This document shows positions 1 to 64,000 of a stretch of 64,000 nucleotides of DNA, in pieces. Under the pieces are notes generated by a model that had not been told where the DNA came from, ran no database searches, and was given only the letters and a program-made list of their open reading frames with translations. Numbering within the stretch: position 1 is the first letter of the stretch; each line of letters starts with the position of its first letter. Source of the stretch: Flavobacterium sp. (lineage in GTDB: Bacteria > Bacteroidota > Bacteroidia > Flavobacteriales > Flavobacteriaceae); assembly GCA_014379405.1 (NCBI GenBank), contig JACMLU010000029.1, forward strand, positions 30,409 through 94,408, given 5' to 3'. Made by a program: the position numbers and the translations under genes.

Positions 1-43
1 TTCTGGGCTGAAATCTGCCACAGACCACTGCCAACTTTTTTAC

Positions 44-51
44 TATCTTTG
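44..51 (+). promoter_or_regulatory. Bacteroidota sigma-A -7 element (TATCTTTG)
   Basis: Matches TAnnTTTG and ends 5 nt before the helicase ATG, implying a near-leaderless transcript. Confidence 0.6.
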
Positions 52-55
52 CAAA

Positions 56-1402
56 ATGAATAAAAAACACCATTCCAACAATATATTACTCAATTTAGGT
101 ATCGAAAACCTAAACGAAATGCAAATCGCTGCCCAAGAAACCATTTTGAGCGACAACAATATTTTGCTTTTATCGCCAACAGGTTCCGGGAAAACTTTGG
201 CTTTCTTGTTGCCAATTTTCGAAATGTTGAAACCCGAAATTCTTTCTGTGCAATGTTTGATTCTGGTTCCATCACGTGAATTAGGACTTCAAATTGAGCA
301 AGTATGGAAAAAAATGGGCACCGATTACAAAGTAAACGTTTGCTATGGCGGGCATTCCATCGAAACTGAAATCAAGAATTTAAGCAATCCGCCAGCAGTT
401 TTAATTGGAACACCGGGAAGAATCGCCGATCATATTGACCGAGGTACTTTTCGTTTGGACAAAATTGAAACTCTGATTCTTGACGAATTCGATAAATCGT
501 TGCAGTTGGGTTTTCACGAGCAAATGTCTTTCATTATTGGAAAACTTTCCAAACTGAACAAACGCGTTTTGGTTTCGGCAACTTCTGATATTGAAATACC
601 AAAATATACCAGAGTGGTCAATCCTACGATTTTGGATTTTATTCCAAATGAAGAAGAAACTAGCAATTTGGCCACGAAAATCGTGATTTCAAAGGAAAAA
701 GATAAAATGGGAAGTTTGTTCAACTTGATTTGTTCTTTGAAATCGCAATCGGCCATCGTGTTTTGCAATCATAGAGATGCTGCAGAACGCATTAGCGACA
801 CTTTGAACGAAAAAGGAATTTACGCTACTTATTATCATGGAGGAATGGATCAAGACGAGCGAGAACGTGCTTTAATCCAATTCAGAAACGGAAGCGTGAG
901 CTATTTAATCACAACTGATTTGGCTGCCCGTGGACTCGATATCCCCGAAATGAAGCACGTAATTCATTATCATTTGCCATTGAAGGAAGATGAATTCACG
1001 CATAGAAACGGAAGAACGGCTCGTATGCAAGCTTCTGGAACGGCTTATTTGATTGTGAATGATAGCGAGAAAAAGCTGGATTACATCAATTATGACATGG
1101 AAGTCTTGAAAGTGGAAAACAGCACGACTTTGCCAAAACCACCCGAATTTCAAACCATCTACATCAGCGGTGGAAAGAAAAACAAATTGAACAAAATTGA
1201 TGTCGTTGGATTCTTCTCCCAAAAAGGAAAATTGGAAAAAGGCGACTTGGGACTAATCGAAGTGAAGGATTTTATTTCGTTTGCTGCCGTAAAATTCAAT
1301 AAAGTCAAAGACTTGCTTCACAACATCAAGGATGAAAAAATGAAGGGAAAGAAGTTCAAAATTGAAGTAGCCAGAAAGGTTATCAAGAAAGAAGAGGAGT
1401 AA
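56..1402 (+). CDS. DEAD/DEAH-box RNA helicase with DbpA-type C-terminal RNA-binding domain
   Basis: Motifs PTGSGKT, PSREL, TPGR, DEFD, SAT, ARGLD, HRNGRTAR; C-terminal GGKKNK..KIDVVG. Confidence 0.93.
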   Translation: MNKKHHSNNILLNLGIENLNEMQIAAQETILSDNNILLLSPTGSGKTLAFLLPIFEMLKPEILSVQCLILVPSRELGLQIEQVWKKMGTDYKVNVCYGGHSIETEIKNLSNPPAVLIGTPGRIADHIDRGTFRLDKIETLILDEFDKSLQLGFHEQMSFIIGKLSKLNKRVLVSATSDIEIPKYTRVVNPTILDFIPNEEETSNLATKIVISKEKDKMGSLFNLICSLKSQSAIVFCNHRDAAERISDTLNEKGIYATYYHGGMDQDERERALIQFRNGSVSYLITTDLAARGLDIPEMKHVIHYHLPLKEDEFTHRNGRTARMQASGTAYLIVNDSEKKLDYINYDMEVLKVENSTTLPKPPEFQTIYISGGKKNKLNKIDVVGFFSQKGKLEKGDLGLIEVKDFISFAAVKFNKVKDLLHNIKDEKMKGKKFKIEVARKVIKKEEE

Positions 1403-1406
1403 TAAT

Positions 1407-1460
1407 CAGTCGCAGTTTACAGTCACAGTATACTGAAAACTGAGACTGCGACTGAAAACT
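1407..1460. repeat. Inverted CAGT/ACTG 6-7-mer microsatellite array (possible bidirectional terminator)
   Basis: cagtcg cagttta cagtca cagtatactg aaaactg agactg cgactg aaaact between convergent genes. Confidence 0.8.
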
Positions 1461-1463
1461 AAA

Positions 1464-2030
1464 TTATATTTTCTTCACGTATTGTGTGATAATAACGATA
1501 GTTTGACCATCAACTCGACCTTCAATATATTCGGCGTTTTCGTGGTCTAGTCTGATGTTTCTCACGGCAGTTCCTTGTTTGGCTACCATACTCGACCCTT
1601 TTACTTTCAAATCTTTAATCAAGACAACAGAATCTCCAGTTTCCAGAATCACTCCGTTGCTATCACGGTGAATCACTTTGTTCTCATCTTCTTCGCCTTC
1701 GCCAGAAGCTTGAGCCCAAGCCAAATCGTCTTCGTCCAAATACATTTGTTCCAACAATTCTTGGTTACCTAAACGACTCAACATTCTCCAAGAAACAACT
1801 TGAACTGGAAGATGTTCGCTCCACATACTATCATTCAAGCATCTCCAAAGGTTTACATCCATTTTTTCAGGATTCTCGATTTGGTCGATATGGGTTTTAC
1901 TGGCCAAAATACTTTCGTCTATTCCACCTTTTCGGGTTGGAAGAATTTGATATACTTTTAAATCTTCGGTAACGCCAGAAAGTTCACATTTTCCACCGCT
2001 GCGTTTGATTAATTCTCTTTCTATACTCAT
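1464..2030 (-). CDS. PhnA-domain protein (YjdM/PhnA-like)
   Basis: C-terminal DSNG..L..GDSVVLIKDLKVKGSS..KQGT PhnA signature. Confidence 0.85.
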   Translation of the reverse strand: MSIERELIKRSGGKCELSGVTEDLKVYQILPTRKGGIDESILASKTHIDQIENPEKMDVNLWRCLNDSMWSEHLPVQVVSWRMLSRLGNQELLEQMYLDEDDLAWAQASGEGEEDENKVIHRDSNGVILETGDSVVLIKDLKVKGSSMVAKQGTAVRNIRLDHENAEYIEGRVDGQTIVIITQYVKKI

Positions 2031-2085
2031 TTTTTGTTATGTTATTTTTTTGGCGAAAGTAGGCTATAAATGGAGTTTTTTAATT

Positions 2086-2544
2086 TTATTTTTTAACTCG
2101 TACTGCATCAGGAACCAATAATTCATATTGACCTTTATGTCGAATCACGTCTCTAACGATGCTGGAACTTATAAAGGATGTTTTTGCAGCAGTTAATAAA
2201 AACACGGTTTCAATTTTAGACATTCTTCTATTGGCGTGGGCAATGGCTTTTTCGAACTCGAAATCGGCTGGATTTCGTAGGCCACGAAGAATAAAATTGG
2301 CATTGATTTTTTTACATAAATCAATCGTCAAGCCTTCATAAGTGATTATAGAAACTTTAGGTTGGTCTTTGAAAGTTTCTTCGAGGAATTGTTTTCTTTC
2401 CTCGAGTGAAAACATATATTTTTTCTCGGCGTTGACTCCAATGGCAATTACAATTTCGTCAAACAAAGTAATTCCTCTTCTTATAATATCTTCGTGTCCC
2501 AATGTAATGGGGTCAAAAGATCCCGGAAAAATAGCTTTTCTCAT
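2086..2544 (-). CDS. coaD: Pantetheine-phosphate adenylyltransferase
   Basis: AIFPGSFDPITLGH, RGLR..DFEFE, ISSSIVR. Confidence 0.97.
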   Translation of the reverse strand: MRKAIFPGSFDPITLGHEDIIRRGITLFDEIVIAIGVNAEKKYMFSLEERKQFLEETFKDQPKVSIITYEGLTIDLCKKINANFILRGLRNPADFEFEKAIAHANRRMSKIETVFLLTAAKTSFISSSIVRDVIRHKGQYELLVPDAVRVKK

Positions 2545-2551
2545 TTTAATA

Positions 2552-3124
2552 TTAATTTATTTGTTTTTCAATTCTCGAATCTGGAACAATCCAAAGTAGC
2601 GCGATTGCAATATAGAGTAATCCTGAAATCCAAGGTGAAATAAAAGCCAACGGAATTGCTGAAACATAAACTAAGGTTGATATTTTACCTTTGAGGTCTT
2701 TTTCAACTGCTTTGTGTAAAATAGACTCGTTGCCTTCTAATTTTATAATTTTATTTTGGAGTATGTTATAAGCAACCGCACACATCAGCAATACAAAACC
2801 ATAAATACTCATAGGTACTGCCGAAAAATGATGTTCTCCAACCCAACTTGTGGCAAAAGGAATCAAGGACAGCCAAAAAAGTAAAAATAAATTACCCCAC
2901 AAAATAGAACCATTGATTCTCTTAACTACTTGAAACATATGATGATGGTTGTTCCAATAAATCCCCACGTAGATAAAGCTTAAAACATAACTTAAGAAAA
3001 CTGGAATTAAATGTAGTAAGGATTCAAAACTATCGTCTTCGGGTGCTTTTATTTCCAATACCATTATGGTGATGATAATGGCCAATACGCCATCGCTAAA
3101 GGCTTCGAGTCTGCTTTTGTTCAT
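2552..3124 (-). CDS. TMEM175-family (DUF1211) potassium-channel-like membrane protein
   Basis: RLEAFSDGVLAIIITIMVLE signature; YWNNHH. Confidence 0.9.
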   Translation of the reverse strand: MNKSRLEAFSDGVLAIIITIMVLEIKAPEDDSFESLLHLIPVFLSYVLSFIYVGIYWNNHHHMFQVVKRINGSILWGNLFLLFWLSLIPFATSWVGEHHFSAVPMSIYGFVLLMCAVAYNILQNKIIKLEGNESILHKAVEKDLKGKISTLVYVSAIPLAFISPWISGLLYIAIALLWIVPDSRIEKQIN

Positions 3125-3157
3125 AGTTTTAATTTATTTAATTTCCAAACAGCAATC

Positions 3158-3382
3158 TCACGATGCAATTTGAATTTTATGCTCTCTATAAGCTGCGTAG
3201 GAAAGACAAGCCCTAATTTGATTTTCGTCAAGTTCTGGAAAACCTTCAATAATTTCATTTATTGTCATTCCGTTGGCTAACCAATTTAAAACGTCAAAAA
3301 CCGTAATTCTTGTACTGATTATGATTGGTTTGCCAAAGCGTATTTCGGAATTTATTGCGATATATTGTTTGTAATCAATCAT
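3158..3382 (-). CDS. DUF433 domain protein (HTH, antitoxin-like)
   Basis: IRFGKPII..TRITV..VL..LA.GMT..EII..FPEL....IRACLSYAA. Confidence 0.88.
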   Translation of the reverse strand: MIDYKQYIAINSEIRFGKPIIISTRITVFDVLNWLANGMTINEIIEGFPELDENQIRACLSYAAYREHKIQIAS

Positions 3383-3473
3383 AATGATTTTGTTTTTTAC
3401 AAAGTTAACGAAATAATTATTTATTAGGTTATAATCAATTTGGTAGTATACTTAAACCAAAGGCTAATTTAGA

Positions 3474-4166
3474 TTATACTATTCTCAACGTTTTTATTGC
3501 CTCAACCCATTCTTCTTTGGAGCATATCTCACATATGGCAGTTCCAACTTTTTGTTTTTCGGTATGTCCACAAAAAGTACAGGAATAAATGCCGCTGGTT
3601 GGAATGGTTTTACTTTTTTTATGGAATAAAGAGGGCAAAATAGGTAATCCGTGTTTTACCTGTTGGTCTTCATAATAAAATACACTGACTTCCCCGGTGG
3701 TTTCTAGAAAAGCATTTTTTATCTGGCCTAAATGTTCTATGGATTTGATTCGAAGTTCAGAGAAAAATTCATCTTGTGCCAAGCTTTCTTTTTTGAAAGT
3801 AGTCACAGAAAATTTTCCTTCATAGATAATACATTCTGTTTTTCCTTCAATGAATTCTTCGAATTTTTTGCTTTTTCCCGTAAGCCAGGTAACCGAGCGG
3901 TATAAAATAATGATGACCAGAAAAACTACTGCCGCAGGTAAAATCCCTACATCTTCATAAAACATAGGGTCTCCCGCCGCAGAGCCTAATGCGATAATGA
4001 TTACAGTTTCAAAAATAGATAATTGTTTGACGCCGCGTTTTCCTGCTAGTTTTAATGTCAACAATAAAATTATGAACATTACAGTTGAACGAAATATAAC
4101 TTCTAAAATAAAATTCTCAGGCAAATCATTATAAAATATTCTATTCCATTCAAAAATTTCTTTCAT
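3474..4166 (-). CDS. DUF421/YetF-family membrane protein with C-terminal Cys pairs
   Basis: GKRGVKQLSIFE..IIIALGSAAG; LETTGEVSV; terminal CxxC..CxxC. Confidence 0.85.
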   Translation of the reverse strand: MKEIFEWNRIFYNDLPENFILEVIFRSTVMFIILLLTLKLAGKRGVKQLSIFETVIIIALGSAAGDPMFYEDVGILPAAVVFLVIIILYRSVTWLTGKSKKFEEFIEGKTECIIYEGKFSVTTFKKESLAQDEFFSELRIKSIEHLGQIKNAFLETTGEVSVFYYEDQQVKHGLPILPSLFHKKSKTIPTSGIYSCTFCGHTEKQKVGTAICEICSKEEWVEAIKTLRIV

Positions 4167-4172
4167 GATTGT

Positions 4173-5147
4173 TTAGTTTTTAAGGCTTAACTCAATGGCG
4201 TTGGTGAACAAATCCTCCAATGAAATTCCTGCTGCTTTGGCTTGCTGCGGAATCAAACTTTCGGTGGTAAGACCTGGGATTGTGTTCATTTCAAGCATAT
4301 GAGGTTCCCCATTTACAAAGATGAATTCGCTTCTGGAGAAACCTTTCATTTTCAGGACTTCATAAGCACGTTTCGCTGCTTCGCTTACTTTTAGGGTCAT
4401 TTCTTCGGAGATTCTGGCAGGTGTGATTTCCTGTGATTTTCCTTGGTATTTGGCTTCATAATCGAAAAAGTCGTTTTCTGAAACTATTTCGGTTATCGGC
4501 AAAACGATTATTTCTCCTTGGTAATTGATGACACCAACAGAAACTTCGGTTCCGTCCAAGAAACTTTCGATAATGATTTCGTTATCTTCTTGGTAAGCCA
4601 CTTCAATAGCGATTGGTAATTCGGCTTCGGTTTTTACTTTGGAAATTCCAAAACTTGAACCTGATTTGTTGGGTTTCACGAAACAAGGCAAACCTACGGT
4701 TTTCACGATTTCGGCAGTGTTGATGTGTTCGCCTTTGTTCAAATAATAAGAAGTGGCGGTTTTGATGCCGTAAGGTTTTAGGACCGAAAGTAAATCGCGT
4801 TTATTGAATGTCAATGCGGCTTGGTAATAATCGCAGGAAGATTGTGGTAGACCGATTAATTCAAAATACGCCTGCATCAATCCATCTTCGCCCGGAGTTC
4901 CATGTATGGCATTGAAAACACAGTCGAATGTGATTTTGGTTCCGTTCACCGTAGTTGAAAAATCATTTTTGTCTATTGGGAATTCAGCTTCATTGTTATC
5001 GACATAAACCCATTTTTCTTTGAAGATATGGATTCTGAATCCGTTGTATTTGGTTTTGTCAAGAAATTGATAAACAACGTTTCCGCTGATTAAGGATATT
5101 TTGTATTCGCTTGAATATCCGCCCATTATGATGGCAATGTTTTTCAT
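4173..5147 (-). CDS. ddl: D-alanine--D-alanine ligase
   Basis: GGYSSEYKISLISG, HGTPGEDG, GSSFG, LEMNTIPG. Confidence 0.96.
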   Translation of the reverse strand: MKNIAIIMGGYSSEYKISLISGNVVYQFLDKTKYNGFRIHIFKEKWVYVDNNEAEFPIDKNDFSTTVNGTKITFDCVFNAIHGTPGEDGLMQAYFELIGLPQSSCDYYQAALTFNKRDLLSVLKPYGIKTATSYYLNKGEHINTAEIVKTVGLPCFVKPNKSGSSFGISKVKTEAELPIAIEVAYQEDNEIIIESFLDGTEVSVGVINYQGEIIVLPITEIVSENDFFDYEAKYQGKSQEITPARISEEMTLKVSEAAKRAYEVLKMKGFSRSEFIFVNGEPHMLEMNTIPGLTTESLIPQQAKAAGISLEDLFTNAIELSLKN

Positions 5148-5266
5148 TTTATAAGTTTAATAGGTTTAGGTGTTAAATGATTAATCGATTTAACGTATTC
5201 TAAACAAAATTAGAATTTTTTTTGGAACGAAATAGCTTTATCTTTGCGACTTATAAAAATAAATTT

Positions 5267-5881
5267 ATGAGCTTACGTAAGTATCTTACCAGTCGTGTTT
5301 TTTTTGCACAAGCATTAGCTGCACTTGTCATTCTTGCCGTTTTGAGTTATTTGTTCATGCATTGGTTGACTTTTACTACCGATCACGGTCACGAAATTAC
5401 CGTACCTAATTTGGCCAAATTGACAGAGGAACAAGTGGAAGAAAAATTGGATGAGTTGGACTTGGATTACGTGCTTTTGGACAGTGTGGATTACAACAGC
5501 GATTATCCAAAATACAGCGTGGTGGAGCAAGATCCTTTACCGGGTGCCAAAGTAAAAGAAGGTAGAAAAGTGTATATAAAAATAAATGCTTCCGGGTTTT
5601 CGTCTGTGCGAATTCCTGATTTGATTGACAAAACCTATCGTGAAGCGGTACCAACATTAAAAGCCTTGGGGCTTGAAGAAGGAACCATTACGTATATTCC
5701 GAATCTTGGAAAAGACATGGTGCTGGAAATGCGTTACAAAGGAAGAAATGTTAAAGCAGGCGACCGAGTTTTGAAAGCTTCCAAAATTGATTTGGTGTTA
5801 GGCGACGGAAAAGAAAGTTATGTAGAAGAAGTGGACTCTACAGCCACACCACCAATTGAGGAATTACCGAATGAACAATAA
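5267..5881 (+). CDS. PASTA-domain membrane protein
   Basis: N-terminal TM helix then VPNL/IPDL PASTA repeats; start moved to ATG 5267, downstream of TATCTTTG (5239-5246). Confidence 0.85.
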   Translation: MSLRKYLTSRVFFAQALAALVILAVLSYLFMHWLTFTTDHGHEITVPNLAKLTEEQVEEKLDELDLDYVLLDSVDYNSDYPKYSVVEQDPLPGAKVKEGRKVYIKINASGFSSVRIPDLIDKTYREAVPTLKALGLEEGTITYIPNLGKDMVLEMRYKGRNVKAGDRVLKASKIDLVLGDGKESYVEEVDSTATPPIEELPNEQ

Positions 5882-6911
5882 TATTGATACTACCGAGGAT
5901 TTAGAAGACGAATTATTTGAACATTATCGATTTGACGTTCCTAAAGGACAGGAGTTTTTGAGGATTGACAAGTATTTGATGAATATGATTCCGAATGCGA
6001 CTCGGAACAAAATCCAAAATGCTGCAACTGCCGGCGATATTTATGTGAATGATATTCCCGTAAAATCGAATTATAAAGTAAAACCTTTGGACGTGATACG
6101 CATTATGTTGTCGCATCCGCCGTTTGAAAACAGGGTAGATCCTGAAAATATTCCATTGAATATTGTCTATGAAGATGATGCACTTTTGCTGGTAAACAAA
6201 CCGCCAGATTTTGTGGTTCATCCAGGTCACGGTAATTATACGGGAACCTTGGTGAATGCCTTGGCGTATCATTTCGAGAATTTGCCAATGAACAGCAGCG
6301 AACGTCCGGGATTGGTTCACCGAATTGACAAAGACACTTCGGGACTTTTGGTTATTGCCAAAACGGAAGCAGCTATGACGCATCTTGCCAAGCAGTTTGA
6401 AGCCAAAACTACCGAAAGAGAATACATCGCTTTAGTTTGGGGAAATGTGGTGGAAGAGGAAGGAACGATTGAAGGCAACATTGCCCGTCACGTAAAAGAC
6501 CGTATGCAAATGGCGGTTTTTGCCGATCCCGAAATTGGAAAACCGGCCGTAACACATTACAAAGTTTTGGAACGTTTTGGTTACGTGACTTTGGTTTCCT
6601 GTATTTTGGAAACAGGAAGAACGCACCAGATTCGCGTTCACATGAAACACATTGGGCATCCACTTTTCAATGACGAGCGTTATGGCGGTCATTTGATTTT
6701 GAAAGGAACCACGTTTACCAAATACAAACAATTCATAGAAAACTGTTTCAAGGCTTTGCCACGTCAGGCTTTGCACGCCAAAACACTTGGATTTGTTCAT
6801 CCGAACACGGGAGAATATATGCGTTTTGATACTGAATTGCCGCAAGATTTTCAGGATTGTATCGAAAAATGGAGAGGCTATTCGAAAACACACGCTAACG
6901 AAGAGGAGTAA
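5871..6911 (+). CDS. rluD: RluA/RluD-family 23S rRNA pseudouridine synthase
   Basis: S4 domain RIDKYL, VHRIDKDTSG, GRTHQIRVH, QALHA; start moved to ATG 5871. Confidence 0.9.
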   Translation: MNNNIDTTEDLEDELFEHYRFDVPKGQEFLRIDKYLMNMIPNATRNKIQNAATAGDIYVNDIPVKSNYKVKPLDVIRIMLSHPPFENRVDPENIPLNIVYEDDALLLVNKPPDFVVHPGHGNYTGTLVNALAYHFENLPMNSSERPGLVHRIDKDTSGLLVIAKTEAAMTHLAKQFEAKTTEREYIALVWGNVVEEEGTIEGNIARHVKDRMQMAVFADPEIGKPAVTHYKVLERFGYVTLVSCILETGRTHQIRVHMKHIGHPLFNDERYGGHLILKGTTFTKYKQFIENCFKALPRQALHAKTLGFVHPNTGEYMRFDTELPQDFQDCIEKWRGYSKTHANEEE

Positions 6912-6990
6912 AGATTGGGACGCCGATTACGCTGATTTTGGCGGATAAAAACGGATTTTTTTCGGTGTTGTTTTGAAAATATAAAATGAT

Positions 6991-7014
6991 AAAGCCCCAA
7001 TTTGGGGCTTTTTT
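6991..7014. terminator. Intrinsic terminator (likely bidirectional)
   Basis: aaagcccca-att-tggggcttt hairpin plus T tract between convergent genes. Confidence 0.75.
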
Positions 7015-7018
7015 GTGT

Positions 7019-7495
7019 TTAACAGTCTTTTGGTTGTTCCGAAAACATTTTGTCCATTCGGATTTGCATTTCTTCTTGGGAAACGTCTTCAATGTGGGTT
7101 GCTATCATCCATTTATAACCAAAAGGGTCAAGGACTTGCCCGGTCCGGTCTCCATAAAATTCGTCTTTTACAGGCATAATTACGGTAGCTCCGGCATCGA
7201 TTGCTTTTTGGAATACTTGGTCAACATCTGCAACATACAAACCAATGGTTACTGGATTACCGCCTAATGTTTCAGGACTTTTGGTTCCCCAATCTGGGTT
7301 TTCGTCAGCCATCATTAATAATGAACCTTCTATTTCTAGTTCTGCGTGGGCTATTTTACCATCAGGCATTAACAAACGCAATTTTTCGATTGCTCCAAAT
7401 GCTTTTTTGTAAAATGCAATGGCATCGCTGCAGCCTTTAATGTTGATGTAAGGATTAAGCGAGTTGGCTCCTGGATAAATGTGTGATTTTGCCAT
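7019..7495 (-). CDS. VOC/glyoxalase (PhnB-like) family protein
   Basis: AIAFYKKAFGA, HAELEIEGS, FYGDR.G...DPFG..W. Confidence 0.9.
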   Translation of the reverse strand: MAKSHIYPGANSLNPYINIKGCSDAIAFYKKAFGAIEKLRLLMPDGKIAHAELEIEGSLLMMADENPDWGTKSPETLGGNPVTIGLYVADVDQVFQKAIDAGATVIMPVKDEFYGDRTGQVLDPFGYKWMIATHIEDVSQEEMQIRMDKMFSEQPKDC

Positions 7496-7641
7496 AACTT
7501 TAAGTATTTAATTTATGAGTAAGGTTAATAACGTAAAGGTTGCCTTAAATAGTGTTTTGTAGTGCTTAAATTTAAGGAATTGATTTTGTTAGGATTAGTA
7601 TGGGCAGGATAGTTTTTATTAGCTAGGATTTTGTGAAAACT

Positions 7642-8223
7642 TTATTTTTTATAATAATCAATTTCGTTTCTCATTAACAGTTCAATCTCTTGCCATAATT
7701 TTGTCATTTTTTCACTTCTCTCTATTTGCCCAATACTTTGTAATTCGGTTACATTTTGTTCTAAACTATTAGAACCAGACATTCTGTTTAATACAGATTG
7801 AAAGTCCTCTGTAAAATCGTTTACAATACTTTTATATTCATTAATTTTGGGAAGTAATTTATCACTTGCTACTAATTTTAATTTATTTAATTCTTGATTA
7901 ATAATCATCATTGGTTGTAAGGATCTTTTAGTTGTCTCGAGTAAGTCAGCGTTAAATTTTAGTAAAGCATTATTAATTCGGTTTTCATCTCCAGTCACTA
8001 TTTCGGACATAAATTCATTACCAATTCCATATATCATTTTTGGGTCATTTCTCATACTCAAACTCATTTCGTCCATTTGATTCATAAAGTTTGAATAAAC
8101 ATCAAATCTTTTTTCAATTGCCGTGTCTGATTTTTGATACTTTCTGTTTAAACGAAATTGGACTATCCCCCAAATCCAACCTAATAGCCCCAATCCTATT
8201 ATTAAGTAATCTTTTGTTTCCAT
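7642..8223 (-). CDS. Hypothetical protein (N-terminal TM anchor, helical), AT-rich
   Basis: 193-aa ORF with N-terminal hydrophobic helix; TATATTTG promoter element on the minus strand at 8322-8329. Confidence 0.7.
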   Translation of the reverse strand: METKDYLIIGLGLLGWIWGIVQFRLNRKYQKSDTAIEKRFDVYSNFMNQMDEMSLSMRNDPKMIYGIGNEFMSEIVTGDENRINNALLKFNADLLETTKRSLQPMMIINQELNKLKLVASDKLLPKINEYKSIVNDFTEDFQSVLNRMSGSNSLEQNVTELQSIGQIERSEKMTKLWQEIELLMRNEIDYYKK

Positions 8224-8354
8224 TTTTTTTTATGTTACTTAAACACTCGTATTTAAGTTATAAAGTTGTTGAATTTATTTATTATTAGATTGCTTAGTTA
8301 AAAACTCAATCTTAATCCCCCCAAATATACCAAAATAAACAAGGCGAAATTTAC

Positions 8355-8804
8355 CTACAACATCTTCTCAAAACAAACGCTATTCTCCACACCTTCATAC
8401 TTCCCGAAATTAGGAATTATGATGTAGCGATTCTTTTTATAAAGTACTATTGCTTCGGGTTGGTTTTTGCCTGTTTCTAGAATACATTTTTTGATGCTCA
8501 ACTCTCTACACCAAATTTCCAATGCAGCCAGAATTGTCGAGGCTATTCCTTGTCTTCGTTTGTGTAGCGGAACAAACATTCGTTTGACTTCCATAGTGTC
8601 GTGCGAGTAAGCTCTTAACGCACCGCAACCAATGGGTTCGTTTTGGTCGAAAGCCATAACGACATAATTTAGGGTGTTGGTTTTATTTAATGCGGCATAA
8701 AATGAATGTTCTTCGCCGTCACGTTCCTGTAATTCAAGATCCAATAATTTTACCAATTCTTGAAAATCAATGTCGTCAGAATTTGTTCTTTTGATGGTAA
8801 TCAT
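8355..8804 (-). CDS. GNAT-family N-acetyltransferase
   Basis: EVKRMFV...RRQGIA, LETG..QPEAI.LY; start moved to ATG 8804. Confidence 0.88.
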   Translation of the reverse strand: MITIKRTNSDDIDFQELVKLLDLELQERDGEEHSFYAALNKTNTLNYVVMAFDQNEPIGCGALRAYSHDTMEVKRMFVPLHKRRQGIASTILAALEIWCRELSIKKCILETGKNQPEAIVLYKKNRYIIIPNFGKYEGVENSVCFEKML

Positions 8805-8823
8805 ATTGGGTGATTTGAGGTTG

Positions 8824-9774
8824 TTATTTGGCAATATACTTTGAACCCTGTACAATTCCCCTGCGTTCGATTTCTTTCTCGATATAGGTTTGAATCTGGG
8901 TTTTTTTCAAGCCCCAATTGGGTGCAATCAGCAAATTCCAATCGGAGATTCCAAACAAACGCTGGATGACAATATCGGGACGCAACAGCGGAATCAATTC
9001 ACAAAGTAAGTCGGTGTATTCTTCCAAAGTGAAGAGTTTGAAAGGATTTCTCTTGTATTTAACTCCCATAATCGAGCCTTCGACGATGTGCAAATGGTGG
9101 AATTTCACGAACTTGATCTGTGGAAAACGGTTGATTTCGTGAATGTAATTCAGCATCATTTCCCGAGTTTCCCAAGGAAAACCAAAAATGGTGTGGACGC
9201 ATAAATCGAGAGGGCTGCCTTTCAACAATTCCACTGCGGCGACAAATTCGGCGTGGCTGCAACCTCGGTTGATTTGCTCCAAGGTTTCGTCATAAATCGA
9301 TTCCATTCCCATTTCCAAATCAACGTCAAATCTATCGCAATAGCTTTCCAGCAAAGCCACTTTTTCGGCATCGATGCAATCCGGTCGCGTGCCAACGGAA
9401 AAACCGACCACATCCTCGGTATTGATGGACAAAGCTTCGTCGTACATTGTTTTCAAAAGGGAAACAGGCGCATAGGTATTGGAATTCGGCTGAAAATAAA
9501 CAATGAATTTATCGGCTTTATAGTGGTTTTTGGCACGTTCCATTCCGTCCTTCAACTGCGATTGCATTGTCAAGGATGTTCTGGAAATTTCCGGCGTGAA
9601 CGAATCGACATTGCAATAGGTGCAACCGCCGAAGCCTTTGCTTCCGTCTCGGTTGGGACAGGAAAAACCTCCATCGACAATGACTTTGTAAACGCGTTGT
9701 CCGTTGTATTTTTCACGCAAGTGTGCGCCGTAATTGTTGTATCCCTTGGCTTCTGAATGGGGTGTTGTCTTCAT
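8824..9774 (-). CDS. TIGR01212 (YhcC-like) radical SAM protein
   Basis: GFSCPNRDG...GGCTYC, GTRPDC, VKFHHLHIV. Confidence 0.92.
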   Translation of the reverse strand: MKTTPHSEAKGYNNYGAHLREKYNGQRVYKVIVDGGFSCPNRDGSKGFGGCTYCNVDSFTPEISRTSLTMQSQLKDGMERAKNHYKADKFIVYFQPNSNTYAPVSLLKTMYDEALSINTEDVVGFSVGTRPDCIDAEKVALLESYCDRFDVDLEMGMESIYDETLEQINRGCSHAEFVAAVELLKGSPLDLCVHTIFGFPWETREMMLNYIHEINRFPQIKFVKFHHLHIVEGSIMGVKYKRNPFKLFTLEEYTDLLCELIPLLRPDIVIQRLFGISDWNLLIAPNWGLKKTQIQTYIEKEIERRGIVQGSKYIAK

Positions 9775-9797
9775 TCTTCAAAAATACGAAATCCGAT

Positions 9798-11045
9798 TTA
9801 TTGAACGTGATTAGATGGATGCTTTATTTTGCCAATCGAACCGGTTTCCATTGGAATCAATTCAAAAACCGAAGTGGGTTTCAGTCTGGGTTCCATTCGA
9901 TGCGAAACATAAATAATCGTCATGTTGGTTTCTTGAAGCAGGAGGTTGATGAGGTCGGTAACCAAAACGGAATTGTTGTCGTCGAGACCTTCGAGAGGTT
10001 CATCCAAAATAATCAAGGGCGGATGTTTTAGAACGGCACGAACAATCAAAATAACTCTTTGTTGCCCCAAAGACAATTGAAGGAACGATTTGTTTTTCAA
10101 AGCGCTCATCCCGATGACTTCCAGCCATTGTGCGGCAATTTGTTTTTGTAAAATGGTGGGTTGGATGTACAATCCGATAGAATCGAAAAATCCAGACAGA
10201 ATCATTTGTTCCAAAGTATCGTTGCGTTTGAATAAATGCGTCATCGAAGTCGAGAAAATCCCGATGTTTTTCTTGATGTCCCAAACGCTTTCGCCACTTC
10301 CTTTTTTACGTCCAAAAAGATACAATTCTTGTCCGTAACCTTTGGGGTTTTCTCCCGTAATCATGGATAAAATCGTGCTTTTTCCAGAACCGTTGGGGCC
10401 AACAAGTTGCCAAAATTCCCCTTGTTTGATCGTCCAAAAAATGGAATCTATAATGGGGTTTTCGTTGTAGCTTACCGAAATGCCATCCATTTTCACGAGG
10501 ATGTCGCTGTTGCGTTCAAAGGAATGCAAAGGTTTTGGAATTTGGCTGGTATGTGTTTTTTGGAAATTATTTACCGAAATATCGATGGGTTTTATTGTAA
10601 AAGAATCATCGGTTATCTGCGCCTTGTTTTCAATGAAAGAAAGTAAATCTTCCGAGCGGTTGACCAATTGGATGAAACCCAAAGTTTTCGATAATTGTTT
10701 CAAAGAATCCGCCAATGTTTTTCGGGAAGTTTGATCCAAATGGTCGAAAGGATTGTCCAAAATAATGTAATCTGGATTTTGGTTCAGGCAATATTTCATG
10801 TATTCCTTTTTTTGTTCGCCCGCCGAGAAACTGCGCAATTTTCGGTTGGAAGCAGCTTCAAGAGTGTCGTATTGCTCTTCTCTTTCTATAAATTGTTGAA
10901 TGGCAATATCCGAAAAAAGAATGCCTTTCAAGTTGTTGTAAACGGCCAATTCGCCAGTGCTGTTCCCGGAAAGCAAGGTTTTAATCAATTGATTTTTATT
11001 GACAAAATCAGATAAAAGGAGATTCCAATGGGGTTTGTTGTTCAT
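9798..11045 (-). CDS. ModF-like ABC ATP-binding protein (degenerate first NBD)
   Basis: GPNGSGKST, LSLGQQR, ILDEP; first half retains SAGEQKK/ILDNP. Confidence 0.85.
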   Translation of the reverse strand: MNNKPHWNLLLSDFVNKNQLIKTLLSGNSTGELAVYNNLKGILFSDIAIQQFIEREEQYDTLEAASNRKLRSFSAGEQKKEYMKYCLNQNPDYIILDNPFDHLDQTSRKTLADSLKQLSKTLGFIQLVNRSEDLLSFIENKAQITDDSFTIKPIDISVNNFQKTHTSQIPKPLHSFERNSDILVKMDGISVSYNENPIIDSIFWTIKQGEFWQLVGPNGSGKSTILSMITGENPKGYGQELYLFGRKKGSGESVWDIKKNIGIFSTSMTHLFKRNDTLEQMILSGFFDSIGLYIQPTILQKQIAAQWLEVIGMSALKNKSFLQLSLGQQRVILIVRAVLKHPPLIILDEPLEGLDDNNSVLVTDLINLLLQETNMTIIYVSHRMEPRLKPTSVFELIPMETGSIGKIKHPSNHVQ

Positions 11046-11087
11046 TGTAAAAGGGATGACTTATATGTAGAAATAATGCTTTTTTGA

Positions 11088-11118
<31 letters not shown>

Positions 11119-11128
11119 TTGCTTTGAT

Positions 11129-11280
11129 GTTCCGTTAGGAACTAAATATTGGTAGCAAAAAGTTTGGGTTGTTTATTTTGTCCCGTTAGGGACTACACGT
11201 TTGCCCAGAATTGTATAGTCCCTGACGGGACAAATCCCAAATACAAATATATTGCTACCGATATGAAATCCCTACGGGAT
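11129..11280. repeat. REPIN-like unit 1 (A> B> <B <A, four hairpins)
   Basis: Hairpins GTTCC-GTTA-GGAAC 11129, GTCCC-GTTA-GGGAC 11180, GTCCC-TGAC-GGGAC 11218, ATCCC-TAC-GGGAT 11268; outer pair carry GGTAG/CTACC tails. Confidence 0.9.
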
Positions 11281-11287
11281 ATGATTT

Positions 11288-11749
11288 TTAAACTAAATCT
11301 TTGAAAATAAATTTTTCATCATAATCAATTTCAAATTTATCAAGGAATTCAATATATTCTTCTCTAAAGGTTCTTTTTTTATGATGAATTTCTTGATTTT
11401 GGATATATTCAATTACTGTGTTAAGTTGTGATTTGCTATAGGAAAATGCTCCATACCCTTCTTGCCATTCAAAATGTCCGTTAGTCAATTTGTTTTCATT
11501 TATCCATAAAGAAGAACCTTGTTTGACATCTTTCATTAAATCCGAAATAGATTGTGACGGTCTAATTCCAATTAAAATATGAATGTGATCCGGCATTCCA
11601 TTAATTGCCAAAAGTTTATGATTATTGTTTTGAACTATTCCCGTTATGTATTTGTATAAATTATCTTTCCAATGATTTTGAATAATTCCATTTCTAAATT
11701 TCACCGCGAAAACAAAATGAATATGGATTTGAGTATAAGTGTTTGCCAT
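11288..11749 (-). mobile_element. tnpA: IS200/IS605-superfamily Y1 HUH transposase (TnpA / RAYT-like), no tnpB
   Basis: H.VFAVK.R, HUH motif DHIH, WQEGYGAFS, catalytic-type Tyr in EYIQNQ; flanked by REP-like palindromes. Confidence 0.92.
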
Positions 11750-11825
11750 AATTTGTATAGTCCCTGACGGGGCAGCTTGGTGTGGTTAATAGTCTTTCTA
11801 CCAATATTTAGTTCCTAACGGAACA
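11741..11825. repeat. REPIN-like half unit (<B <A) overlapping the tnpA start
   Basis: GTCCCTGACGGGGC 11760-11773; 11798-11825 is the exact reverse complement of 11128-11155. Confidence 0.88.
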
Positions 11826-11911
11826 AATGGATTTTTGTAAAACTATAAATAATTTGGGTAAATGAGTGAAACCAATGTTGTTTTTTGATTGTAAATTTTA
11901 GTGATTATTTT

Positions 11912-12064
11912 ATCCCGTAGGGATTATATACTGGTAGAACAAAAAGATTCGATTTTATTTTGTCCCGTTAGGGACTACACATTTGTCCAAAATTGTATAG
12001 TCCCTAACGGGACAATTGCACTAGATACTAAAATATTTCTACCAATATTTAATCCCTACGAGAT
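11912..12064. repeat. REPIN-like unit 2 (A> B> <B <A)
   Basis: Hairpins at 11912, 11962, 12000, 12052; core 11954-12015 matches 11172-11233 at 58/62. Confidence 0.9.
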
Positions 12065-12164
12065 ATTTTGAAAATAGAATCAAATTATAATAAAATCTTT
12101 CCTAATTTTCGTTTTCGGTTTTTCAATTTGTACTTTTGAACCTTTCAAACCAGAGTCACCAATT

Positions 12165-12923
12165 ATGAAAATCGTTATATCGCCAGCCAAATCGTTAAAC
12201 TTCGAAAAAGTATTGCCAACCGCAAAACATTCAGAACCGCATTTTCTAAAAGAGTCTCGCCAAGTTCACAAAGTTTTGAAGCAAAAATCTCCCAAAGACC
12301 TTTCGGAATTAATGGATATTTCGGATAAACTGGCTGATTTAAATTGGCAACGCAACAAGGAATGGAAAACGCCTTTTACTCCCGAAAATTCTCGTCCCGC
12401 CGTTTTTACATTCGATGGCGATGTTTACACGGGTTTGGATGCCTATTCGATTCCAATGGAAAAACTGGACGTTTTGCAAGAGCGTTTGCGAATCTTGTCG
12501 GGTTTGTACGGACTCTTGAAACCATTGGATTTGATGCAAGCTTACAGATTGGAAATGGGAACCAAATTACCCATTGGCGAAAGCAAAAATCTGTATGAAT
12601 TTTGGAAACCCATAATTGCCAAAGCATTAAACAAGGAACTTAAAAAAGGGGAGTTGTTTGTGAATTTGGCAAGTAACGAATATTTCTCGGCTGTGGATGT
12701 CAAAGCATTGAAAGTTCCTGTAATCACACCAGAATTCAAAGATTACAAAGATGGTAAGCTAAAGATAATCAGTTTTTTTGCCAAGAAAGCGAGAGGTTTG
12801 ATGGTGCGTTACATCATTGACACCAATGCTGAAACAGTTGACGATTTGAAAGGTTTCAACTATGAAGGCTATCAATTTGACTCCAATTTATCGAAAGGAA
12901 ATCATTTGGTTTTTACGAGATAG
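12165..12923 (+). CDS. yaaA: Peroxide stress protein YaaA (DUF328)
   Basis: ISPAKSL, F.GDVY, ILSGLYGLLKPLD, YRLEMG, NLASNEY, AKKARG. Confidence 0.95.
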   Translation: MKIVISPAKSLNFEKVLPTAKHSEPHFLKESRQVHKVLKQKSPKDLSELMDISDKLADLNWQRNKEWKTPFTPENSRPAVFTFDGDVYTGLDAYSIPMEKLDVLQERLRILSGLYGLLKPLDLMQAYRLEMGTKLPIGESKNLYEFWKPIIAKALNKELKKGELFVNLASNEYFSAVDVKALKVPVITPEFKDYKDGKLKIISFFAKKARGLMVRYIIDTNAETVDDLKGFNYEGYQFDSNLSKGNHLVFTR

Positions 12924-12973
12924 ATTCCAGCTAGCAAATTTCAGATTTCAGATCGAGAATATTAAACTTATAT

Positions 12974-13029
12974 GTAGCAAAAAAACGAAAATGTCTTGAT
13001 TTCTCATTACGTTTTCGTTTTTTTGCTAC
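12974..13029. terminator. Long bidirectional terminator-like inverted repeat
   Basis: gtagcaaaaaaacgaaaatgt ... acgttttcgtttttttgctac between convergent yaaA and MFS genes. Confidence 0.7.
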
Positions 13030-13061
13030 CTGCTACCTGCTACCTGCTACCTGCTACCTGC
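13024..13061. repeat. (TGCTACC)5 heptamer tandem repeat
   Basis: Five perfect copies plus TGC. Confidence 0.95.
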
Positions 13062-13064
13062 ATT

Positions 13065-14651
13065 CTAATGCATCGCATCAGCAGGATCAATTTTGTTTTT
13101 TCCTTTTTTAATCATAAGAATGAAAGGAATACAAAGCAAAAACAGGATTCCTAAATACATAAAAATATCCATATACGTCAATACAGAGCTTTGCACCATA
13201 ACTTTAAACTCAATGGCTTTATAGGCTTTTGCCAAAGCTTCGTTGAAACTAAATCCTTTAGCCATAAATCCTTGTTGCATTCTTTGTACCGTTTGTTGCA
13301 CTTGAAAAGAAGTTTGATCCAAATGTGAAATCAAATTCACACGATGTTGCTGATTGAATATTGCCATAAAAGTCGTGATAATGGCAATTCCAAACGAACC
13401 TCCCAATTGTCGCATCATACCTGTAAAAGCAGCACCTTCGCCAATATGTTTCCCTTTGAGTGTAGACAAGGACAATGTTGTTATAGGTACAAATAGCAAT
13501 CCTAATCCAACACCTCTCAAAATCAATGGCCAAAACATTTGATCGGCACTGGTGTCCGGCGTGATGATGTTGTGCATCCAAAAAGTAAAAAAGAAAAAGA
13601 TCAAGAATCCCACTGCTACCATATAGGACTGAGGTACGCCTCTTTGAATCATTTTTCCAATAAAAGGCATCATAATTCCAGTTGTAATTGAACTCGGAAT
13701 CAATAATAAACCAGCATCAGTGGCACTCCAACCCAAAACCGATTGTGTGTAAATAGGTACAATAAAAGTCGATCCGTACAATCCAAATCCCATAATGAAA
13801 CTCATAATGGTTCCAACTCTTAAATTAGTGTCTTTTAGTACTTTTAAGTTGACAATTGGATGCTTATAAGTGAGTTCTCTTTGTATGAAAAGCAATAAAC
13901 CGAATACCGAAAACACACTTAAAGTCGTAATTAAGCTATCGCTAAACCAGTCGTCTTGTTGTCCGTGTTCCAAGACAAATTGCAAAGAACCGATGAAAGA
14001 AGCCAAAAAAACTATTCCCCACCAATCAACTTGATTGGCTTTGAGTTTGTCGCCATATTTTGGACTTTTAACAAACATCATCGTAAGAATCGCTGCAATA
14101 ATTCCAATTGGAATGTTGATGTAAAATATATAAGGCCAAGAAAAATGATCCACGATATAACCTCCCAAAGGTGGCCCAAGCGTTGGTCCTACAATAACTC
14201 CCATTCCGTAAATGGCCTGTGCCATTCCTCTTTTGGCTGCGGGATAACTTTCGGTAATGATGGTTTGTGCTGTTACTAGTAAAGCTCCTCCGCCAAGTCC
14301 TTGAATAAATCTGAAGGCAACGAGTTCCCAAATATTATCTGCGTTACCACATAAAAAAGAGGCCACAGTAAATATAATAATGGAGGCGGCAAAATAATTA
14401 CGTCGTCCAAATTGTTGCGAAAGCCAACTCGTCATCGGAATCACGATTACGTTCGCAATGGCATAAGCGGTAATTACCCAGGCAATATCCGTAAGCGTGG
14501 CGCCAAGACTACCTCGCATATTGTTCAAAGCCACGTTTACAATCGTGGTATCCACAATTTCCAGCAAGGCACAAAGGACGGCAGTTATGGTAATAATAAC
14601 CCTCCTAAAACCATACTCTACTAAATCATCTTCTGCTCCTGTTTGTACCAT
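13065..14651 (-). CDS. DHA2/EmrB-family MFS efflux transporter
   Basis: LEIVDTTIVNVAL, WLSQQFGRR, GPTLGPPLGG, WPYIFYINIPIG. Confidence 0.93.
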   Translation of the reverse strand: MVQTGAEDDLVEYGFRRVIITITAVLCALLEIVDTTIVNVALNNMRGSLGATLTDIAWVITAYAIANVIVIPMTSWLSQQFGRRNYFAASIIIFTVASFLCGNADNIWELVAFRFIQGLGGGALLVTAQTIITESYPAAKRGMAQAIYGMGVIVGPTLGPPLGGYIVDHFSWPYIFYINIPIGIIAAILTMMFVKSPKYGDKLKANQVDWWGIVFLASFIGSLQFVLEHGQQDDWFSDSLITTLSVFSVFGLLLFIQRELTYKHPIVNLKVLKDTNLRVGTIMSFIMGFGLYGSTFIVPIYTQSVLGWSATDAGLLLIPSSITTGIMMPFIGKMIQRGVPQSYMVAVGFLIFFFFTFWMHNIITPDTSADQMFWPLILRGVGLGLLFVPITTLSLSTLKGKHIGEGAAFTGMMRQLGGSFGIAIITTFMAIFNQQHRVNLISHLDQTSFQVQQTVQRMQQGFMAKGFSFNEALAKAYKAIEFKVMVQSSVLTYMDIFMYLGILFLLCIPFILMIKKGKNKIDPADAMH

Positions 14652-14697
14652 TTTGCATTAAGTATAAATTGTAATTTCTTAAAAAAAAATGGTCGTG

Positions 14698-15777
14698 TTA
14701 ATTCAAATGAACATCTACATCCACATTCATTCCCGGACGTAGTAATTTTATTTTTTCGGCATCGTTAGACGTATTCAAGCTTATTTTTACAGGCAATCTT
14801 TGAATCGTTTTTACGAAGTTTCCTGTCGCATTATCTGGAGGTAACAAAGAGAATTTAGATCCTGTTGCAGGAGAAAAGGAGGTAATTGTTCCTTCAAAAT
14901 CATAATGAGGATAAGCATCTACTTTTAGCGTTACGTGTTGTCCAATAATCATTTTGTTCAATTGCGTTTCCTTGAAATTAGCAATTACCCATGCTGTGGA
15001 GTTGTTGATGATGTAAAACAAAGATTGTCCTGGTTGCACCAATTGTCCCGGTTGGATGTCAATTTTCGAAACTTGTCCATCAATCGCTGCCGTGATAACA
15101 GTGTAAGATAAATTCAGTTTTGCGGAATCAAGTTGGGCTTTGGCTCTTTTGATATTGGCAGCAGCCACTTCTGTTTGTTTGTTCGAAACATTCGATTTTG
15201 CTACTATGGCTGATTTTTGATAAGAGCTTGCTTTTTGTTGTTGTTGCAAAATACGAACCTGATTTTCAGCTTCTTGTTTGGCTGTCAATGCTTGTTCGTA
15301 TTGTTGTTTGGTAATGGTGTGATTTTTATACAAATTATTGTATCTGTTGTAATCATTGGTTACTTGATTTAACCTGATTTTTGCCGATTCAATATTTCCA
15401 CCTGCTGATTGCACGTTGGCATCAGAAACTGAAATACTTGCCATAGCGCTTCCAATATCTGCTTTGGCTACTTCATAACTTCCTTCGGCTCCTGCCAATG
15501 CTGCGTTTGCATCTTCAATTTTTAATTGATAATCGCGAGTGTCGATGGTAAATAGAGTATCGCCTTTCTTTACGAAATCATTGTCCTTGATGTACACTTT
15601 GCTCACATATCCAGAAACTTTGGGAATTATTGGATTCATATTTTTCTCGATTTGAGCGTCATCGGTATGTTCGTGAGATAAAGAATGCAGGTATTTATAT
15701 GTTCCATAAGTACCACCCACTAGGATTAATACGGCAAATATGATGATGAATTTTTTATTGGTTTTTTTCTTTTCCAT
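14698..15777 (-). CDS. EmrA/HlyD-family membrane fusion protein
   Basis: TDDAQI, ANFKETQL, PATGSKFSLLPPDNATGNFVK. Confidence 0.93.
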   Translation of the reverse strand: MEKKKTNKKFIIIFAVLILVGGTYGTYKYLHSLSHEHTDDAQIEKNMNPIIPKVSGYVSKVYIKDNDFVKKGDTLFTIDTRDYQLKIEDANAALAGAEGSYEVAKADIGSAMASISVSDANVQSAGGNIESAKIRLNQVTNDYNRYNNLYKNHTITKQQYEQALTAKQEAENQVRILQQQQKASSYQKSAIVAKSNVSNKQTEVAAANIKRAKAQLDSAKLNLSYTVITAAIDGQVSKIDIQPGQLVQPGQSLFYIINNSTAWVIANFKETQLNKMIIGQHVTLKVDAYPHYDFEGTITSFSPATGSKFSLLPPDNATGNFVKTIQRLPVKISLNTSNDAEKIKLLRPGMNVDVDVHLN

Positions 15778-15794
15778 AAGAAGTGTTGATTATA

Positions 15795-17132
15795 TTAGTT
15801 TTTTGTCCCGATAGCTATCGGGAGATTGAAAGTTTGTGATAATTGTCCTGTCGTCGAAAGTAATTCGTAATATTTTTGAATGATGGTTGCTTTTGATAAC
15901 GCTGTATTTATTTTTGCAGAAAGATTTTCAACATCTGCATCTACTAAATCATTAGTGTCCGATAAACCATTGTCAAATTTATCTTTTACAATTCGGTAGT
16001 TTTCAGAAGTTTGTTGAACAGCTTCGTTATAAACTATATTTTGGTTGATGGCTAAATCATAATCTTCAATGGCTTTTTGAACTTCTACTTTAATACGGTC
16101 TGTTAGGATAGCTTCGGTATTTTTGACTTCCAATGCTTTGCTTTCTGCTACTTTTACGTGGGCTTTATTTTTTAGAATTCCTCCTAGGTCATACGATACA
16201 CCAACTCCAAAATTCATGGCATATTTTACGGTAACAATATCTTTTAAATCCAAAGCTGTATAACCGCCTAATAATGAAATCGAAGGATAATAGGCAGCTT
16301 TTGCTATTTTGATATTAGCTTCGTTGGCTTTTTGTTGAAAATGAATGGCTTCTAAATCTTTTCTGTTTTCTAATGCTGGTGCATCCGATTTTGGTGTATT
16401 TTCCGTTTTTAAAGTGAAGAAATCACTTTCGTTAACGGTTAGTTTCGTGCCAGGATTCAATTTCAATAAAGTCGTTAAATAAAAATTAATATTATTCAGA
16501 TTGTTATTGGCTTCATCAATAGATAATTGGGTTCTTGAAACCAACAATTGTGCTTTCAATAAATCATTTCTCGGAATAATCCCATTTTTCTCTAATTCAA
16601 TAAAATCAGTTACACGCTGTTGGGCACTTTTTTGATTTTCCTTTAAAAGATCTAATGTTTTTTGAGCCTTATACAAAGCAGTGTAATAATTAACCACTCG
16701 CATTGTAATATCTTCTTTTGTCTTAGCAGCATTAGCATTTTCTGCTTGATATAAATTATCCGATAATTTAATACTATTCTGAATTTTGAATCCTGAGAAT
16801 ATAGGTAAACTTGCAGTTGCCTGAGCCAGTATCAATTGGTCTGGAGCGGGAAGTGGCGCTGCATCGGGATCGGCATTTGCCATTTCAACAGAAGCTTTTG
16901 TCAAACGCTGGTATTGTCCAGATACTTTAAAATCGGGATATTGATTGTTTTTTACCGTTTGCAATTCGTATTTTTTTGTGTTTACCTTAGTGTCTGCAAG
17001 CGTAACTTCGTTGCTTTTTGTCCAAGCCAGCTTAACGGCTTCGTCTAGGGTCAAACTTATTTTCTCTTGAGCTGTTACTGATGCTATTCCAATTATAGAA
17101 ATTCCAAAGAGTAATAATTGTCTAATTTTCAT
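15795..17132 (-). CDS. TolC-family outer membrane efflux protein
   Basis: Signal peptide, two OEP repeats (NQYPDF, AAYYPSI), operon context. Confidence 0.9.
   Translation of the reverse strand: MKIRQLLLFGISIIGIASVTAQEKISLTLDEAVKLAWTKSNEVTLADTKVNTKKYELQTVKNNQYPDFKVSGQYQRLTKASVEMANADPDAAPLPAPDQLILAQATASLPIFSGFKIQNSIKLSDNLYQAENANAAKTKEDITMRVVNYYTALYKAQKTLDLLKENQKSAQQRVTDFIELEKNGIIPRNDLLKAQLLVSRTQLSIDEANNNLNNINFYLTTLLKLNPGTKLTVNESDFFTLKTENTPKSDAPALENRKDLEAIHFQQKANEANIKIAKAAYYPSISLLGGYTALDLKDIVTVKYAMNFGVGVSYDLGGILKNKAHVKVAESKALEVKNTEAILTDRIKVEVQKAIEDYDLAINQNIVYNEAVQQTSENYRIVKDKFDNGLSDTNDLVDADVENLSAKINTALSKATIIQKYYELLSTTGQLSQTFNLPIAIGTKN
15806..15823. repeat. 18-bp perfect palindrome TCCCGATAGCTATCGGGA inside the tolC 3' end
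   Basis: Self-complementary; same 14-bp core CCGATAGCTATCGG at 37377-37390. Confidence 0.85.
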
Positions 17133-17226
17133 TTATGTAGATTTTATTTATAGCGGTCATATATAGTATCACCTTTTTATTTATTGGAGTTTGCTTTGGC
17201 AAACTAGCCTTTAGTGTTGATTTCAT
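17122..17226 (-). CDS. Possible 34-aa bridging ORF between tetR and tolC
   Basis: ATG..TAG open frame MKSTLKASLPKQTPINKKVILYMTAINKIYINEN overlapping both neighbours. Confidence 0.3.
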   Translation of the reverse strand: MKSTLKASLPKQTPINKKVILYMTAINKIYINEN

Positions 17227-17842
17227 ATATCAAAAGCGCTTTAATGGTTTGCTGAATGTGTTTTGTTAAATCGTTTTTTATGTAATTGTTGAATGATTCT
17301 TCCGATTTCAAATTTAAAATGTCTTCAAAAAAAGGTTTGTTCATCTGAAAATGAAAATAAGTTCCCAAAATGGTTGGTGTTATCAAAGGGATAATGACGT
17401 CTTTCCTGAAAACCCCTTTGGCTTGACCTTCTTGAATGATTAGTTCCAATGATTTTAAGTTTGACTTTTTTATATCTGAAAAAGACTCCAATTCCAAAGC
17501 CTTCTTTTTTGATGCCAATTCAAAATGTAAGATGCGGTAAATTCCCCTGTTGCAATTGAGTCGATTGATGTAAAGATCAATCAGCTTGTTTATTTTTTCA
17601 ATAGGTTCAAGATTCTCTTCAATCAAATTGATTAGTTGCTCTTTCAATCCTGAAGTTTTAAATAAGACCAAAGATTCCAGTAATTTTTCTTTGCTACCAA
17701 AATAGTACGAAACCATTGCGACGTTTATCTTCGCCTCTTTTGAAATATCCCGAATCGAAGTGCCGTCAAAACCTTTCTCGGCAAATAGCGTTTCTGCTAC
17801 TTTTAAAATTTGGATTTGTTTGTCGTTTAAATCGTTTTCCAC
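17204..17842 (-). CDS. TetR/AcrR-family transcriptional regulator
   Basis: IL..AE.LFAEKGFDGTSIRDISKEA.INVAMVSYYFGSKE; GTG start. Confidence 0.93.
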   Translation of the reverse strand: MENDLNDKQIQILKVAETLFAEKGFDGTSIRDISKEAKINVAMVSYYFGSKEKLLESLVLFKTSGLKEQLINLIEENLEPIEKINKLIDLYINRLNCNRGIYRILHFELASKKKALELESFSDIKKSNLKSLELIIQEGQAKGVFRKDVIIPLITPTILGTYFHFQMNKPFFEDILNLKSEESFNNYIKNDLTKHIQQTIKALLIYEINTKG

Positions 17843-17863
17843 TGTTTTTTGATTTTAAAAGCG

Positions 17864-17902
17864 CAAAATTAAACAACTGTTTAATTAAACAACTGTTTAA
17901 TT
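17864..17902 (-). promoter_or_regulatory. Tandem palindromic TetR operator overlapping a TAnnTTTG promoter
   Basis: AATTAAACA-AC-TGTTTAATT at 17867-17886 and 17883-17902; minus-strand TAATTTTG at 17864-17871. Confidence 0.75.
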
Positions 17903-18063
17903 TTCGTTTAACGTTTTTTTAACATTTAAAAAAGGATGATTTTTATTGGCGAAAAGAAGAAAAAATTATTTTTTGTCTTGAAATTTATGGTGTAAATTAG
18001 GAAATAGTTTTAGTAAAGCCAAACTAATATTATATTTGTTGCCATAAACAAATACTTAAAAAG

Positions 18064-18942
18064 ATGAAAAAAATATCTATATTTTTAGTGGTGATAGTAT
18101 CCATTTTTGGTTTTTCAAATGTCAATGCGCAGATTAATTTTGGAGAAAAAGCCTTGGGCGCTGTTCAAAAAGGAGTGACAGGTTTGACTTTTAGTGATGC
18201 ACAGGCTGCTCAATTATCAAAAGAGGCTGTAGCTAAAATGGATGCGGAACACGTAATTGCTGGTCCAACCGATCCATACACCATTCGACTAAACAAGATT
18301 TTTGGAAAATATACTAATGCTTACGGATTGGCTTTAAACTATAAAGTTTATGTTCTTAAAGAAGTAAATGCTTTCGCCACTGCTGATGGAAGTGTTCGCG
18401 TTTACACGGGATTAATGGATGTTATGGATGACAACGAATTACTTGTGGTTATTGGTCACGAAATAGGCCATGTGGTTAATCACGATTCCCGAGACGCCAT
18501 CAAAGCGGCATATCAAAAAGAAGCCTTGATAGATGGAGTTGCTTCGCAATCGGGCAAAGTGGCTGCGATAACAGACAGTCAACTGGGAAAAATTGGAAGT
18601 GTAATGATTGATAGCAAACACAGCCGAAAACAGGAATCTGAAGCCGATACATTTGCGTATGATTTTATGAAAAAAAATGGATATGACGTAAATGCCGTTG
18701 AATCTGCTTTTTCTATTTTGGCAAAAATGAGCGAAGGAACTCAAATGGATTTTTTGACTAAAATGATGAGTTCACATCCAGATTCAAAAGAAAGATCCGA
18801 AAACGCCAAGAAAAGAGCCGAGAAGGAAGGATTGTACAAAGCTTATGTACATAAAATGCCGGTTGTAGCCAAACCGAAAACGACTACCAAAACGACTACC
18901 AAAACGACTACTACGAAAACTACCTCTACTACAAAAAAATAG
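18064..18942 (+). CDS. M48-family metalloprotease (LoiP/YggG-like) with K/T-rich tail
   Basis: NAFA..DG, HEIGH, E.EAD, SSHP. Confidence 0.9.
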   Translation: MKKISIFLVVIVSIFGFSNVNAQINFGEKALGAVQKGVTGLTFSDAQAAQLSKEAVAKMDAEHVIAGPTDPYTIRLNKIFGKYTNAYGLALNYKVYVLKEVNAFATADGSVRVYTGLMDVMDDNELLVVIGHEIGHVVNHDSRDAIKAAYQKEALIDGVASQSGKVAAITDSQLGKIGSVMIDSKHSRKQESEADTFAYDFMKKNGYDVNAVESAFSILAKMSEGTQMDFLTKMMSSHPDSKERSENAKKRAEKEGLYKAYVHKMPVVAKPKTTTKTTTKTTTTKTTSTTKK

Positions 18943-18972
18943 CTATTTGATTTCAATTTGGTTTTATAAAAC

Positions 18973-19001
18973 AAAAGCAGAACTTTTCGGTTCTGCTTTT
19001 T
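18973..19001. terminator. Bidirectional intrinsic terminator
   Basis: aaaagcagaac-ttttcg-gttctgcttttt. Confidence 0.8.
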
Positions 19002-19027
19002 AATTTTATGACGGTCTGATAATTTAT

Positions 19028-19846
19028 TTATTTCATTTCCAAAACTATTGGTAAATTATATGAGGTTCTAACCGGTTTTGAATTAATCATTCCTGGTGAC
19101 CATTTAGTTCGCAAGGATTTCAAAACGCGAATAGCTTCTCTTCCCAAACCATAACCGGGATCTCTGCTAACTTTGATATCCGTCATACTGCCGTCTTTTT
19201 CGATAACGAATGAAACATAAACTCTAAGTGTGTTGAGGTCATCAATTTCAGGTTTTTCAAAATTGTTGCCCACATATTTGTAAAACTTTTCAATTCCACC
19301 TGGAAATTCGGGCATTTTGTCTAATAGTGTCGTGTTGACAACCTTGGTTCCATAATCTACATCTACAGGAGTGTCTGTTCCTGTAGCTGTTCCTGAAGTA
19401 GTCGGATTCAAGCCTATTGGTCCTGTTCCGTCTGAAATTAAATCAGTCACATTCCTGTTTTCCACGTTGGTGGCAATGTTAGGAGTAGCGTCTTGCGGAT
19501 GTACGATTTCTGGATTGATAAGTTGTTTTTTTATAATTGTAGCTTCTGAAGCTTGAGCTTGTATTTGGGGTAATTCAGGTTTTTCTATTTTATGAAGATC
19601 TACTTGGGTTATGACAATTGGAGGAGAATCTTGAATAGTTGGTGTTTCGGGTTCGACTACGGTTTTAAAATTACTGACAATAGTTGTAATTCCTCCGATG
19701 GAAGCCACAAATAACAATCCCATAAATAGGGCAGTAAGGGAGCTTTTGACACTTTCACGGCGCAATTGGTAGGCACCGTATTCTTGGTTTCTGTTTTCAA
19801 AAATAAGGTCAATCCAGCGGGTTTCGAAAATACTTAATCTAGACAT
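19028..19846 (-). CDS. Energy transducer TonB
   Basis: FENRNQEYGAYQLR N-terminus; PEFPGG..FVIEKDG..WSPG..PV TonB_C domain. Confidence 0.9.
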   Translation of the reverse strand: MSRLSIFETRWIDLIFENRNQEYGAYQLRRESVKSSLTALFMGLLFVASIGGITTIVSNFKTVVEPETPTIQDSPPIVITQVDLHKIEKPELPQIQAQASEATIIKKQLINPEIVHPQDATPNIATNVENRNVTDLISDGTGPIGLNPTTSGTATGTDTPVDVDYGTKVVNTTLLDKMPEFPGGIEKFYKYVGNNFEKPEIDDLNTLRVYVSFVIEKDGSMTDIKVSRDPGYGLGREAIRVLKSLRTKWSPGMINSKPVRTSYNLPIVLEMK

Positions 19847-20052
19847 AATTTGTAGTTTTTATGGTTAGGTATTTATCAAGTCATAAGCAGTGTCTTTTAA
19901 CATATAACGTAAAAGTTATTCGATATAATATATAAAATTGTGATTATTTTTGAATTATTTTAACAAGAAGAATAGGAGTCACTGTTTTCGGGGTTTGTAG
20001 TAATAATTGAATGACAAAACAGTTTTTTTTGGAGTAAGCACGCCCAAATAAA

Positions 20053-20604
20053 CTACCGCTTATCCTGAATGATTTCTGCCAATAATTTCTTGGCGCGAAG
20101 TAGTTTTATTTTGACATTACTTAGGGGTTCGTCAATTTTGTTGGCAATTTCCTGATAGCTCATTTCCTGAAAATAACGCAGCTGAATTACTTCTTGATAA
20201 TGCGGTTTGAGTTGCTTGATGAATTGTAGCAATTGCGAAAGATTTTGCTCGGTAATCAATTCATCTTCGGCCGATGGAGTGGTGTCGGCAATGTTATAGG
20301 CTTGCTGGTCTTCGTCGTCTGTTATTTCGATAAAAAGGCTTGCTTTCTTTTTGCGCATTAAATCGATGTGGACGTTTTTGGCGATGGCAATCAGCCAAGT
20401 GTTGAACTGGAATTCAGGATTGTAACTGGCTATTTTATCGAATGCTTTCGAGAAAGTTTCGATGGTAATGTCTTCGGCATTGGTTTCGTTTTCGGTGCGT
20501 TTGAGCATAAAACCATAGACCTCGTTCCAATAAAAATCCAATAGAAAAGTAAAGGCCGTTTGATCGCCTTTTTTTGCTTTTTCTATTTGTTGATTTATTT
20601 CCAA
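20053..20604 (-). CDS. ECF (sigma-70 family) RNA polymerase sigma factor
   Basis: AEDITIETF, FNTWL..IAKN, MSYQEIA....PLSNVK..L.RA; TTG start. Confidence 0.92.
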   Translation of the reverse strand: MEINQQIEKAKKGDQTAFTFLLDFYWNEVYGFMLKRTENETNAEDITIETFSKAFDKIASYNPEFQFNTWLIAIAKNVHIDLMRKKKASLFIEITDDEDQQAYNIADTTPSAEDELITEQNLSQLLQFIKQLKPHYQEVIQLRYFQEMSYQEIANKIDEPLSNVKIKLLRAKKLLAEIIQDKR

Positions 20605-21701
20605 TATACCGGTTTTGAAAAAATATTTGTGATAAACACATTTAATTGCGTGAAGATAAGCACAATTTCAATAACAGGAAACCAATACATCACATCTTTT
20701 TCTTTTAATTTTCCTGCCGAGAAACCAAGTGTTAACCAAGCAAATAAATAGCGGAAACCCACCAAGCTCAAAACAATAATCCATTGGTATTGAAAGGCCA
20801 ATAAAAGAATTGCCAAAAGCAAAAACAGCAATTGCGAAACATAAAAAAGTCCCAATTGGATTTTGTCAAAAGGTTTATACAATTTTGCTGTGGAAACGTG
20901 TCTTCTTTTTTGGGTAAACCAATCCTTGAATTTTGTTTTGGGTTGTGAATAAGTGAAACTTTCAGGTGCGTAACACAGTGCTGTGTTCTTACTTTTTGCC
21001 ACTTGATTGATGAATAAATCGTCGTCGCCAGAGCGAACCTGTATGTGACTTATGAATCCGTTTACGTTAAAAAATTCTTCCTTTTTGTAGGCTAAATTGC
21101 GACCGATTCCCATATAAGGATGTCCTATTTTTGCCCATGAAAAATATTGGACTGCCGTAAGCAAGGTTTCAAAACGGATGATTTTGTTCAGGAAGGAATT
21201 TGCCACTTTTTCATAAGCACCATAACCCAAAACTATGGTTTTGTGCATTGTAAATTGAGAACTCATTGTCGTAATCCAATCTTTTGAAGCAGGATAACAA
21301 TCGGCATCCGTGAAAATCAAATAGTCTTTTTTGGAAGCTTTTATTCCAAGGGTCAGAGCGTATTTTTTGTTTCCCCAAAATGCCTCGTTGTTTTGCACTT
21401 TTACCAATCTAACATTGGAATATTGTTTTTCGAATTCTTCAAAAATTTCCAAAGTATTGTCGCTCGATGCATCGTCTATCAAGATGATTTCAAAATCGGG
21501 ATAATTTTGTTCCGCAAGCAACGGGATATATTTGGCCACATTTTCGCCTTCATTTTTGGCGCAAACAATAACGGAAATAGAGATTCTTTTTGGATTTGAT
21601 TTCTGGGCTTTGGCGAAAGCAAATTTCCCAAAAACAATCAGATAATACGCAAGTTGAATGGCAACTACAACAATAAAAAAGTATAAAGTAAAGATTAACA
21701 T
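20595..21701 (-). CDS. GT2-family glycosyltransferase (membrane)
   Basis: SVIVCAKNE, DDASSD, TDADC, SGDDD, QKRRH; start moved to ATG 21701. Confidence 0.9.
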   Translation of the reverse strand: MLIFTLYFFIVVVAIQLAYYLIVFGKFAFAKAQKSNPKRISISVIVCAKNEGENVAKYIPLLAEQNYPDFEIILIDDASSDNTLEIFEEFEKQYSNVRLVKVQNNEAFWGNKKYALTLGIKASKKDYLIFTDADCYPASKDWITTMSSQFTMHKTIVLGYGAYEKVANSFLNKIIRFETLLTAVQYFSWAKIGHPYMGIGRNLAYKKEEFFNVNGFISHIQVRSGDDDLFINQVAKSKNTALCYAPESFTYSQPKTKFKDWFTQKRRHVSTAKLYKPFDKIQLGLFYVSQLLFLLLAILLLAFQYQWIIVLSLVGFRYLFAWLTLGFSAGKLKEKDVMYWFPVIEIVLIFTQLNVFITNIFSKPVYWK

Positions 21702-21857
21702 ATAGGCTTGGCTTCTTTTAAAATCTGTGCAAAGGTAATTATCAATTATCAATAAACCATCGATAAACGGCAATTAGTTTCCGGATTATTCAAATCTAAA
21801 ATCAACTCGAGCCAGAATGGAGAACAGGCGAGGGTATTCGCTTTTTTTTAAATGTTG

Positions 21858-21985
21858 ACCACAAATTACACGAATTCCTGCAAATTCTTAAAATAATAAA
21901 ATTCGTAACCCGAGCAAAGCAAATCGGTGTAGCAAATTCAGTTTAAATAGTAATGATATTTGTGATAATTCGTGTAATTTGTGGT
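21858..21985. repeat. 128-bp element bounded by perfect 19-bp inverted repeats with ~9-nt periodicity
   Basis: ACCACAAATTACACGAATT 21858-21876 / AATTCGTGTAATTTGTGGT 21967-21985. Confidence 0.85.
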
Positions 21986-22051
21986 TAAAAGATTCAAATG
22001 TGAATGCCGTGTGAACTGGCGAAGCAAATCAAAAGCCTAAAAATTATAACC

Positions 22052-23065
22052 TTAAATTACGTTCACTTCAGCTTCTATATGAATACCAAAAGTCTTAAAA
22101 ATTGTGTTTTGAATAGTTTTAGAAACATCTAGAATTTCCTGTCCCGTTGCGTTTCCATAGTTTACTAATACTAAGGCTTGGTTTTTGTGGATTCCTGCAT
22201 CTCCAAAACGTTTTCCCTTGAAACCAGCTTGTTCTATAAGCCAACCTGCAGGAACTTTTACTTCAGTTTCCGAAACATCGTAGTATTTCATTTCAGGAAA
22301 TTTTTGATGGATTTTCTTGAAATCCGATTTTAAAAGGATTGGGTTTTTAAAGAAACTTCCGCTGTTTCCCAATTCTTTTGGATCGGGCAATTTGCTTTGA
22401 CGAATGGCAATAACTGCATTGCTCACGTCTTTTAAAGTAGGATTCGTGATGTTATTTTTTGCCAATTCTCCACTAATGTCGCCATAGGAAACATTGATTT
22501 TATGGTTGCGTTTCGTCAGTTTAAAAACTACCGAAGTAATAACATATTGGTCTTTAGCCTCATTTTTGAAAATGCTTTCCCTGTATCCAAAATGGCATTC
22601 TTCTTTGGTAAAGGTTTTTATTTCTTGATTTTCGATGGCTATTGTTTCGCAAGAAACAAAAGTGTCTTTTATTTCGGCACCGTAAGCACCAATATTTTGA
22701 ACAGGAGTTGTACCTATATTTCCTGGAATCAATGACATATTTTCTAATCCACCAAAGTTTTGATCAATGGTCCAAAGTACAAATTCGTGCCAGTTTTCGC
22801 CGGCTTGACTTTCGACCCAAACAAAATCGTCTTCTTCCTTGATGATTTTTTTTCCTTTTAAATCCACGTGAATAACCAAAGCATCGATATCTTTGGTCAA
22901 AAGCATATTACTTCCACCACCCAGAATAAATTTTTTTTCAGATTTTTTTTGTTCTAAAATGGTTCTTAATTCTTCTGTATTGTGAACGGCAACGAATTGG
23001 TTGGCTTTAGCTTCAATGCCAAAAGTATTGTAGTTTTTTAAAGAGAAATTAGTTTGTATTTCCAT
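22052..23065 (-). CDS. murB: UDP-N-acetylmuramate dehydrogenase
   Basis: GGGSN, GLEN..IPG, QNIGAYG, FGYRES, GNSGSFFKNP, EVN; start moved to ATG 23065. Confidence 0.96.
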   Translation of the reverse strand: MEIQTNFSLKNYNTFGIEAKANQFVAVHNTEELRTILEQKKSEKKFILGGGSNMLLTKDIDALVIHVDLKGKKIIKEEDDFVWVESQAGENWHEFVLWTIDQNFGGLENMSLIPGNIGTTPVQNIGAYGAEIKDTFVSCETIAIENQEIKTFTKEECHFGYRESIFKNEAKDQYVITSVVFKLTKRNHKINVSYGDISGELAKNNITNPTLKDVSNAVIAIRQSKLPDPKELGNSGSFFKNPILLKSDFKKIHQKFPEMKYYDVSETEVKVPAGWLIEQAGFKGKRFGDAGIHKNQALVLVNYGNATGQEILDVSKTIQNTIFKTFGIHIEAEVNVI

Positions 23066-23105
23066 AAAGGTTTTTGCGTTTTTTAATCTTGACCAAAAGT
23101 AAGTA

Positions 23106-24953
23106 TTAAAATTTATTTGCATAGGTTTTTAACCAAATATGAATCATAAATAGTGGCATAATGTAAGGAATCATTTTGGTGTCGCCTTTTCGTAAATTCA
23201 AGACTAGTTTCTGGGCATCGATATTTTCGAAATACGGCATTTTGAACAAATCACTTTTCGAAAAAGACTCTAATTCTTCAATGAATCCAGGACTTTTTAC
23301 CAAGTAATCACCCCAAGGAACGCTCAATCCTACTTTTTTGAAATTCAAGATTTCATCGGGAAGACGATTTGCCATCGCCGATTTTAGGATGAATTTCCAT
23401 TTTTTTCCAGTAAAAAGCCATTTGTCGTCTAAAGAACCTAAGCCAGCAACGAGTCTTTGATCTAGGAAAGGCTCCCTGCATTCGATAGAAGCGCCCATCG
23501 TGCAGCGGTCGTTTCTATCCAACAGCGAACATAAATAAGTGTGTTGGTCAAAATAAAGTGCTTGCCTTCTTAAATTGTTAGGATACAAGGATTTTGCATC
23601 TTCTAGAATTTGATTTCGATATTTGTTTTCAGGAGGATTAACAATTCCATAATTCTTAACAATATCATTGGGATAAATATTGCAACCATTATAAATAACT
23701 AAATCGTCATGATTTTTTAATAGAGAATAGCGTGCTAGTTTTTCATAACGTGGCTTAGTAGTAAAATAATCCATATGACCAATCGCAGCAATAGTATTCA
23801 ATAATGATGGATATTTTAGCGCTTTGTATCGTACATAACCGCCCATCAATTCATCAGCACCTTCTCCAGAAAGCAAGACTTTTATTGATGGTTTGGCCAA
23901 TTGTGACAAGGCCAAAATATGCGGTTCGCTCAAATGCATAATAGGTTCATCCTGAAAATAAGTAGAATCGATCAGCTTTTCAAAAAGAGCGTTGTCTTCT
24001 AGTTGCATAGTGTGAAAACCATAACCAAATTTATCGGACATCATTTTGGCCAAATGCGATTCATTATGTTCTTTTTCCTTGAAACCAATATTGAAAGTTT
24101 GAATATCCTTGAAATTCTGTTGATTCAGAGAAGCTAAAATTGAGGAAGAATCAAGTCCACCGCTCAATAAAACTCCCACAGGAACGTCACTTACCATTCG
24201 TAATTTTACGGAATCATCGAAAGTTTCCCGAAACCATTCTACCGGGTTTTTAATTTTTGGCTGGTTTTGGATTTCAGCTTTTAAATCCCACCATTTTTCA
24301 GAAGTTGTTTTCCCACTTTCGTGAATTGTCAAAATGTGTCCGGGAAGTACTTTTTTTACGTTTTCATAAAGGGTATTTTCGCCAGCTACAAATCGGTTAA
24401 AAATATATTCTTCGATTCCGTCTTTTGCCATTTTTAATGGAACTCCAACTAAGAACAAGGCTTTTTGTTCCGAAGCGAAGTAAAAGGTTTCATTATAAAA
24501 GGAGTAATACAAAGGTTTTACACCCATTCTGTCTCGAACTGCTGTAAGTTTTCGTTCTTTTTTGTCCCAAATAACAAAGGCAAACATTCCGTTGAGACGG
24601 TGAAGCATTTTTGTGCCGTACAATTCGAATAATTTCATTAAAACCTCGGTATCGGAACTGGTTCGAATGTCAAATCCGTTACTTTTTAGTTCGGGATAGA
24701 AGTCCTTGAAATTATATATTTCGCCATTATACACCATTACATAACGACCATTTTCGGAAAGGAACGGTTGATGTCCAGCGTCTGAAACATCCAATATAGA
24801 TAGTCTTCGATGCCCTAAGCCAATGTTGTTTTCAATGAATAATCCCTTGTCGTCAGGACCCCGATGTTCCAGCGAATCGCGCATTTTCGTCAAGAGGCGT
24901 TCATCAACTTTTCGTTGGGTTTGCAAATGCAAGATTCCATTAATTCCACACAT
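23106..24953 (-). CDS. asnB: Asparagine synthase (glutamine-hydrolyzing) family amidotransferase
   Basis: MCGI, HRGPD, NGEIYN, LSGGLDSS, SGEGADE. Confidence 0.93.
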   Translation of the reverse strand: MCGINGILHLQTQRKVDERLLTKMRDSLEHRGPDDKGLFIENNIGLGHRRLSILDVSDAGHQPFLSENGRYVMVYNGEIYNFKDFYPELKSNGFDIRTSSDTEVLMKLFELYGTKMLHRLNGMFAFVIWDKKERKLTAVRDRMGVKPLYYSFYNETFYFASEQKALFLVGVPLKMAKDGIEEYIFNRFVAGENTLYENVKKVLPGHILTIHESGKTTSEKWWDLKAEIQNQPKIKNPVEWFRETFDDSVKLRMVSDVPVGVLLSGGLDSSSILASLNQQNFKDIQTFNIGFKEKEHNESHLAKMMSDKFGYGFHTMQLEDNALFEKLIDSTYFQDEPIMHLSEPHILALSQLAKPSIKVLLSGEGADELMGGYVRYKALKYPSLLNTIAAIGHMDYFTTKPRYEKLARYSLLKNHDDLVIYNGCNIYPNDIVKNYGIVNPPENKYRNQILEDAKSLYPNNLRRQALYFDQHTYLCSLLDRNDRCTMGASIECREPFLDQRLVAGLGSLDDKWLFTGKKWKFILKSAMANRLPDEILNFKKVGLSVPWGDYLVKSPGFIEELESFSKSDLFKMPYFENIDAQKLVLNLRKGDTKMIPYIMPLFMIHIWLKTYANKF

Positions 24954-24955
24954 AT

Positions 24956-26023
24956 CTAGTCTTTTTTAGATGTGTTGATTAATTCGTGATACTTGTTGGC
25001 AATGATTTCCATATTGGTATTGTAATCTGCATTTTCTTCCACAAATTTTCTGTTTTTTATAACGGCTTTGTTTCGATGTTCACTGTTTTCGAATGCCCAA
25101 AGTAGTTCTTTGGAAAGCATTTTATAATCATCAATTGGTATTAATTGTCCGTTTTTTCGGTGCTTAATCCAACTTTGATTTCCTGGAATATCCGTAACCA
25201 AAGGATAACAATTTGAAGCCATTGCTTCAAATAAAGAGGCCGAAACGCCTTCGGTTACGGGCATACTGATGTAAAAATTAGATTGCTGCAATAGTTCTGG
25301 TAATTTTGTGTTTGGAATTCGACCCGTAAAAACGACCTTGTTTTCGATGTTCAGTTTTTTTGCTAATTCTTTCAGCATTGGCAATAGTTTTCCATCACCA
25401 ACAATGGTAAGTACGAAATCTATTCCTTTTTGGTTTAAAATCCCAAAGGCTTTCAGAATAGTCGTGTGACGGTATTCCGGCATTAAAGACCGGGTTACTA
25501 TGGCGGTTATTTTTTCTGAATGAGTATTTTCTTTATTTTCAAATTGCTCCAAATCAATTCCTTTTGGCAAGACCAAAACTTTTTCCATATCGACATTGGC
25601 TTCCCGCATTGAGATTGTCATTACTGGTCCCCAAGCGTGAATTAAAGTTGCTTTTTTAAAAGCATAATGTTGAATGATTATTTTGAGTGGCAGCAAAATG
25701 GAATTTTCAGGCCATAAATCTGTTCTTCCTTGTTGTGCGATTGCCACTGGTTTTACGCCCGATAAAGAGGCAAGAAAACCATAACTGGTTGTTCTTTCGG
25801 CAATAACCATATGGGGTTTGTGTTTTTTGATGAGCTTCCTGATATGATAAAGTGCGGTACTGAATTCGAAAATCCGTAGTAATCTATTCAAAAAAGTATT
25901 GCTGGGAGTTTTGAGTTCCCAAGTGATAATTTCAAAATCGCCAAATTCTTTCAAGCCGTTCATCCAAGTGATGGCGTCGGCTCGGTAGGTTTCTCCAAGA
26001 AAAAGAATTTTGCGTTTTTCCAT
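24956..26023 (-). CDS. GT4-family glycosyltransferase
   Basis: IVGDG, EGVSASLFEAMA, TDIPG. Confidence 0.88.
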   Translation of the reverse strand: MEKRKILFLGETYRADAITWMNGLKEFGDFEIITWELKTPSNTFLNRLLRIFEFSTALYHIRKLIKKHKPHMVIAERTTSYGFLASLSGVKPVAIAQQGRTDLWPENSILLPLKIIIQHYAFKKATLIHAWGPVMTISMREANVDMEKVLVLPKGIDLEQFENKENTHSEKITAIVTRSLMPEYRHTTILKAFGILNQKGIDFVLTIVGDGKLLPMLKELAKKLNIENKVVFTGRIPNTKLPELLQQSNFYISMPVTEGVSASLFEAMASNCYPLVTDIPGNQSWIKHRKNGQLIPIDDYKMLSKELLWAFENSEHRNKAVIKNRKFVEENADYNTNMEIIANKYHELINTSKKD

Positions 26024-26032
26024 TTTTATAAA

Positions 26033-26707
26033 TTAGTCTTCGGAAGTTAGTGCCCGATTGATGAAATCGTTCAAGGGTTTCAACACAATTAGTTTTTTGA
26101 CCATTTTGGCGACGAAATCTTCTTTCGTAACTTCATTAATGTCGAATTTTTGTGAAGTCTCAAAACTTTTTAATTTCAGGAATTCTATGGCAGGATGGTC
26201 TTTTTCGTAGCCTCTGGGTGGGTTTTTTAGTAAGTTTTTTTCATTTCTGTCAAAATCCTTAAACTCTTTTTGGAAGTTTTTATTGGCTATTATTTCTTCC
26301 AAATCCTCGTGGAAATAGGCAATTTCTTTTCGTACTTTTTTCAAGTCGTCAGCTTCGGGACAATAGAATCCACCTGCAATAAAACTCCCGGCTCTTGCGA
26401 TGTGAATATAATAACCCGAACGGTTCATTCCTTTGGATCCACTCGAAATCCAGACCCCGATATGATCTTTGTAAGGTGATTTGTCTTTTGAAAATCGAAT
26501 GTCACGATTGATTCTAAAAGTACAATTTTTGACTTCCAACATTTCTAATGTGGGATCAAGAGGTTTCATGGCGTCCAGAATTTCTGCCACCAATTGATGA
26601 TAATCTTTTTTGAAAACTTCGTATCTTTTTTTATTGTCCAAGAACCAATCCCGATTGTTATTGGCTTTTAAATCGTCGATAAATTGTACACTATCTTTTG
26701 AAAGCAT
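26033..26707 (-). CDS. DUF2461 (TIGR02453) protein
   Basis: NNNRDWF, FRINRDIRFSKDKSPYK. Confidence 0.9.
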   Translation of the reverse strand: MLSKDSVQFIDDLKANNNRDWFLDNKKRYEVFKKDYHQLVAEILDAMKPLDPTLEMLEVKNCTFRINRDIRFSKDKSPYKDHIGVWISSGSKGMNRSGYYIHIARAGSFIAGGFYCPEADDLKKVRKEIAYFHEDLEEIIANKNFQKEFKDFDRNEKNLLKNPPRGYEKDHPAIEFLKLKSFETSQKFDINEVTKEDFVAKMVKKLIVLKPLNDFINRALTSED

Positions 26708-26720
26708 ATTTGTTGAATTA

Positions 26721-27416
26721 TTACAATTGTTTTTTCAAATCTTCTTCGCTGATGAAACCCGAATGCTTCCATTTAACTTCCTTGTTTTTATATAATAAAA
26801 GGGTAGGAAGTACATCGATTTTCATTTCTTTCATCAATGTTTTGTTTTCGTCTGCATTCAGTCGAATGATGACAACTTTGTCTGCCAATTCTTTTTGCAT
26901 TTCCAAAAGATAAGGTGTCATTATTTTGCAAGGGGCACACCATTCGGCATAAAAATCAATCAGCACTTTTTTATCGGTTTTCAATAATTCGGCATATTCC
27001 TGGCTGCACATCCCGATGATTTTGTCATCTGGTTTAGATAATCCGGCAGTGTTCCATTTCAATATTCCACCTTCCAGTTGGTATATTTTCTTGAATCCCA
27101 GTTCCTCTAATTTTGCAGCGGCTTTTGCGCTTCTTGCTCCACTTTTGCAATACACAAAGACAGGATTTGATTTGTCTAATTTATTTGTATTTGTTACAAA
27201 ATCATCAGCAAGCCAATTAATGTTTACAGCATTATCAAGATGTTCCGATGCGAATTCTTCTGGAGTTCTCACATCTAGGATTTGGGCATTTGGAGTGGTT
27301 TTTATTTTTTAGGCAAAAACTTCTGGAGTGGCACTTTCAATTTTTTTTGAAGTTTGTCCGTTGCAGGACAAGATCACAAATGATATTAATAAAAAGGAAA
27401 GGAGGCGAAATTTCAT
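26721..27416 (-). pseudogene. Rhodanese-thioredoxin lipoprotein interrupted by an in-frame TAA
   Basis: MKFRLLSFLLISFVILSC signal from 27416; codon 36 (27309-27311) is TAA; frame continues through LDVRTPEEF, YCKSGARS and WCAPC. Confidence 0.85.
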
Positions 27417-27542
27417 TTTAGTTTTAATTTAATTTTAATGAGGCTAAAATAAGGAATTTACATTTGGAACTGACTAAGATTCAGTTAAAGAAATCTTATA
27501 TTTAGCTAATCTTAATTTTCTGTTTTTAGTCAATCAATTAAA

Positions 27543-28622
27543 TTACAAATTGAAAATTTTATACGTCTGGTGTGTCGATTTTACTATGTTTTCTGTACGT
27601 TCCGGATGTGTGTCTGAAATGAAAAGTTGTCCAAAAGTGTCACTGTTGACCATTTCGACTATTTTGGCAACGCGACTTTCGTCTAATTTATCGAAGATGT
27701 CGTCAAAAAGTAAAATAGGTTTTAAGCCGCATTGGTTCTTTATGAATTCGAATTGTGCCAGTTTCAAAGCAATTAGAAATGATTTTTGTTGGCCTTGGGA
27801 ACCAAATTTTTTTATGGGATGATTGTCAATTTCAAACGACAAATCATCTTTGTGAATTCCGACGCTGGTGTAATGTAAAGCTCTGTCTTTATTGATGTTT
27901 TCTTCTAAAAGAGTCAATAAATTATTTTCGAATAAATGACTTTCGTAAGCCAATTGCACCGTTTCTTCGGATCCAGTTATGGCTTGATGATGCGAGTTGA
28001 AAATAGGGATAAACTGCTCGATAAATTCTTTTCGCTTATCGAAGATGTATTTCCCAAAAACATCCAGTTGCTCATTGTATATTGATAGTGTGTCGTTGTC
28101 GAAAACAAAATTCAATGCAAAATATTTCAACAAGGCATTGCGCTGGCTCATCACTTTTTGGTATTGGATGAGTTGCTTCAAGTATTGGGAGTCCAATTGC
28201 GAAATCACGCTATCCATAAATTTCCGGCGTGTTTCACTTCCTTCCACAATCAAATCCCTGTCGGCAGGCGAGATGATTACTAACGGAATGAACCCAACGT
28301 GTTCCGAAAATTTGTCGTAGACTTTTCCGTTGCGCTTCAATATTTTTTTTTGTCCTTTTTTTAGACTGCAAACAATTTGCTCGTTTCTTTCGTTGATTTC
28401 AAATTCGCCGTCGATGACAAAAAATTCTTCCCCATGTTTGATATTTTGGACAGCCAACGGATTGAAATAACTTTTTCCGTAAGACAAATGGTAGATTGCA
28501 TCGAGTACATTGGTCTTTCCAATTCCGTTTTTGCCCACAAAACAATTTATTTTGCCCACAAATTCGAAATCTGCTTCTGAAAAATTCTTGTAATTGAATA
28601 GAGAAATCTTTTTTAAATACAT
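27543..28622 (-). CDS. recF: DNA replication/repair protein RecF
   Basis: [34 protein letters not shown]; start moved to ATG 28622. Confidence 0.95.
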
Positions 28623-28766
28623 TTGTAAGGCTTGCTGGTATTGAGAAACTTGCTGCTTTTGAGGCATTTTTTTTAGGTGGGTGCAAATTATTGAAAAATA
28701 TCGATAAAAGAGGTTTTAGATTTGAATAAATATTATATTTTTGCCACTCACTAAATTAAAATTTAA

Positions 28767-29540
28767 ATGGCTACTTATAATAAAAGAGGATATAAAGCAA
28801 CGAAGGAAAAAGAAGTTACTGAAGTTACAGAAGACATAAAAGTTATTGAAAAAGATAGCGCCACTGCAGGTGTTTTTTCAACATTGGACGAAACTGCTTC
28901 TAAAACTGAAGATTTTGTAGCTAAAAATCAAAATATTATTATTGGAGTAGTTGGAGCAATTGCTTTAGTATTAGTTGGATATTTAGCTTATCAAAAATTT
29001 GTAGCTGCGCCAAAACAAGATGAAGCTGCAACTGAAATGTTTCAAGCTCAACAATATTTTCAACAAGCGACCGACGGAGTTGCAAGCGATTCATTATATA
29101 AATTGTCTTTAAAAGGAGCTGAAGGAAAATTCGGTTTTGTTGATATTGCAGACAAATATTCAGGAACAGACGCTGGAAATCTTGCTAATTATTATGCAGG
29201 AATTGCTTATTTAAATACAGGTAAATATACAGAAGCGATTGACTATTTAGAAAAATTCAAATCGGATGATGTTGTTTTAAGTGCTTTGGCAAAAGGAGCT
29301 ATTGGAGATGCTTATTCTCAAAATAAACAACCAAAAGAAGCTTTGGAATTTTATATCAAAGCCGCTGAATCTAATAAAAATGATTTTACTACGCCACGTT
29401 TCTTGTTGAAAGCAGGAAAAGTTGCTTTGGAATTAAAAAATAACGAAGATGCTCTTAAATATTTTACTGATATAAAAGAGAATTTTGACGCCTCTCCTGA
29501 AGCTGCTTCAGTTGATGTATTGATTGGACTAGCACAATAA
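28767..29540 (+). CDS. Tetratricopeptide-repeat membrane protein (YfgM-like)
   Basis: Single TM helix followed by TPR helices; lies between recF and ribH. Confidence 0.8.
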   Translation: MATYNKRGYKATKEKEVTEVTEDIKVIEKDSATAGVFSTLDETASKTEDFVAKNQNIIIGVVGAIALVLVGYLAYQKFVAAPKQDEAATEMFQAQQYFQQATDGVASDSLYKLSLKGAEGKFGFVDIADKYSGTDAGNLANYYAGIAYLNTGKYTEAIDYLEKFKSDDVVLSALAKGAIGDAYSQNKQPKEALEFYIKAAESNKNDFTTPRFLLKAGKVALELKNNEDALKYFTDIKENFDASPEAASVDVLIGLAQ

Positions 29541-29543
29541 AAA

Positions 29544-29613
29544 AGTATTCAGTGTTCAGTAGCAGTTGGCAGTTTGCTCTGGCACTGAATACTGCTACTG
29601 AACACTGAAAACT
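29544..29613. repeat. Inverted CAGT/ACTG 6-7-mer microsatellite array
   Basis: agtattc agtgttc agtagc agttggc agt ... actgaat actgct actgaac actgaaa act. Confidence 0.8.
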
Positions 29614-29621
29614 AAAAAAAT

Positions 29622-30188
29622 ATGGCTACAATAAATAAAAATTTATCCGATTACGATAAAAACTCAATCCCAGACGCGAAAAATTTTCGATTTGGGATTG
29701 TTGTTTCAGAGTGGAATGATACCATAACAGAAGGGCTTTTTAAAGGAGCCATTGCAGGTCTTTTGGAAAATGAAGTACCTACGGAACACATCATTAGATG
29801 GAATGTTCCTGGGAGTTTTGAATTGGTTTATGGAGCCAAAAAAATGTTGCAAACTCAAAATGTAGATGCAGTTATTGTTATTGGTTGCGTGATTCAAGGA
29901 CAAACAAAACATTTTGATTTTGTATGCGAAGGCGTTACCCAAGGTATAAAAGACTTGAATGTTCAAACGGATATTCCTGTAATTTTTTGTGTTTTGACTG
30001 ATAACACGATGCAACAATCCATAGATAGAAGTGGAGGGATTCACGGAAATAAAGGTACTGAAGCTGCGATTGCTGCCATAAAAATGGCTTATTTGAGATA
30101 TCAAGCTTCGTTTAGTCACCAAAAAAATCAACAATTATTGTCTACGGGACCTTTGCAAATAGAAGGTTTGAAGTTGTTGGAAGAATAA
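29622..30188 (+). CDS. ribH: 6,7-dimethyl-8-ribityllumazine synthase
   Basis: IVVSEWN, VPGSFEL, GCVIQGQTKHFDFVC, GNKG. Confidence 0.96.
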   Translation: MATINKNLSDYDKNSIPDAKNFRFGIVVSEWNDTITEGLFKGAIAGLLENEVPTEHIIRWNVPGSFELVYGAKKMLQTQNVDAVIVIGCVIQGQTKHFDFVCEGVTQGIKDLNVQTDIPVIFCVLTDNTMQQSIDRSGGIHGNKGTEAAIAAIKMAYLRYQASFSHQKNQQLLSTGPLQIEGLKLLEE

Positions 30189-30207
30189 ATTAAAAAGATA
30201 CAATTCT

Positions 30208-30242
30208 AAAACCTATACCGTTTTTGACGGTATAGGTTTTTT
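30208..30242 (+). terminator. Intrinsic terminator after ribH
   Basis: aaaacctataccgt-ttttg-acggtataggtttt followed by T tract. Confidence 0.85.
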
Positions 30243-30347
30243 GTTTTTTATGATTAATTTAGCTATTAATCCAAATAGAAATTCCTTAAATTTGCTCACC
30301 GTTGGTTTTAACTATAAGCCAAAAATTAAAAATCACAAACTGAAATA

Positions 30348-32222
30348 ATGTCGAGTATCATTCAATTACTTCCTGATCACGTTGCCAATCAAATTGCCGC
30401 TGGAGAAGTCGTTCAGCGACCAGCTTCGGTAGTCAAGGAATTGCTGGAAAATGCCGTTGATGCGGGTGCAAATGATATCAAATTAATACTAAAAGACGCT
30501 GGGAAATCGTTAGTTCAAGTAATAGATAATGGAAAAGGAATGAGCGTTACTGATGCTCGTTTGTGTTTTGAGCGTCACGCTACTTCCAAAATTCGCCAGG
30601 CAGAAGATTTATTTTCTTTGCATACCAAAGGTTTTCGTGGAGAAGCATTAGCGTCGATTGCCGCAATTGCCCATGTGGAAATGAAAACCAAACAAGATCA
30701 AGAAGAACTGGGAACACACATCGTTATTGAAGGCAGTAAGTTTGTGTCTCAAGATATGGCAGTTTTGCCAAAAGGAACTTCTTTTGCGGTCAAAAATTTA
30801 TTTTTTAATATTCCTGCTCGACGCAATTTCTTGAAGTCGGACACGGTAGAATTTCGCCATATCGTCGATGAGTTTCAACGCGTGGCATTGGCACATCCTC
30901 AAATTTATTTTACGTTTTATCACAACGGAAGCGAAATGTTCAATTTACAAGCGTCGAGTTACAGACAACGTATTGTGAATATTTTTTCGGGGAAAACCAA
31001 TGAAAAATTGGTTCCTGTAAACGAAGAAACTGAAATTGTAAACATCCAAGGTTTTGTTTGCAAGCCCGAGTTTGCCAAGAAAAATAGGGGAGAACAGTTT
31101 TTCTTTGTCAATGATCGTTTTATAAAAAGTGGTTATTTGCACCACGCCGTGATGGCAGCTTATGACGGACTTTTGAAAGACGGTGCGCAACCGAGCTACT
31201 TTTTGTATCTTCAAGTGCCACCCAATTCTATTGATATTAACATTCATCCTACAAAAACCGAGATCAAGTTTGATGACGAATCGGCTTTGTATGCTATTTT
31301 GAGGGCTTCGATAAAACACAGTTTAGGGCAATTTAATGTCGCACCCGTTTTGGATTTTGAGCGTGATGCTAATCTGGATACACCTTATCATTATAAAGAT
31401 TTGGAAGGTTCAACGCCAACAATTCAGGTGGACGGTAGTTTTAATCCGTTTTCGGAAGAGGAAAAGCCCAACAAGCATTTTAGAAATTCAAATTCCAGTT
31501 ATAGAAAACCAGAATCGACAGCAAACTGGGAAAGTTTGTATGTGGGTTTGAAACACGATACCGAGGAAATTGAAACGATGACTTTCGAAAATAAGATTTC
31601 TTTTGAGAATGACGAAGTAACTTCTTCTTTGTTTGATAATGAAGAAGTGGAACATGCGGTACATAAAACGCACCAAATCCATAAAAAATACATCGTTAAT
31701 CCGATAAAATCAGGAATGATAATTGTGGATCAACAACGGGCACACCAACGTATTTTGTACGAACAGTTTTTGACTAATATCACGGTTAATTTGGCGTCAA
31801 GCCAGCAGTTGTTGTTTCCGTTGCATTTGTATTTTTCCAATGGGGAAATGCAATTGATAGCAGAATTGAAACCATCACTTACAAATACAGGTTTTGTTTT
31901 CGAAGAAACCAATGAAGATAGCGTCGTTATTTCGGGATTGCCTGTCAATGTTTCCGAAAGTGAAGCTTCGATAGTTTTGGAACAACTTTTAAGCGATTTG
32001 CAAGACGGAATTCCAGAAAGCAGTTTCAGCCAGAATGATACCATTGCCAAATCGATGGCACGGAGTTTGGCGGTAAAAACCGGAACTTATTTAACACAAA
32101 AAGAACAGGAAAACTTGGTAAATGGGCTTTTTGCCTGTAAAGATCCGAACGTTTCCCCATTTCATAAACCTACTTTCATAACGATGCGTGTGGAAGATTT
32201 AGACAAAAAATTTGCTTTATGA
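30348..32222 (+). CDS. mutL: DNA mismatch repair endonuclease MutL
   Basis: IAAGEVVQRPASVVKELLENAVDA, GFRGEAL, DQQRAHQR. Confidence 0.97.
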   Translation: MSSIIQLLPDHVANQIAAGEVVQRPASVVKELLENAVDAGANDIKLILKDAGKSLVQVIDNGKGMSVTDARLCFERHATSKIRQAEDLFSLHTKGFRGEALASIAAIAHVEMKTKQDQEELGTHIVIEGSKFVSQDMAVLPKGTSFAVKNLFFNIPARRNFLKSDTVEFRHIVDEFQRVALAHPQIYFTFYHNGSEMFNLQASSYRQRIVNIFSGKTNEKLVPVNEETEIVNIQGFVCKPEFAKKNRGEQFFFVNDRFIKSGYLHHAVMAAYDGLLKDGAQPSYFLYLQVPPNSIDINIHPTKTEIKFDDESALYAILRASIKHSLGQFNVAPVLDFERDANLDTPYHYKDLEGSTPTIQVDGSFNPFSEEEKPNKHFRNSNSSYRKPESTANWESLYVGLKHDTEEIETMTFENKISFENDEVTSSLFDNEEVEHAVHKTHQIHKKYIVNPIKSGMIIVDQQRAHQRILYEQFLTNITVNLASSQQLLFPLHLYFSNGEMQLIAELKPSLTNTGFVFEETNEDSVVISGLPVNVSESEASIVLEQLLSDLQDGIPESSFSQNDTIAKSMARSLAVKTGTYLTQKEQENLVNGLFACKDPNVSPFHKPTFITMRVEDLDKKFAL

Positions 32223-33031
32223 TGAACATCACGCCAGTTGTCAAACAACTTTTAATAATTAACATTCTCTTTTTTATTGGTTCCTATTTTGTGCCGGTAG
32301 CCTATGATTTTTTTGCTCTATATTATCCTGAAAGCGATAAATTCAAGGGTTGGCAATTTATCACCCACATGTTTATGCATGCGCCTTTTCCAAATATTGC
32401 GCATATTTTGTTCAACATGTTTGCTTTGTATTCTTTTGGAAGTGCTTTGGAACATTTTTGGGGTGGAAAAAAATTCTTGTTTTTCTACATTTCTTGTGGA
32501 TTAGGTGCGGCATTATTGCATACTGGCGTGAATTATTTTGAAATACAATCCTTGTTGTCAGAAGTTGCCAGTTTGAATTTATCTACTTCGGAAATACATC
32601 AATTGTTGAATGCGGATTATAGTGTTCTATTTGACGAAAAAGGGCAGATGATGGCTGGAGAGGTTAATACTATTTTGGAAAGAGTTCATTGTACACAACA
32701 ACAATTTAATACCATTGTTGAAGCCTCTATGATTTCAAAAGGTACAGTTGTTGGAGCTTCGGGAGCCATTTATGGGTTACTGGCTGCTTTTGCTTTTATG
32801 TTTCCTAATGCGGAACTGGCTTTGTTGTTTATTCCTGTTCCTATTAAAGCCAAGTATTTTGTACCTGGATTATTGGCAATCGATTTGTTTTTAGGATTCA
32901 AGGGGCAATCCATTTTTGGCGCAGGAAGCACGGGAGTTGCACATTTTGCTCACGTTGGCGGCGCGTTATCCGGTTTCTTGATGATGTGGATCTGGAAGAA
33001 AAACCAATTCAATAAAAATCGTTGGAATTAA
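32219..33031 (+). CDS. Rhomboid-family intramembrane serine protease
   Basis: HILFNM, GASGA, AHFAHVGG. Confidence 0.92.
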   Translation: MMNITPVVKQLLIINILFFIGSYFVPVAYDFFALYYPESDKFKGWQFITHMFMHAPFPNIAHILFNMFALYSFGSALEHFWGGKKFLFFYISCGLGAALLHTGVNYFEIQSLLSEVASLNLSTSEIHQLLNADYSVLFDEKGQMMAGEVNTILERVHCTQQQFNTIVEASMISKGTVVGASGAIYGLLAAFAFMFPNAELALLFIPVPIKAKYFVPGLLAIDLFLGFKGQSIFGAGSTGVAHFAHVGGALSGFLMMWIWKKNQFNKNRWN

Positions 33032-33096
33032 TTCCCAGATAGCAGATTTCAGAAATCAGTGTTCAGAAGTTAGGAATTTAAAATATAAACTCTAAA

Positions 33097-33966
33097 ATGG
33101 CAAGTATTATAGACGACTTAAAAATGCAATATAAATTCGGTGGAATGACCCAAAGGTTAATCTACTGGAATATCGCTTGCTTCCTGGTTTCGTTAGTGTT
33201 TTTTTACCAATTCAAGCTTGGTATCTTTGATTTTCCTAATTGGTTGGCATTGTCATCAGAGCCCTTCATTTTTATTACAAAGCCCTGGACTTTATTAACG
33301 TATGCTTTCTTTCACAATGGATTCGGACATATATTTATCAATATGATCATTTTAAATTTTTCGAGCACTTTGTTCCTTACTTTTTTTAACCAAAAACAAT
33401 TACTGGGATTGTATGTTTTGAGTGCGATATTTGCTGGTTTTGCGTTTGTTTTGGGCTATTATTTCTTGAATTTAACTCCTGCTCCAATTGTGGGTGCATC
33501 GGCAGCAATTATGGCTGTTTTGGTTGCAGCAACTACATATAGTCCTTTGATGAATGTGCGGTTATTGCTTATCGGTAATGTCAAACTTTGGCATATTACG
33601 GTTGTGATTCTAGTGATTGACCTAATGCAAATTCGCTTGGAGAATTCAGGTGGACATATTGCCCATTTGGCGGGTGCTTTTTTTGGTTTTATTTTTATTA
33701 AATTATTGGAAAACGGAACTGATTTGAGTAGAATTGTTTCCAGTATAATAGATTTTTTCGTTAATTTGTTCAAGAAATCGCCGTCAAAACCATTCAAAAA
33801 GGTTCACAAAAATTATAAAAAACCAACGGAGAAGACTACTTCAAGGATTGTCACAAAAGACAAGACACAACAACAAATAGACGAAATACTGGATAAAATC
33901 AGTCGTTCGGGCTATGATTGTTTGACAAAAGAAGAAAAAGAATTCTTGTTTAAAGCAGGGAAGTAA
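33097..33966 (+). CDS. Rhomboid-family protease with C-terminal soluble domain
   Basis: HIFINM, GASAA, AHLAGA; IDEILDKISRSGYDCLT tail. Confidence 0.9.
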   Translation: MASIIDDLKMQYKFGGMTQRLIYWNIACFLVSLVFFYQFKLGIFDFPNWLALSSEPFIFITKPWTLLTYAFFHNGFGHIFINMIILNFSSTLFLTFFNQKQLLGLYVLSAIFAGFAFVLGYYFLNLTPAPIVGASAAIMAVLVAATTYSPLMNVRLLLIGNVKLWHITVVILVIDLMQIRLENSGGHIAHLAGAFFGFIFIKLLENGTDLSRIVSSIIDFFVNLFKKSPSKPFKKVHKNYKKPTEKTTSRIVTKDKTQQQIDEILDKISRSGYDCLTKEEKEFLFKAGK

Positions 33967-33968
33967 AA

Positions 33969-34040
33969 TGGTTTGTAGTTTAGGGTTTGTGGTTTATAGT
34001 TAAACTGCAAACGATAAACGATAACCGATAAACAACAAAC
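33969..34040. repeat. Inverted GTTT/AAAC heptamer array
   Basis: ggtttgt agtttag ggtttgt ggtttat ... aaacgat aaacgat aaccgat aaacaac aaac. Confidence 0.75.
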
Positions 34041-34045
34041 ATAAA

Positions 34046-35095
34046 ATGAAAAACCTTTCTTGGTTTAATAAGCTAATGTTTTTTTTGAATATGGTACTTA
34101 CCGTATCGACTTTCGTTGCTTATGTTTTACCATTTTTGGCTCCAAAGGTTTTTCCTCTTTTATCAGTGTTGACTTTGTTTATGCCTTTGTTTTTTGTGTT
34201 GAATGGATTGTTTTTCCTGTATTGGGGAATTCAATTCAAGAAGCGTATGATCCTGTCCGGTTTGGTACTTTTGATGGGGATTACTTTTATCAATAAATTT
34301 TATAAATTTTCAGCAAAAGAATATCCAGTTGATGAGAAAGACTTTGTTGTGATGAGTTATAATGTGAGGCTGTTCAATGTGTTTAAGTGGTTGGATCGAG
34401 ATGATGTTCCAGATGATATTCTAGCTTTCATTAATGAAAAAAATCCAGACATATTGTGTATTCAAGAATATTCCAATTCGGCTAATATTGATTTAAAGGT
34501 ATATCCGCATCGGTATATTTTTATGGAAGGCAATCAAATTAAAACGGGGCAAGCCATTTTTTCCAAATTTCCTATCATCGATCAAGGGCATATCGTGTTT
34601 CCAAATTCCAGCAATAATGTCGTTTTTGCCGACATCAAAAAAGGAAAAGACATCATCAGGGTGTATAATATGCATCTGCAATCCATCAAAATTTCTCCAG
34701 ATGTCACCGAAATAGATGAAAATATTGATGCCATAAATCAAGGTGGAAAATCACAAAAACTTTTTACCAGAATAAGTAAAGCTTTTATGCAGCAGCAACA
34801 GCAAGCCGAAATATTTAAGGAACACAAAAAGGACTGTTCTTATCCAACAATTATTTGTGGAGATATGAACAACAGCGCCTTTTCGTATGTGTATCGAAAT
34901 ATCAAAGGAAAATTGAAAGACAGTTTTGAAGAAGCCGGAAAAGGTTTTGGAGCTACTTATAAATTCCGATATTATCCAGCCAGAATTGATTATGTTTTTG
35001 CCGACAATACGATGAAAGTCAAAAAATTCGAAAGTTTTCCTGATTTTGAAAACTCGGATCATTATCCAATTATGGCAACTTTGTCAATGGAATAA
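34046..35095 (+). CDS. Endonuclease/exonuclease/phosphatase family membrane protein
   Basis: SYNV, DILCIQE, GDMN, RIDY, SDHYP. Confidence 0.9.
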   Translation: MKNLSWFNKLMFFLNMVLTVSTFVAYVLPFLAPKVFPLLSVLTLFMPLFFVLNGLFFLYWGIQFKKRMILSGLVLLMGITFINKFYKFSAKEYPVDEKDFVVMSYNVRLFNVFKWLDRDDVPDDILAFINEKNPDILCIQEYSNSANIDLKVYPHRYIFMEGNQIKTGQAIFSKFPIIDQGHIVFPNSSNNVVFADIKKGKDIIRVYNMHLQSIKISPDVTEIDENIDAINQGGKSQKLFTRISKAFMQQQQQAEIFKEHKKDCSYPTIICGDMNNSAFSYVYRNIKGKLKDSFEEAGKGFGATYKFRYYPARIDYVFADNTMKVKKFESFPDFENSDHYPIMATLSME

Positions 35096-35108
35096 TGGAG
35101 TTGATTTT

Positions 35109-35735
35109 CTACTTTAAAATCAACGTTTGATTTTTTAAATAATCCAAAGCGTATCTACCTTCATTAAACAATAAATCCAGGATGCTTAGATTATTCAAAA
35201 AACCGTGTTTTTCTTCGAAAACTTGGGTATAAGTTTCGAATTGGGAAGTATCTTTTTTTCCGTCCGCCAAAGTCCTGAAATCCAAAATCGTGTTCGTGTC
35301 CACTTCGCCGAAGTACTCGGTTGTTGTATTGTATTCGAATTTCATTCGCAAACATTTGGCAACAATTTGCATCGCTTCGAAATTCAAATCCATTAAAAAA
35401 ACGTGTTTTTTTTCGAATATGGGACGAATGTCATCTTCAAAATATTCAAAAAAAGGGGAACTTCTGAAAGCCGCTTCCAATGATTTGAAATGTTTTTTCT
35501 GCCAGTCAAAATCGGTTTCTATTTTGACATCCTTCGTTTTTTGATGCGTTTGTGTAGCGTGTTTTACGGGAATGTTTAATAACTGAATTCCGTTTGGGCT
35601 ATAGATATAAGTTCGGTTACGATTGGTTTGCTTTTGGAAATTATCTTCCATTTCAAACACAATTTTTTCAGATTGTGCCATAGCAACAAAATGACTAATT
35701 GATGGGAAGTAGGTGGGAAGCAATAATGAATTCAT
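35109..35735 (-). CDS. WbqC-family protein
   Basis: PTYFP, FQKQTNRNR, SILDLLFNEG; start moved to ATG 35735. Confidence 0.88.
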   Translation of the reverse strand: MNSLLLPTYFPSISHFVAMAQSEKIVFEMEDNFQKQTNRNRTYIYSPNGIQLLNIPVKHATQTHQKTKDVKIETDFDWQKKHFKSLEAAFRSSPFFEYFEDDIRPIFEKKHVFLMDLNFEAMQIVAKCLRMKFEYNTTTEYFGEVDTNTILDFRTLADGKKDTSQFETYTQVFEEKHGFLNNLSILDLLFNEGRYALDYLKNQTLILK

Positions 35736-35746
35736 TTGTATTATTT

Positions 35747-35802
35747 GTTTCAAGTTTCAAGTTCAGGTTTTGGGTTGAAACTTGAAACCTGAATCTTGAA
35801 AA
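35747..35802. repeat. Inverted TTTCAAG/CTTGAAA heptamer array
   Basis: gtttcaa gtttcaa gttcag ... ttgaaac ttgaaac ctgaatc ttgaaa. Confidence 0.75.
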
Positions 35803-35808
35803 GATTAT

Positions 35809-37359
35809 TTATGCTTTATTTGCTTTTCTTTTGTTCCAAAAATATTCCCCAACAAAAAAGGCGGCCAATAGAAACAAGAAAATTTTAAAATAGGATTGCG
35901 GTTGTCCGTCCCCACCAACGGTAGTAAACAATCTCTCCCAACGGATTTTTCCAAATCCTTTGCCATTGGTATCCCAACTCATCCAGATGAATACTGGTTT
36001 CCCCACGACATGATCTTCGGGAACATAGCCCCAATAGCGGCTGTCTTCCGAGTTGTGGCGATTGTCTCCCATCATCCAAAAATAATCTTGTTTGAAGCTG
36101 TAAGTATTGGTTTTGATACCATTGATATAAATATCACTGCCTTTAATTTCCAGTTTATTCTTTTCGTATTCGGTGATTATTCTACTATAGAAAGATAAAT
36201 TGTTTAAGTCGATTTTTACTGATTTTCCTTCTTGTGGAATGTATATTGGGCCAAAATTGTCTCGGTTCCATTTGTTGATATGAGGGAAAATACCGTCTTC
36301 AACTCCTTTTGCTATTTCTCTGGTAACGGACGTAATTCCAGGAACGTTTTTCAACCTTTCGACACTGGCAGTTGTCAATGCAGAAACAAATAATGTGTCT
36401 CTTTTTTCACTCGTAAAACCGGCACCATCGGTTACATTCATGTCTTTGAATAAAAATTCAAAATCGATAGGCGTTTTTCCGTCCAATGCTATTTTGTAAG
36501 AATATTGCGGTTTTGCTCTTTCTGGCAATGCCAATAGCTGACCGTTGATGTAAACAATTCCATCTTTTATTTGCAAACTATCACCAGGAATCCCTACGCA
36601 ACGTTTTACATAATTCGATTTTTTATCGATGGGTTTGTCGGCTTTTCTACCCGAATTATCCCTGAATTTGTATACGGTGTCTACAGGCCAGTTGAAAACG
36701 ACAATATCACAATTTTTAATTTTTTGGAATGAAGGCAATCTTAAATAAGGCAATTGAGGCCAGTTTAGATAGGATTTACTTTTGGTCAAAGGAATCGAGT
36801 CATGAACCATTGGTAAAGCTACTGCTGTCATAGGAACTCTGGCTCCATAATTCATTTTGCTTACAAACAAAAAGTCGCCAACCAATAATGATTTTTCCAA
36901 TGAAGATGTAGGAATGGTAAAGGGTTGTATCACATAAGTGTGCACTAATGTTGCCACAATAATGGCAAAAAGTAGTGAGCTTACTGTGCTAGCAGTTTGG
37001 TTTTCTGCATTCAAATTTCTGTCGGCCACATAATTTAATTGCTGTGTATAATTGATATAATAAATATAGAAACCAAAAGTGGCTATACCTAAAAAAGTGT
37101 CCAAAGAGGAACGTTTTCCAAAACTTCTTAAAGTCTCCACCCAAATGACAGGAAACATAATCAGGTTGATAATAGGAATGAAAAGCAAAAGTGTCCACCA
37201 AGTGGGACGACCGATGATTTTCATTAAAACAATCGAATTATATACAGGAATAGCGGCTTCCCAACGTTGTCTGCCAGCTGCTACATATAATTTCCAAGTT
37301 CCTAAAAAGTGTATTACTTGTAAAAGCAAGAAAAACACAAACCATTGAAATGCTGTCAT
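35809..37359 (-). CDS. lepB: Signal peptidase I with N-terminal membrane domain
   Basis: IPTSSLEKSL..GD, YVKRCVG.PGD, GDNRHNSEDSRYWG. Confidence 0.94.
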   Translation of the reverse strand: MTAFQWFVFFLLLQVIHFLGTWKLYVAAGRQRWEAAIPVYNSIVLMKIIGRPTWWTLLLFIPIINLIMFPVIWVETLRSFGKRSSLDTFLGIATFGFYIYYINYTQQLNYVADRNLNAENQTASTVSSLLFAIIVATLVHTYVIQPFTIPTSSLEKSLLVGDFLFVSKMNYGARVPMTAVALPMVHDSIPLTKSKSYLNWPQLPYLRLPSFQKIKNCDIVVFNWPVDTVYKFRDNSGRKADKPIDKKSNYVKRCVGIPGDSLQIKDGIVYINGQLLALPERAKPQYSYKIALDGKTPIDFEFLFKDMNVTDGAGFTSEKRDTLFVSALTTASVERLKNVPGITSVTREIAKGVEDGIFPHINKWNRDNFGPIYIPQEGKSVKIDLNNLSFYSRIITEYEKNKLEIKGSDIYINGIKTNTYSFKQDYFWMMGDNRHNSEDSRYWGYVPEDHVVGKPVFIWMSWDTNGKGFGKIRWERLFTTVGGDGQPQSYFKIFLFLLAAFFVGEYFWNKRKANKA

Positions 37360-37360
37360 A

Positions 37361-37408
37361 ATTTTAGATTTTAGTTCCGATAGCTATCGGAATTAGATTT
37401 TAGATTTC
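37361..37408. repeat. ATTTTAG heptamer array interrupted by palindrome TTCCGATAGCTATCGGAA
   Basis: Palindrome at 37375-37392 flanked by attttag units. Confidence 0.85.
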
Positions 37409-37440
37409 GGTAGAAATGCAAAATTTAATTTATGCGTTAT

Positions 37441-38142
37441 TTATTTTGAATTTAAAACGTCTCTCATTGTGAAAACACCGTGTTTTCCAACAATCCATTC
37501 GGCAGCAATTACCGCACCAAGTGCAAAACCTTCACGATTGTGGGCGGTATGTATGATTTCGATACTGTCTATTGGCGAATTGTAAGTTACAGTATGTGTG
37601 CCCGGAACGGTTCCGATTCTTTTGGCTTCGATATGAATTTGATTGGATTCAGGAGTTTCCATTGTCCAATTCGTGTAATTACTATTTTCAATTACTCCTT
37701 TTGCTAAAGAGATGGCAGTTCCACTTGGAGCATCTAGTTTTTGGGTATGATGAATTTCTTCCATATCAACAGAATAATTTTCAAATTTGGACATCATTTT
37801 TGCCAAATATTCATTGAGTTCAAAGAAAAGATTTACACCCAAACTAAAGTTGGAACTCGAAATAAATCCTCCATTTTTTTCCTTGCAAAGTGTCAACATT
37901 TCGTCATAATGTTCTAACCAGCCCGTAGTTCCTGAAATCACGGGTACATTGGCGTGGAAACAACTGGATATATTTTCTACTGCAGCTGATGGAACACTGA
38001 AATCGATGGCTACATCAGCTGTAGAAAGTCCATCATAAGTATTGAATTCGTCTTTTTTCAAAACAATTTTATGTCCTCTTTCCGTGGCAATTCTTTCGAT
38101 TACCTGCCCCATTTTTCCGTATCCTAAAAGTGCAATTTTCAT
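37441..38142 (-). CDS. dapB: 4-hydroxy-tetrahydrodipicolinate reductase
   Basis: GYGKMG, GTTG, EIHH..KLDAPSGTA. Confidence 0.96.
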   Translation of the reverse strand: MKIALLGYGKMGQVIERIATERGHKIVLKKDEFNTYDGLSTADVAIDFSVPSAAVENISSCFHANVPVISGTTGWLEHYDEMLTLCKEKNGGFISSSNFSLGVNLFFELNEYLAKMMSKFENYSVDMEEIHHTQKLDAPSGTAISLAKGVIENSNYTNWTMETPESNQIHIEAKRIGTVPGTHTVTYNSPIDSIEIIHTAHNREGFALGAVIAAEWIVGKHGVFTMRDVLNSK

Positions 38143-38152
38143 TTCGTTATTT

Positions 38153-38719
38153 CTAAAAATTATAATTAAATGTTAGTCCAACATTTGTCCTAGATGTTAC
38201 ATCATTCAAATAAATATTTGGTTTCAACGACAAATTTTCATTCACGTTAAATTGTATTAAAGCTGCATCAACATTAGCATCGATGATGTTTAATACATAA
38301 AAACCAACAACAAACAGTGCTGATAAATCTCGGTTTCGTTGGTAAAATTTCTGGGCAGATATTAAAGTGGCATCATCATATCGAGCCAATTCTTCGCCTC
38401 TTCCAAAACCTTCCAGTCTTCTTTTGTATTCATCTCGGTATTGGTTGTATTTTTTGTTGCTGTCAATATAAAAATACATACTTGTTCCGATGGCTCCGTA
38501 AACAATGGGGATTTTCCAGTATTTTTTATTGTAAGCTTGTCCCAATCCCGGTAAAACTGCCGAGTAAAAGGCTGCTTTGGCAGGTGTTAAAGGGTCGATG
38601 TCGTTTGATTTCAAGGTGTCTTTTGCAACCAGGACGGCATCATCGTTTTTCTTTTGAGAAAAAACAGTGTTGCTTCCTAAAAAAAAGAAGAGTAAACCTA
38701 TGAAAAATAATTTATTCAC
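38153..38719 (-). CDS. DUF5683-like protein
   Basis: SAVLPGLGQAYNKKYWK, NIIDANVDA; follows parB. Confidence 0.75.
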   Translation of the reverse strand: MNKLFFIGLLFFFLGSNTVFSQKKNDDAVLVAKDTLKSNDIDPLTPAKAAFYSAVLPGLGQAYNKKYWKIPIVYGAIGTSMYFYIDSNKKYNQYRDEYKRRLEGFGRGEELARYDDATLISAQKFYQRNRDLSALFVVGFYVLNIIDANVDAALIQFNVNENLSLKPNIYLNDVTSRTNVGLTFNYNF

Positions 38720-39618
38720 TACCCTTTTATTAGTTTAATAATTCGGTTGAAGTCTTCTTCGGAGTGGAATGGAATTGTGATTTTTCCTTTACCATTTCCG
38801 GCGACTTTAACATCGACTTTGGTGCCAAAATAGGTGTTGAAGGTGTTTTTCTCGGTATCGTCAATTTCAAAAGAAGTCGTTTTTGCTTTGGCTGCAGGTT
38901 TCGGTTTTAAACTTTCTTGATAATTTTTGACCAACGCTTCGGTATCACGAACCGAAAGATTCTGGCTAACGATTTTTTGGTAAATATCGGCTTGAATGTC
39001 TTGGTCTTCGATGTTGATTATTGCTCGACCGTGTCCCATACTGATGAAACCATCTCGGATTCCGGTTTGGATAATCGGGTCTAGTTTTAAAAGTCTCAAG
39101 TAATTGGCAATAGTAGAACGTTTTTTTCCCACACGTTCGCTCATTTGCTCTTGTGTCAATTGAATTTCGTCAATTAATCGTTGGTACGAAAGTGCAATTT
39201 CTATGGGATCTAAATCGTGGCGTTGAATATTTTCAACCAAAGCCATAATCAGGGATTCATTGTCGTTTGCAATTCGGATATAAGCAGGAACGGTAGTCAA
39301 TCCAACCAAAGTTGATGCACGAAGACGTCGTTCTCCCGAAATTAACTGGTATTTGTTGAAGTCTAATTTTCGAACAGTAATAGGTTGAATTACACCTAAT
39401 TCTTTTATGGAAGTCGCTAATTCTCTTAAAGATTCCTCGTTAAAATTGCTTCTAGGCTGAAATGGGTTTATTTCGATAGCATCAATTTCAAGCTCAATAA
39501 TATTTCCAACCACTTTGTCGGCATTTTTATCGGCTACTGATTTTATGTCGTTTTCCGGGTCTTTCAATAATGCCGATAATCCTCTTCCTAAGGCTTGTTT
39601 TTTCAGTGCTTTTGCCAT
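38719..39618 (-). CDS. parB: ParB/Spo0J chromosome partitioning protein
   Basis: LGRGLSALL, QPR, GERRLRA, ENIQR, HTH. Confidence 0.95.
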   Translation of the reverse strand: MAKALKKQALGRGLSALLKDPENDIKSVADKNADKVVGNIIELEIDAIEINPFQPRSNFNEESLRELATSIKELGVIQPITVRKLDFNKYQLISGERRLRASTLVGLTTVPAYIRIANDNESLIMALVENIQRHDLDPIEIALSYQRLIDEIQLTQEQMSERVGKKRSTIANYLRLLKLDPIIQTGIRDGFISMGHGRAIINIEDQDIQADIYQKIVSQNLSVRDTEALVKNYQESLKPKPAAKAKTTSFEIDDTEKNTFNTYFGTKVDVKVAGNGKGKITIPFHSEEDFNRIIKLIKG

Positions 39619-39622
39619 AAAA

Positions 39623-40390
39623 CTATTTGCTGTTTTTCTTTATAACTTCCTGTGCTAAATGCAGGTAATTTGTAGCTCCTTTACTTGTGGCGTCATAGTT
39701 TATGATGCTTTCGCCAAAACTTGGTGCCTCGCTCAATTTGACGTTTCTTTGAATTATGGTTTCAAAAACCATATCGTTAAAGTGTTTTTGAACCTCTTCA
39801 ACCACTTGATTGGATAAACGCAATCTGGAGTCAAACATTGTCAAGAGTAATCCTTCGATGTCTAAATCGGTATTGTGGATTTTTTGAATGCTTTTTATGG
39901 TATTCAATAATTTGCCCAAACCTTCCAATGCAAAATATTCGCATTGAATTGGGATAATTACTGAATCTGCTGCTGTCAATGCATTTAGAGTAAGTAAACC
40001 AAGAGAAGGTGCACAATCGATAATGATATAATCATACTCGTCCTTGATGCTTTCCAAGGCTTTTTTTAGCATATATTCCCTGTTTTCTTTGTCAACCAAT
40101 TCGATTTCGATGGCTACAAGGTCAATATGAGAGGGAATCACGTCCACATTTGGCGCAGTACTTTTTATTATTGCTTCCTTTGGTGTGTTGCTATGCTCCA
40201 GAATTTGATAGGTCCCAATTTCTACGGTTTCCACATCAATTCCTAATCCTGAAGTAGCATTTGCTTGAGGGTCAGCGTCTATTAGTAATACTTTCTTTTC
40301 TAAAACACCTAGTGAGGCAGCGAGATTGATAGACGTTGTCGTCTTTCCAACTCCTCCTTTTTGATTAGCAATCGCAATGATTTTGCCCAT
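39623..40390 (-). CDS. parA: ParA/Soj ATPase
   Basis: NQKGGVGKTT, DADPQAN, IDCAPSL. Confidence 0.95.
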   Translation of the reverse strand: MGKIIAIANQKGGVGKTTTSINLAASLGVLEKKVLLIDADPQANATSGLGIDVETVEIGTYQILEHSNTPKEAIIKSTAPNVDVIPSHIDLVAIEIELVDKENREYMLKKALESIKDEYDYIIIDCAPSLGLLTLNALTAADSVIIPIQCEYFALEGLGKLLNTIKSIQKIHNTDLDIEGLLLTMFDSRLRLSNQVVEEVQKHFNDMVFETIIQRNVKLSEAPSFGESIINYDATSKGATNYLHLAQEVIKKNSK

Positions 40391-40637
40391 TTATTTTTCT
40401 AAATTTTGAACGGTAAAAATACAATTAATTATGGTTTCTGAAAATCTATTTTGTTAACAAATGTTAAGGTCTGATTAGTAGCCAACTTTTATAAAATTGT
40501 CCTTCGAGTTTCAATTGGTTTCGAAAGCATTTTCTTTAAAGAAGTTAACTACAAAATTTAATTTTCCCTTTGATAATGATTAGATTTAGCAATACATTTA
40601 CTGCTGGAAATACAAATTCGCAACTGAATATCATTAA

Positions 40638-41756
40638 ATGAATTTTGTCATCATTACTCACGTGCCGCATATTTTGGAGCAGAATCACTATTTTGCTTAC
40701 GCTCCTTATGTCCGTGAAATGAATATTTGGATTAAAAAGGTAGATAAAGTGATTATTGTCGCTCCAGAATCTAAATCCAAGAAGACTCCAGTCGACATTC
40801 GTTACGAACACGTCAACATTGAATTCGTGGCTGTTAATGGTTTTGATGTATTGGGCTTAAAATCTATTTTTGGCACTATTTTTAAAATTCCCGGAATTTG
40901 TTGGAATATTTATACTGTTATGCAAAAAGCGGATCACATTCATCTACGCTGTCCCGGAAACATGGGTTTATTGGCAAGTTTCATCCAAATCTTATTTCCC
41001 AATAAAATAAAAACAGCCAAATACGCAGGTAATTGGGATCCGAAATCGAAGCAACCTTTGAGTTATAAATTGCAAAAATGGATATTGTCGAATACATTTT
41101 TGACTCGAAATATACAGGTTTTGGTTTATGGAAAATGGGAGGGAAGTTCTAAAAACATTAAGCCATTTTTCACGGCAACTTATAATGAAGTTGATAAATC
41201 ACCTATCGTTTCTAAAGATTTGAAAAAACAGATTTGTTTTGTTTTTGTGGGAGTTTTGGTGTCGGGTAAAAATCCGTTGTACGCCATTCAATTGGTAGAA
41301 AAATTATTTAGAAAAGGTCATAATGTTGCTCTGAATTTGTATGGAGAAGGAGCAGAACGACATAAATTGGAACAATATATTAGCCAAAATAATCTGGAAG
41401 ACATTATTTCATTAAAAGGAAATCAAACTCAGGAAAGGATCAGAAAAGTTTATGAACAAAGCCATTTCGTCATTTTGCCATCCGATAGTGAAGGTTGGCC
41501 AAAAGCCGTTGCCGAAGGAATGTTTTGGGGTTGTGTTCCAGTGGCGACAAAAGTTTCCTGTGTACCTTTTATGCTGGATTATGGAAATCGTGGCATTTTG
41601 TTGGAAATAGATTTGGAAAAAGATGCCAATCAATTGGCGGCTATTTTGAAAAATGAAAAAGATTATTCAACGAAAAGCAAAAAGGCGAGTGATTGGTCTA
41701 GAAAATATACCTTGGATGTTTTCGAGAAGGAAATAGAAAAATTGCTGACACAATGA
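40638..41756 (+). CDS. GT4-family glycosyltransferase
   Basis: LPS.SEGWPKAVAEGMFWGC. Confidence 0.85.
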   Translation: MNFVIITHVPHILEQNHYFAYAPYVREMNIWIKKVDKVIIVAPESKSKKTPVDIRYEHVNIEFVAVNGFDVLGLKSIFGTIFKIPGICWNIYTVMQKADHIHLRCPGNMGLLASFIQILFPNKIKTAKYAGNWDPKSKQPLSYKLQKWILSNTFLTRNIQVLVYGKWEGSSKNIKPFFTATYNEVDKSPIVSKDLKKQICFVFVGVLVSGKNPLYAIQLVEKLFRKGHNVALNLYGEGAERHKLEQYISQNNLEDIISLKGNQTQERIRKVYEQSHFVILPSDSEGWPKAVAEGMFWGCVPVATKVSCVPFMLDYGNRGILLEIDLEKDANQLAAILKNEKDYSTKSKKASDWSRKYTLDVFEKEIEKLLTQ

Positions 41757-42826
41757 GAATACTCCAAATCATAGATTCTCTTGAGGCTGGCGGTGCCGAA
41801 CGAATGGCGGTTAATTATGCCAATGCCCTAGGCGATAGAATAGATTTTTCAGGATTGGTGGTGACCCGAAAGGAAGGGCCACTTTTGAATCAAGTCAGCA
41901 ACAAGGTTTCTTATCTGTATTTGAGCAAGAAAGGAACGGTTGATATAAAAGCAGTTTCTAGATTGCGGAAATTTGTGCTAAAAAATAATGTAGAAATAGT
42001 TCACGCACATAGCACTTCTTTTTTTCTGGCTTTTCTTTTAAAGTTAACTTGTCCGAAGGTGAAATTAATTTGGCACGACCATTATGGCGACAGCGAGTTT
42101 TTGTCCAAAAGGCCTTCGCTGGCTTTGCGACTAATGTTGTCTTTTTTCGATGGCATTATAGCCGTAAATCAAAATCTAAAACTTTGGGCGGAACAAAAAA
42201 TGCATTTTAAAAATGTTGTTTATTTGCCTAATTTTCCATCGGCAGAGAATAATGTTTTGGAAAACACGATTTTGCAAGGAATCCAAGGAAAACGAATAGT
42301 ATCTTTGGCGAATTTGAGAGTGCAAAAAAATCATTTCCTGTTGTTGGAAGTGGCCAAAAAAGTGCAACTATCTCATCCCGAGTGGACATTCCATTTAGTG
42401 GGAAAAGATTTTGAAGATGATTATTCGAAAGAAATTAAGAGACAAATTTTAGAGTTCAATCTGAAAAATAATGTATTTATTTACGGTTCGAAAAATGATG
42501 TCAAAAATATCGTGGAGCAGTCAACTATTGCCGTCTTAACATCACAATCAGAAGGTTTGCCAGTGGCATTGCTGGAATACGGATGTTATGCAAAACCCGT
42601 TGTCGTGACCAATGTGGGAGAAATTCCTTTGCTGATTCAAGATGGTAAAAACGGATTTATGGTTGAAACGGGAAATGCGCCAGCGTTTTATGATTCATTG
42701 GTTAAATTGATGAATAATGAAACCTTGCAAATCGATTTTGGTAATGAACTGCAACAGACTATTAATAATAAGTATTCAGAACAAAGTGTAATAGATAAAT
42801 ATTTAGGTTGGTTGACAAAAAAATAA
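41753..42826 (+). CDS. GT4-family glycosyltransferase
   Basis: GGAERM, HAHS, SEGLPVALLE, TNVGE. Confidence 0.9.
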   Translation: MRILQIIDSLEAGGAERMAVNYANALGDRIDFSGLVVTRKEGPLLNQVSNKVSYLYLSKKGTVDIKAVSRLRKFVLKNNVEIVHAHSTSFFLAFLLKLTCPKVKLIWHDHYGDSEFLSKRPSLALRLMLSFFDGIIAVNQNLKLWAEQKMHFKNVVYLPNFPSAENNVLENTILQGIQGKRIVSLANLRVQKNHFLLLEVAKKVQLSHPEWTFHLVGKDFEDDYSKEIKRQILEFNLKNNVFIYGSKNDVKNIVEQSTIAVLTSQSEGLPVALLEYGCYAKPVVVTNVGEIPLLIQDGKNGFMVETGNAPAFYDSLVKLMNNETLQIDFGNELQQTINNKYSEQSVIDKYLGWLTKK

Positions 42827-42829
42827 AAA

Positions 42830-44182
42830 ATGAAAAAAGACGAAATCCTATATCTCAATTTAATCCTGTTGCATGTTGCCATTGGGTTTTTGGTGTTTGT
42901 TTTTCCGTTTTTTTCAAAAATATACGGGTATTCCATTTTTATATTTGGGGCTTACATTATTCTAAAAACGCAAAACAAAAATAATGAAGCTCTAATGGCC
43001 GCTGCTTATGTGGTGGGTAGTGAAGTGTTTTTGAGGATGACAGGTGGAAACCCCTTATATGAAATTTCCAAATATGGTGTAATGGCTTTTGTTTTTATGG
43101 GGATGTATTTTAGCGGATTTTCAAAAAATGCCACGCCGTATTGGTTATTTTTATTGTTGTTGGTGCCCAGTGTGGTATTGACGACTTTTGTGTTGAATTT
43201 TGATACCAATATGAGGAATACTATCGCTTTTAATATTTCGGGGCCTGTATGTTTGGGAGTTTCGTCGCTCTATACTTTTAGACGAAAAATACCCTTGACC
43301 CAAATGAATTCAATACTTCTTTGTTTGGGTTTGCCTATCATTAGTTGTATGGTGTATTTGACTTTTTATACTCCAAATATTAGAGATGTGATTACCAGTA
43401 CCCAATCTAGTTTTGAAACTTCGGGAGGATTTGGTCCCAATCAAGTGGCTACCATTTTGGGAATGGGAATGTTTATATTCTTTTCTAGAATAATTTTGGA
43501 ATCACAGACTAAATATTTAGTCATTATTAATTTGATTATTGCCCTGAATATTACTTATCGAGGCATGGTTACTTTTTCTCGTGGTGGAATGGTCACTGGT
43601 TTTCTGATGATAATTTTATTACTGTTCTTTCTCTATACTAAATCTAATTATACTGGAAGAGTAAAACTTAATTATTTAATAGTATTATTGTCTGTTGCTA
43701 TGACGGCAACATGGGCATATACCTCTTTTCAAACAGGAGGACTTATAGATAAGCGTTATGCGAATAAAGATGCAGCAGGAAGGGTGAAGGAAAGTAGGTT
43801 TACGGGTAGGGAAGAAGTTGCCAAGGGAGAAATTGATGTTTTTTTGGATAACCCAATTTTTGGCGTTGGCGTTGGGAAAGGAGTCGAAGTTCGAAAAGCG
43901 GAAACTGGAGATGGTACTTTGTCACATGATGAGATTACCAGAATGCTGGCTGAACATGGTACTTTAGGGATTATTGGATTATTGATTCTGTTTTTTACTC
44001 CTTTGTTTTTGTATTTGGAAAACAAGTTCAATATGTATTTATTGTGTTTTGTAGCCTTTTGGTTTTTTACAATCAATCATGCGGCTATGCGAACGGCAGC
44101 ACCTGCATTTGTGTATTCTTTGTCTTTGCTCAATATATATTTTAGTGAGATTCCCAAAAAGAAGTCTATAGCAGAATTATAA
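42830..44182 (+). CDS. O-antigen ligase/Wzy-like polytopic membrane protein
   Basis: Multiple TMs, TFSRGG, FTGR, PIFGVG.G, SH.E..RMLAEHG. Confidence 0.8.
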   Translation: MKKDEILYLNLILLHVAIGFLVFVFPFFSKIYGYSIFIFGAYIILKTQNKNNEALMAAAYVVGSEVFLRMTGGNPLYEISKYGVMAFVFMGMYFSGFSKNATPYWLFLLLLVPSVVLTTFVLNFDTNMRNTIAFNISGPVCLGVSSLYTFRRKIPLTQMNSILLCLGLPIISCMVYLTFYTPNIRDVITSTQSSFETSGGFGPNQVATILGMGMFIFFSRIILESQTKYLVIINLIIALNITYRGMVTFSRGGMVTGFLMIILLLFFLYTKSNYTGRVKLNYLIVLLSVAMTATWAYTSFQTGGLIDKRYANKDAAGRVKESRFTGREEVAKGEIDVFLDNPIFGVGVGKGVEVRKAETGDGTLSHDEITRMLAEHGTLGIIGLLILFFTPLFLYLENKFNMYLLCFVAFWFFTINHAAMRTAAPAFVYSLSLLNIYFSEIPKKKSIAEL

Positions 44183-44379
44183 ATCGGATTCCAATTTTAT
44201 GGAATAAATTAATTAAAATCTTTTTTGCTGAAATTTGGGGAATTCATATTTATTGCATTAAGAAATTTACTCCATTCAATTAGTTTAACTAATAATAATA
44301 GTAGTTTACCGATTTTTTAATGATTTCATTGGTGGTTTGTGTAGATTTGTTTTTTTAAATTGAATCAGTAATTATAGCA

Positions 44380-45774
44380 ATGAACAAAAATAATAAAATA
44401 CATTTTGAAGTGTCTGAACGAAAAGTGTTGCTTCGGATTTTTGATGTTGTATTTGTTTTATTTGCTTTGCATTTTACTGGGGATTTATTGGATTTGAAAT
44501 ATCTCGTCGATTCAACAATTCATTTTCATTATTCCATAGTTCTTGCGCTTTATCTTAATGGAGTTGGGACTGTATTTGAAATGTATGATTTACAGGTCGC
44601 CAGTAATCAATACCAAGTATTGAAAAGCACTATTCTCACAGCTTCGACTACTGTTTTGTTTTATCTGTTGACTCCTATTTTTTCTGCTGAATTGCCTTCA
44701 AATAGGTTTCAAATTTTAATCTTTTATTTTACTGTAATTTTGGCCTTAGTTTTATGGCGAACTTTTTACGTCAAATTTTTGGCTTCCAATAGATTTGTGC
44801 AAAATGTGGTTTTGATTTGTAATCTGGAGCAAGTAGAGGAATTAGTAAGGGAGCTTGAAAAGTCGGATCCACATTATCGAATAGTTGCTTATGTTAATTC
44901 TGATAGCAACATTAATATTCGTCGTGAATACCATTTTGTGCAACTTCTTGAAGTAGATGATTTGGTACCGTTTGTTAAGGAAAATAACCTGTTTGAAATT
45001 GTTGTTGCCTCACATAAAACAGAAGATATTACTGTTGAATTGTACCAAAAACTACTTCATTTATTAGAAAACGGAACAACTATTCGCGAATATACACAAG
45101 TTTATGAAAATAAAACACAACGTATACCCGTGCATTATATGACTAGGGATTTTTACAAGTTTTTCCCCTTCAATAGAACCAATAGCAACCAACTGTATTT
45201 GCTGAATTTAAAAATTATGGAAACCCTGATTTCCATTGTTGGATTGATGTTTGGAGTGTTTATAATTCCTTTGGTTTTAATTGGAAATGCCATTGGTAAT
45301 AAAGGAAAATTGTTTTATACCCAAGAGCGAGTTGGGAAAAATGGCAAAATATTCGAGATTCTCAAGTTTCGGACTATGGTTAATAATGCCGAAAGGGAAG
45401 GCGTTTTTTTTTCAACCACCAATGATAGCCGAGTAACTCCTTTTGGAAAATTTATGCGCAAAACTAGAATCGACGAAATTCCACAATTTGTCAATATTTT
45501 AAAAGGCGAAATGGCAGTCATTGGGCCACGACCAGAAAGACCTTTCTTTGTCAAGGAAATTGCCGAAATAATGCCTTTCTATGAAACCCGTCACGTTATT
45601 AGACCAGGGCTTACAGGGTGGGCACAAGTAAATTATTCCTACGGAGAATCTATCGAAGATAGTTTGATAAAACTACAATATGATTTGTATTATATCAAAC
45701 ATCGAAGTGTTTTTCTGGATTTGAACATAAGCATTAAAACCATCAGTACGGTCTTGTTTTATAGAGGTCAATAG
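44380..45774 (+). CDS. Polyprenyl-phosphate glycosylphosphotransferase (priming sugar transferase)
   Basis: KFRTM, DSRVT..G..RKTRIDEIPQ, GPRPE, PGLTGWAQV, DLYYI. Confidence 0.92.
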   Translation: MNKNNKIHFEVSERKVLLRIFDVVFVLFALHFTGDLLDLKYLVDSTIHFHYSIVLALYLNGVGTVFEMYDLQVASNQYQVLKSTILTASTTVLFYLLTPIFSAELPSNRFQILIFYFTVILALVLWRTFYVKFLASNRFVQNVVLICNLEQVEELVRELEKSDPHYRIVAYVNSDSNINIRREYHFVQLLEVDDLVPFVKENNLFEIVVASHKTEDITVELYQKLLHLLENGTTIREYTQVYENKTQRIPVHYMTRDFYKFFPFNRTNSNQLYLLNLKIMETLISIVGLMFGVFIIPLVLIGNAIGNKGKLFYTQERVGKNGKIFEILKFRTMVNNAEREGVFFSTTNDSRVTPFGKFMRKTRIDEIPQFVNILKGEMAVIGPRPERPFFVKEIAEIMPFYETRHVIRPGLTGWAQVNYSYGESIEDSLIKLQYDLYYIKHRSVFLDLNISIKTISTVLFYRGQ

Positions 45775-45776
45775 TT

Positions 45777-46910
45777 CTAAATTACTACTGGAATACGTTT
45801 ACTGTTTTGAAAGGCTGTTTTTATCAACAATGCCGAACTCGTTAATACAAGAGGTAATACAATCAATAAATGTATTTTGTTTAGCATAAAGACTACGTAA
45901 ACAAGAATGAAAAAGAGATTCAATAAGGATAAATTGATAATCCATTTCTTTTTTTGAGTGTAAATAAAATAAAGGAATAGTAGCAAGAGCGGATTAAACA
46001 ATAAGATGTTGTAATTATTAGCCAACTCTTGATGAAAAGAATAAAATCCCATAAAGCCAAAAAATAATCCCAAAAACCCCATTATCGAAAAATAAAATAC
46101 ATCGACACTTTTTTTGTTTACCATTACAAGGATCCCAAGTGCTAAAATAAAGGTGTAAATGTTGTCCAACCAAGAACTTGGCGCTTCTTTTTTGAAATCT
46201 AAAATGGTTTTACTTTCCTTGCAAAGTGGCTGGTTTTTAAATTGAGTTTGTTGCAGACTTTTATGCAATTCTAATGGCAGGAATATTCTTGTTCCATAGT
46301 TATCTACCTTGCTTCCGAAGATGATGCTGGTGCCTAATTTTTGATAAAAAGAATTGTCAAAATAAGGATAAAGAATGCTTCTGTAAGTTTTGTCGGTACC
46401 GGATTTTTTGAAAATCACCTCCGATTTTAATGTTTTATTAAGGATTTCAACAACCATCGAAGTACAATTTCTATCAATGAATTTATAGGTGTAGTAGCGA
46501 TCTTCCGAAGCCAGTACAGTATTCAAGTTGTCAAATAATTGCTGTTTGTGTGCTAATGAAATAAGTAATTCCTGTTCGAAAACACTTCTTTGTTCATAAG
46601 TATATTGACTCATAAAATCTGAAAAGGAATGGGCAATAGCAAAATATTGTAAATCTCCTTTGGCAAATTTGGCAACAAAATTAGGCGTGCCAAAATCGAA
46701 AGCACCATAATTGTATACAACATCAAGATTGTTGTCAGTGTCGGTTATTCTAAGTGCGGTGTGCCCAAAAAGCGAATAGGATTCGTTGCCAGTGTCGCAA
46801 GTGATTACGCTGACACGGGCGTTATTTGATAAAGGAAAGTTCTGTCCAAAACTGATTATAGAACTGATTAGCAATGTAAAAAAAAATATTTTTTTTAGTA
46901 ATGAATTCAT
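45777..46910 (-). CDS. DUF4105 / Lnb-like domain membrane protein
   Basis: FGHTALR, YNYG.FDF, Y.F..RNCT, C-terminal TMs. Confidence 0.8.
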   Translation of the reverse strand: MNSLLKKIFFFTLLISSIISFGQNFPLSNNARVSVITCDTGNESYSLFGHTALRITDTDNNLDVVYNYGAFDFGTPNFVAKFAKGDLQYFAIAHSFSDFMSQYTYEQRSVFEQELLISLAHKQQLFDNLNTVLASEDRYYTYKFIDRNCTSMVVEILNKTLKSEVIFKKSGTDKTYRSILYPYFDNSFYQKLGTSIIFGSKVDNYGTRIFLPLELHKSLQQTQFKNQPLCKESKTILDFKKEAPSSWLDNIYTFILALGILVMVNKKSVDVFYFSIMGFLGLFFGFMGFYSFHQELANNYNILLFNPLLLLFLYFIYTQKKKWIINLSLLNLFFILVYVVFMLNKIHLLIVLPLVLTSSALLIKTAFQNSKRIPVVI

Positions 46911-46926
46911 TTATAAAGATGTAAAA

Positions 46927-48000
46927 TTAATTTCTGAACTGCCCCAAATCTACTTTTACCGAAAATATATTCGAATACAAGGCGGCACTTTGATTACCTA
47001 AATTGGTCAATGCATAATCAATTTGGATGCCTTTATATTTGAATCCCAAACCGATATTGGGTTGAAAGCCAACTTTTTCCGTATTGTCAATTTGTTGTAT
47101 GTTTTGAAAATTCCCAACACCAGCACGCAAGAAAACTAAGTCAGTGTAGCCAAATTCAAAACCCAGTGCGGGATCGATACTTGCAAAATCTGTTGAAATG
47201 ATGTCGTTTGTTTTGGTGAAAACCATATTGATATTGGCTGCAGCCAAAAGACTGTAATCGTATCGGATTATGAACTTTTTAGACAAACCCAATTGAGCTT
47301 TTGGAGCCGTAATTTCGGTGCTTTCGGGTAATTCCTGATTTTGTCCCGGAATGGCGTCGGCTATTTTTTTGTATTCAGCTTCGTCAATACTCCAAACATT
47401 ATAAGTAGTTGTAATATCTCGAAGCATCAAACCAAATTGCCAGTCGTCATTTTCGAATTGTATTCCTGCATCGAATCCAAAACCCCAAGAACTGGCAAAT
47501 TGGCCAATAACTCTGCGAATCACTTTGGCATTGATACCATATTGAAATCCCGGAACTTGTAATCTTCTAGCATAAGAAAAGGTAACTCCATAATCCGCAG
47601 TCGAAAAAAGACTGATGCGATTGTAGTCGATATTGCCTTGACTGTCGATTAATTCGGTCGTATTCATAATGTCGTCCACACCAAAACGGATTAGTGAAAT
47701 GCCCCAAGCACTTTCGTCGTCGATAGGTTTTGCGTAAGCTATGTAATCGTATTGGGCAATATTGGCAAAATAATTGGCGTGCATCAAGGATATTTCATGG
47801 TCTTCAAGATGAACTAATCCAGCTGGATTCCAATAGCCGGAATTCACGTTGTTAGTGTGAGAAGCCATCGCATTCGCCATTCCCAATGCTGCGGCATCAA
47901 CACCAATATTCATAAACTCGTTCGAATATTTTCTGACCGTTTGTGCATACGAACTGGCGCAAATCAAAAGGAGGAAGAAGAATGGAATTTTTTTTAGCAT
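46927..48000 (-). CDS. PorV/PorQ-family (T9SS-associated) beta-barrel protein
   Basis: EFMNIGV.AAALGM, YWNPAGL, beta-strand pattern. Confidence 0.8.
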   Translation of the reverse strand: MLKKIPFFFLLLICASSYAQTVRKYSNEFMNIGVDAAALGMANAMASHTNNVNSGYWNPAGLVHLEDHEISLMHANYFANIAQYDYIAYAKPIDDESAWGISLIRFGVDDIMNTTELIDSQGNIDYNRISLFSTADYGVTFSYARRLQVPGFQYGINAKVIRRVIGQFASSWGFGFDAGIQFENDDWQFGLMLRDITTTYNVWSIDEAEYKKIADAIPGQNQELPESTEITAPKAQLGLSKKFIIRYDYSLLAAANINMVFTKTNDIISTDFASIDPALGFEFGYTDLVFLRAGVGNFQNIQQIDNTEKVGFQPNIGLGFKYKGIQIDYALTNLGNQSAALYSNIFSVKVDLGQFRN

Positions 48001-48189
48001 TGATTGTTTCTCAGACTGAAGTACCGTTTAATTTTTTCCAAAAATATAATTTTTTAATGAGCTTACTCCTTACTTTAGTTAAATATTGAGAGCCAAAGAT
48101 TTTGTTGTTGAAAATCTCTTTAAAAACGCACTTCTCATTCACTTATTATATTAAATTTGTGAACTTCGAAACATTAAATCTACCGAATT

Positions 48190-48900
48190 ATGCAAATTAA
48201 AAAACACATTCCGAATATAATTACGTTACTCAATCTTCTTTGCGGCTGTATTGCCATAGTTTTTGTGGCTGAATTAAATTTTGAAATGGCATTCTATTTT
48301 GTGTGTTTGGGTATTTTTTTGGATTTTTTTGATGGGTTTTTCGCAAGATTGTTTAAGGTTGCTGGTCCACTTGGTTTGCAATTGGATTCTTTGGCAGATA
48401 TGGTTACCAGCGGAGTAGTTCCGGGTTATGTAATGTATTGGTTGCTGCAACAAAGCCAAGATCCTGCTGCTCCAATTTTGATTTTACCTTATTTGGGATT
48501 CATCATCACTTTGGGATCTTGTTATCGTTTGGCCAATTTTAATATTGATACCCGCCAAACTGATTCTTTTATAGGTTTACCAACGCCTGCCAACGCCTTG
48601 TTTATATTAAGTTTGCCTTTGGTTATAAAGTATTCGGATTCGTTGGTTATTTTCGAAATTCTGAGTAATCCATGGGTTTTGTTAGGAATTACTTTATTCA
48701 GTGCTTATATCCTGAATGCTGAAATTCCGTTGTTTTCCTTAAAAATAAAAGATTTTACCTTTAAGAAAAATGCACTTCAAATCGTCTTTTTGACTTTGTG
48801 TGTTTTATTGTTGGTTTTCTTCCAATATTTGGCGATTCCGTTGGTTATTGTTACTTACGTTTTGTTGTCGGTTATCAACAACAAGTTTCTGAAAAAGTAA
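48190..48900 (+). CDS. CDP-alcohol phosphatidyltransferase (PssA-like)
   Basis: PNIITL, DFFDG.FAR....G..G.QLDSLAD, RLANFN, F.GLP.P. Confidence 0.9.
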   Translation: MQIKKHIPNIITLLNLLCGCIAIVFVAELNFEMAFYFVCLGIFLDFFDGFFARLFKVAGPLGLQLDSLADMVTSGVVPGYVMYWLLQQSQDPAAPILILPYLGFIITLGSCYRLANFNIDTRQTDSFIGLPTPANALFILSLPLVIKYSDSLVIFEILSNPWVLLGITLFSAYILNAEIPLFSLKIKDFTFKKNALQIVFLTLCVLLLVFFQYLAIPLVIVTYVLLSVINNKFLKK

Positions 48901-48907
48901 TTTTTTA

Positions 48908-49771
48908 ATGAGGCGAACTACCACCCGAAGAAAAACTGTAATCAGACGAAAACCACGAAAGAAAACTTCCTTTTTCTCTGGTAAGGTTCGTAGTTATTCG
49001 ATAATTGGATTTTTTATCTTGCTGTTTCTTGGTACAGGCTATCATTATCGTGATGGATTGCTGTATTATTTGGGTTTTAAATCCTATAAATTAAAATACG
49101 AAGCCGCCGAAGCCAAACGTATTTCGGATGTTCGCAATTACCAAGTTCTAGAAAATCATCAAGGTAAAGCAATAGGTTTGGATGTTTCCGAGTTTCAAGG
49201 AAAAATCGATTGGACTTTGGTCGAAACCATTGAAGAAAATCATCCGTTGGAATTTGTTTTTATTCGTGCCACGGCAGGAAATGATAGGGAAGATGGTCGA
49301 TTTGAGGAAAATTGGCTTGGTGCCAAAAAACGAAAAATGATTCGTGGTGCTTATCATTATTACCGTCCCAACGAAAATTCGTTGGAACAAGCCCAGCTTT
49401 TTATCAAAACCGTTCACCTTCACAAAGGCGATTTGCCACCCGTTTTAGACATCGAAAAATTACCAAAAGGTCAATCTTTGGATAGCTTGAAAATAGGGTT
49501 AAGACGTTGGTTGAAAGCCGTGGAAGCCCATTATAAAGTCAAACCGATTATTTATACAGGAGAGAAATATTACGATGATTTTTTGAAAGAAGATTTCTCG
49601 GATTATCTTTTTTGGATTGCCAATTATAATTTTTATCGGGAGAAAATAGGCGAAGATTGGTTGTTTTGGCAATTTACAGAAAAGGCTTCCGTTCCAGGAA
49701 TTAAGGGTAATGTGGATGTTAATATTTACAATGGCGATGTCGAACAGTTGCGGTTTATTACGATGGAATAA
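48908..49771 (+). CDS. GH25 lysozyme-family protein with N-terminal anchor
   Basis: GLDVSEFQG, GAYHYY, PPVLDIE, FWQFT, VDVN. Confidence 0.9.
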   Translation: MRRTTTRRKTVIRRKPRKKTSFFSGKVRSYSIIGFFILLFLGTGYHYRDGLLYYLGFKSYKLKYEAAEAKRISDVRNYQVLENHQGKAIGLDVSEFQGKIDWTLVETIEENHPLEFVFIRATAGNDREDGRFEENWLGAKKRKMIRGAYHYYRPNENSLEQAQLFIKTVHLHKGDLPPVLDIEKLPKGQSLDSLKIGLRRWLKAVEAHYKVKPIIYTGEKYYDDFLKEDFSDYLFWIANYNFYREKIGEDWLFWQFTEKASVPGIKGNVDVNIYNGDVEQLRFITME

Positions 49772-49772
49772 A

Positions 49773-50009
49773 TTAATGTTTTCGTACAATCATTGAAACA
49801 ATAAACACAGCAAATAATATAAAACCAATCATAAACAACACCGATTTTGGATTGGCAAAATTGACTGTAAAACCCATCGATGGGTTTCTTTTTGGAGGCA
49901 ACAAACGTTTGTCTTCTCTATTGTAATAGATTAGTCCCCAAATCCAATTATTGGGATCTTTGCTCCATCTTTCTTGTATTTCGGGACTTGGATTGTCTGG
50001 ATCTTCCAT
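49773..50009 (-). CDS. DUF5808-like small membrane protein
   Basis: W.WG..YYN.EDKRL.PPKR...GFTVNFANP. Confidence 0.78.
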   Translation of the reverse strand: MEDPDNPSPEIQERWSKDPNNWIWGLIYYNREDKRLLPPKRNPSMGFTVNFANPKSVLFMIGFILFAVFIVSMIVRKH

Positions 50010-50011
50010 TT

Positions 50012-50752
50012 CTAAAATTCTAATTTTTTCTTTCGCAATTCGAAATTCTGTCCTAAATAAACTCTTCGTACCATTTCGTCTTCGACCAATTCTTCGGGAA
50101 TACCAGCTTTTAGAATACCGCCTTCAAACATAAGATAAGTTTTGTCGGTAATGGCCAGTGTTTCTTGTACGTTGTGATCGGTGATTAGAATGCCGATATT
50201 TTTATTTTTTAATTGAGCTACAATTCTTTGAATGTCTTCAACGGCAACTGGGTCAACACCTGCAAAAGGTTCGTCCAATAATATAAATTTTGGGTCGGTG
50301 GCCAAACAACGTGCTATTTCAGTACGACGACGTTCTCCTCCTGAAAGCAAATCGCCACGATTGGTTCGAATGTGTTCTAGGCTAAATTCGGCAATCAGGC
50401 TTTCCATTTTAGCTTCTTGGGCTTCTTTAGAAAGATTTGTCAATTGCAAAACGCTCAAAATGTTGTCTTCAATGCTCAGTTTTCTAAAAACGGAAGCTTC
50501 TTGAGCCAAATAACCAATACCTTGTTGGGCTCTTTTGTACATTGGATAATGAGTAATATCCAAATCGTCAAGATAAATGTTACCCATATTAGGTTTTACC
50601 AATCCCACGATCATATAAAAAGAAGTTGTTTTTCCAGCACCGTTTGGTCCTAAAAGCCCCACGATTTCGCCTTGATTTACTTCTACAGAAATGCCTTTGA
50701 CCACACTTCTTCCTTTATATGTTTTAATTAAATTTTCGGCTCTTAATTTCAT
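50012..50752 (-). CDS. lptB: LPS export ABC ATPase LptB
   Basis: GPNGAGKTT, YLAQEASVFRKL, LSGGERRR, DEPFAGVDP, ITDHNV. Confidence 0.96.
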   Translation of the reverse strand: MKLRAENLIKTYKGRSVVKGISVEVNQGEIVGLLGPNGAGKTTSFYMIVGLVKPNMGNIYLDDLDITHYPMYKRAQQGIGYLAQEASVFRKLSIEDNILSVLQLTNLSKEAQEAKMESLIAEFSLEHIRTNRGDLLSGGERRRTEIARCLATDPKFILLDEPFAGVDPVAVEDIQRIVAQLKNKNIGILITDHNVQETLAITDKTYLMFEGGILKAGIPEELVEDEMVRRVYLGQNFELRKKKLEF

Positions 50753-50759
50753 TTTTTGA

Positions 50760-50836
50760 GATTATTCGATTATTCGGTTATTTGTTTATTCGACAAATTA
50801 ACGAATAAACAAATCACCAGATCTACCATTTAACAA
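50760..50836. repeat. Inverted octamer array
   Basis: gattattc gattattc ggttattt gtttattc ... aacgaata aacaaatc. Confidence 0.65.
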
Positions 50837-51184
50837 TTATTTGTCTTCTTCCAATTCTTCCCAAAATTCATAGGCTCGGCGCAAATGAGGTATGACAATT
50901 GTTCCGCCTACCAATGTGGCAATTCCCATCGCTTCCATCATTTCTTCTTTGGAAATGCCTTCTTTATGGCAGTTTTCCAAGTGGTATTTCACGCAGTCGT
51001 CACACCGCAACACCGTCGAAGCTACTAATCCCAATAGTTCCTTGGTCTTTACGTCAAGTGCTCCTGCTGCATAGGCATTGGTGTCAAGATTGAAAATTCG
51101 CTTTACAATTTTGTTGTTGTCTGCCAATAATTTATCGTTCATTTTAGAACGATAGTCATTGAATTCTTTAACTAAGTTGCCCAT
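50837..51184 (-). CDS. Carboxymuconolactone decarboxylase / AhpD-like protein
   Basis: KTKELLGL...LRCDDCVKYH; start moved to ATG 51184. Confidence 0.88.
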   Translation of the reverse strand: MGNLVKEFNDYRSKMNDKLLADNNKIVKRIFNLDTNAYAAGALDVKTKELLGLVASTVLRCDDCVKYHLENCHKEGISKEEMMEAMGIATLVGGTIVIPHLRRAYEFWEELEEDK

Positions 51185-51992
51185 CTCTTTTTTGTTGGTT
51201 TTTATAAACAATTGACGAAATAAATATGCTGGCTTCATAGATTAATAACATCGGGATGGCTACAATCAATTGGCTTACTACGTCTGGAGGAGTTACAATT
51301 GCGGCTACTATCAGGATGATTATTACGGCATATTTCCAAGATTGTCTTAAAAATTTTGGAGTAACCAAACCTAATTTTGTCAAAAAGTAGATGATTATCG
51401 GTAATTCAAAAAACAATCCACAGGCAATAACCGATGTTTTTATCATTCCAATATAAGAATCAATGTTAAATTGATTCTCCACCACATCACTGACCTTGAA
51501 GGTGGCAAAGAAATTAATAGACATTGGCACGATGACAAAATAGCCAAAAAGCACCCCTAAAAAGAACAAAAGACTAGCAATAAAAATAAAGAGTTTGGCA
51601 TGTTTCCGCTCGTTTTCATACAAGGCTGGGCTGATAAAATTCCATAATTGCAATAAGATATAAGGGAATGCCAGTATAAAACCAGCAGTTATACACGTCC
51701 AAACCAATATGTTGACCTGTCCCTCTACATTGGTGTTTTGGATAATAAAAGGCATTTCGCTAACGCAAATACTATCGGCAAAGCCCAATTGGTGGGATAA
51801 ATCACAAAAAAATCGATAAGTTATAAAATCAGGGCTTTTTGGCCCAAAAATGATGACGTCAAAAATGTAATCACTCACAAAAAAAGCAACAGCGGCAAAA
51901 ATCAATATGGCTGATGTACTTCTTACTAACAACCATCGTAATTCCTCGAGATGGTCTAAAAATGACATTTCTTTAAGTTCCTTCTTTTCCAT
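51168..51992 (-). CDS. tatC: Twin-arginine translocase subunit TatC
   Basis: FLDHLEELR, FISPAL, FELP, TPPD. Confidence 0.96.
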   Translation of the reverse strand: MEKKELKEMSFLDHLEELRWLLVRSTSAILIFAAVAFFVSDYIFDVIIFGPKSPDFITYRFFCDLSHQLGFADSICVSEMPFIIQNTNVEGQVNILVWTCITAGFILAFPYILLQLWNFISPALYENERKHAKLFIFIASLLFFLGVLFGYFVIVPMSINFFATFKVSDVVENQFNIDSYIGMIKTSVIACGLFFELPIIIYFLTKLGLVTPKFLRQSWKYAVIIILIVAAIVTPPDVVSQLIVAIPMLLIYEASIFISSIVYKNQQKRDGQLS

Positions 51993-52957
51993 TATATGAT
52001 TCCCTCTTTTAAAATGTCATGTAAATGCAACACGCCTTTGTATTCTCCATCGTCAACGACTATCAATTGCGTGATGGAAAAATCCTCCAGAATATTCAGT
52101 GCATCTACCACCATAGTCGTGGATTGTATCATTTTAGGTTTTTTTGTCATTATGTCTTTGGCAGACAAATGAGTAAAAGTGTCGTTATTGTTCAGCATTC
52201 TTCGAAGATCTCCATCAGTAATGATTCCGATTACTTTTTCGTTTTCAACAACAGCGGTAACTCCCAAGCGTTTTTCGGATATTTCGAAAATTACTTTTTT
52301 AATAGGAGCATCGGATTCAACCATTGGTTTCAAAGAGTTTTCAAGCATATCTTTCACTCGAAGCAATAATTTTTTACCCAATGCGCCACCAGGATGGTAT
52401 TTGGCAAAATCCTCGCTGGTAAAATTTCGCAAGTGCATCAAACAAACGGCAAGTGCATCTCCCATAACAAGTTGAGCTGTGGTGCTATTGGTTGGTGCTA
52501 GATTGTTTGGACAGGCTTCGGCATCAACTGTTGTATTCAGAACATATTTGGATTCTTTTGCCAAGAAAGAAGTCATATTTCCGGTCATACCGATTAATTG
52601 ATTTCCGAAATTTTTCAATAAAGGAATGAGTGCTTTTATTTCGGGACTGTTGCCACTTTTTGAAATACAGAGGACAATATCGTCTGTTTGTACCATACCT
52701 AAATCCCCATGAATAGCCTCGGTGGCGTGCAAAAAGATAGATGGAGTTCCTGTTGAATTGAACGTGGCTACCATTTTTTGGGCTATAATCGCACTTTTTC
52801 CAATACCTGTAACAATCAATCTTCCTTTTGAATTAAAAATAATTTGTGTAGCATCTGCGAAGTTAACATCAATGTAATCAATTAGTTTTGCGATGGACTC
52901 ACTCTCGGAAAGAATGGTGTTTTTTGCTGAAATTAGTATATTTTCCTTTGTGTCCAA
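51992..52957 (-). CDS. KpsF/GutQ-family arabinose-5-phosphate isomerase
   Basis: GIGKS, HGDLG, PTNSTT, HPGGALG, CBS pair; start probably TTG 52957. Confidence 0.92.
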   Translation of the reverse strand: MDTKENILISAKNTILSESESIAKLIDYIDVNFADATQIIFNSKGRLIVTGIGKSAIIAQKMVATFNSTGTPSIFLHATEAIHGDLGMVQTDDIVLCISKSGNSPEIKALIPLLKNFGNQLIGMTGNMTSFLAKESKYVLNTTVDAEACPNNLAPTNSTTAQLVMGDALAVCLMHLRNFTSEDFAKYHPGGALGKKLLLRVKDMLENSLKPMVESDAPIKKVIFEISEKRLGVTAVVENEKVIGIITDGDLRRMLNNNDTFTHLSAKDIMTKKPKMIQSTTMVVDALNILEDFSITQLIVVDDGEYKGVLHLHDILKEGII

Positions 52958-53043
52958 AATAGAATTTTTATAAAAATTTGTATGTATAAAAGAAATTAGT
53001 ATCTTTAGTGGTGCAAATTTAGATAAAATACCATTAATAAAGA

Positions 53044-55239
53044 ATGAATTCAAACGAAATTGATATCCACAAAGAATTAAAGAAGTATTTCGGCTTTAAC
53101 CAATTCAAAGGGTTACAAGAGCAGGTCATAAAAAGTATTCTCAACACTGAAAATACTTTCGTAATTATGCCAACGGGTGGTGGTAAATCACTTTGTTACC
53201 AATTACCCGCCTTGATTCAAGGTGGAACAGCTATTGTTGTTTCTCCACTGATTGCTTTGATGAAAAATCAAGTTGATGCCATTCGAAGTTTGTCTTCAGA
53301 AAATGGAATTGCTCATGTGCTTAACTCTTCGCTGACTAAAACGGAGATTGCCCAAGTCAAAAAAGATATTACCTCTGGTTTGACAAAACTATTGTATGTA
53401 GCCCCAGAATCCTTGACAAAAGAAGAATATTTGAATTTTCTTCAAACGGTGCCGATTTCTTTTGTTGCCATCGATGAAGCGCATTGCATCTCGGAATGGG
53501 GACATGATTTCAGACCAGAATATCGAAATTTGAAAGGGATTATCAAGCAGTTGGGAGATGTTTCAATTATAGGTCTTACGGCGACAGCCACACCAAAAGT
53601 GCAGGAAGATATCCTCAAGAATTTGGATATGTCAGATGCAACAACCTATAAAGCTTCGTTCAACAGGCCTAATTTGTATTACGAAGTACGTACGAAAACT
53701 AAAAATATTGAATCGGATATTATTCGTTTTATCAAACAACATAAAGGCAAATCAGGAATTATTTATTGCTTAAGTCGCAAAAAAGTGGAAGCCATTGCTG
53801 AAGTTTTACAGGTAAACGGAATTAGTGCAGTACCTTATCATGCAGGATTAGATGCCAAAACACGTGCTAAACATCAAGATATGTTCCTTATGGAAGACGT
53901 GGATGTGGTGGTGGCGACAATTGCTTTTGGAATGGGAATCGATAAACCCGATGTTCGTTTTGTAATTCATCATGATATTCCAAAATCTTTGGAAAGTTAT
54001 TATCAAGAAACAGGTCGTGCAGGTCGCGATGGTGGAGAAGGGCATTGTCTTGCTTATTATTCGTATAAAGATGTAGAAAAACTGGAGAAATTCTTGTCTG
54101 GGAAACCTGTTGCCGAACAGGAAATTGGTTTCGCTTTATTGCAGGAAGTAGTGGCTTATGCCGAAACATCTATGTCGAGAAGGAAATTTCTTTTGCATTA
54201 TTTTGGTGAAGAATTCGATAACGAAACTGGAGACGGTGGCGATATGGACGACAATGTTCGCAATCCAAAAGTCAAGATTGAAGCCAAAGACCAAGTTGTC
54301 AAATTACTTGAAGTAGTGCGCGATACCAAGCATATCTATAAATCAAAAGAAGTGGTCTTCACTTTGATTGGTCGCGTCAACGCAGTGATAAAAGCGCATA
54401 GAACTGATGTTCAGCCTTTTTTCGGATCGGGTGTTGATCATGATGACAAATATTGGATGGCATTGTTGCGCCAAGTATTGGTAGATGGATTATTATCCAA
54501 AGATATTGAAACCTACGGTATCGTTAAAATTACCAAGAAAGGATTGGATTTTATCAAAAAACCACAATCTTTTATGATGTCCGAAGATCATGAATACAAT
54601 GAATCTGAAGATGAAGCTATCGTTACCGCTGCAAAATCAACTGGAGTTGCCGATGAGGTTTTGATGGGAATGCTGCGTGACTTGCGTAAAAAAGTTGCCA
54701 AAAAATTAGGTGTTCCTCCTTTTGTGGTTTTTCAAGATCCTTCACTTGAAGATATGGCCTTGAAATATCCAATTTCTATGGATGAGTTAATCAATACACA
54801 CGGAGTTGGAGAAGGAAAAGCAAAAAAATACGGCAAAGAATTTATAGCATTAATTAGTCAATACGTGGATGACAATGACATTGTTCGTCCAGATGATTTG
54901 GTAGTAAAATCTACAGGAGCCAATTCTATCAATAAATTATACATTATCCAAAATATTGACAGGAAATTGCCGCTTAGCGATATTGCATCTGCAAAAGGTT
55001 TGACGATGGAAGCCTTGATTACAGAAATGGAACAAATTGTGAATTCTGGAACCAAACTGAATATAAAGTATTGGATTGATGAAATGCTGGACGACGATCA
55101 GCAGGAAGAAATTCACGACTATTTTATGGAATCAAATTCTGATAATATTGAGGTAGCACTCCGGGAATTTGAAGGAGATTATGATATTGATGAATTGCGC
55201 TTGATGCGAATTAAATTTATCAGCGAAGTAGCAAATTAA
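53044..55239 (+). CDS. recQ: ATP-dependent DNA helicase RecQ
   Basis: MPTGGGKSLCYQ, DEAHCISEWGHDFRPEY, QETGRAGRDG, HRDC. Confidence 0.96.
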   Translation: MNSNEIDIHKELKKYFGFNQFKGLQEQVIKSILNTENTFVIMPTGGGKSLCYQLPALIQGGTAIVVSPLIALMKNQVDAIRSLSSENGIAHVLNSSLTKTEIAQVKKDITSGLTKLLYVAPESLTKEEYLNFLQTVPISFVAIDEAHCISEWGHDFRPEYRNLKGIIKQLGDVSIIGLTATATPKVQEDILKNLDMSDATTYKASFNRPNLYYEVRTKTKNIESDIIRFIKQHKGKSGIIYCLSRKKVEAIAEVLQVNGISAVPYHAGLDAKTRAKHQDMFLMEDVDVVVATIAFGMGIDKPDVRFVIHHDIPKSLESYYQETGRAGRDGGEGHCLAYYSYKDVEKLEKFLSGKPVAEQEIGFALLQEVVAYAETSMSRRKFLLHYFGEEFDNETGDGGDMDDNVRNPKVKIEAKDQVVKLLEVVRDTKHIYKSKEVVFTLIGRVNAVIKAHRTDVQPFFGSGVDHDDKYWMALLRQVLVDGLLSKDIETYGIVKITKKGLDFIKKPQSFMMSEDHEYNESEDEAIVTAAKSTGVADEVLMGMLRDLRKKVAKKLGVPPFVVFQDPSLEDMALKYPISMDELINTHGVGEGKAKKYGKEFIALISQYVDDNDIVRPDDLVVKSTGANSINKLYIIQNIDRKLPLSDIASAKGLTMEALITEMEQIVNSGTKLNIKYWIDEMLDDDQQEEIHDYFMESNSDNIEVALREFEGDYDIDELRLMRIKFISEVAN

Positions 55240-55242
55240 AGA

Positions 55243-55303
55243 AGTTTACAGTCGCAGTGTTTAGTCTCAGTAGAACTGAAAACTGCGACTGAATACTGTT
55301 ACT
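55243..55303. repeat. Inverted CAGT/ACTG 6-7-mer array
   Basis: agtttac agtcgc agtgttt agtctc agt ... actgaaa actgcg actgaat actgtt act; same units as 1407-1460. Confidence 0.8.
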
Positions 55304-55535
55304 AAAAAACCTCCCCTCGATGCGGTTTCAAGGCATCTCGAACTTGAATCATCGTTTCATCTGTAACCACCATAAAAGCAGTAGCGTACATTTCGTTTAC
55401 CACTTTAAAACCAGTAATATTGGGTGATAATTTTTCGGCTGCAATATATTCCTTTAAATGAATTTCGTGATGTTCGGCTGTTTTTGCCGAAGCAGGGCCA
55501 CGAAAATCCCAGATTAGTTTTATTTGTCGAGACAT
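55302..55535 (-). CDS. Small conserved hypothetical protein
   Basis: 77-aa ORF (KLIWDFRGP..HH..HL; LKPHRG) filling the gap between genes. Confidence 0.7.
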   Translation of the reverse strand: MSRQIKLIWDFRGPASAKTAEHHEIHLKEYIAAEKLSPNITGFKVVNEMYATAFMVVTDETMIQVRDALKPHRGEVF

Positions 55536-55693
55536 TTTAAATGTTTTTAGAATGTAAAGTTACAAAGTCTAATTTAAAAAAAGTCCAATTTCAAAATTTG
55601 AAAATGGATTTTGTAATCAATAAGTAAAGTTCGTTTCAAAGTACTATTTTTGCATTTCGTTATTGGATTCAAATAACTCAATCAACTGCAACA

Positions 55694-57256
55694 ATGCCAC
55701 AAGAACTTCTCTTTCAAGTATCGCCAGAAATAGCCACAAACGAATTGTTGCTCAAACAACATATTTCCAAATTAATTCGGGTTGATGCCAAAGAAATAAA
55801 ACACATTTCTATTCTAAAACGTTCGATTGATGCACGACAAAAAGCCGTGAAATTCAATTTGAAAGTAACTGTTTATTTGGTTGGTGAACTTGTTCAGGAA
55901 GCCAAAATAGAATTACCAGAATATAAAAATGTAGAAAACGCTCAAGAAGTTATCGTTGTGGGTGCTGGTCCTGCGGGATTATTCGCTGCTTTGCAATTGA
56001 TAGAATTGGGCTTAAAGCCAATACTTATAGAACGTGGAAAAGACGTTCGAGGAAGAAGAAGAGATTTGAAAGCCATCAACAGGGATCATATTGTCGATGA
56101 AGATTCCAATTATTGTTTTGGCGAAGGTGGAGCAGGAACTTATTCGGACGGAAAATTATACACCCGTTCCAAAAAGCGTGGCGACGTGACCCGAATCTTG
56201 GAATTATTTGTGGCTTATGGAGCTTCACACGATATTTTGGTCGATGCCCATCCACATATTGGAACCAATAAATTACCACAAATCATTCAGGATATGCGGA
56301 AGAAAATAATCGAAATGGGAGGAAAAGTCCTTTTCGAAACTCGATTGACCGATATCATCATAAAAAATAATGAAGTGCAAGGTATTGTTACCAAAAATGG
56401 CGACACAATTCTTGCCAACAAAATAATCTTGGCCACTGGACATTCTGCCCGAGATATTTTTGAATTATTAGACAGAAAACAAATTTTTATCGAAGCCAAA
56501 GCTTTTGCCTTAGGCGTTCGAGCCGAACATCCACAATCCTTGATTGACAGCATTCAGTACAGTTGTGATTATCGTGGAGAATATTTACCACCATCGCCAT
56601 ATTCTATTGTGAAGCAAGTAGGAGGAAGGGGAATGTATTCTTTTTGTATGTGTCCCGGTGGCGTGATTGCGCCTTGTGCGACAAGTCCGGGCGAAGTGGT
56701 TACGAATGGATGGTCTCCATCCAAAAGAGATCAGGCCACTGCCAATTCAGGAATAGTTATCGAATTGAAACTCGAAGATTTCAAGCCTTTTGCCAAATTT
56801 GGCGCTTTGGCTGGGATGGAATTCCAAAAAAGCATCGAGCAAAAAGCTTGGCATTTGGCAGGAGAAACCCAAAAAGTTCCAGCCCAGAAAATGGTCGATT
56901 TTACACAAAACAAAATATCTACCAACATCCCAAAAACGTCTTATGTTCCCGGAACCACTTCGGTGGAAATGGGCGAAGTTTTTCCAGGATTTCTTACCCA
57001 AATATTACGGGAAGGTTTTGTTGAATTTGGTAAATCAATGCGTGGTTTTTTGACCAACGAAGCCGTTATTCACGCGCCAGAATCCAGAACATCATCGCCA
57101 GTGCGAATTCCCAGAGATGCAGAAACATTGGAACACCTTCAAATTAAAGGATTGTATCCTTGTGGTGAAGGTGCAGGTTATGCTGGTGGGATTATCTCGG
57201 CAGCAATTGATGGCGAAAAATGTGCGCTGAAGATTGGGGAGGTTTTGAAGAAATAG
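55694..57256 (+). CDS. NAD(P)/FAD-dependent oxidoreductase
   Basis: GAGPAG, GEGGAGTYSDGKL, FCMCPGG, GEGAGYAGGI.SAA.DG. Confidence 0.9.
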   Translation: MPQELLFQVSPEIATNELLLKQHISKLIRVDAKEIKHISILKRSIDARQKAVKFNLKVTVYLVGELVQEAKIELPEYKNVENAQEVIVVGAGPAGLFAALQLIELGLKPILIERGKDVRGRRRDLKAINRDHIVDEDSNYCFGEGGAGTYSDGKLYTRSKKRGDVTRILELFVAYGASHDILVDAHPHIGTNKLPQIIQDMRKKIIEMGGKVLFETRLTDIIIKNNEVQGIVTKNGDTILANKIILATGHSARDIFELLDRKQIFIEAKAFALGVRAEHPQSLIDSIQYSCDYRGEYLPPSPYSIVKQVGGRGMYSFCMCPGGVIAPCATSPGEVVTNGWSPSKRDQATANSGIVIELKLEDFKPFAKFGALAGMEFQKSIEQKAWHLAGETQKVPAQKMVDFTQNKISTNIPKTSYVPGTTSVEMGEVFPGFLTQILREGFVEFGKSMRGFLTNEAVIHAPESRTSSPVRIPRDAETLEHLQIKGLYPCGEGAGYAGGIISAAIDGEKCALKIGEVLKK

Positions 57257-57260
57257 GTTT

Positions 57261-57395
57261 TAATGTTCTGTTACTACAGCGGGTTTGGGACTAAATTAAG
57301 CCCTATTCTCGGATTTGCCAAATCTCCCAAATACAAAACCAACTTTCCAATAAGCCAATTGCCCAAATCCGTTGTAGCTGTTATGTGCAGTAATT
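57261..57395 (-). mobile_element. attC-like imperfect palindrome downstream of the HEPN gene
   Basis: Minus strand GCACATAAC ... CTACAACGGATTTGGG / CCCAAACCCGCTGTAG ... ACATTA; 16-bp stem with two G.T pairs on the plus strand. Confidence 0.7.
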
Positions 57396-58583
57396 ATTTT
57401 GAATGTTTTGGGAGGTTATCATTCCATTTCAAAACTTGATAAGTTGCTTTATATAAGAAGGTGTTCATTTGAGACAAATCCTCAGTTTTACATTCAAACG
57501 AATCAGGTGTATAGTTTGATTTAGCGTGAACAATACTATTTCGTGTACTATATAATATTTTACCTAACGATTGAGAAATAGATTCAATCTTATCAATTGA
57601 TAAGTTGTAATCAACAGTATTGCTATTTATACCAATATTTTTACATATTAATTTTCTGGTATTTTCTGGCAACAAGTCAAACAAATCTATAATATCTATT
57701 CCAGTAGACAAGACCGTTTTGGCTAGTTCACTATCGGATTTAGATTTTCTTAATGATTCTGAAATATCTATAATAGTATCTAGATCACTTGATTTTGTGT
57801 TTTTATATTTAATTGAATCTAATTTTTTTACTAAAACCTCATACGCTTTTAGCTTTGCTACCTTTGGTGAGAAATATTCAATAATTTTATAATAGTATAA
57901 AAACTTGATTTCGTCATCCGAAGTTGATTGTGCTTTTAGATAAAACTCAATGGCTTCACTATAATTGGGTAATTCGGATATATTAATTGTAGAGCTTGGA
58001 TTTTCTAAATTTTCTTCTTCCTCTTCCTCTTCCTCATACCCATAATAATCAGAATCAAAATCGTGTAGTTCAGAGATTTCAATTATCATATTGGTGGCTT
58101 GATTAAATTCAAGAATAAAGCTCTTTAATAGTTTAGTAGCTTCATCTATTGACATCTCTGCCTTTGATTTTTTTAGAATTTCAATACCATAATATGTTGT
58201 CAAAGGAGATGCATATTTAGAATAAAGATTAAGTTTGACGTTAGCAATGCCAATTAGCAAAGGTTTTGTTAAAATTGTAATCTTAAAATTTTCATTTTCA
58301 AAGTTAAAATTTAATTTTTCGAATAGAATTTCTAAAGAATCATTTAGAAAGAATGGGAATTGAATTTTATATTTTGTTCTTGCAAAATTTTTATTCATTT
58401 CCAGATACTGTATTTCGTTTGCAAATTCTATAAGTTCTTCATCGGAAATTTCATAATGTTCAATTTCTCTTGGAAAATCGAATACAAAATTTTCATTTCA
58501 TCTTCTTGAAATACATCAATTGAAATGTCATTATTATCAAAATATTCTAAAATTTTATCAACTGATTCTTTTATAGATTTCAT
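57394..58583 (-). pseudogene. Frameshifted HEPN-domain (ApeA/MauJ-like) protein in a gene cassette
   Basis: ATG 58583 MKSIKESV..; shift near 58497 into the frame of the 334-aa ORF; C-terminal RNSIVH (RxxxxH) motif; AT-rich. Confidence 0.7.
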
Positions 58584-58595
58584 TGTATGTATAGG

Positions 58596-58680
58596 AATTA
58601 TTGCACATAACTTGTAGATTGGTCTGATAAAACTACCACTATCCACCTTAAACTAGGTAGCTTTGTCTGATAAAAGTAGT
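58596..58680 (-). mobile_element. attI-like site / cassette 5' junction
   Basis: GTTATGTGCAATAATT (58611-58596) is complementary to 57380-57395 at 15/16; direct repeats GTCTGATAAAA at 58622 and 58665; internal IR 58626-58637/58656-58667. Confidence 0.55.
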
Positions 58681-58695
58681 GTTTATCTCTATTTA

Positions 58696-58726
58696 CAAAC
58701 CTAATGATTTTACTTCCTAAAAGCAA
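58696..58726 (-). promoter_or_regulatory. Bacteroidota sigma-A promoter driving the cassette (Pc analogue)
   Basis: Minus-strand TTG (58726-58724), 20-nt spacer, TAGGTTTG (58703-58696). Confidence 0.6.
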
Positions 58727-58844
58727 TCATTTCCAAAGAAACAGAAATATAATTTTCTAGTGAAAATACTAATGTTAAATAAAATCCTAAATCCCAATTC
58801 CTAAATCTTAAATAAATTATCTTTGCGCACTGAAAAAAGTCCTT

Positions 58845-59975
58845 ATGAAGTTTGATTTATTACAAAAAGATCCACATACCAAAGCCAGAGCAGGAAGTAT
58901 AACTACTGATCACGGCGTGATTGAAACCCCTATTTTTATGCCTGTTGGAACGGTTGCCTCGGTAAAAGGAGTGCACCAACGCGAATTGAAAGAAGAAATA
59001 AACCCGGATATTATCCTCGGGAATACCTATCATTTATACTTGCGTCCACAAACCCAAATTCTCGAAAAAGCGGGTGGTTTGCATAAATTTATGAATTGGG
59101 ACAGAAATATTTTGACCGATTCTGGAGGTTACCAAGTGTATTCGCTTTCGGCCAACAGAAAAATCAAGGAAGAAGGCGTAAAATTTAAATCGCATATCGA
59201 CGGATCCTATCATTTTTTCACACCCGAAAATGTGATGGAAATTCAACGAACCATTGGTGCCGACATCATTATGGCTTTCGACGAATGTACTCCTTATCCA
59301 TGCGATTATCGTTATGCCCAAAAGTCGATGAAAATGACACACCGTTGGTTGGACAGATGCATCAACCATTTAGAAAAAGTGCCAACAAAATATGGTTACG
59401 ACCAAACTTTTTTCCCGATTGTTCAAGGTAGTACCTACAAAGATTTGCGCCAACAATCAGCAGAATATATTGCGAATTCAGGTCAACAAGGGAACGCCAT
59501 CGGTGGACTTTCGGTAGGAGAACCAGCCGAGGAAATGTATGCGATGACCGAAATAGTTTGTGAAATTCTTCCAGAAGACAAACCAAGATATTTGATGGGC
59601 GTTGGAACTCCAATCAATATTTTGGAGAATATTGCCCTAGGAATTGATATGTTCGACTGTGTTATGCCAACACGAAACGCCCGAAACGGAATGTTGTTTA
59701 CTGCAAATGGAACCATCAACATCAAAAACAAAAAATGGGAAGATGATTTTTCGCCAGTAGACGAAATGGGACACACTTTTGTGGACACGGAATACACGAA
59801 AGCGTATTTGCGTCACTTGTTTGCCGCCAATGAGTACCTTGGAAAACAAATTGCCACAATACATAATCTTGGGTTTTATATGTGGTTGGTTCGTGAAGCC
59901 AGAAAACATATCTTAGCAGGAGATTTTAGAACTTGGAAAGATATGATGGTTCGCAATATGAGCCAGAGACTTTAA
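58845..59975 (+). CDS. tgt: tRNA-guanine(34) transglycosylase
   Basis: TPIFMPVGT, NTYHL, TDSGGYQV, GGLSVGE, DMFDCV.PTRNAR. Confidence 0.97.
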   Translation: MKFDLLQKDPHTKARAGSITTDHGVIETPIFMPVGTVASVKGVHQRELKEEINPDIILGNTYHLYLRPQTQILEKAGGLHKFMNWDRNILTDSGGYQVYSLSANRKIKEEGVKFKSHIDGSYHFFTPENVMEIQRTIGADIIMAFDECTPYPCDYRYAQKSMKMTHRWLDRCINHLEKVPTKYGYDQTFFPIVQGSTYKDLRQQSAEYIANSGQQGNAIGGLSVGEPAEEMYAMTEIVCEILPEDKPRYLMGVGTPINILENIALGIDMFDCVMPTRNARNGMLFTANGTINIKNKKWEDDFSPVDEMGHTFVDTEYTKAYLRHLFAANEYLGKQIATIHNLGFYMWLVREARKHILAGDFRTWKDMMVRNMSQRL

Positions 59976-59978
59976 AAT

Positions 59979-60042
59979 AATTATGAATTATGAGTTAGCT
60001 TGTAGCGCATAATTTATAACTCATAATTCATAACTCATAAAT
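59979..60042. repeat. Inverted AATTATG/CATAATT heptamer array
   Basis: aattatg aattatg agttag ... cataatt tataact cataatt cataact cataa. Confidence 0.8.
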
Positions 60043-60048
60043 TAAAAT

Positions 60049-61137
60049 ATGTTAACGATAATAGACAAATATATTCTAAAGAAATACCTATCCACTTTTG
60101 CGGTGATGTTGGCTTTGTTTGCACCTATTGGGATTATCATTGATGTTTCGGAGAAGGTGAATAAAATGATAGAAAACAAAATTCCGCTTACGGAAATTTT
60201 GATTTATTATTATCATTTTACCATCTATTTCATGAATCTTTTGTTTCCGATATTTTTGTTCTTGTCTGTAATTTGGTTCACGTCTAAATTGGCCAATAAT
60301 ACCGAAATCATTGCCATATTAAGTTCCGGAATATCATTTACGCGATTTTTGAGGCCTTACATAATTGGTGCTTCCATTATTTCGGTTTTTGTGTTGCTGA
60401 TGGGATTTTTTATTGTGCCAAAAGCCAGCGAAGGATTCAATAATTTCAGGTATACCTATTTAAGAGGTGATGGAAAACAGGCTATGAGAGGGGACAATAC
60501 GGATGTTTACCGTCAAATTAGCGATAACGAATTTATCTATGTCAATAGTTTTAATACAGAAACTAAAACGGCCTACAATTTTAGTTACGAAAGGTTTAAA
60601 AAAGATAAATTAGAGTTTAAAATTACGGCCAGCAGGATACAATGGAATCCGAAAACCAAGAATTATTCGATGTATGATTATGTTAAAAGAACTGTGGGCG
60701 AGTTAGGAGACAAAATCGAAAAGGTTGATAAAAAAGATGCAAAATTCAGTTTTGATTTAGCGGATTTAACCCCCGTAGTTTATATCGCCGAAACTTTAAC
60801 TTTAGGAGAACTGAACCGATTTATTGAAAAAGAAAAAAAGAGAGGTTCCTCCAATATCAATGTGTATATGGTGGTTTTATATAAAAAATTCAGCATTCCA
60901 GTTTCGGCATTTATTTTGACCATTATTGCCGTTGCAGTTTCGGCAATGAAACGAAGAGGAGGAATGGGATTGAGTTTGGCCATAGGAATTGGTCTTGCTT
61001 TTGCTTTTGTGTTTTTCGACAAAATATTTGGCACCTTGGCCGAAAAGTCGACTTTCCCTCCTTTTTTGGCAGTTTGGTTTCCTAATATTGTTTTCGGGAT
61101 TTTAGCAATTTATTTACTGCGCAATGCAAAAAGGTAA
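60049..61137 (+). CDS. LptF/LptG-family permease
   Basis: IDKYILK, NTEIIAILSSGIS, WFPNI. Confidence 0.9.
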   Translation: MLTIIDKYILKKYLSTFAVMLALFAPIGIIIDVSEKVNKMIENKIPLTEILIYYYHFTIYFMNLLFPIFLFLSVIWFTSKLANNTEIIAILSSGISFTRFLRPYIIGASIISVFVLLMGFFIVPKASEGFNNFRYTYLRGDGKQAMRGDNTDVYRQISDNEFIYVNSFNTETKTAYNFSYERFKKDKLEFKITASRIQWNPKTKNYSMYDYVKRTVGELGDKIEKVDKKDAKFSFDLADLTPVVYIAETLTLGELNRFIEKEKKRGSSNINVYMVVLYKKFSIPVSAFILTIIAVAVSAMKRRGGMGLSLAIGIGLAFAFVFFDKIFGTLAEKSTFPPFLAVWFPNIVFGILAIYLLRNAKR

Positions 61138-62008
61138 ATTAGGAAGCTATTTAAATCTTCATTTAATTGTGTTTATTTGGGGATTCACAGCGGTTTTGGG
61201 TGCTTTAATATCCATAAATGCTGATGCTTTGGTTTGGTATCGAATGCTTTTTGCATCCGTTTTTTTATTCCTGTTTATTGTCTATAAAAAGAAATCATTC
61301 GTGGTACCGCCAAAGGAATTTGTCAAATTAATTTTTGTTGGATTATTAATAGCGATTCATTGGATATTTTTTTTTAAGGCCATACATATTTCTAATGTTT
61401 CCATCACCTTGGCTGTTTTTTCGTTGGGAGCTTTTTTTGCATCACTACTCGAACCTTTGTTTTACGGACGAAAAGTACTTTGGTACGAAGTATTCTTTGG
61501 ACTAGTAATTATTGCTGGACTAGGCATAATTTTGCAGGTCGAAATGAATTATTTCGAAGGGATGATGTACGCTTTGGTTTCTGTAATTATGGGCGTTTTG
61601 TTTACGCTTATGAACGGAAAATTAACAGAAAAACACGAATCTTCCGTTATTACTTTTTATGAATTCTTGGCAGGAGTTTTTTTTATTTCGATTTATTTTT
61701 TAATCCAAAATAAATTCAATGCCGACTTTTTTATGCTTACTGCCAATGATTGGATTTTATTGTTGATTCTGTCGTCGGTTTGTACGGCATATGCTTTTAC
61801 GGCTTCGGTAAAAGTAATGCGAATGCTTTCTCCATATACAATAATGCTTACCACAAGTTTGGAGCCAGTTTACGGAATTATTTTAGCCTATTTTATCCTT
61901 GGCGGAAAAGAAAAAATGAGCTTCGAGTTTTATATTGGAGCCCTACTCATTGTGCTGACAGTTATCCTGAATGGCATTGTGAAACACTATTTTGGAGATA
62001 AAGAATAA
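61124..62008 (+). CDS. DMT/EamA-family transporter
   Basis: IWGFT, ten TM pattern, LEPVYGI. Confidence 0.88.
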   Translation: MQKGKLGSYLNLHLIVFIWGFTAVLGALISINADALVWYRMLFASVFLFLFIVYKKKSFVVPPKEFVKLIFVGLLIAIHWIFFFKAIHISNVSITLAVFSLGAFFASLLEPLFYGRKVLWYEVFFGLVIIAGLGIILQVEMNYFEGMMYALVSVIMGVLFTLMNGKLTEKHESSVITFYEFLAGVFFISIYFLIQNKFNADFFMLTANDWILLLILSSVCTAYAFTASVKVMRMLSPYTIMLTTSLEPVYGIILAYFILGGKEKMSFEFYIGALLIVLTVILNGIVKHYFGDKE

Positions 62009-62125
62009 TGATTTTGAGAGCCTCTTTTTGTCAATTTATTTGCATTTAGATGGCAAATTAACCATTTTGATAATTTTAAATTTTATATTTGCATTTCAAA
62101 TCAGAACAAAAAAAGCACACACCCT

Positions 62126-63079
62126 ATGGAATATTTAGATTTTGAGCTTCCAATAAAAGAACTTGAAGACCAGTTAGACAAATGTGTAGTTATTGGTCAA
62201 GAATCAGACGTTGATGTGACAAACACTTGTAAACAAATCAACAAGAAACTGGAAGAAACCAAAAGGCATATTTATAAAAATCTTACCGCTTGGCAACGCG
62301 TACAATTGTCAAGACATCCAAATAGACCTTATACCTTAGATCATATCAAAGCACTGTGTGGCGACACTTTTCTAGAACTTCACGGCGATAGAGGGTTTAA
62401 AGACGACAAAGCGATGATTGGTGGTTTGGGAAAAATCGATGGACAATCGTTTATGATTATTGGCCAACAAAAGGGATTCAATACCAAAACACGTCAATAC
62501 AGAAATTTTGGAATGCCCAACCCAGAAGGGTACAGAAAAGCGTTGCGATTAATGAAAATGGCGGAGAAATTTGGGATTCCTGTTTTAACTCTTGTGGACA
62601 CACCTGGAGCTTTTCCTGGAATTGAAGCCGAAGAACGTGGACAAGGAGAAGCTATTGCCAGAAACATTATTGAAATGATTAGCTTGAAAGTGCCTATTAT
62701 CGTTGTTATCGTTGGTGAAGGTGCTTCTGGTGGTGCATTGGGAATTGGTGTTGGAGATCGCGTTTATATGATGGAAAACACTTGGTATTCCGTTATTTCT
62801 CCAGAATCATGTTCTTCTATTTTATGGAAAAGCTGGGATTACAAAGAACAAGCTGCCGAGGCTTTGAAATTGACTTCAGCCGATATGAAAAAACAAAAAT
62901 TAGTTGATGATATTATCCCGGAACCACTTGGTGGAGCTCACTACGATAGAGAAGCTGCATTCAAAACAGTGGAGCAATATATTATGAAAGGATTCAATGA
63001 GTTAAAAGACTTATCAACAGCTGATTTAGTTGCCCAAAGAATGGAGAAATACCTTGAAATGGGAGAGTATAAAGACTAA
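62126..63079 (+). CDS. accA: Acetyl-CoA carboxylase carboxyltransferase alpha
   Basis: [32 protein letters not shown]. Confidence 0.97.
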
Positions 63080-63100
63080 AAATCTTACGAATTATTAATT

Positions 63101-63132
63101 AATCCGAAGCCTTGCAGTTTCGGATTTTTTTT
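63101..63132 (+). terminator. Intrinsic terminator after accA
   Basis: aatccgaagc-cttgca-gtttcggatt followed by T tract. Confidence 0.75.
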
Positions 63133-63220
63133 GGGTTATCAACAAAAAAAGTTTGCTTATTAACAATTATTTCTAATAAGTCAATAGTAAATTTTTTTTA
63201 TTTTTAGTTACTTTCGCTCT

Positions 63221-64000
63221 ATGGAAAATGTCAAGAATATAAACCCAATTAGAATAGATAAAACAACCATTATCAACCTTGAAAAAGGCAAATTGCAACC
63301 TCAAGTTTTAGAGCTAGAAGAGGCTGTACTTGGCGCAATGATGATTGACAAGAAAGGTGTAGATGATGTAATTGATATTTTGCAAGCTGATGCTTTTTAT
63401 AAAGATTCCCATAAATATATTTTTGAGGCTATTGTTCAGCTCTTTACAGAAACGCAGCCTATTGACTTATTAACCGTTTCGGCCCAGCTCAAAAAAAATG
63501 GAAAATTAGAGCTTGCAGGAGGCGATTTTTATTTAATTCAACTGACACAGAAAATTTCGTCTTCGGCACACATTGAATTCCATTCTAGAATCATTCTTCA
63601 AAAGTTTATTCAACGTAGTTTGATTCGGATTTCTACTGAAATTATTGAAGATTCTTATGACGAAACAACCGATGTTTTTGATTTATTGGATAGAGCGGAA
63701 TCTAAACTGTACGAAGTTACTCAAGGAAACATCAAACGAAGTTCTGAAACTGCCCAAAGTTTAGTATTGCAAGCTAAAAAAAGAATTGAAGAAATTAGTA
63801 AGCAAGAGGGATTAAGTGGAGTGGAGACTGGTTTTACCAATCTAGACAAACTTACTTCTGGCTGGCAGCCGAGCGATTTAATTATCATTGCGGCAAGACC
63901 AGCGATGGGAAAAACAGCGTTCGTACTATCGATGGCCAGAAATATTGCTATCGATTATGGTCATCCTGTAGCGTTATTCTCGTTGGAGATGGCATCGGTG
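63221..64000 (+). CDS. dnaB: Replicative DNA helicase DnaB (5' part; runs off the window)
   Basis: Translated by eye: MENVKN..PQVLELEEAVLGAMMID..; ETGFTNLDKLTSGWQPSDLIIIAARPAMGKT; FSLEM. Confidence 0.93.
   Translation, partial: MENVKNINPIRIDKTTIINLEKGKLQPQVLELEEAVLGAMMIDKKGVDDVIDILQADAFYKDSHKYIFEAIVQLFTETQPIDLLTVSAQLKKNGKLELAGGDFYLIQLTQKISSSAHIEFHSRIILQKFIQRSLIRISTEIIEDSYDETTDVFDLLDRAESKLYEVTQGNIKRSSETAQSLVLQAKKRIEEISKQEGLSGVETGFTNLDKLTSGWQPSDLIIIAARPAMGKTAFVLSMARNIAIDYGHPVALFSLEMASV

Follow-up and report, generated by a model that had tools for sequence, protein, structure and literature searches.

What lies between a queuine tRNA-ribosyltransferase gene and an oxidoreductase gene in this Flavobacterium chromosome, and how did a single gene come to stand there between a promoter-like site and a long hairpin? 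The window, that is the whole stretch of 64,000 nucleotides that was analysed, belongs to contig C5 of a genome (G000 hereafter) whose assembly is 86% complete. In a tree of tgt sequences, named Flavobacterium records group with its genus-mates, which points to a Flavobacterium host. Both flanks are host genes on the plus strand: on the left of the locus the divergent tgt gene (58845..59975; PF01702, E 1e-159), and on the right a convergent gene for a FAD-dependent oxidoreductase (55694..57256; PF21688, E 1e-67), which is also the neighbour in genome G280. Our comparisons make it probable that the locus consists of a promoter and an attI-like dock holding one attC-ended cassette, that it is one of about 21 such docks in the genome, and that it was loaded by a Bacteroidota tyrosine recombinase encoded elsewhere (C15:244-1287).

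All parts of the unit are read on the minus strand. It opens with a predicted Bacteroidota-type cassette promoter (58696..58726), in which TTG (58726-58724) is followed after 20 nt by TAGGTTTG (58703-58696) with a -7 box of the form TAnnTTTG; this motif had been recognised in the original prediction, and the consensus with which we compared it comes from the accessible text of PMC2483708. The sigma-70 scan of the promoter is one that covers other promoter types. An exact 20-nt copy of the -7 region stands before an unrelated gene of the same genome (C10:123276-123295), where no head follows. The attI-like head (58609..58703) comprises the -7 box, two boxes and the core TACAAG|TT, with a putative crossover between 58611 and 58610. 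The boxes (58657-58678 and 58614-58635), which account for the repeat-rich appearance noted earlier, are 22-nt direct repeats, 43 nt apart and 86% alike, and their left halves have decayed from the palindromic consensus. A head model built from other genomes only still finds this head (E 5.6e-6). The gene cassette (57264..58610, 1347 bp) begins with the TT at the head junction and runs up to, but does not include, the terminal TT, a definition of the unit derived from cassettes common to several arrays; the same unit occurs elsewhere with its boundary at GTT. Its 5' end (58596..58611, GTTATGTGCAATAATT) is its own R' half and forms with 57380-57395 the predicted pair of inverted 16-mers, complementary at 15/16. 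These last bases are the R'' box (57395-57380) of an attC-like site (57261..57395), whose stem pairs 57377-57362 with 57289-57274 and whose terminus is indeed ACATTA (57266-57261), a damaged core cut as ACA|TTA. Compared with intact copies the site is 3 nt shorter next to R'', and at its core G is replaced by A. As described from the sequence alone, the 16-bp stem starting at 57274 departs from perfect pairing only by two G.T pairs on the plus strand, the cassette bottom strand. The region 57270-57392 folds with a z of -2.39 on this strand (3 of 200 shuffles were as good) and of -0.80 on the other, and the longer region 57255-57400 reaches only -1.35; by these predictions the stability of the window's own stem is only moderate. 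The cassette is probably locked in, and the head may still be able to accept new cassettes.

The cassette contains one gene, as predicted, which is however not intact. It is related to ApeA/MauJ-like HEPN proteins (57394..58583, about 394 aa; PF17419, E 7.5e-7) and a one-base frameshift near 58495 divides it, with 51 codons following from the ATG at 58583 and the other 334 in another frame. Full-length relatives, named 'Apea-like HEPN domain' in UniRef, have 388-398 aa. In run X1, which may be the source sample, 57353-59108 is present without any difference, the frameshift included, and the break is therefore in the DNA and not a copying slip. PADLOC gives a weak DzbB match (E 2e-7); an anti-phage role would be a guess.

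Neither of the two sites is peculiar to this locus. The head model from other genomes finds 21 heads in G000, only one of which has a recombinase gene beside it, and two successive attC models find 21 (iterative search) and 27 attC-like sites; on a locally shuffled version of the genome the head and attC models give no matches. The original prediction depended on the motifs not being single-copy, and they are not. Scatter of heads over many places is not an effect of assembly, because the near-complete genome G271, in two contigs, has 26 distinct heads (40 rows minus 14 reverse-strand echoes). All 43 aligned heads have the GTT, with which the motif used for their selection also ends; of 82 docks, 63 end in it. 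The -7-like box is also conserved among heads, and promoter activity is predicted for it. The two boxes covary as an inverted pair (82% paired versus 32-44% when slid, with a structure derived from the same alignment); since each box is a palindrome, this fits a hairpin as well as two symmetrical protein sites. Some heads of G000 stand in tandem or inside arrays (C3:85878, C3:87006, C17:134878), and the pair at C17 is accompanied by a duplicated upstream segment. Plasmids searched with the window attC and the head at C15 gave no relevant match.

Twenty of the 27 attC-like sites of G000 follow a head of their own strand at no more than 6.5 kb, and none follows one of the opposite strand (about 0.5 expected); the docks at C7 73-79 kb and C3 82-89 kb hold several each. 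Downstream of recombinases there are 111 matches, all on one strand, and none in 515 kb upstream, with a model that was iterated on those same loci. The stem covaries (19 of 23 pairs changed on both sides; 92% of cells paired versus about 40-46% slid), and of 49 intact sites 44 give the better fold on the bottom strand. The family is a structure-conserved hairpin with YAAC ... GTTR ends and a preference for the bottom strand, to which the window copy belongs with a damaged core. RNAalifold shows a conserved CT bulge in the consensus. Classical attC sites carry their extrahelical bases on the L'' arm, and the bulge here is on the opposite arm. The start of the first cassette is complementary to its own R'' box at 4.47/7 positions on average in 17 docks (shuffle maximum 3.65) and at 5.12/7 in 32 recombinase-adjacent heads (3.66), above all 2000 shuffles; these means include wrong automatic choices of the AAC, among them that for the window (2/7, the true box giving 7/7). 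Related genes may nevertheless carry different attC bodies, with the switch just after AAC (L062/L102), which stays unexplained by a simple cassette model.

Other elements are found in or near these sites. A two-gene element, encoding a 387-aa putative transposase and a tyrosine recombinase of about 320 aa with 35% identity to the platform enzyme, lies inside attC just after the R'' AAC and opposite to the cassettes at several loci (L213 and L214, which are G271 C1:995000-1021000; L069, L181, L183), six copies being found in one G271 array. A similar element end follows the window cassette in X2 and X3 (window 57378). At L133:13480-17367 and in its upstream copies, a 1.9-kb unit present three times in one array starts just after AAC and ends at GTT, and is perhaps another attC-targeting element. 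A REP-like folded repeat precedes the recombinase or the head at L066, L067, L069, L073 and L275-L291, and a related short hairpin is inserted in some G000 attC bodies (C6:134700, C21:218100).

Which enzyme could recognise these sites? In agreement with the original prediction, no recombinase gene is found in the window, on the rest of contig C5 or beside the window dock. A candidate for the co-occurring IntI/Xer-like recombinase is encoded at C15:244-1287, a 347-aa tyrosine recombinase with PF00589 and PF13495 domains, and a co-oriented head (C15:139-237) lies behind its stop. Its match to TIGR02249 comes in two pieces and reaches 204.6 bits for a cut-off of 265; the closest matches are NF040815 (219 bits, cut-off 220) and PDB 4a8e. 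It has about 15 residues where VchIntI4 (2a3v) has about 57, a gap of about 42, and thus does not carry the IntI-specific additional domain, the insertion by which Cury et al. define IntI in the accessible text of PMC4889954. G000 has a separate XerC-like gene, and none of its PF00589 matches was identified as IntI. Adjacency of recombinase and attI-like head, absent at the window dock, is present at C15 and is a general property of the relatives: among 80 loci, 16 of which were left out as too short, the head core stands just behind the recombinase stop in 56 of 64, versus 35 of 1220 control windows, and six of the eight remaining loci have it after one intervening gene. A single conserved gene separates recombinase and head in L094, L096, L101, L105, L106, L108 and L097; we take it to be Bro-N-like in six of these and Fic-like in L097. 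Recombinase neighbourhoods are varied (76 upstream clusters among 86 loci), a full platform occurs on a Chryseobacterium plasmid, and we estimate that about 6500 stretches of the genome collection match the recombinase patterns. In G271 the head behind the resident recombinase is divergent and missed by the model that its 26 docks match; this enzyme may not serve these docks, since its own head diverges from theirs. The idea that the recombinase gene is itself a cassette was rejected, with no attC upstream of it.

We infer from the distribution of these genes that docks are what persists of platforms which reached new positions and then lost the recombinase gene. The 3' end of this gene (its last 21-104 nt) has left remnants in front of 17 of 80 docks without a full gene, two of them near contig ends. 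The G000 dock on C6 occupies the position where G271, G280, L069, L070 and L073 keep the recombinase. In a comparison of 71 genomes at tgt, whose loci were picked by similarity and are not a random sample, 6 keep the recombinase beside tgt (one copy looks broken) and 11 have the head only, and presence and absence are interleaved within one clade. The platform at C15 is absent from the same place in five of five relatives. The window dock is likely to descend from such a platform, although no recombinase remnant could be detected at it, its intergenic DNA gives only poor alignments with recombinase-bearing tgt loci, and its clade stands apart from them in a weakly resolved tgt tree. The tgt-divergent position looks like an insertion hot spot; in the relatives L036, L041, L042, L045, L211 and L212 it also hosts CRISPR-Cas9 loci and other variable genes, named by reading the sequence. 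Carriage of docks by the REP-like repeat was considered and rejected: only 5 of 82 docks in six genomes have its end motif in front of them, and the window dock has none, although the repeat is common at the tgt docks of the F. zhoui clade. General flanking of the recombinase gene by a repeat of its own 3' end was likewise rejected, being clear at 1 of 78 loci, marginal at two, and present in G219. At C15:1334-1408 (L031) and in L290 (G219), the recombinase gene is directly preceded by a copy of its own last 25 codons, joined at TTTGTA, which suggests a rare re-entry into an old dock.

Evidence that docks exchange their contents comes from the tgt position itself. The same order is found in G280, with tgt, a head that can be aligned, an unrelated 266-aa gene (its start complementary to its own end), an attC and the oxidoreductase gene, and G213 has a decayed head and a third gene. 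Recombinase-less heads equidistant from tgt in G000, G280 and G213 are thus followed by three different genes, and the expectation that homologous motifs bracket different genes holds at this very locus. More generally, 12 of 12 cross-genome dock pairs with a common upstream flank differ behind GTT, a set that includes three doubtful orthologues (one pair has nothing but the recombinase gene in common, and for two it may be just a repeat). Conversely, the window cassette is found in X2 and X3, which are possibly one campaign, about 97% identical and without the frameshift, behind a head of another box type, and in X5, 96% identical, behind an attC. The flanks of the dock are 86-87% alike between G000 and G280; the exchange is therefore younger than the dock. 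Junctions map to the GTT, as had been asked of them: the identity of X2 and X3 to the window cassette stops 5 nt upstream of it, and cassettes common to several arrays start at GTT behind a head or an attC alike (L062/L107). A duplication in L064 ends at an attC GTT, so that the hairpin travels behind its gene. Cassettes of this family thus move as units from G|TT to attC. The empty oxidoreductase-tgt locus joined at G/TT, which had also been anticipated, did not turn up in an examination of 75 tgt loci and 24 oxidoreductase ends. Two exact-pattern scans of metagenome contigs found nothing.

These observations can be assembled into a mechanism in which cassettes would move as units in the manner of integrons, the attC folding on its bottom strand and recombining with the head at G|TT. 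Docks would arise when a platform (recombinase, promoter, head and array) loses its recombinase gene; such a dock would then take further cassettes in trans and express the first one. Decay of the terminal attC would lock the cassette in, and older cassettes would be removed by recombination between attC bodies, leaving the ancestral right end. The damaged right end common to G000 and G280 suggests such a loss of older cassettes between similar attC bodies. Catalysis at recombinase-less docks would occur in trans. The dispersed sites and the cassette capture of the original prediction are supported, and the dock, described there as a dispersed att site, looks more like a whole integron-like platform whose recombinase gene has been lost.

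A different history can be written with the same parts: docks may have taken their cassettes while a recombinase was still adjacent, lost the gene and been inert since, the differences between species reflecting independent losses. The recombinase remnants at about a fifth of the docks and the interleaving of presence and absence at the tgt position are as expected from such fossils, and so are the decayed head and broken cargo of the window and the state of the attC cores, of which, in a rough count, about 9 of 27 are intact in G000 versus 82 of 104 beside recombinases. Independent losses, however, hardly explain three different genes behind recombinase-less heads equidistant from tgt, or a cassette 96-97% identical elsewhere in a dock whose flanks differ by 13-14%. 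We therefore regard inert docks as unlikely, and continue to prefer docks loaded by an enzyme encoded elsewhere.

Could the cargo have been swapped without any site-specific enzyme, by RecA-type replacement with the repeated head and attC body as arms? Copies of heads and attC bodies occur throughout the genome, the damaged right end is common to G000 and G280, and at some orthologous docks the head boxes differ too, which indicates that homologous replacement probably also acts alongside site-specific capture. As the sole process it is quite improbable. Identity in X2 and X3 stops 5 nt upstream of the GTT, and the heads there belong to a different box type; cassette contexts switch between head and attC exactly at GTT; and the available part of PMC13148043 reports an insertion in Riemerella without flanking homology. 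A third reading, in which a cassette of an ordinary integron would have entered a chance GWT site (attG) behind a host promoter, as a SALIN, appears very improbable. The single attC and the absence of a nearby integrase would suit it, and this route has been shown for IntI (10.1101/2022.09.11.507474, in the part available), but the 100 nt upstream are homologous to the site behind the recombinase, by which this reading is largely refuted, and none of the PF00589 matches of G000 could be assigned to IntI, the head-adjacent one scoring under the TIGR02249 cut-off. Finally, that the hairpin is just a REP-like or MITE-like repeat or a terminator, linked incidentally to variable genes, is hardly credible in spite of its being a multi-copy palindrome of about 135 bp, since Rfam gives no match, no terminator-like site was found, its strand and side relative to recombinases are strict, and the gene-specific complementarity of the ends with exact GTT junctions refutes it.

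The dock family described here may bear on resistance genes in Riemerella anatipestifer, a duck pathogen. The part of PMC13148043 available to us describes how this species takes up aph(3')-IVb, lnu(H) and blaRATA independently of homology, and integration of aph(3')-IVb in the chromosome with 27 bp upstream and 140 bp downstream. That part notes an attC-like fold, names no recombinase, head or family, gives the mechanism as unexplained, and names plasmid NZ_CP073240.1 as a carrier. On this plasmid (L296), which carries tet(X), blaOXA, lnu(I), estT, aadS and APH(3') genes, the attC model gives 13 matches corresponding to 12 sites, all on one strand and between resistance and toxin-antitoxin genes. 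Its 262-aa APH(3') gene, which we take as the published aph(3')-IVb, has GTT 29 nt before the ATG and an attC GTT 139-141 nt after the stop, with complementary ends; the published 27 and 140 bp ends thus fall inside GTT cores. No recombinase of this family was found on the plasmid, and a weak head match lies at 1001-1091 (E 0.58). Recombination of a Polaribacter phage attC with IntI1 has been shown according to the accessible text of PMC9892861. A broader proposal, which we put forward tentatively and hold somewhat more doubtful than not, is a distributed integron of Bacteroidota, in which a recombinase lacking the IntI insertion would serve all of the 20-26 promoter-bearing docks of a chromosome, while its own gene would be lost from docks and enter them again. 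As the boxes covary, heads would be read by shape or symmetry and not by sequence, and the system would explain how, without homology, Riemerella and its kin take up free DNA carrying tet(X), blaOXA, lnu and aph genes. If docks are loaded as we suppose, the IntI insertion is dispensable for cassette capture at hairpin sites, and one enzyme can load many separately expressed sites, not one array. The match of GTT cores to the published Riemerella ends makes resistance gene capture in Flavobacteriales directly testable.

How does the system compare with those already known? The dispersed cassette capture was predicted to be poorly described in Flavobacteriaceae, and a full-text literature search, with subscription journals outside its coverage, indeed found no description of it; this locus contributes a swap seen in both directions at a single dock, signs that recombinase genes have been lost, and junctions that agree with published ones. 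The best sequence matches of the enzyme at C15 are XerA, XerC and XerD, but unlike these it has varied neighbourhoods, occurs on a plasmid and nearly always precedes a head. The Riemerella unit of 27 bp, gene and 140 bp has the GTT and attC ends of the dock family. SALINs are defined without another att site nearby (10.1101/2022.09.11.507474, accessible part); the window dock has a single attC and no nearby integrase, and differs by its attI-like head 1.2 kb upstream. In CALINs, attC-ended cassettes lack an adjacent integrase, and integrase loss and action in trans have been proposed for them (Cury 2016, PMC4889954, text available in part). The docks share this lack, but they keep a promoter and an attI-like head and still exchange cassettes, and with one attC the window dock stays below the number of at least two that CALINs have. 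According to the same partial text 95% of CALINs are without a recognisable intI remnant, whereas about a fifth of the docks keep a remnant of their recombinase. A close published case is a CALIN with its own attI in a Shewanella prophage (PMC9892861, as far as accessible). There is also much likeness to integrons themselves, especially the sedentary chromosomal ones. Both have a tyrosine recombinase with a Phage_int_SAM_4 N-terminal domain and, at the head of the array, an attI-like primary site ending G|TT behind a promoter, which for the docks is a predicted one, and in both the cassettes start at G|TT, end in a bottom-strand hairpin and are complementary at their start to their own R'' box. 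Unlike IntI, the dock recombinase has no IntI insertion, and its gene reads in the direction of the array; two palindromic boxes, with sequences that covary across lineages, make up the head, and a single chromosome carries about 20-26 scattered heads. According to the accessible text of PMC9024848, the list of IntegronFinder 2.0 has one complete integron for Bacteroidetes proper, and such surveys report almost none there because their enzyme test needs the IntI insertion. Judged from its sites and junctions, a system that fails the IntI and adjacency tests appears nevertheless to work like an integron.
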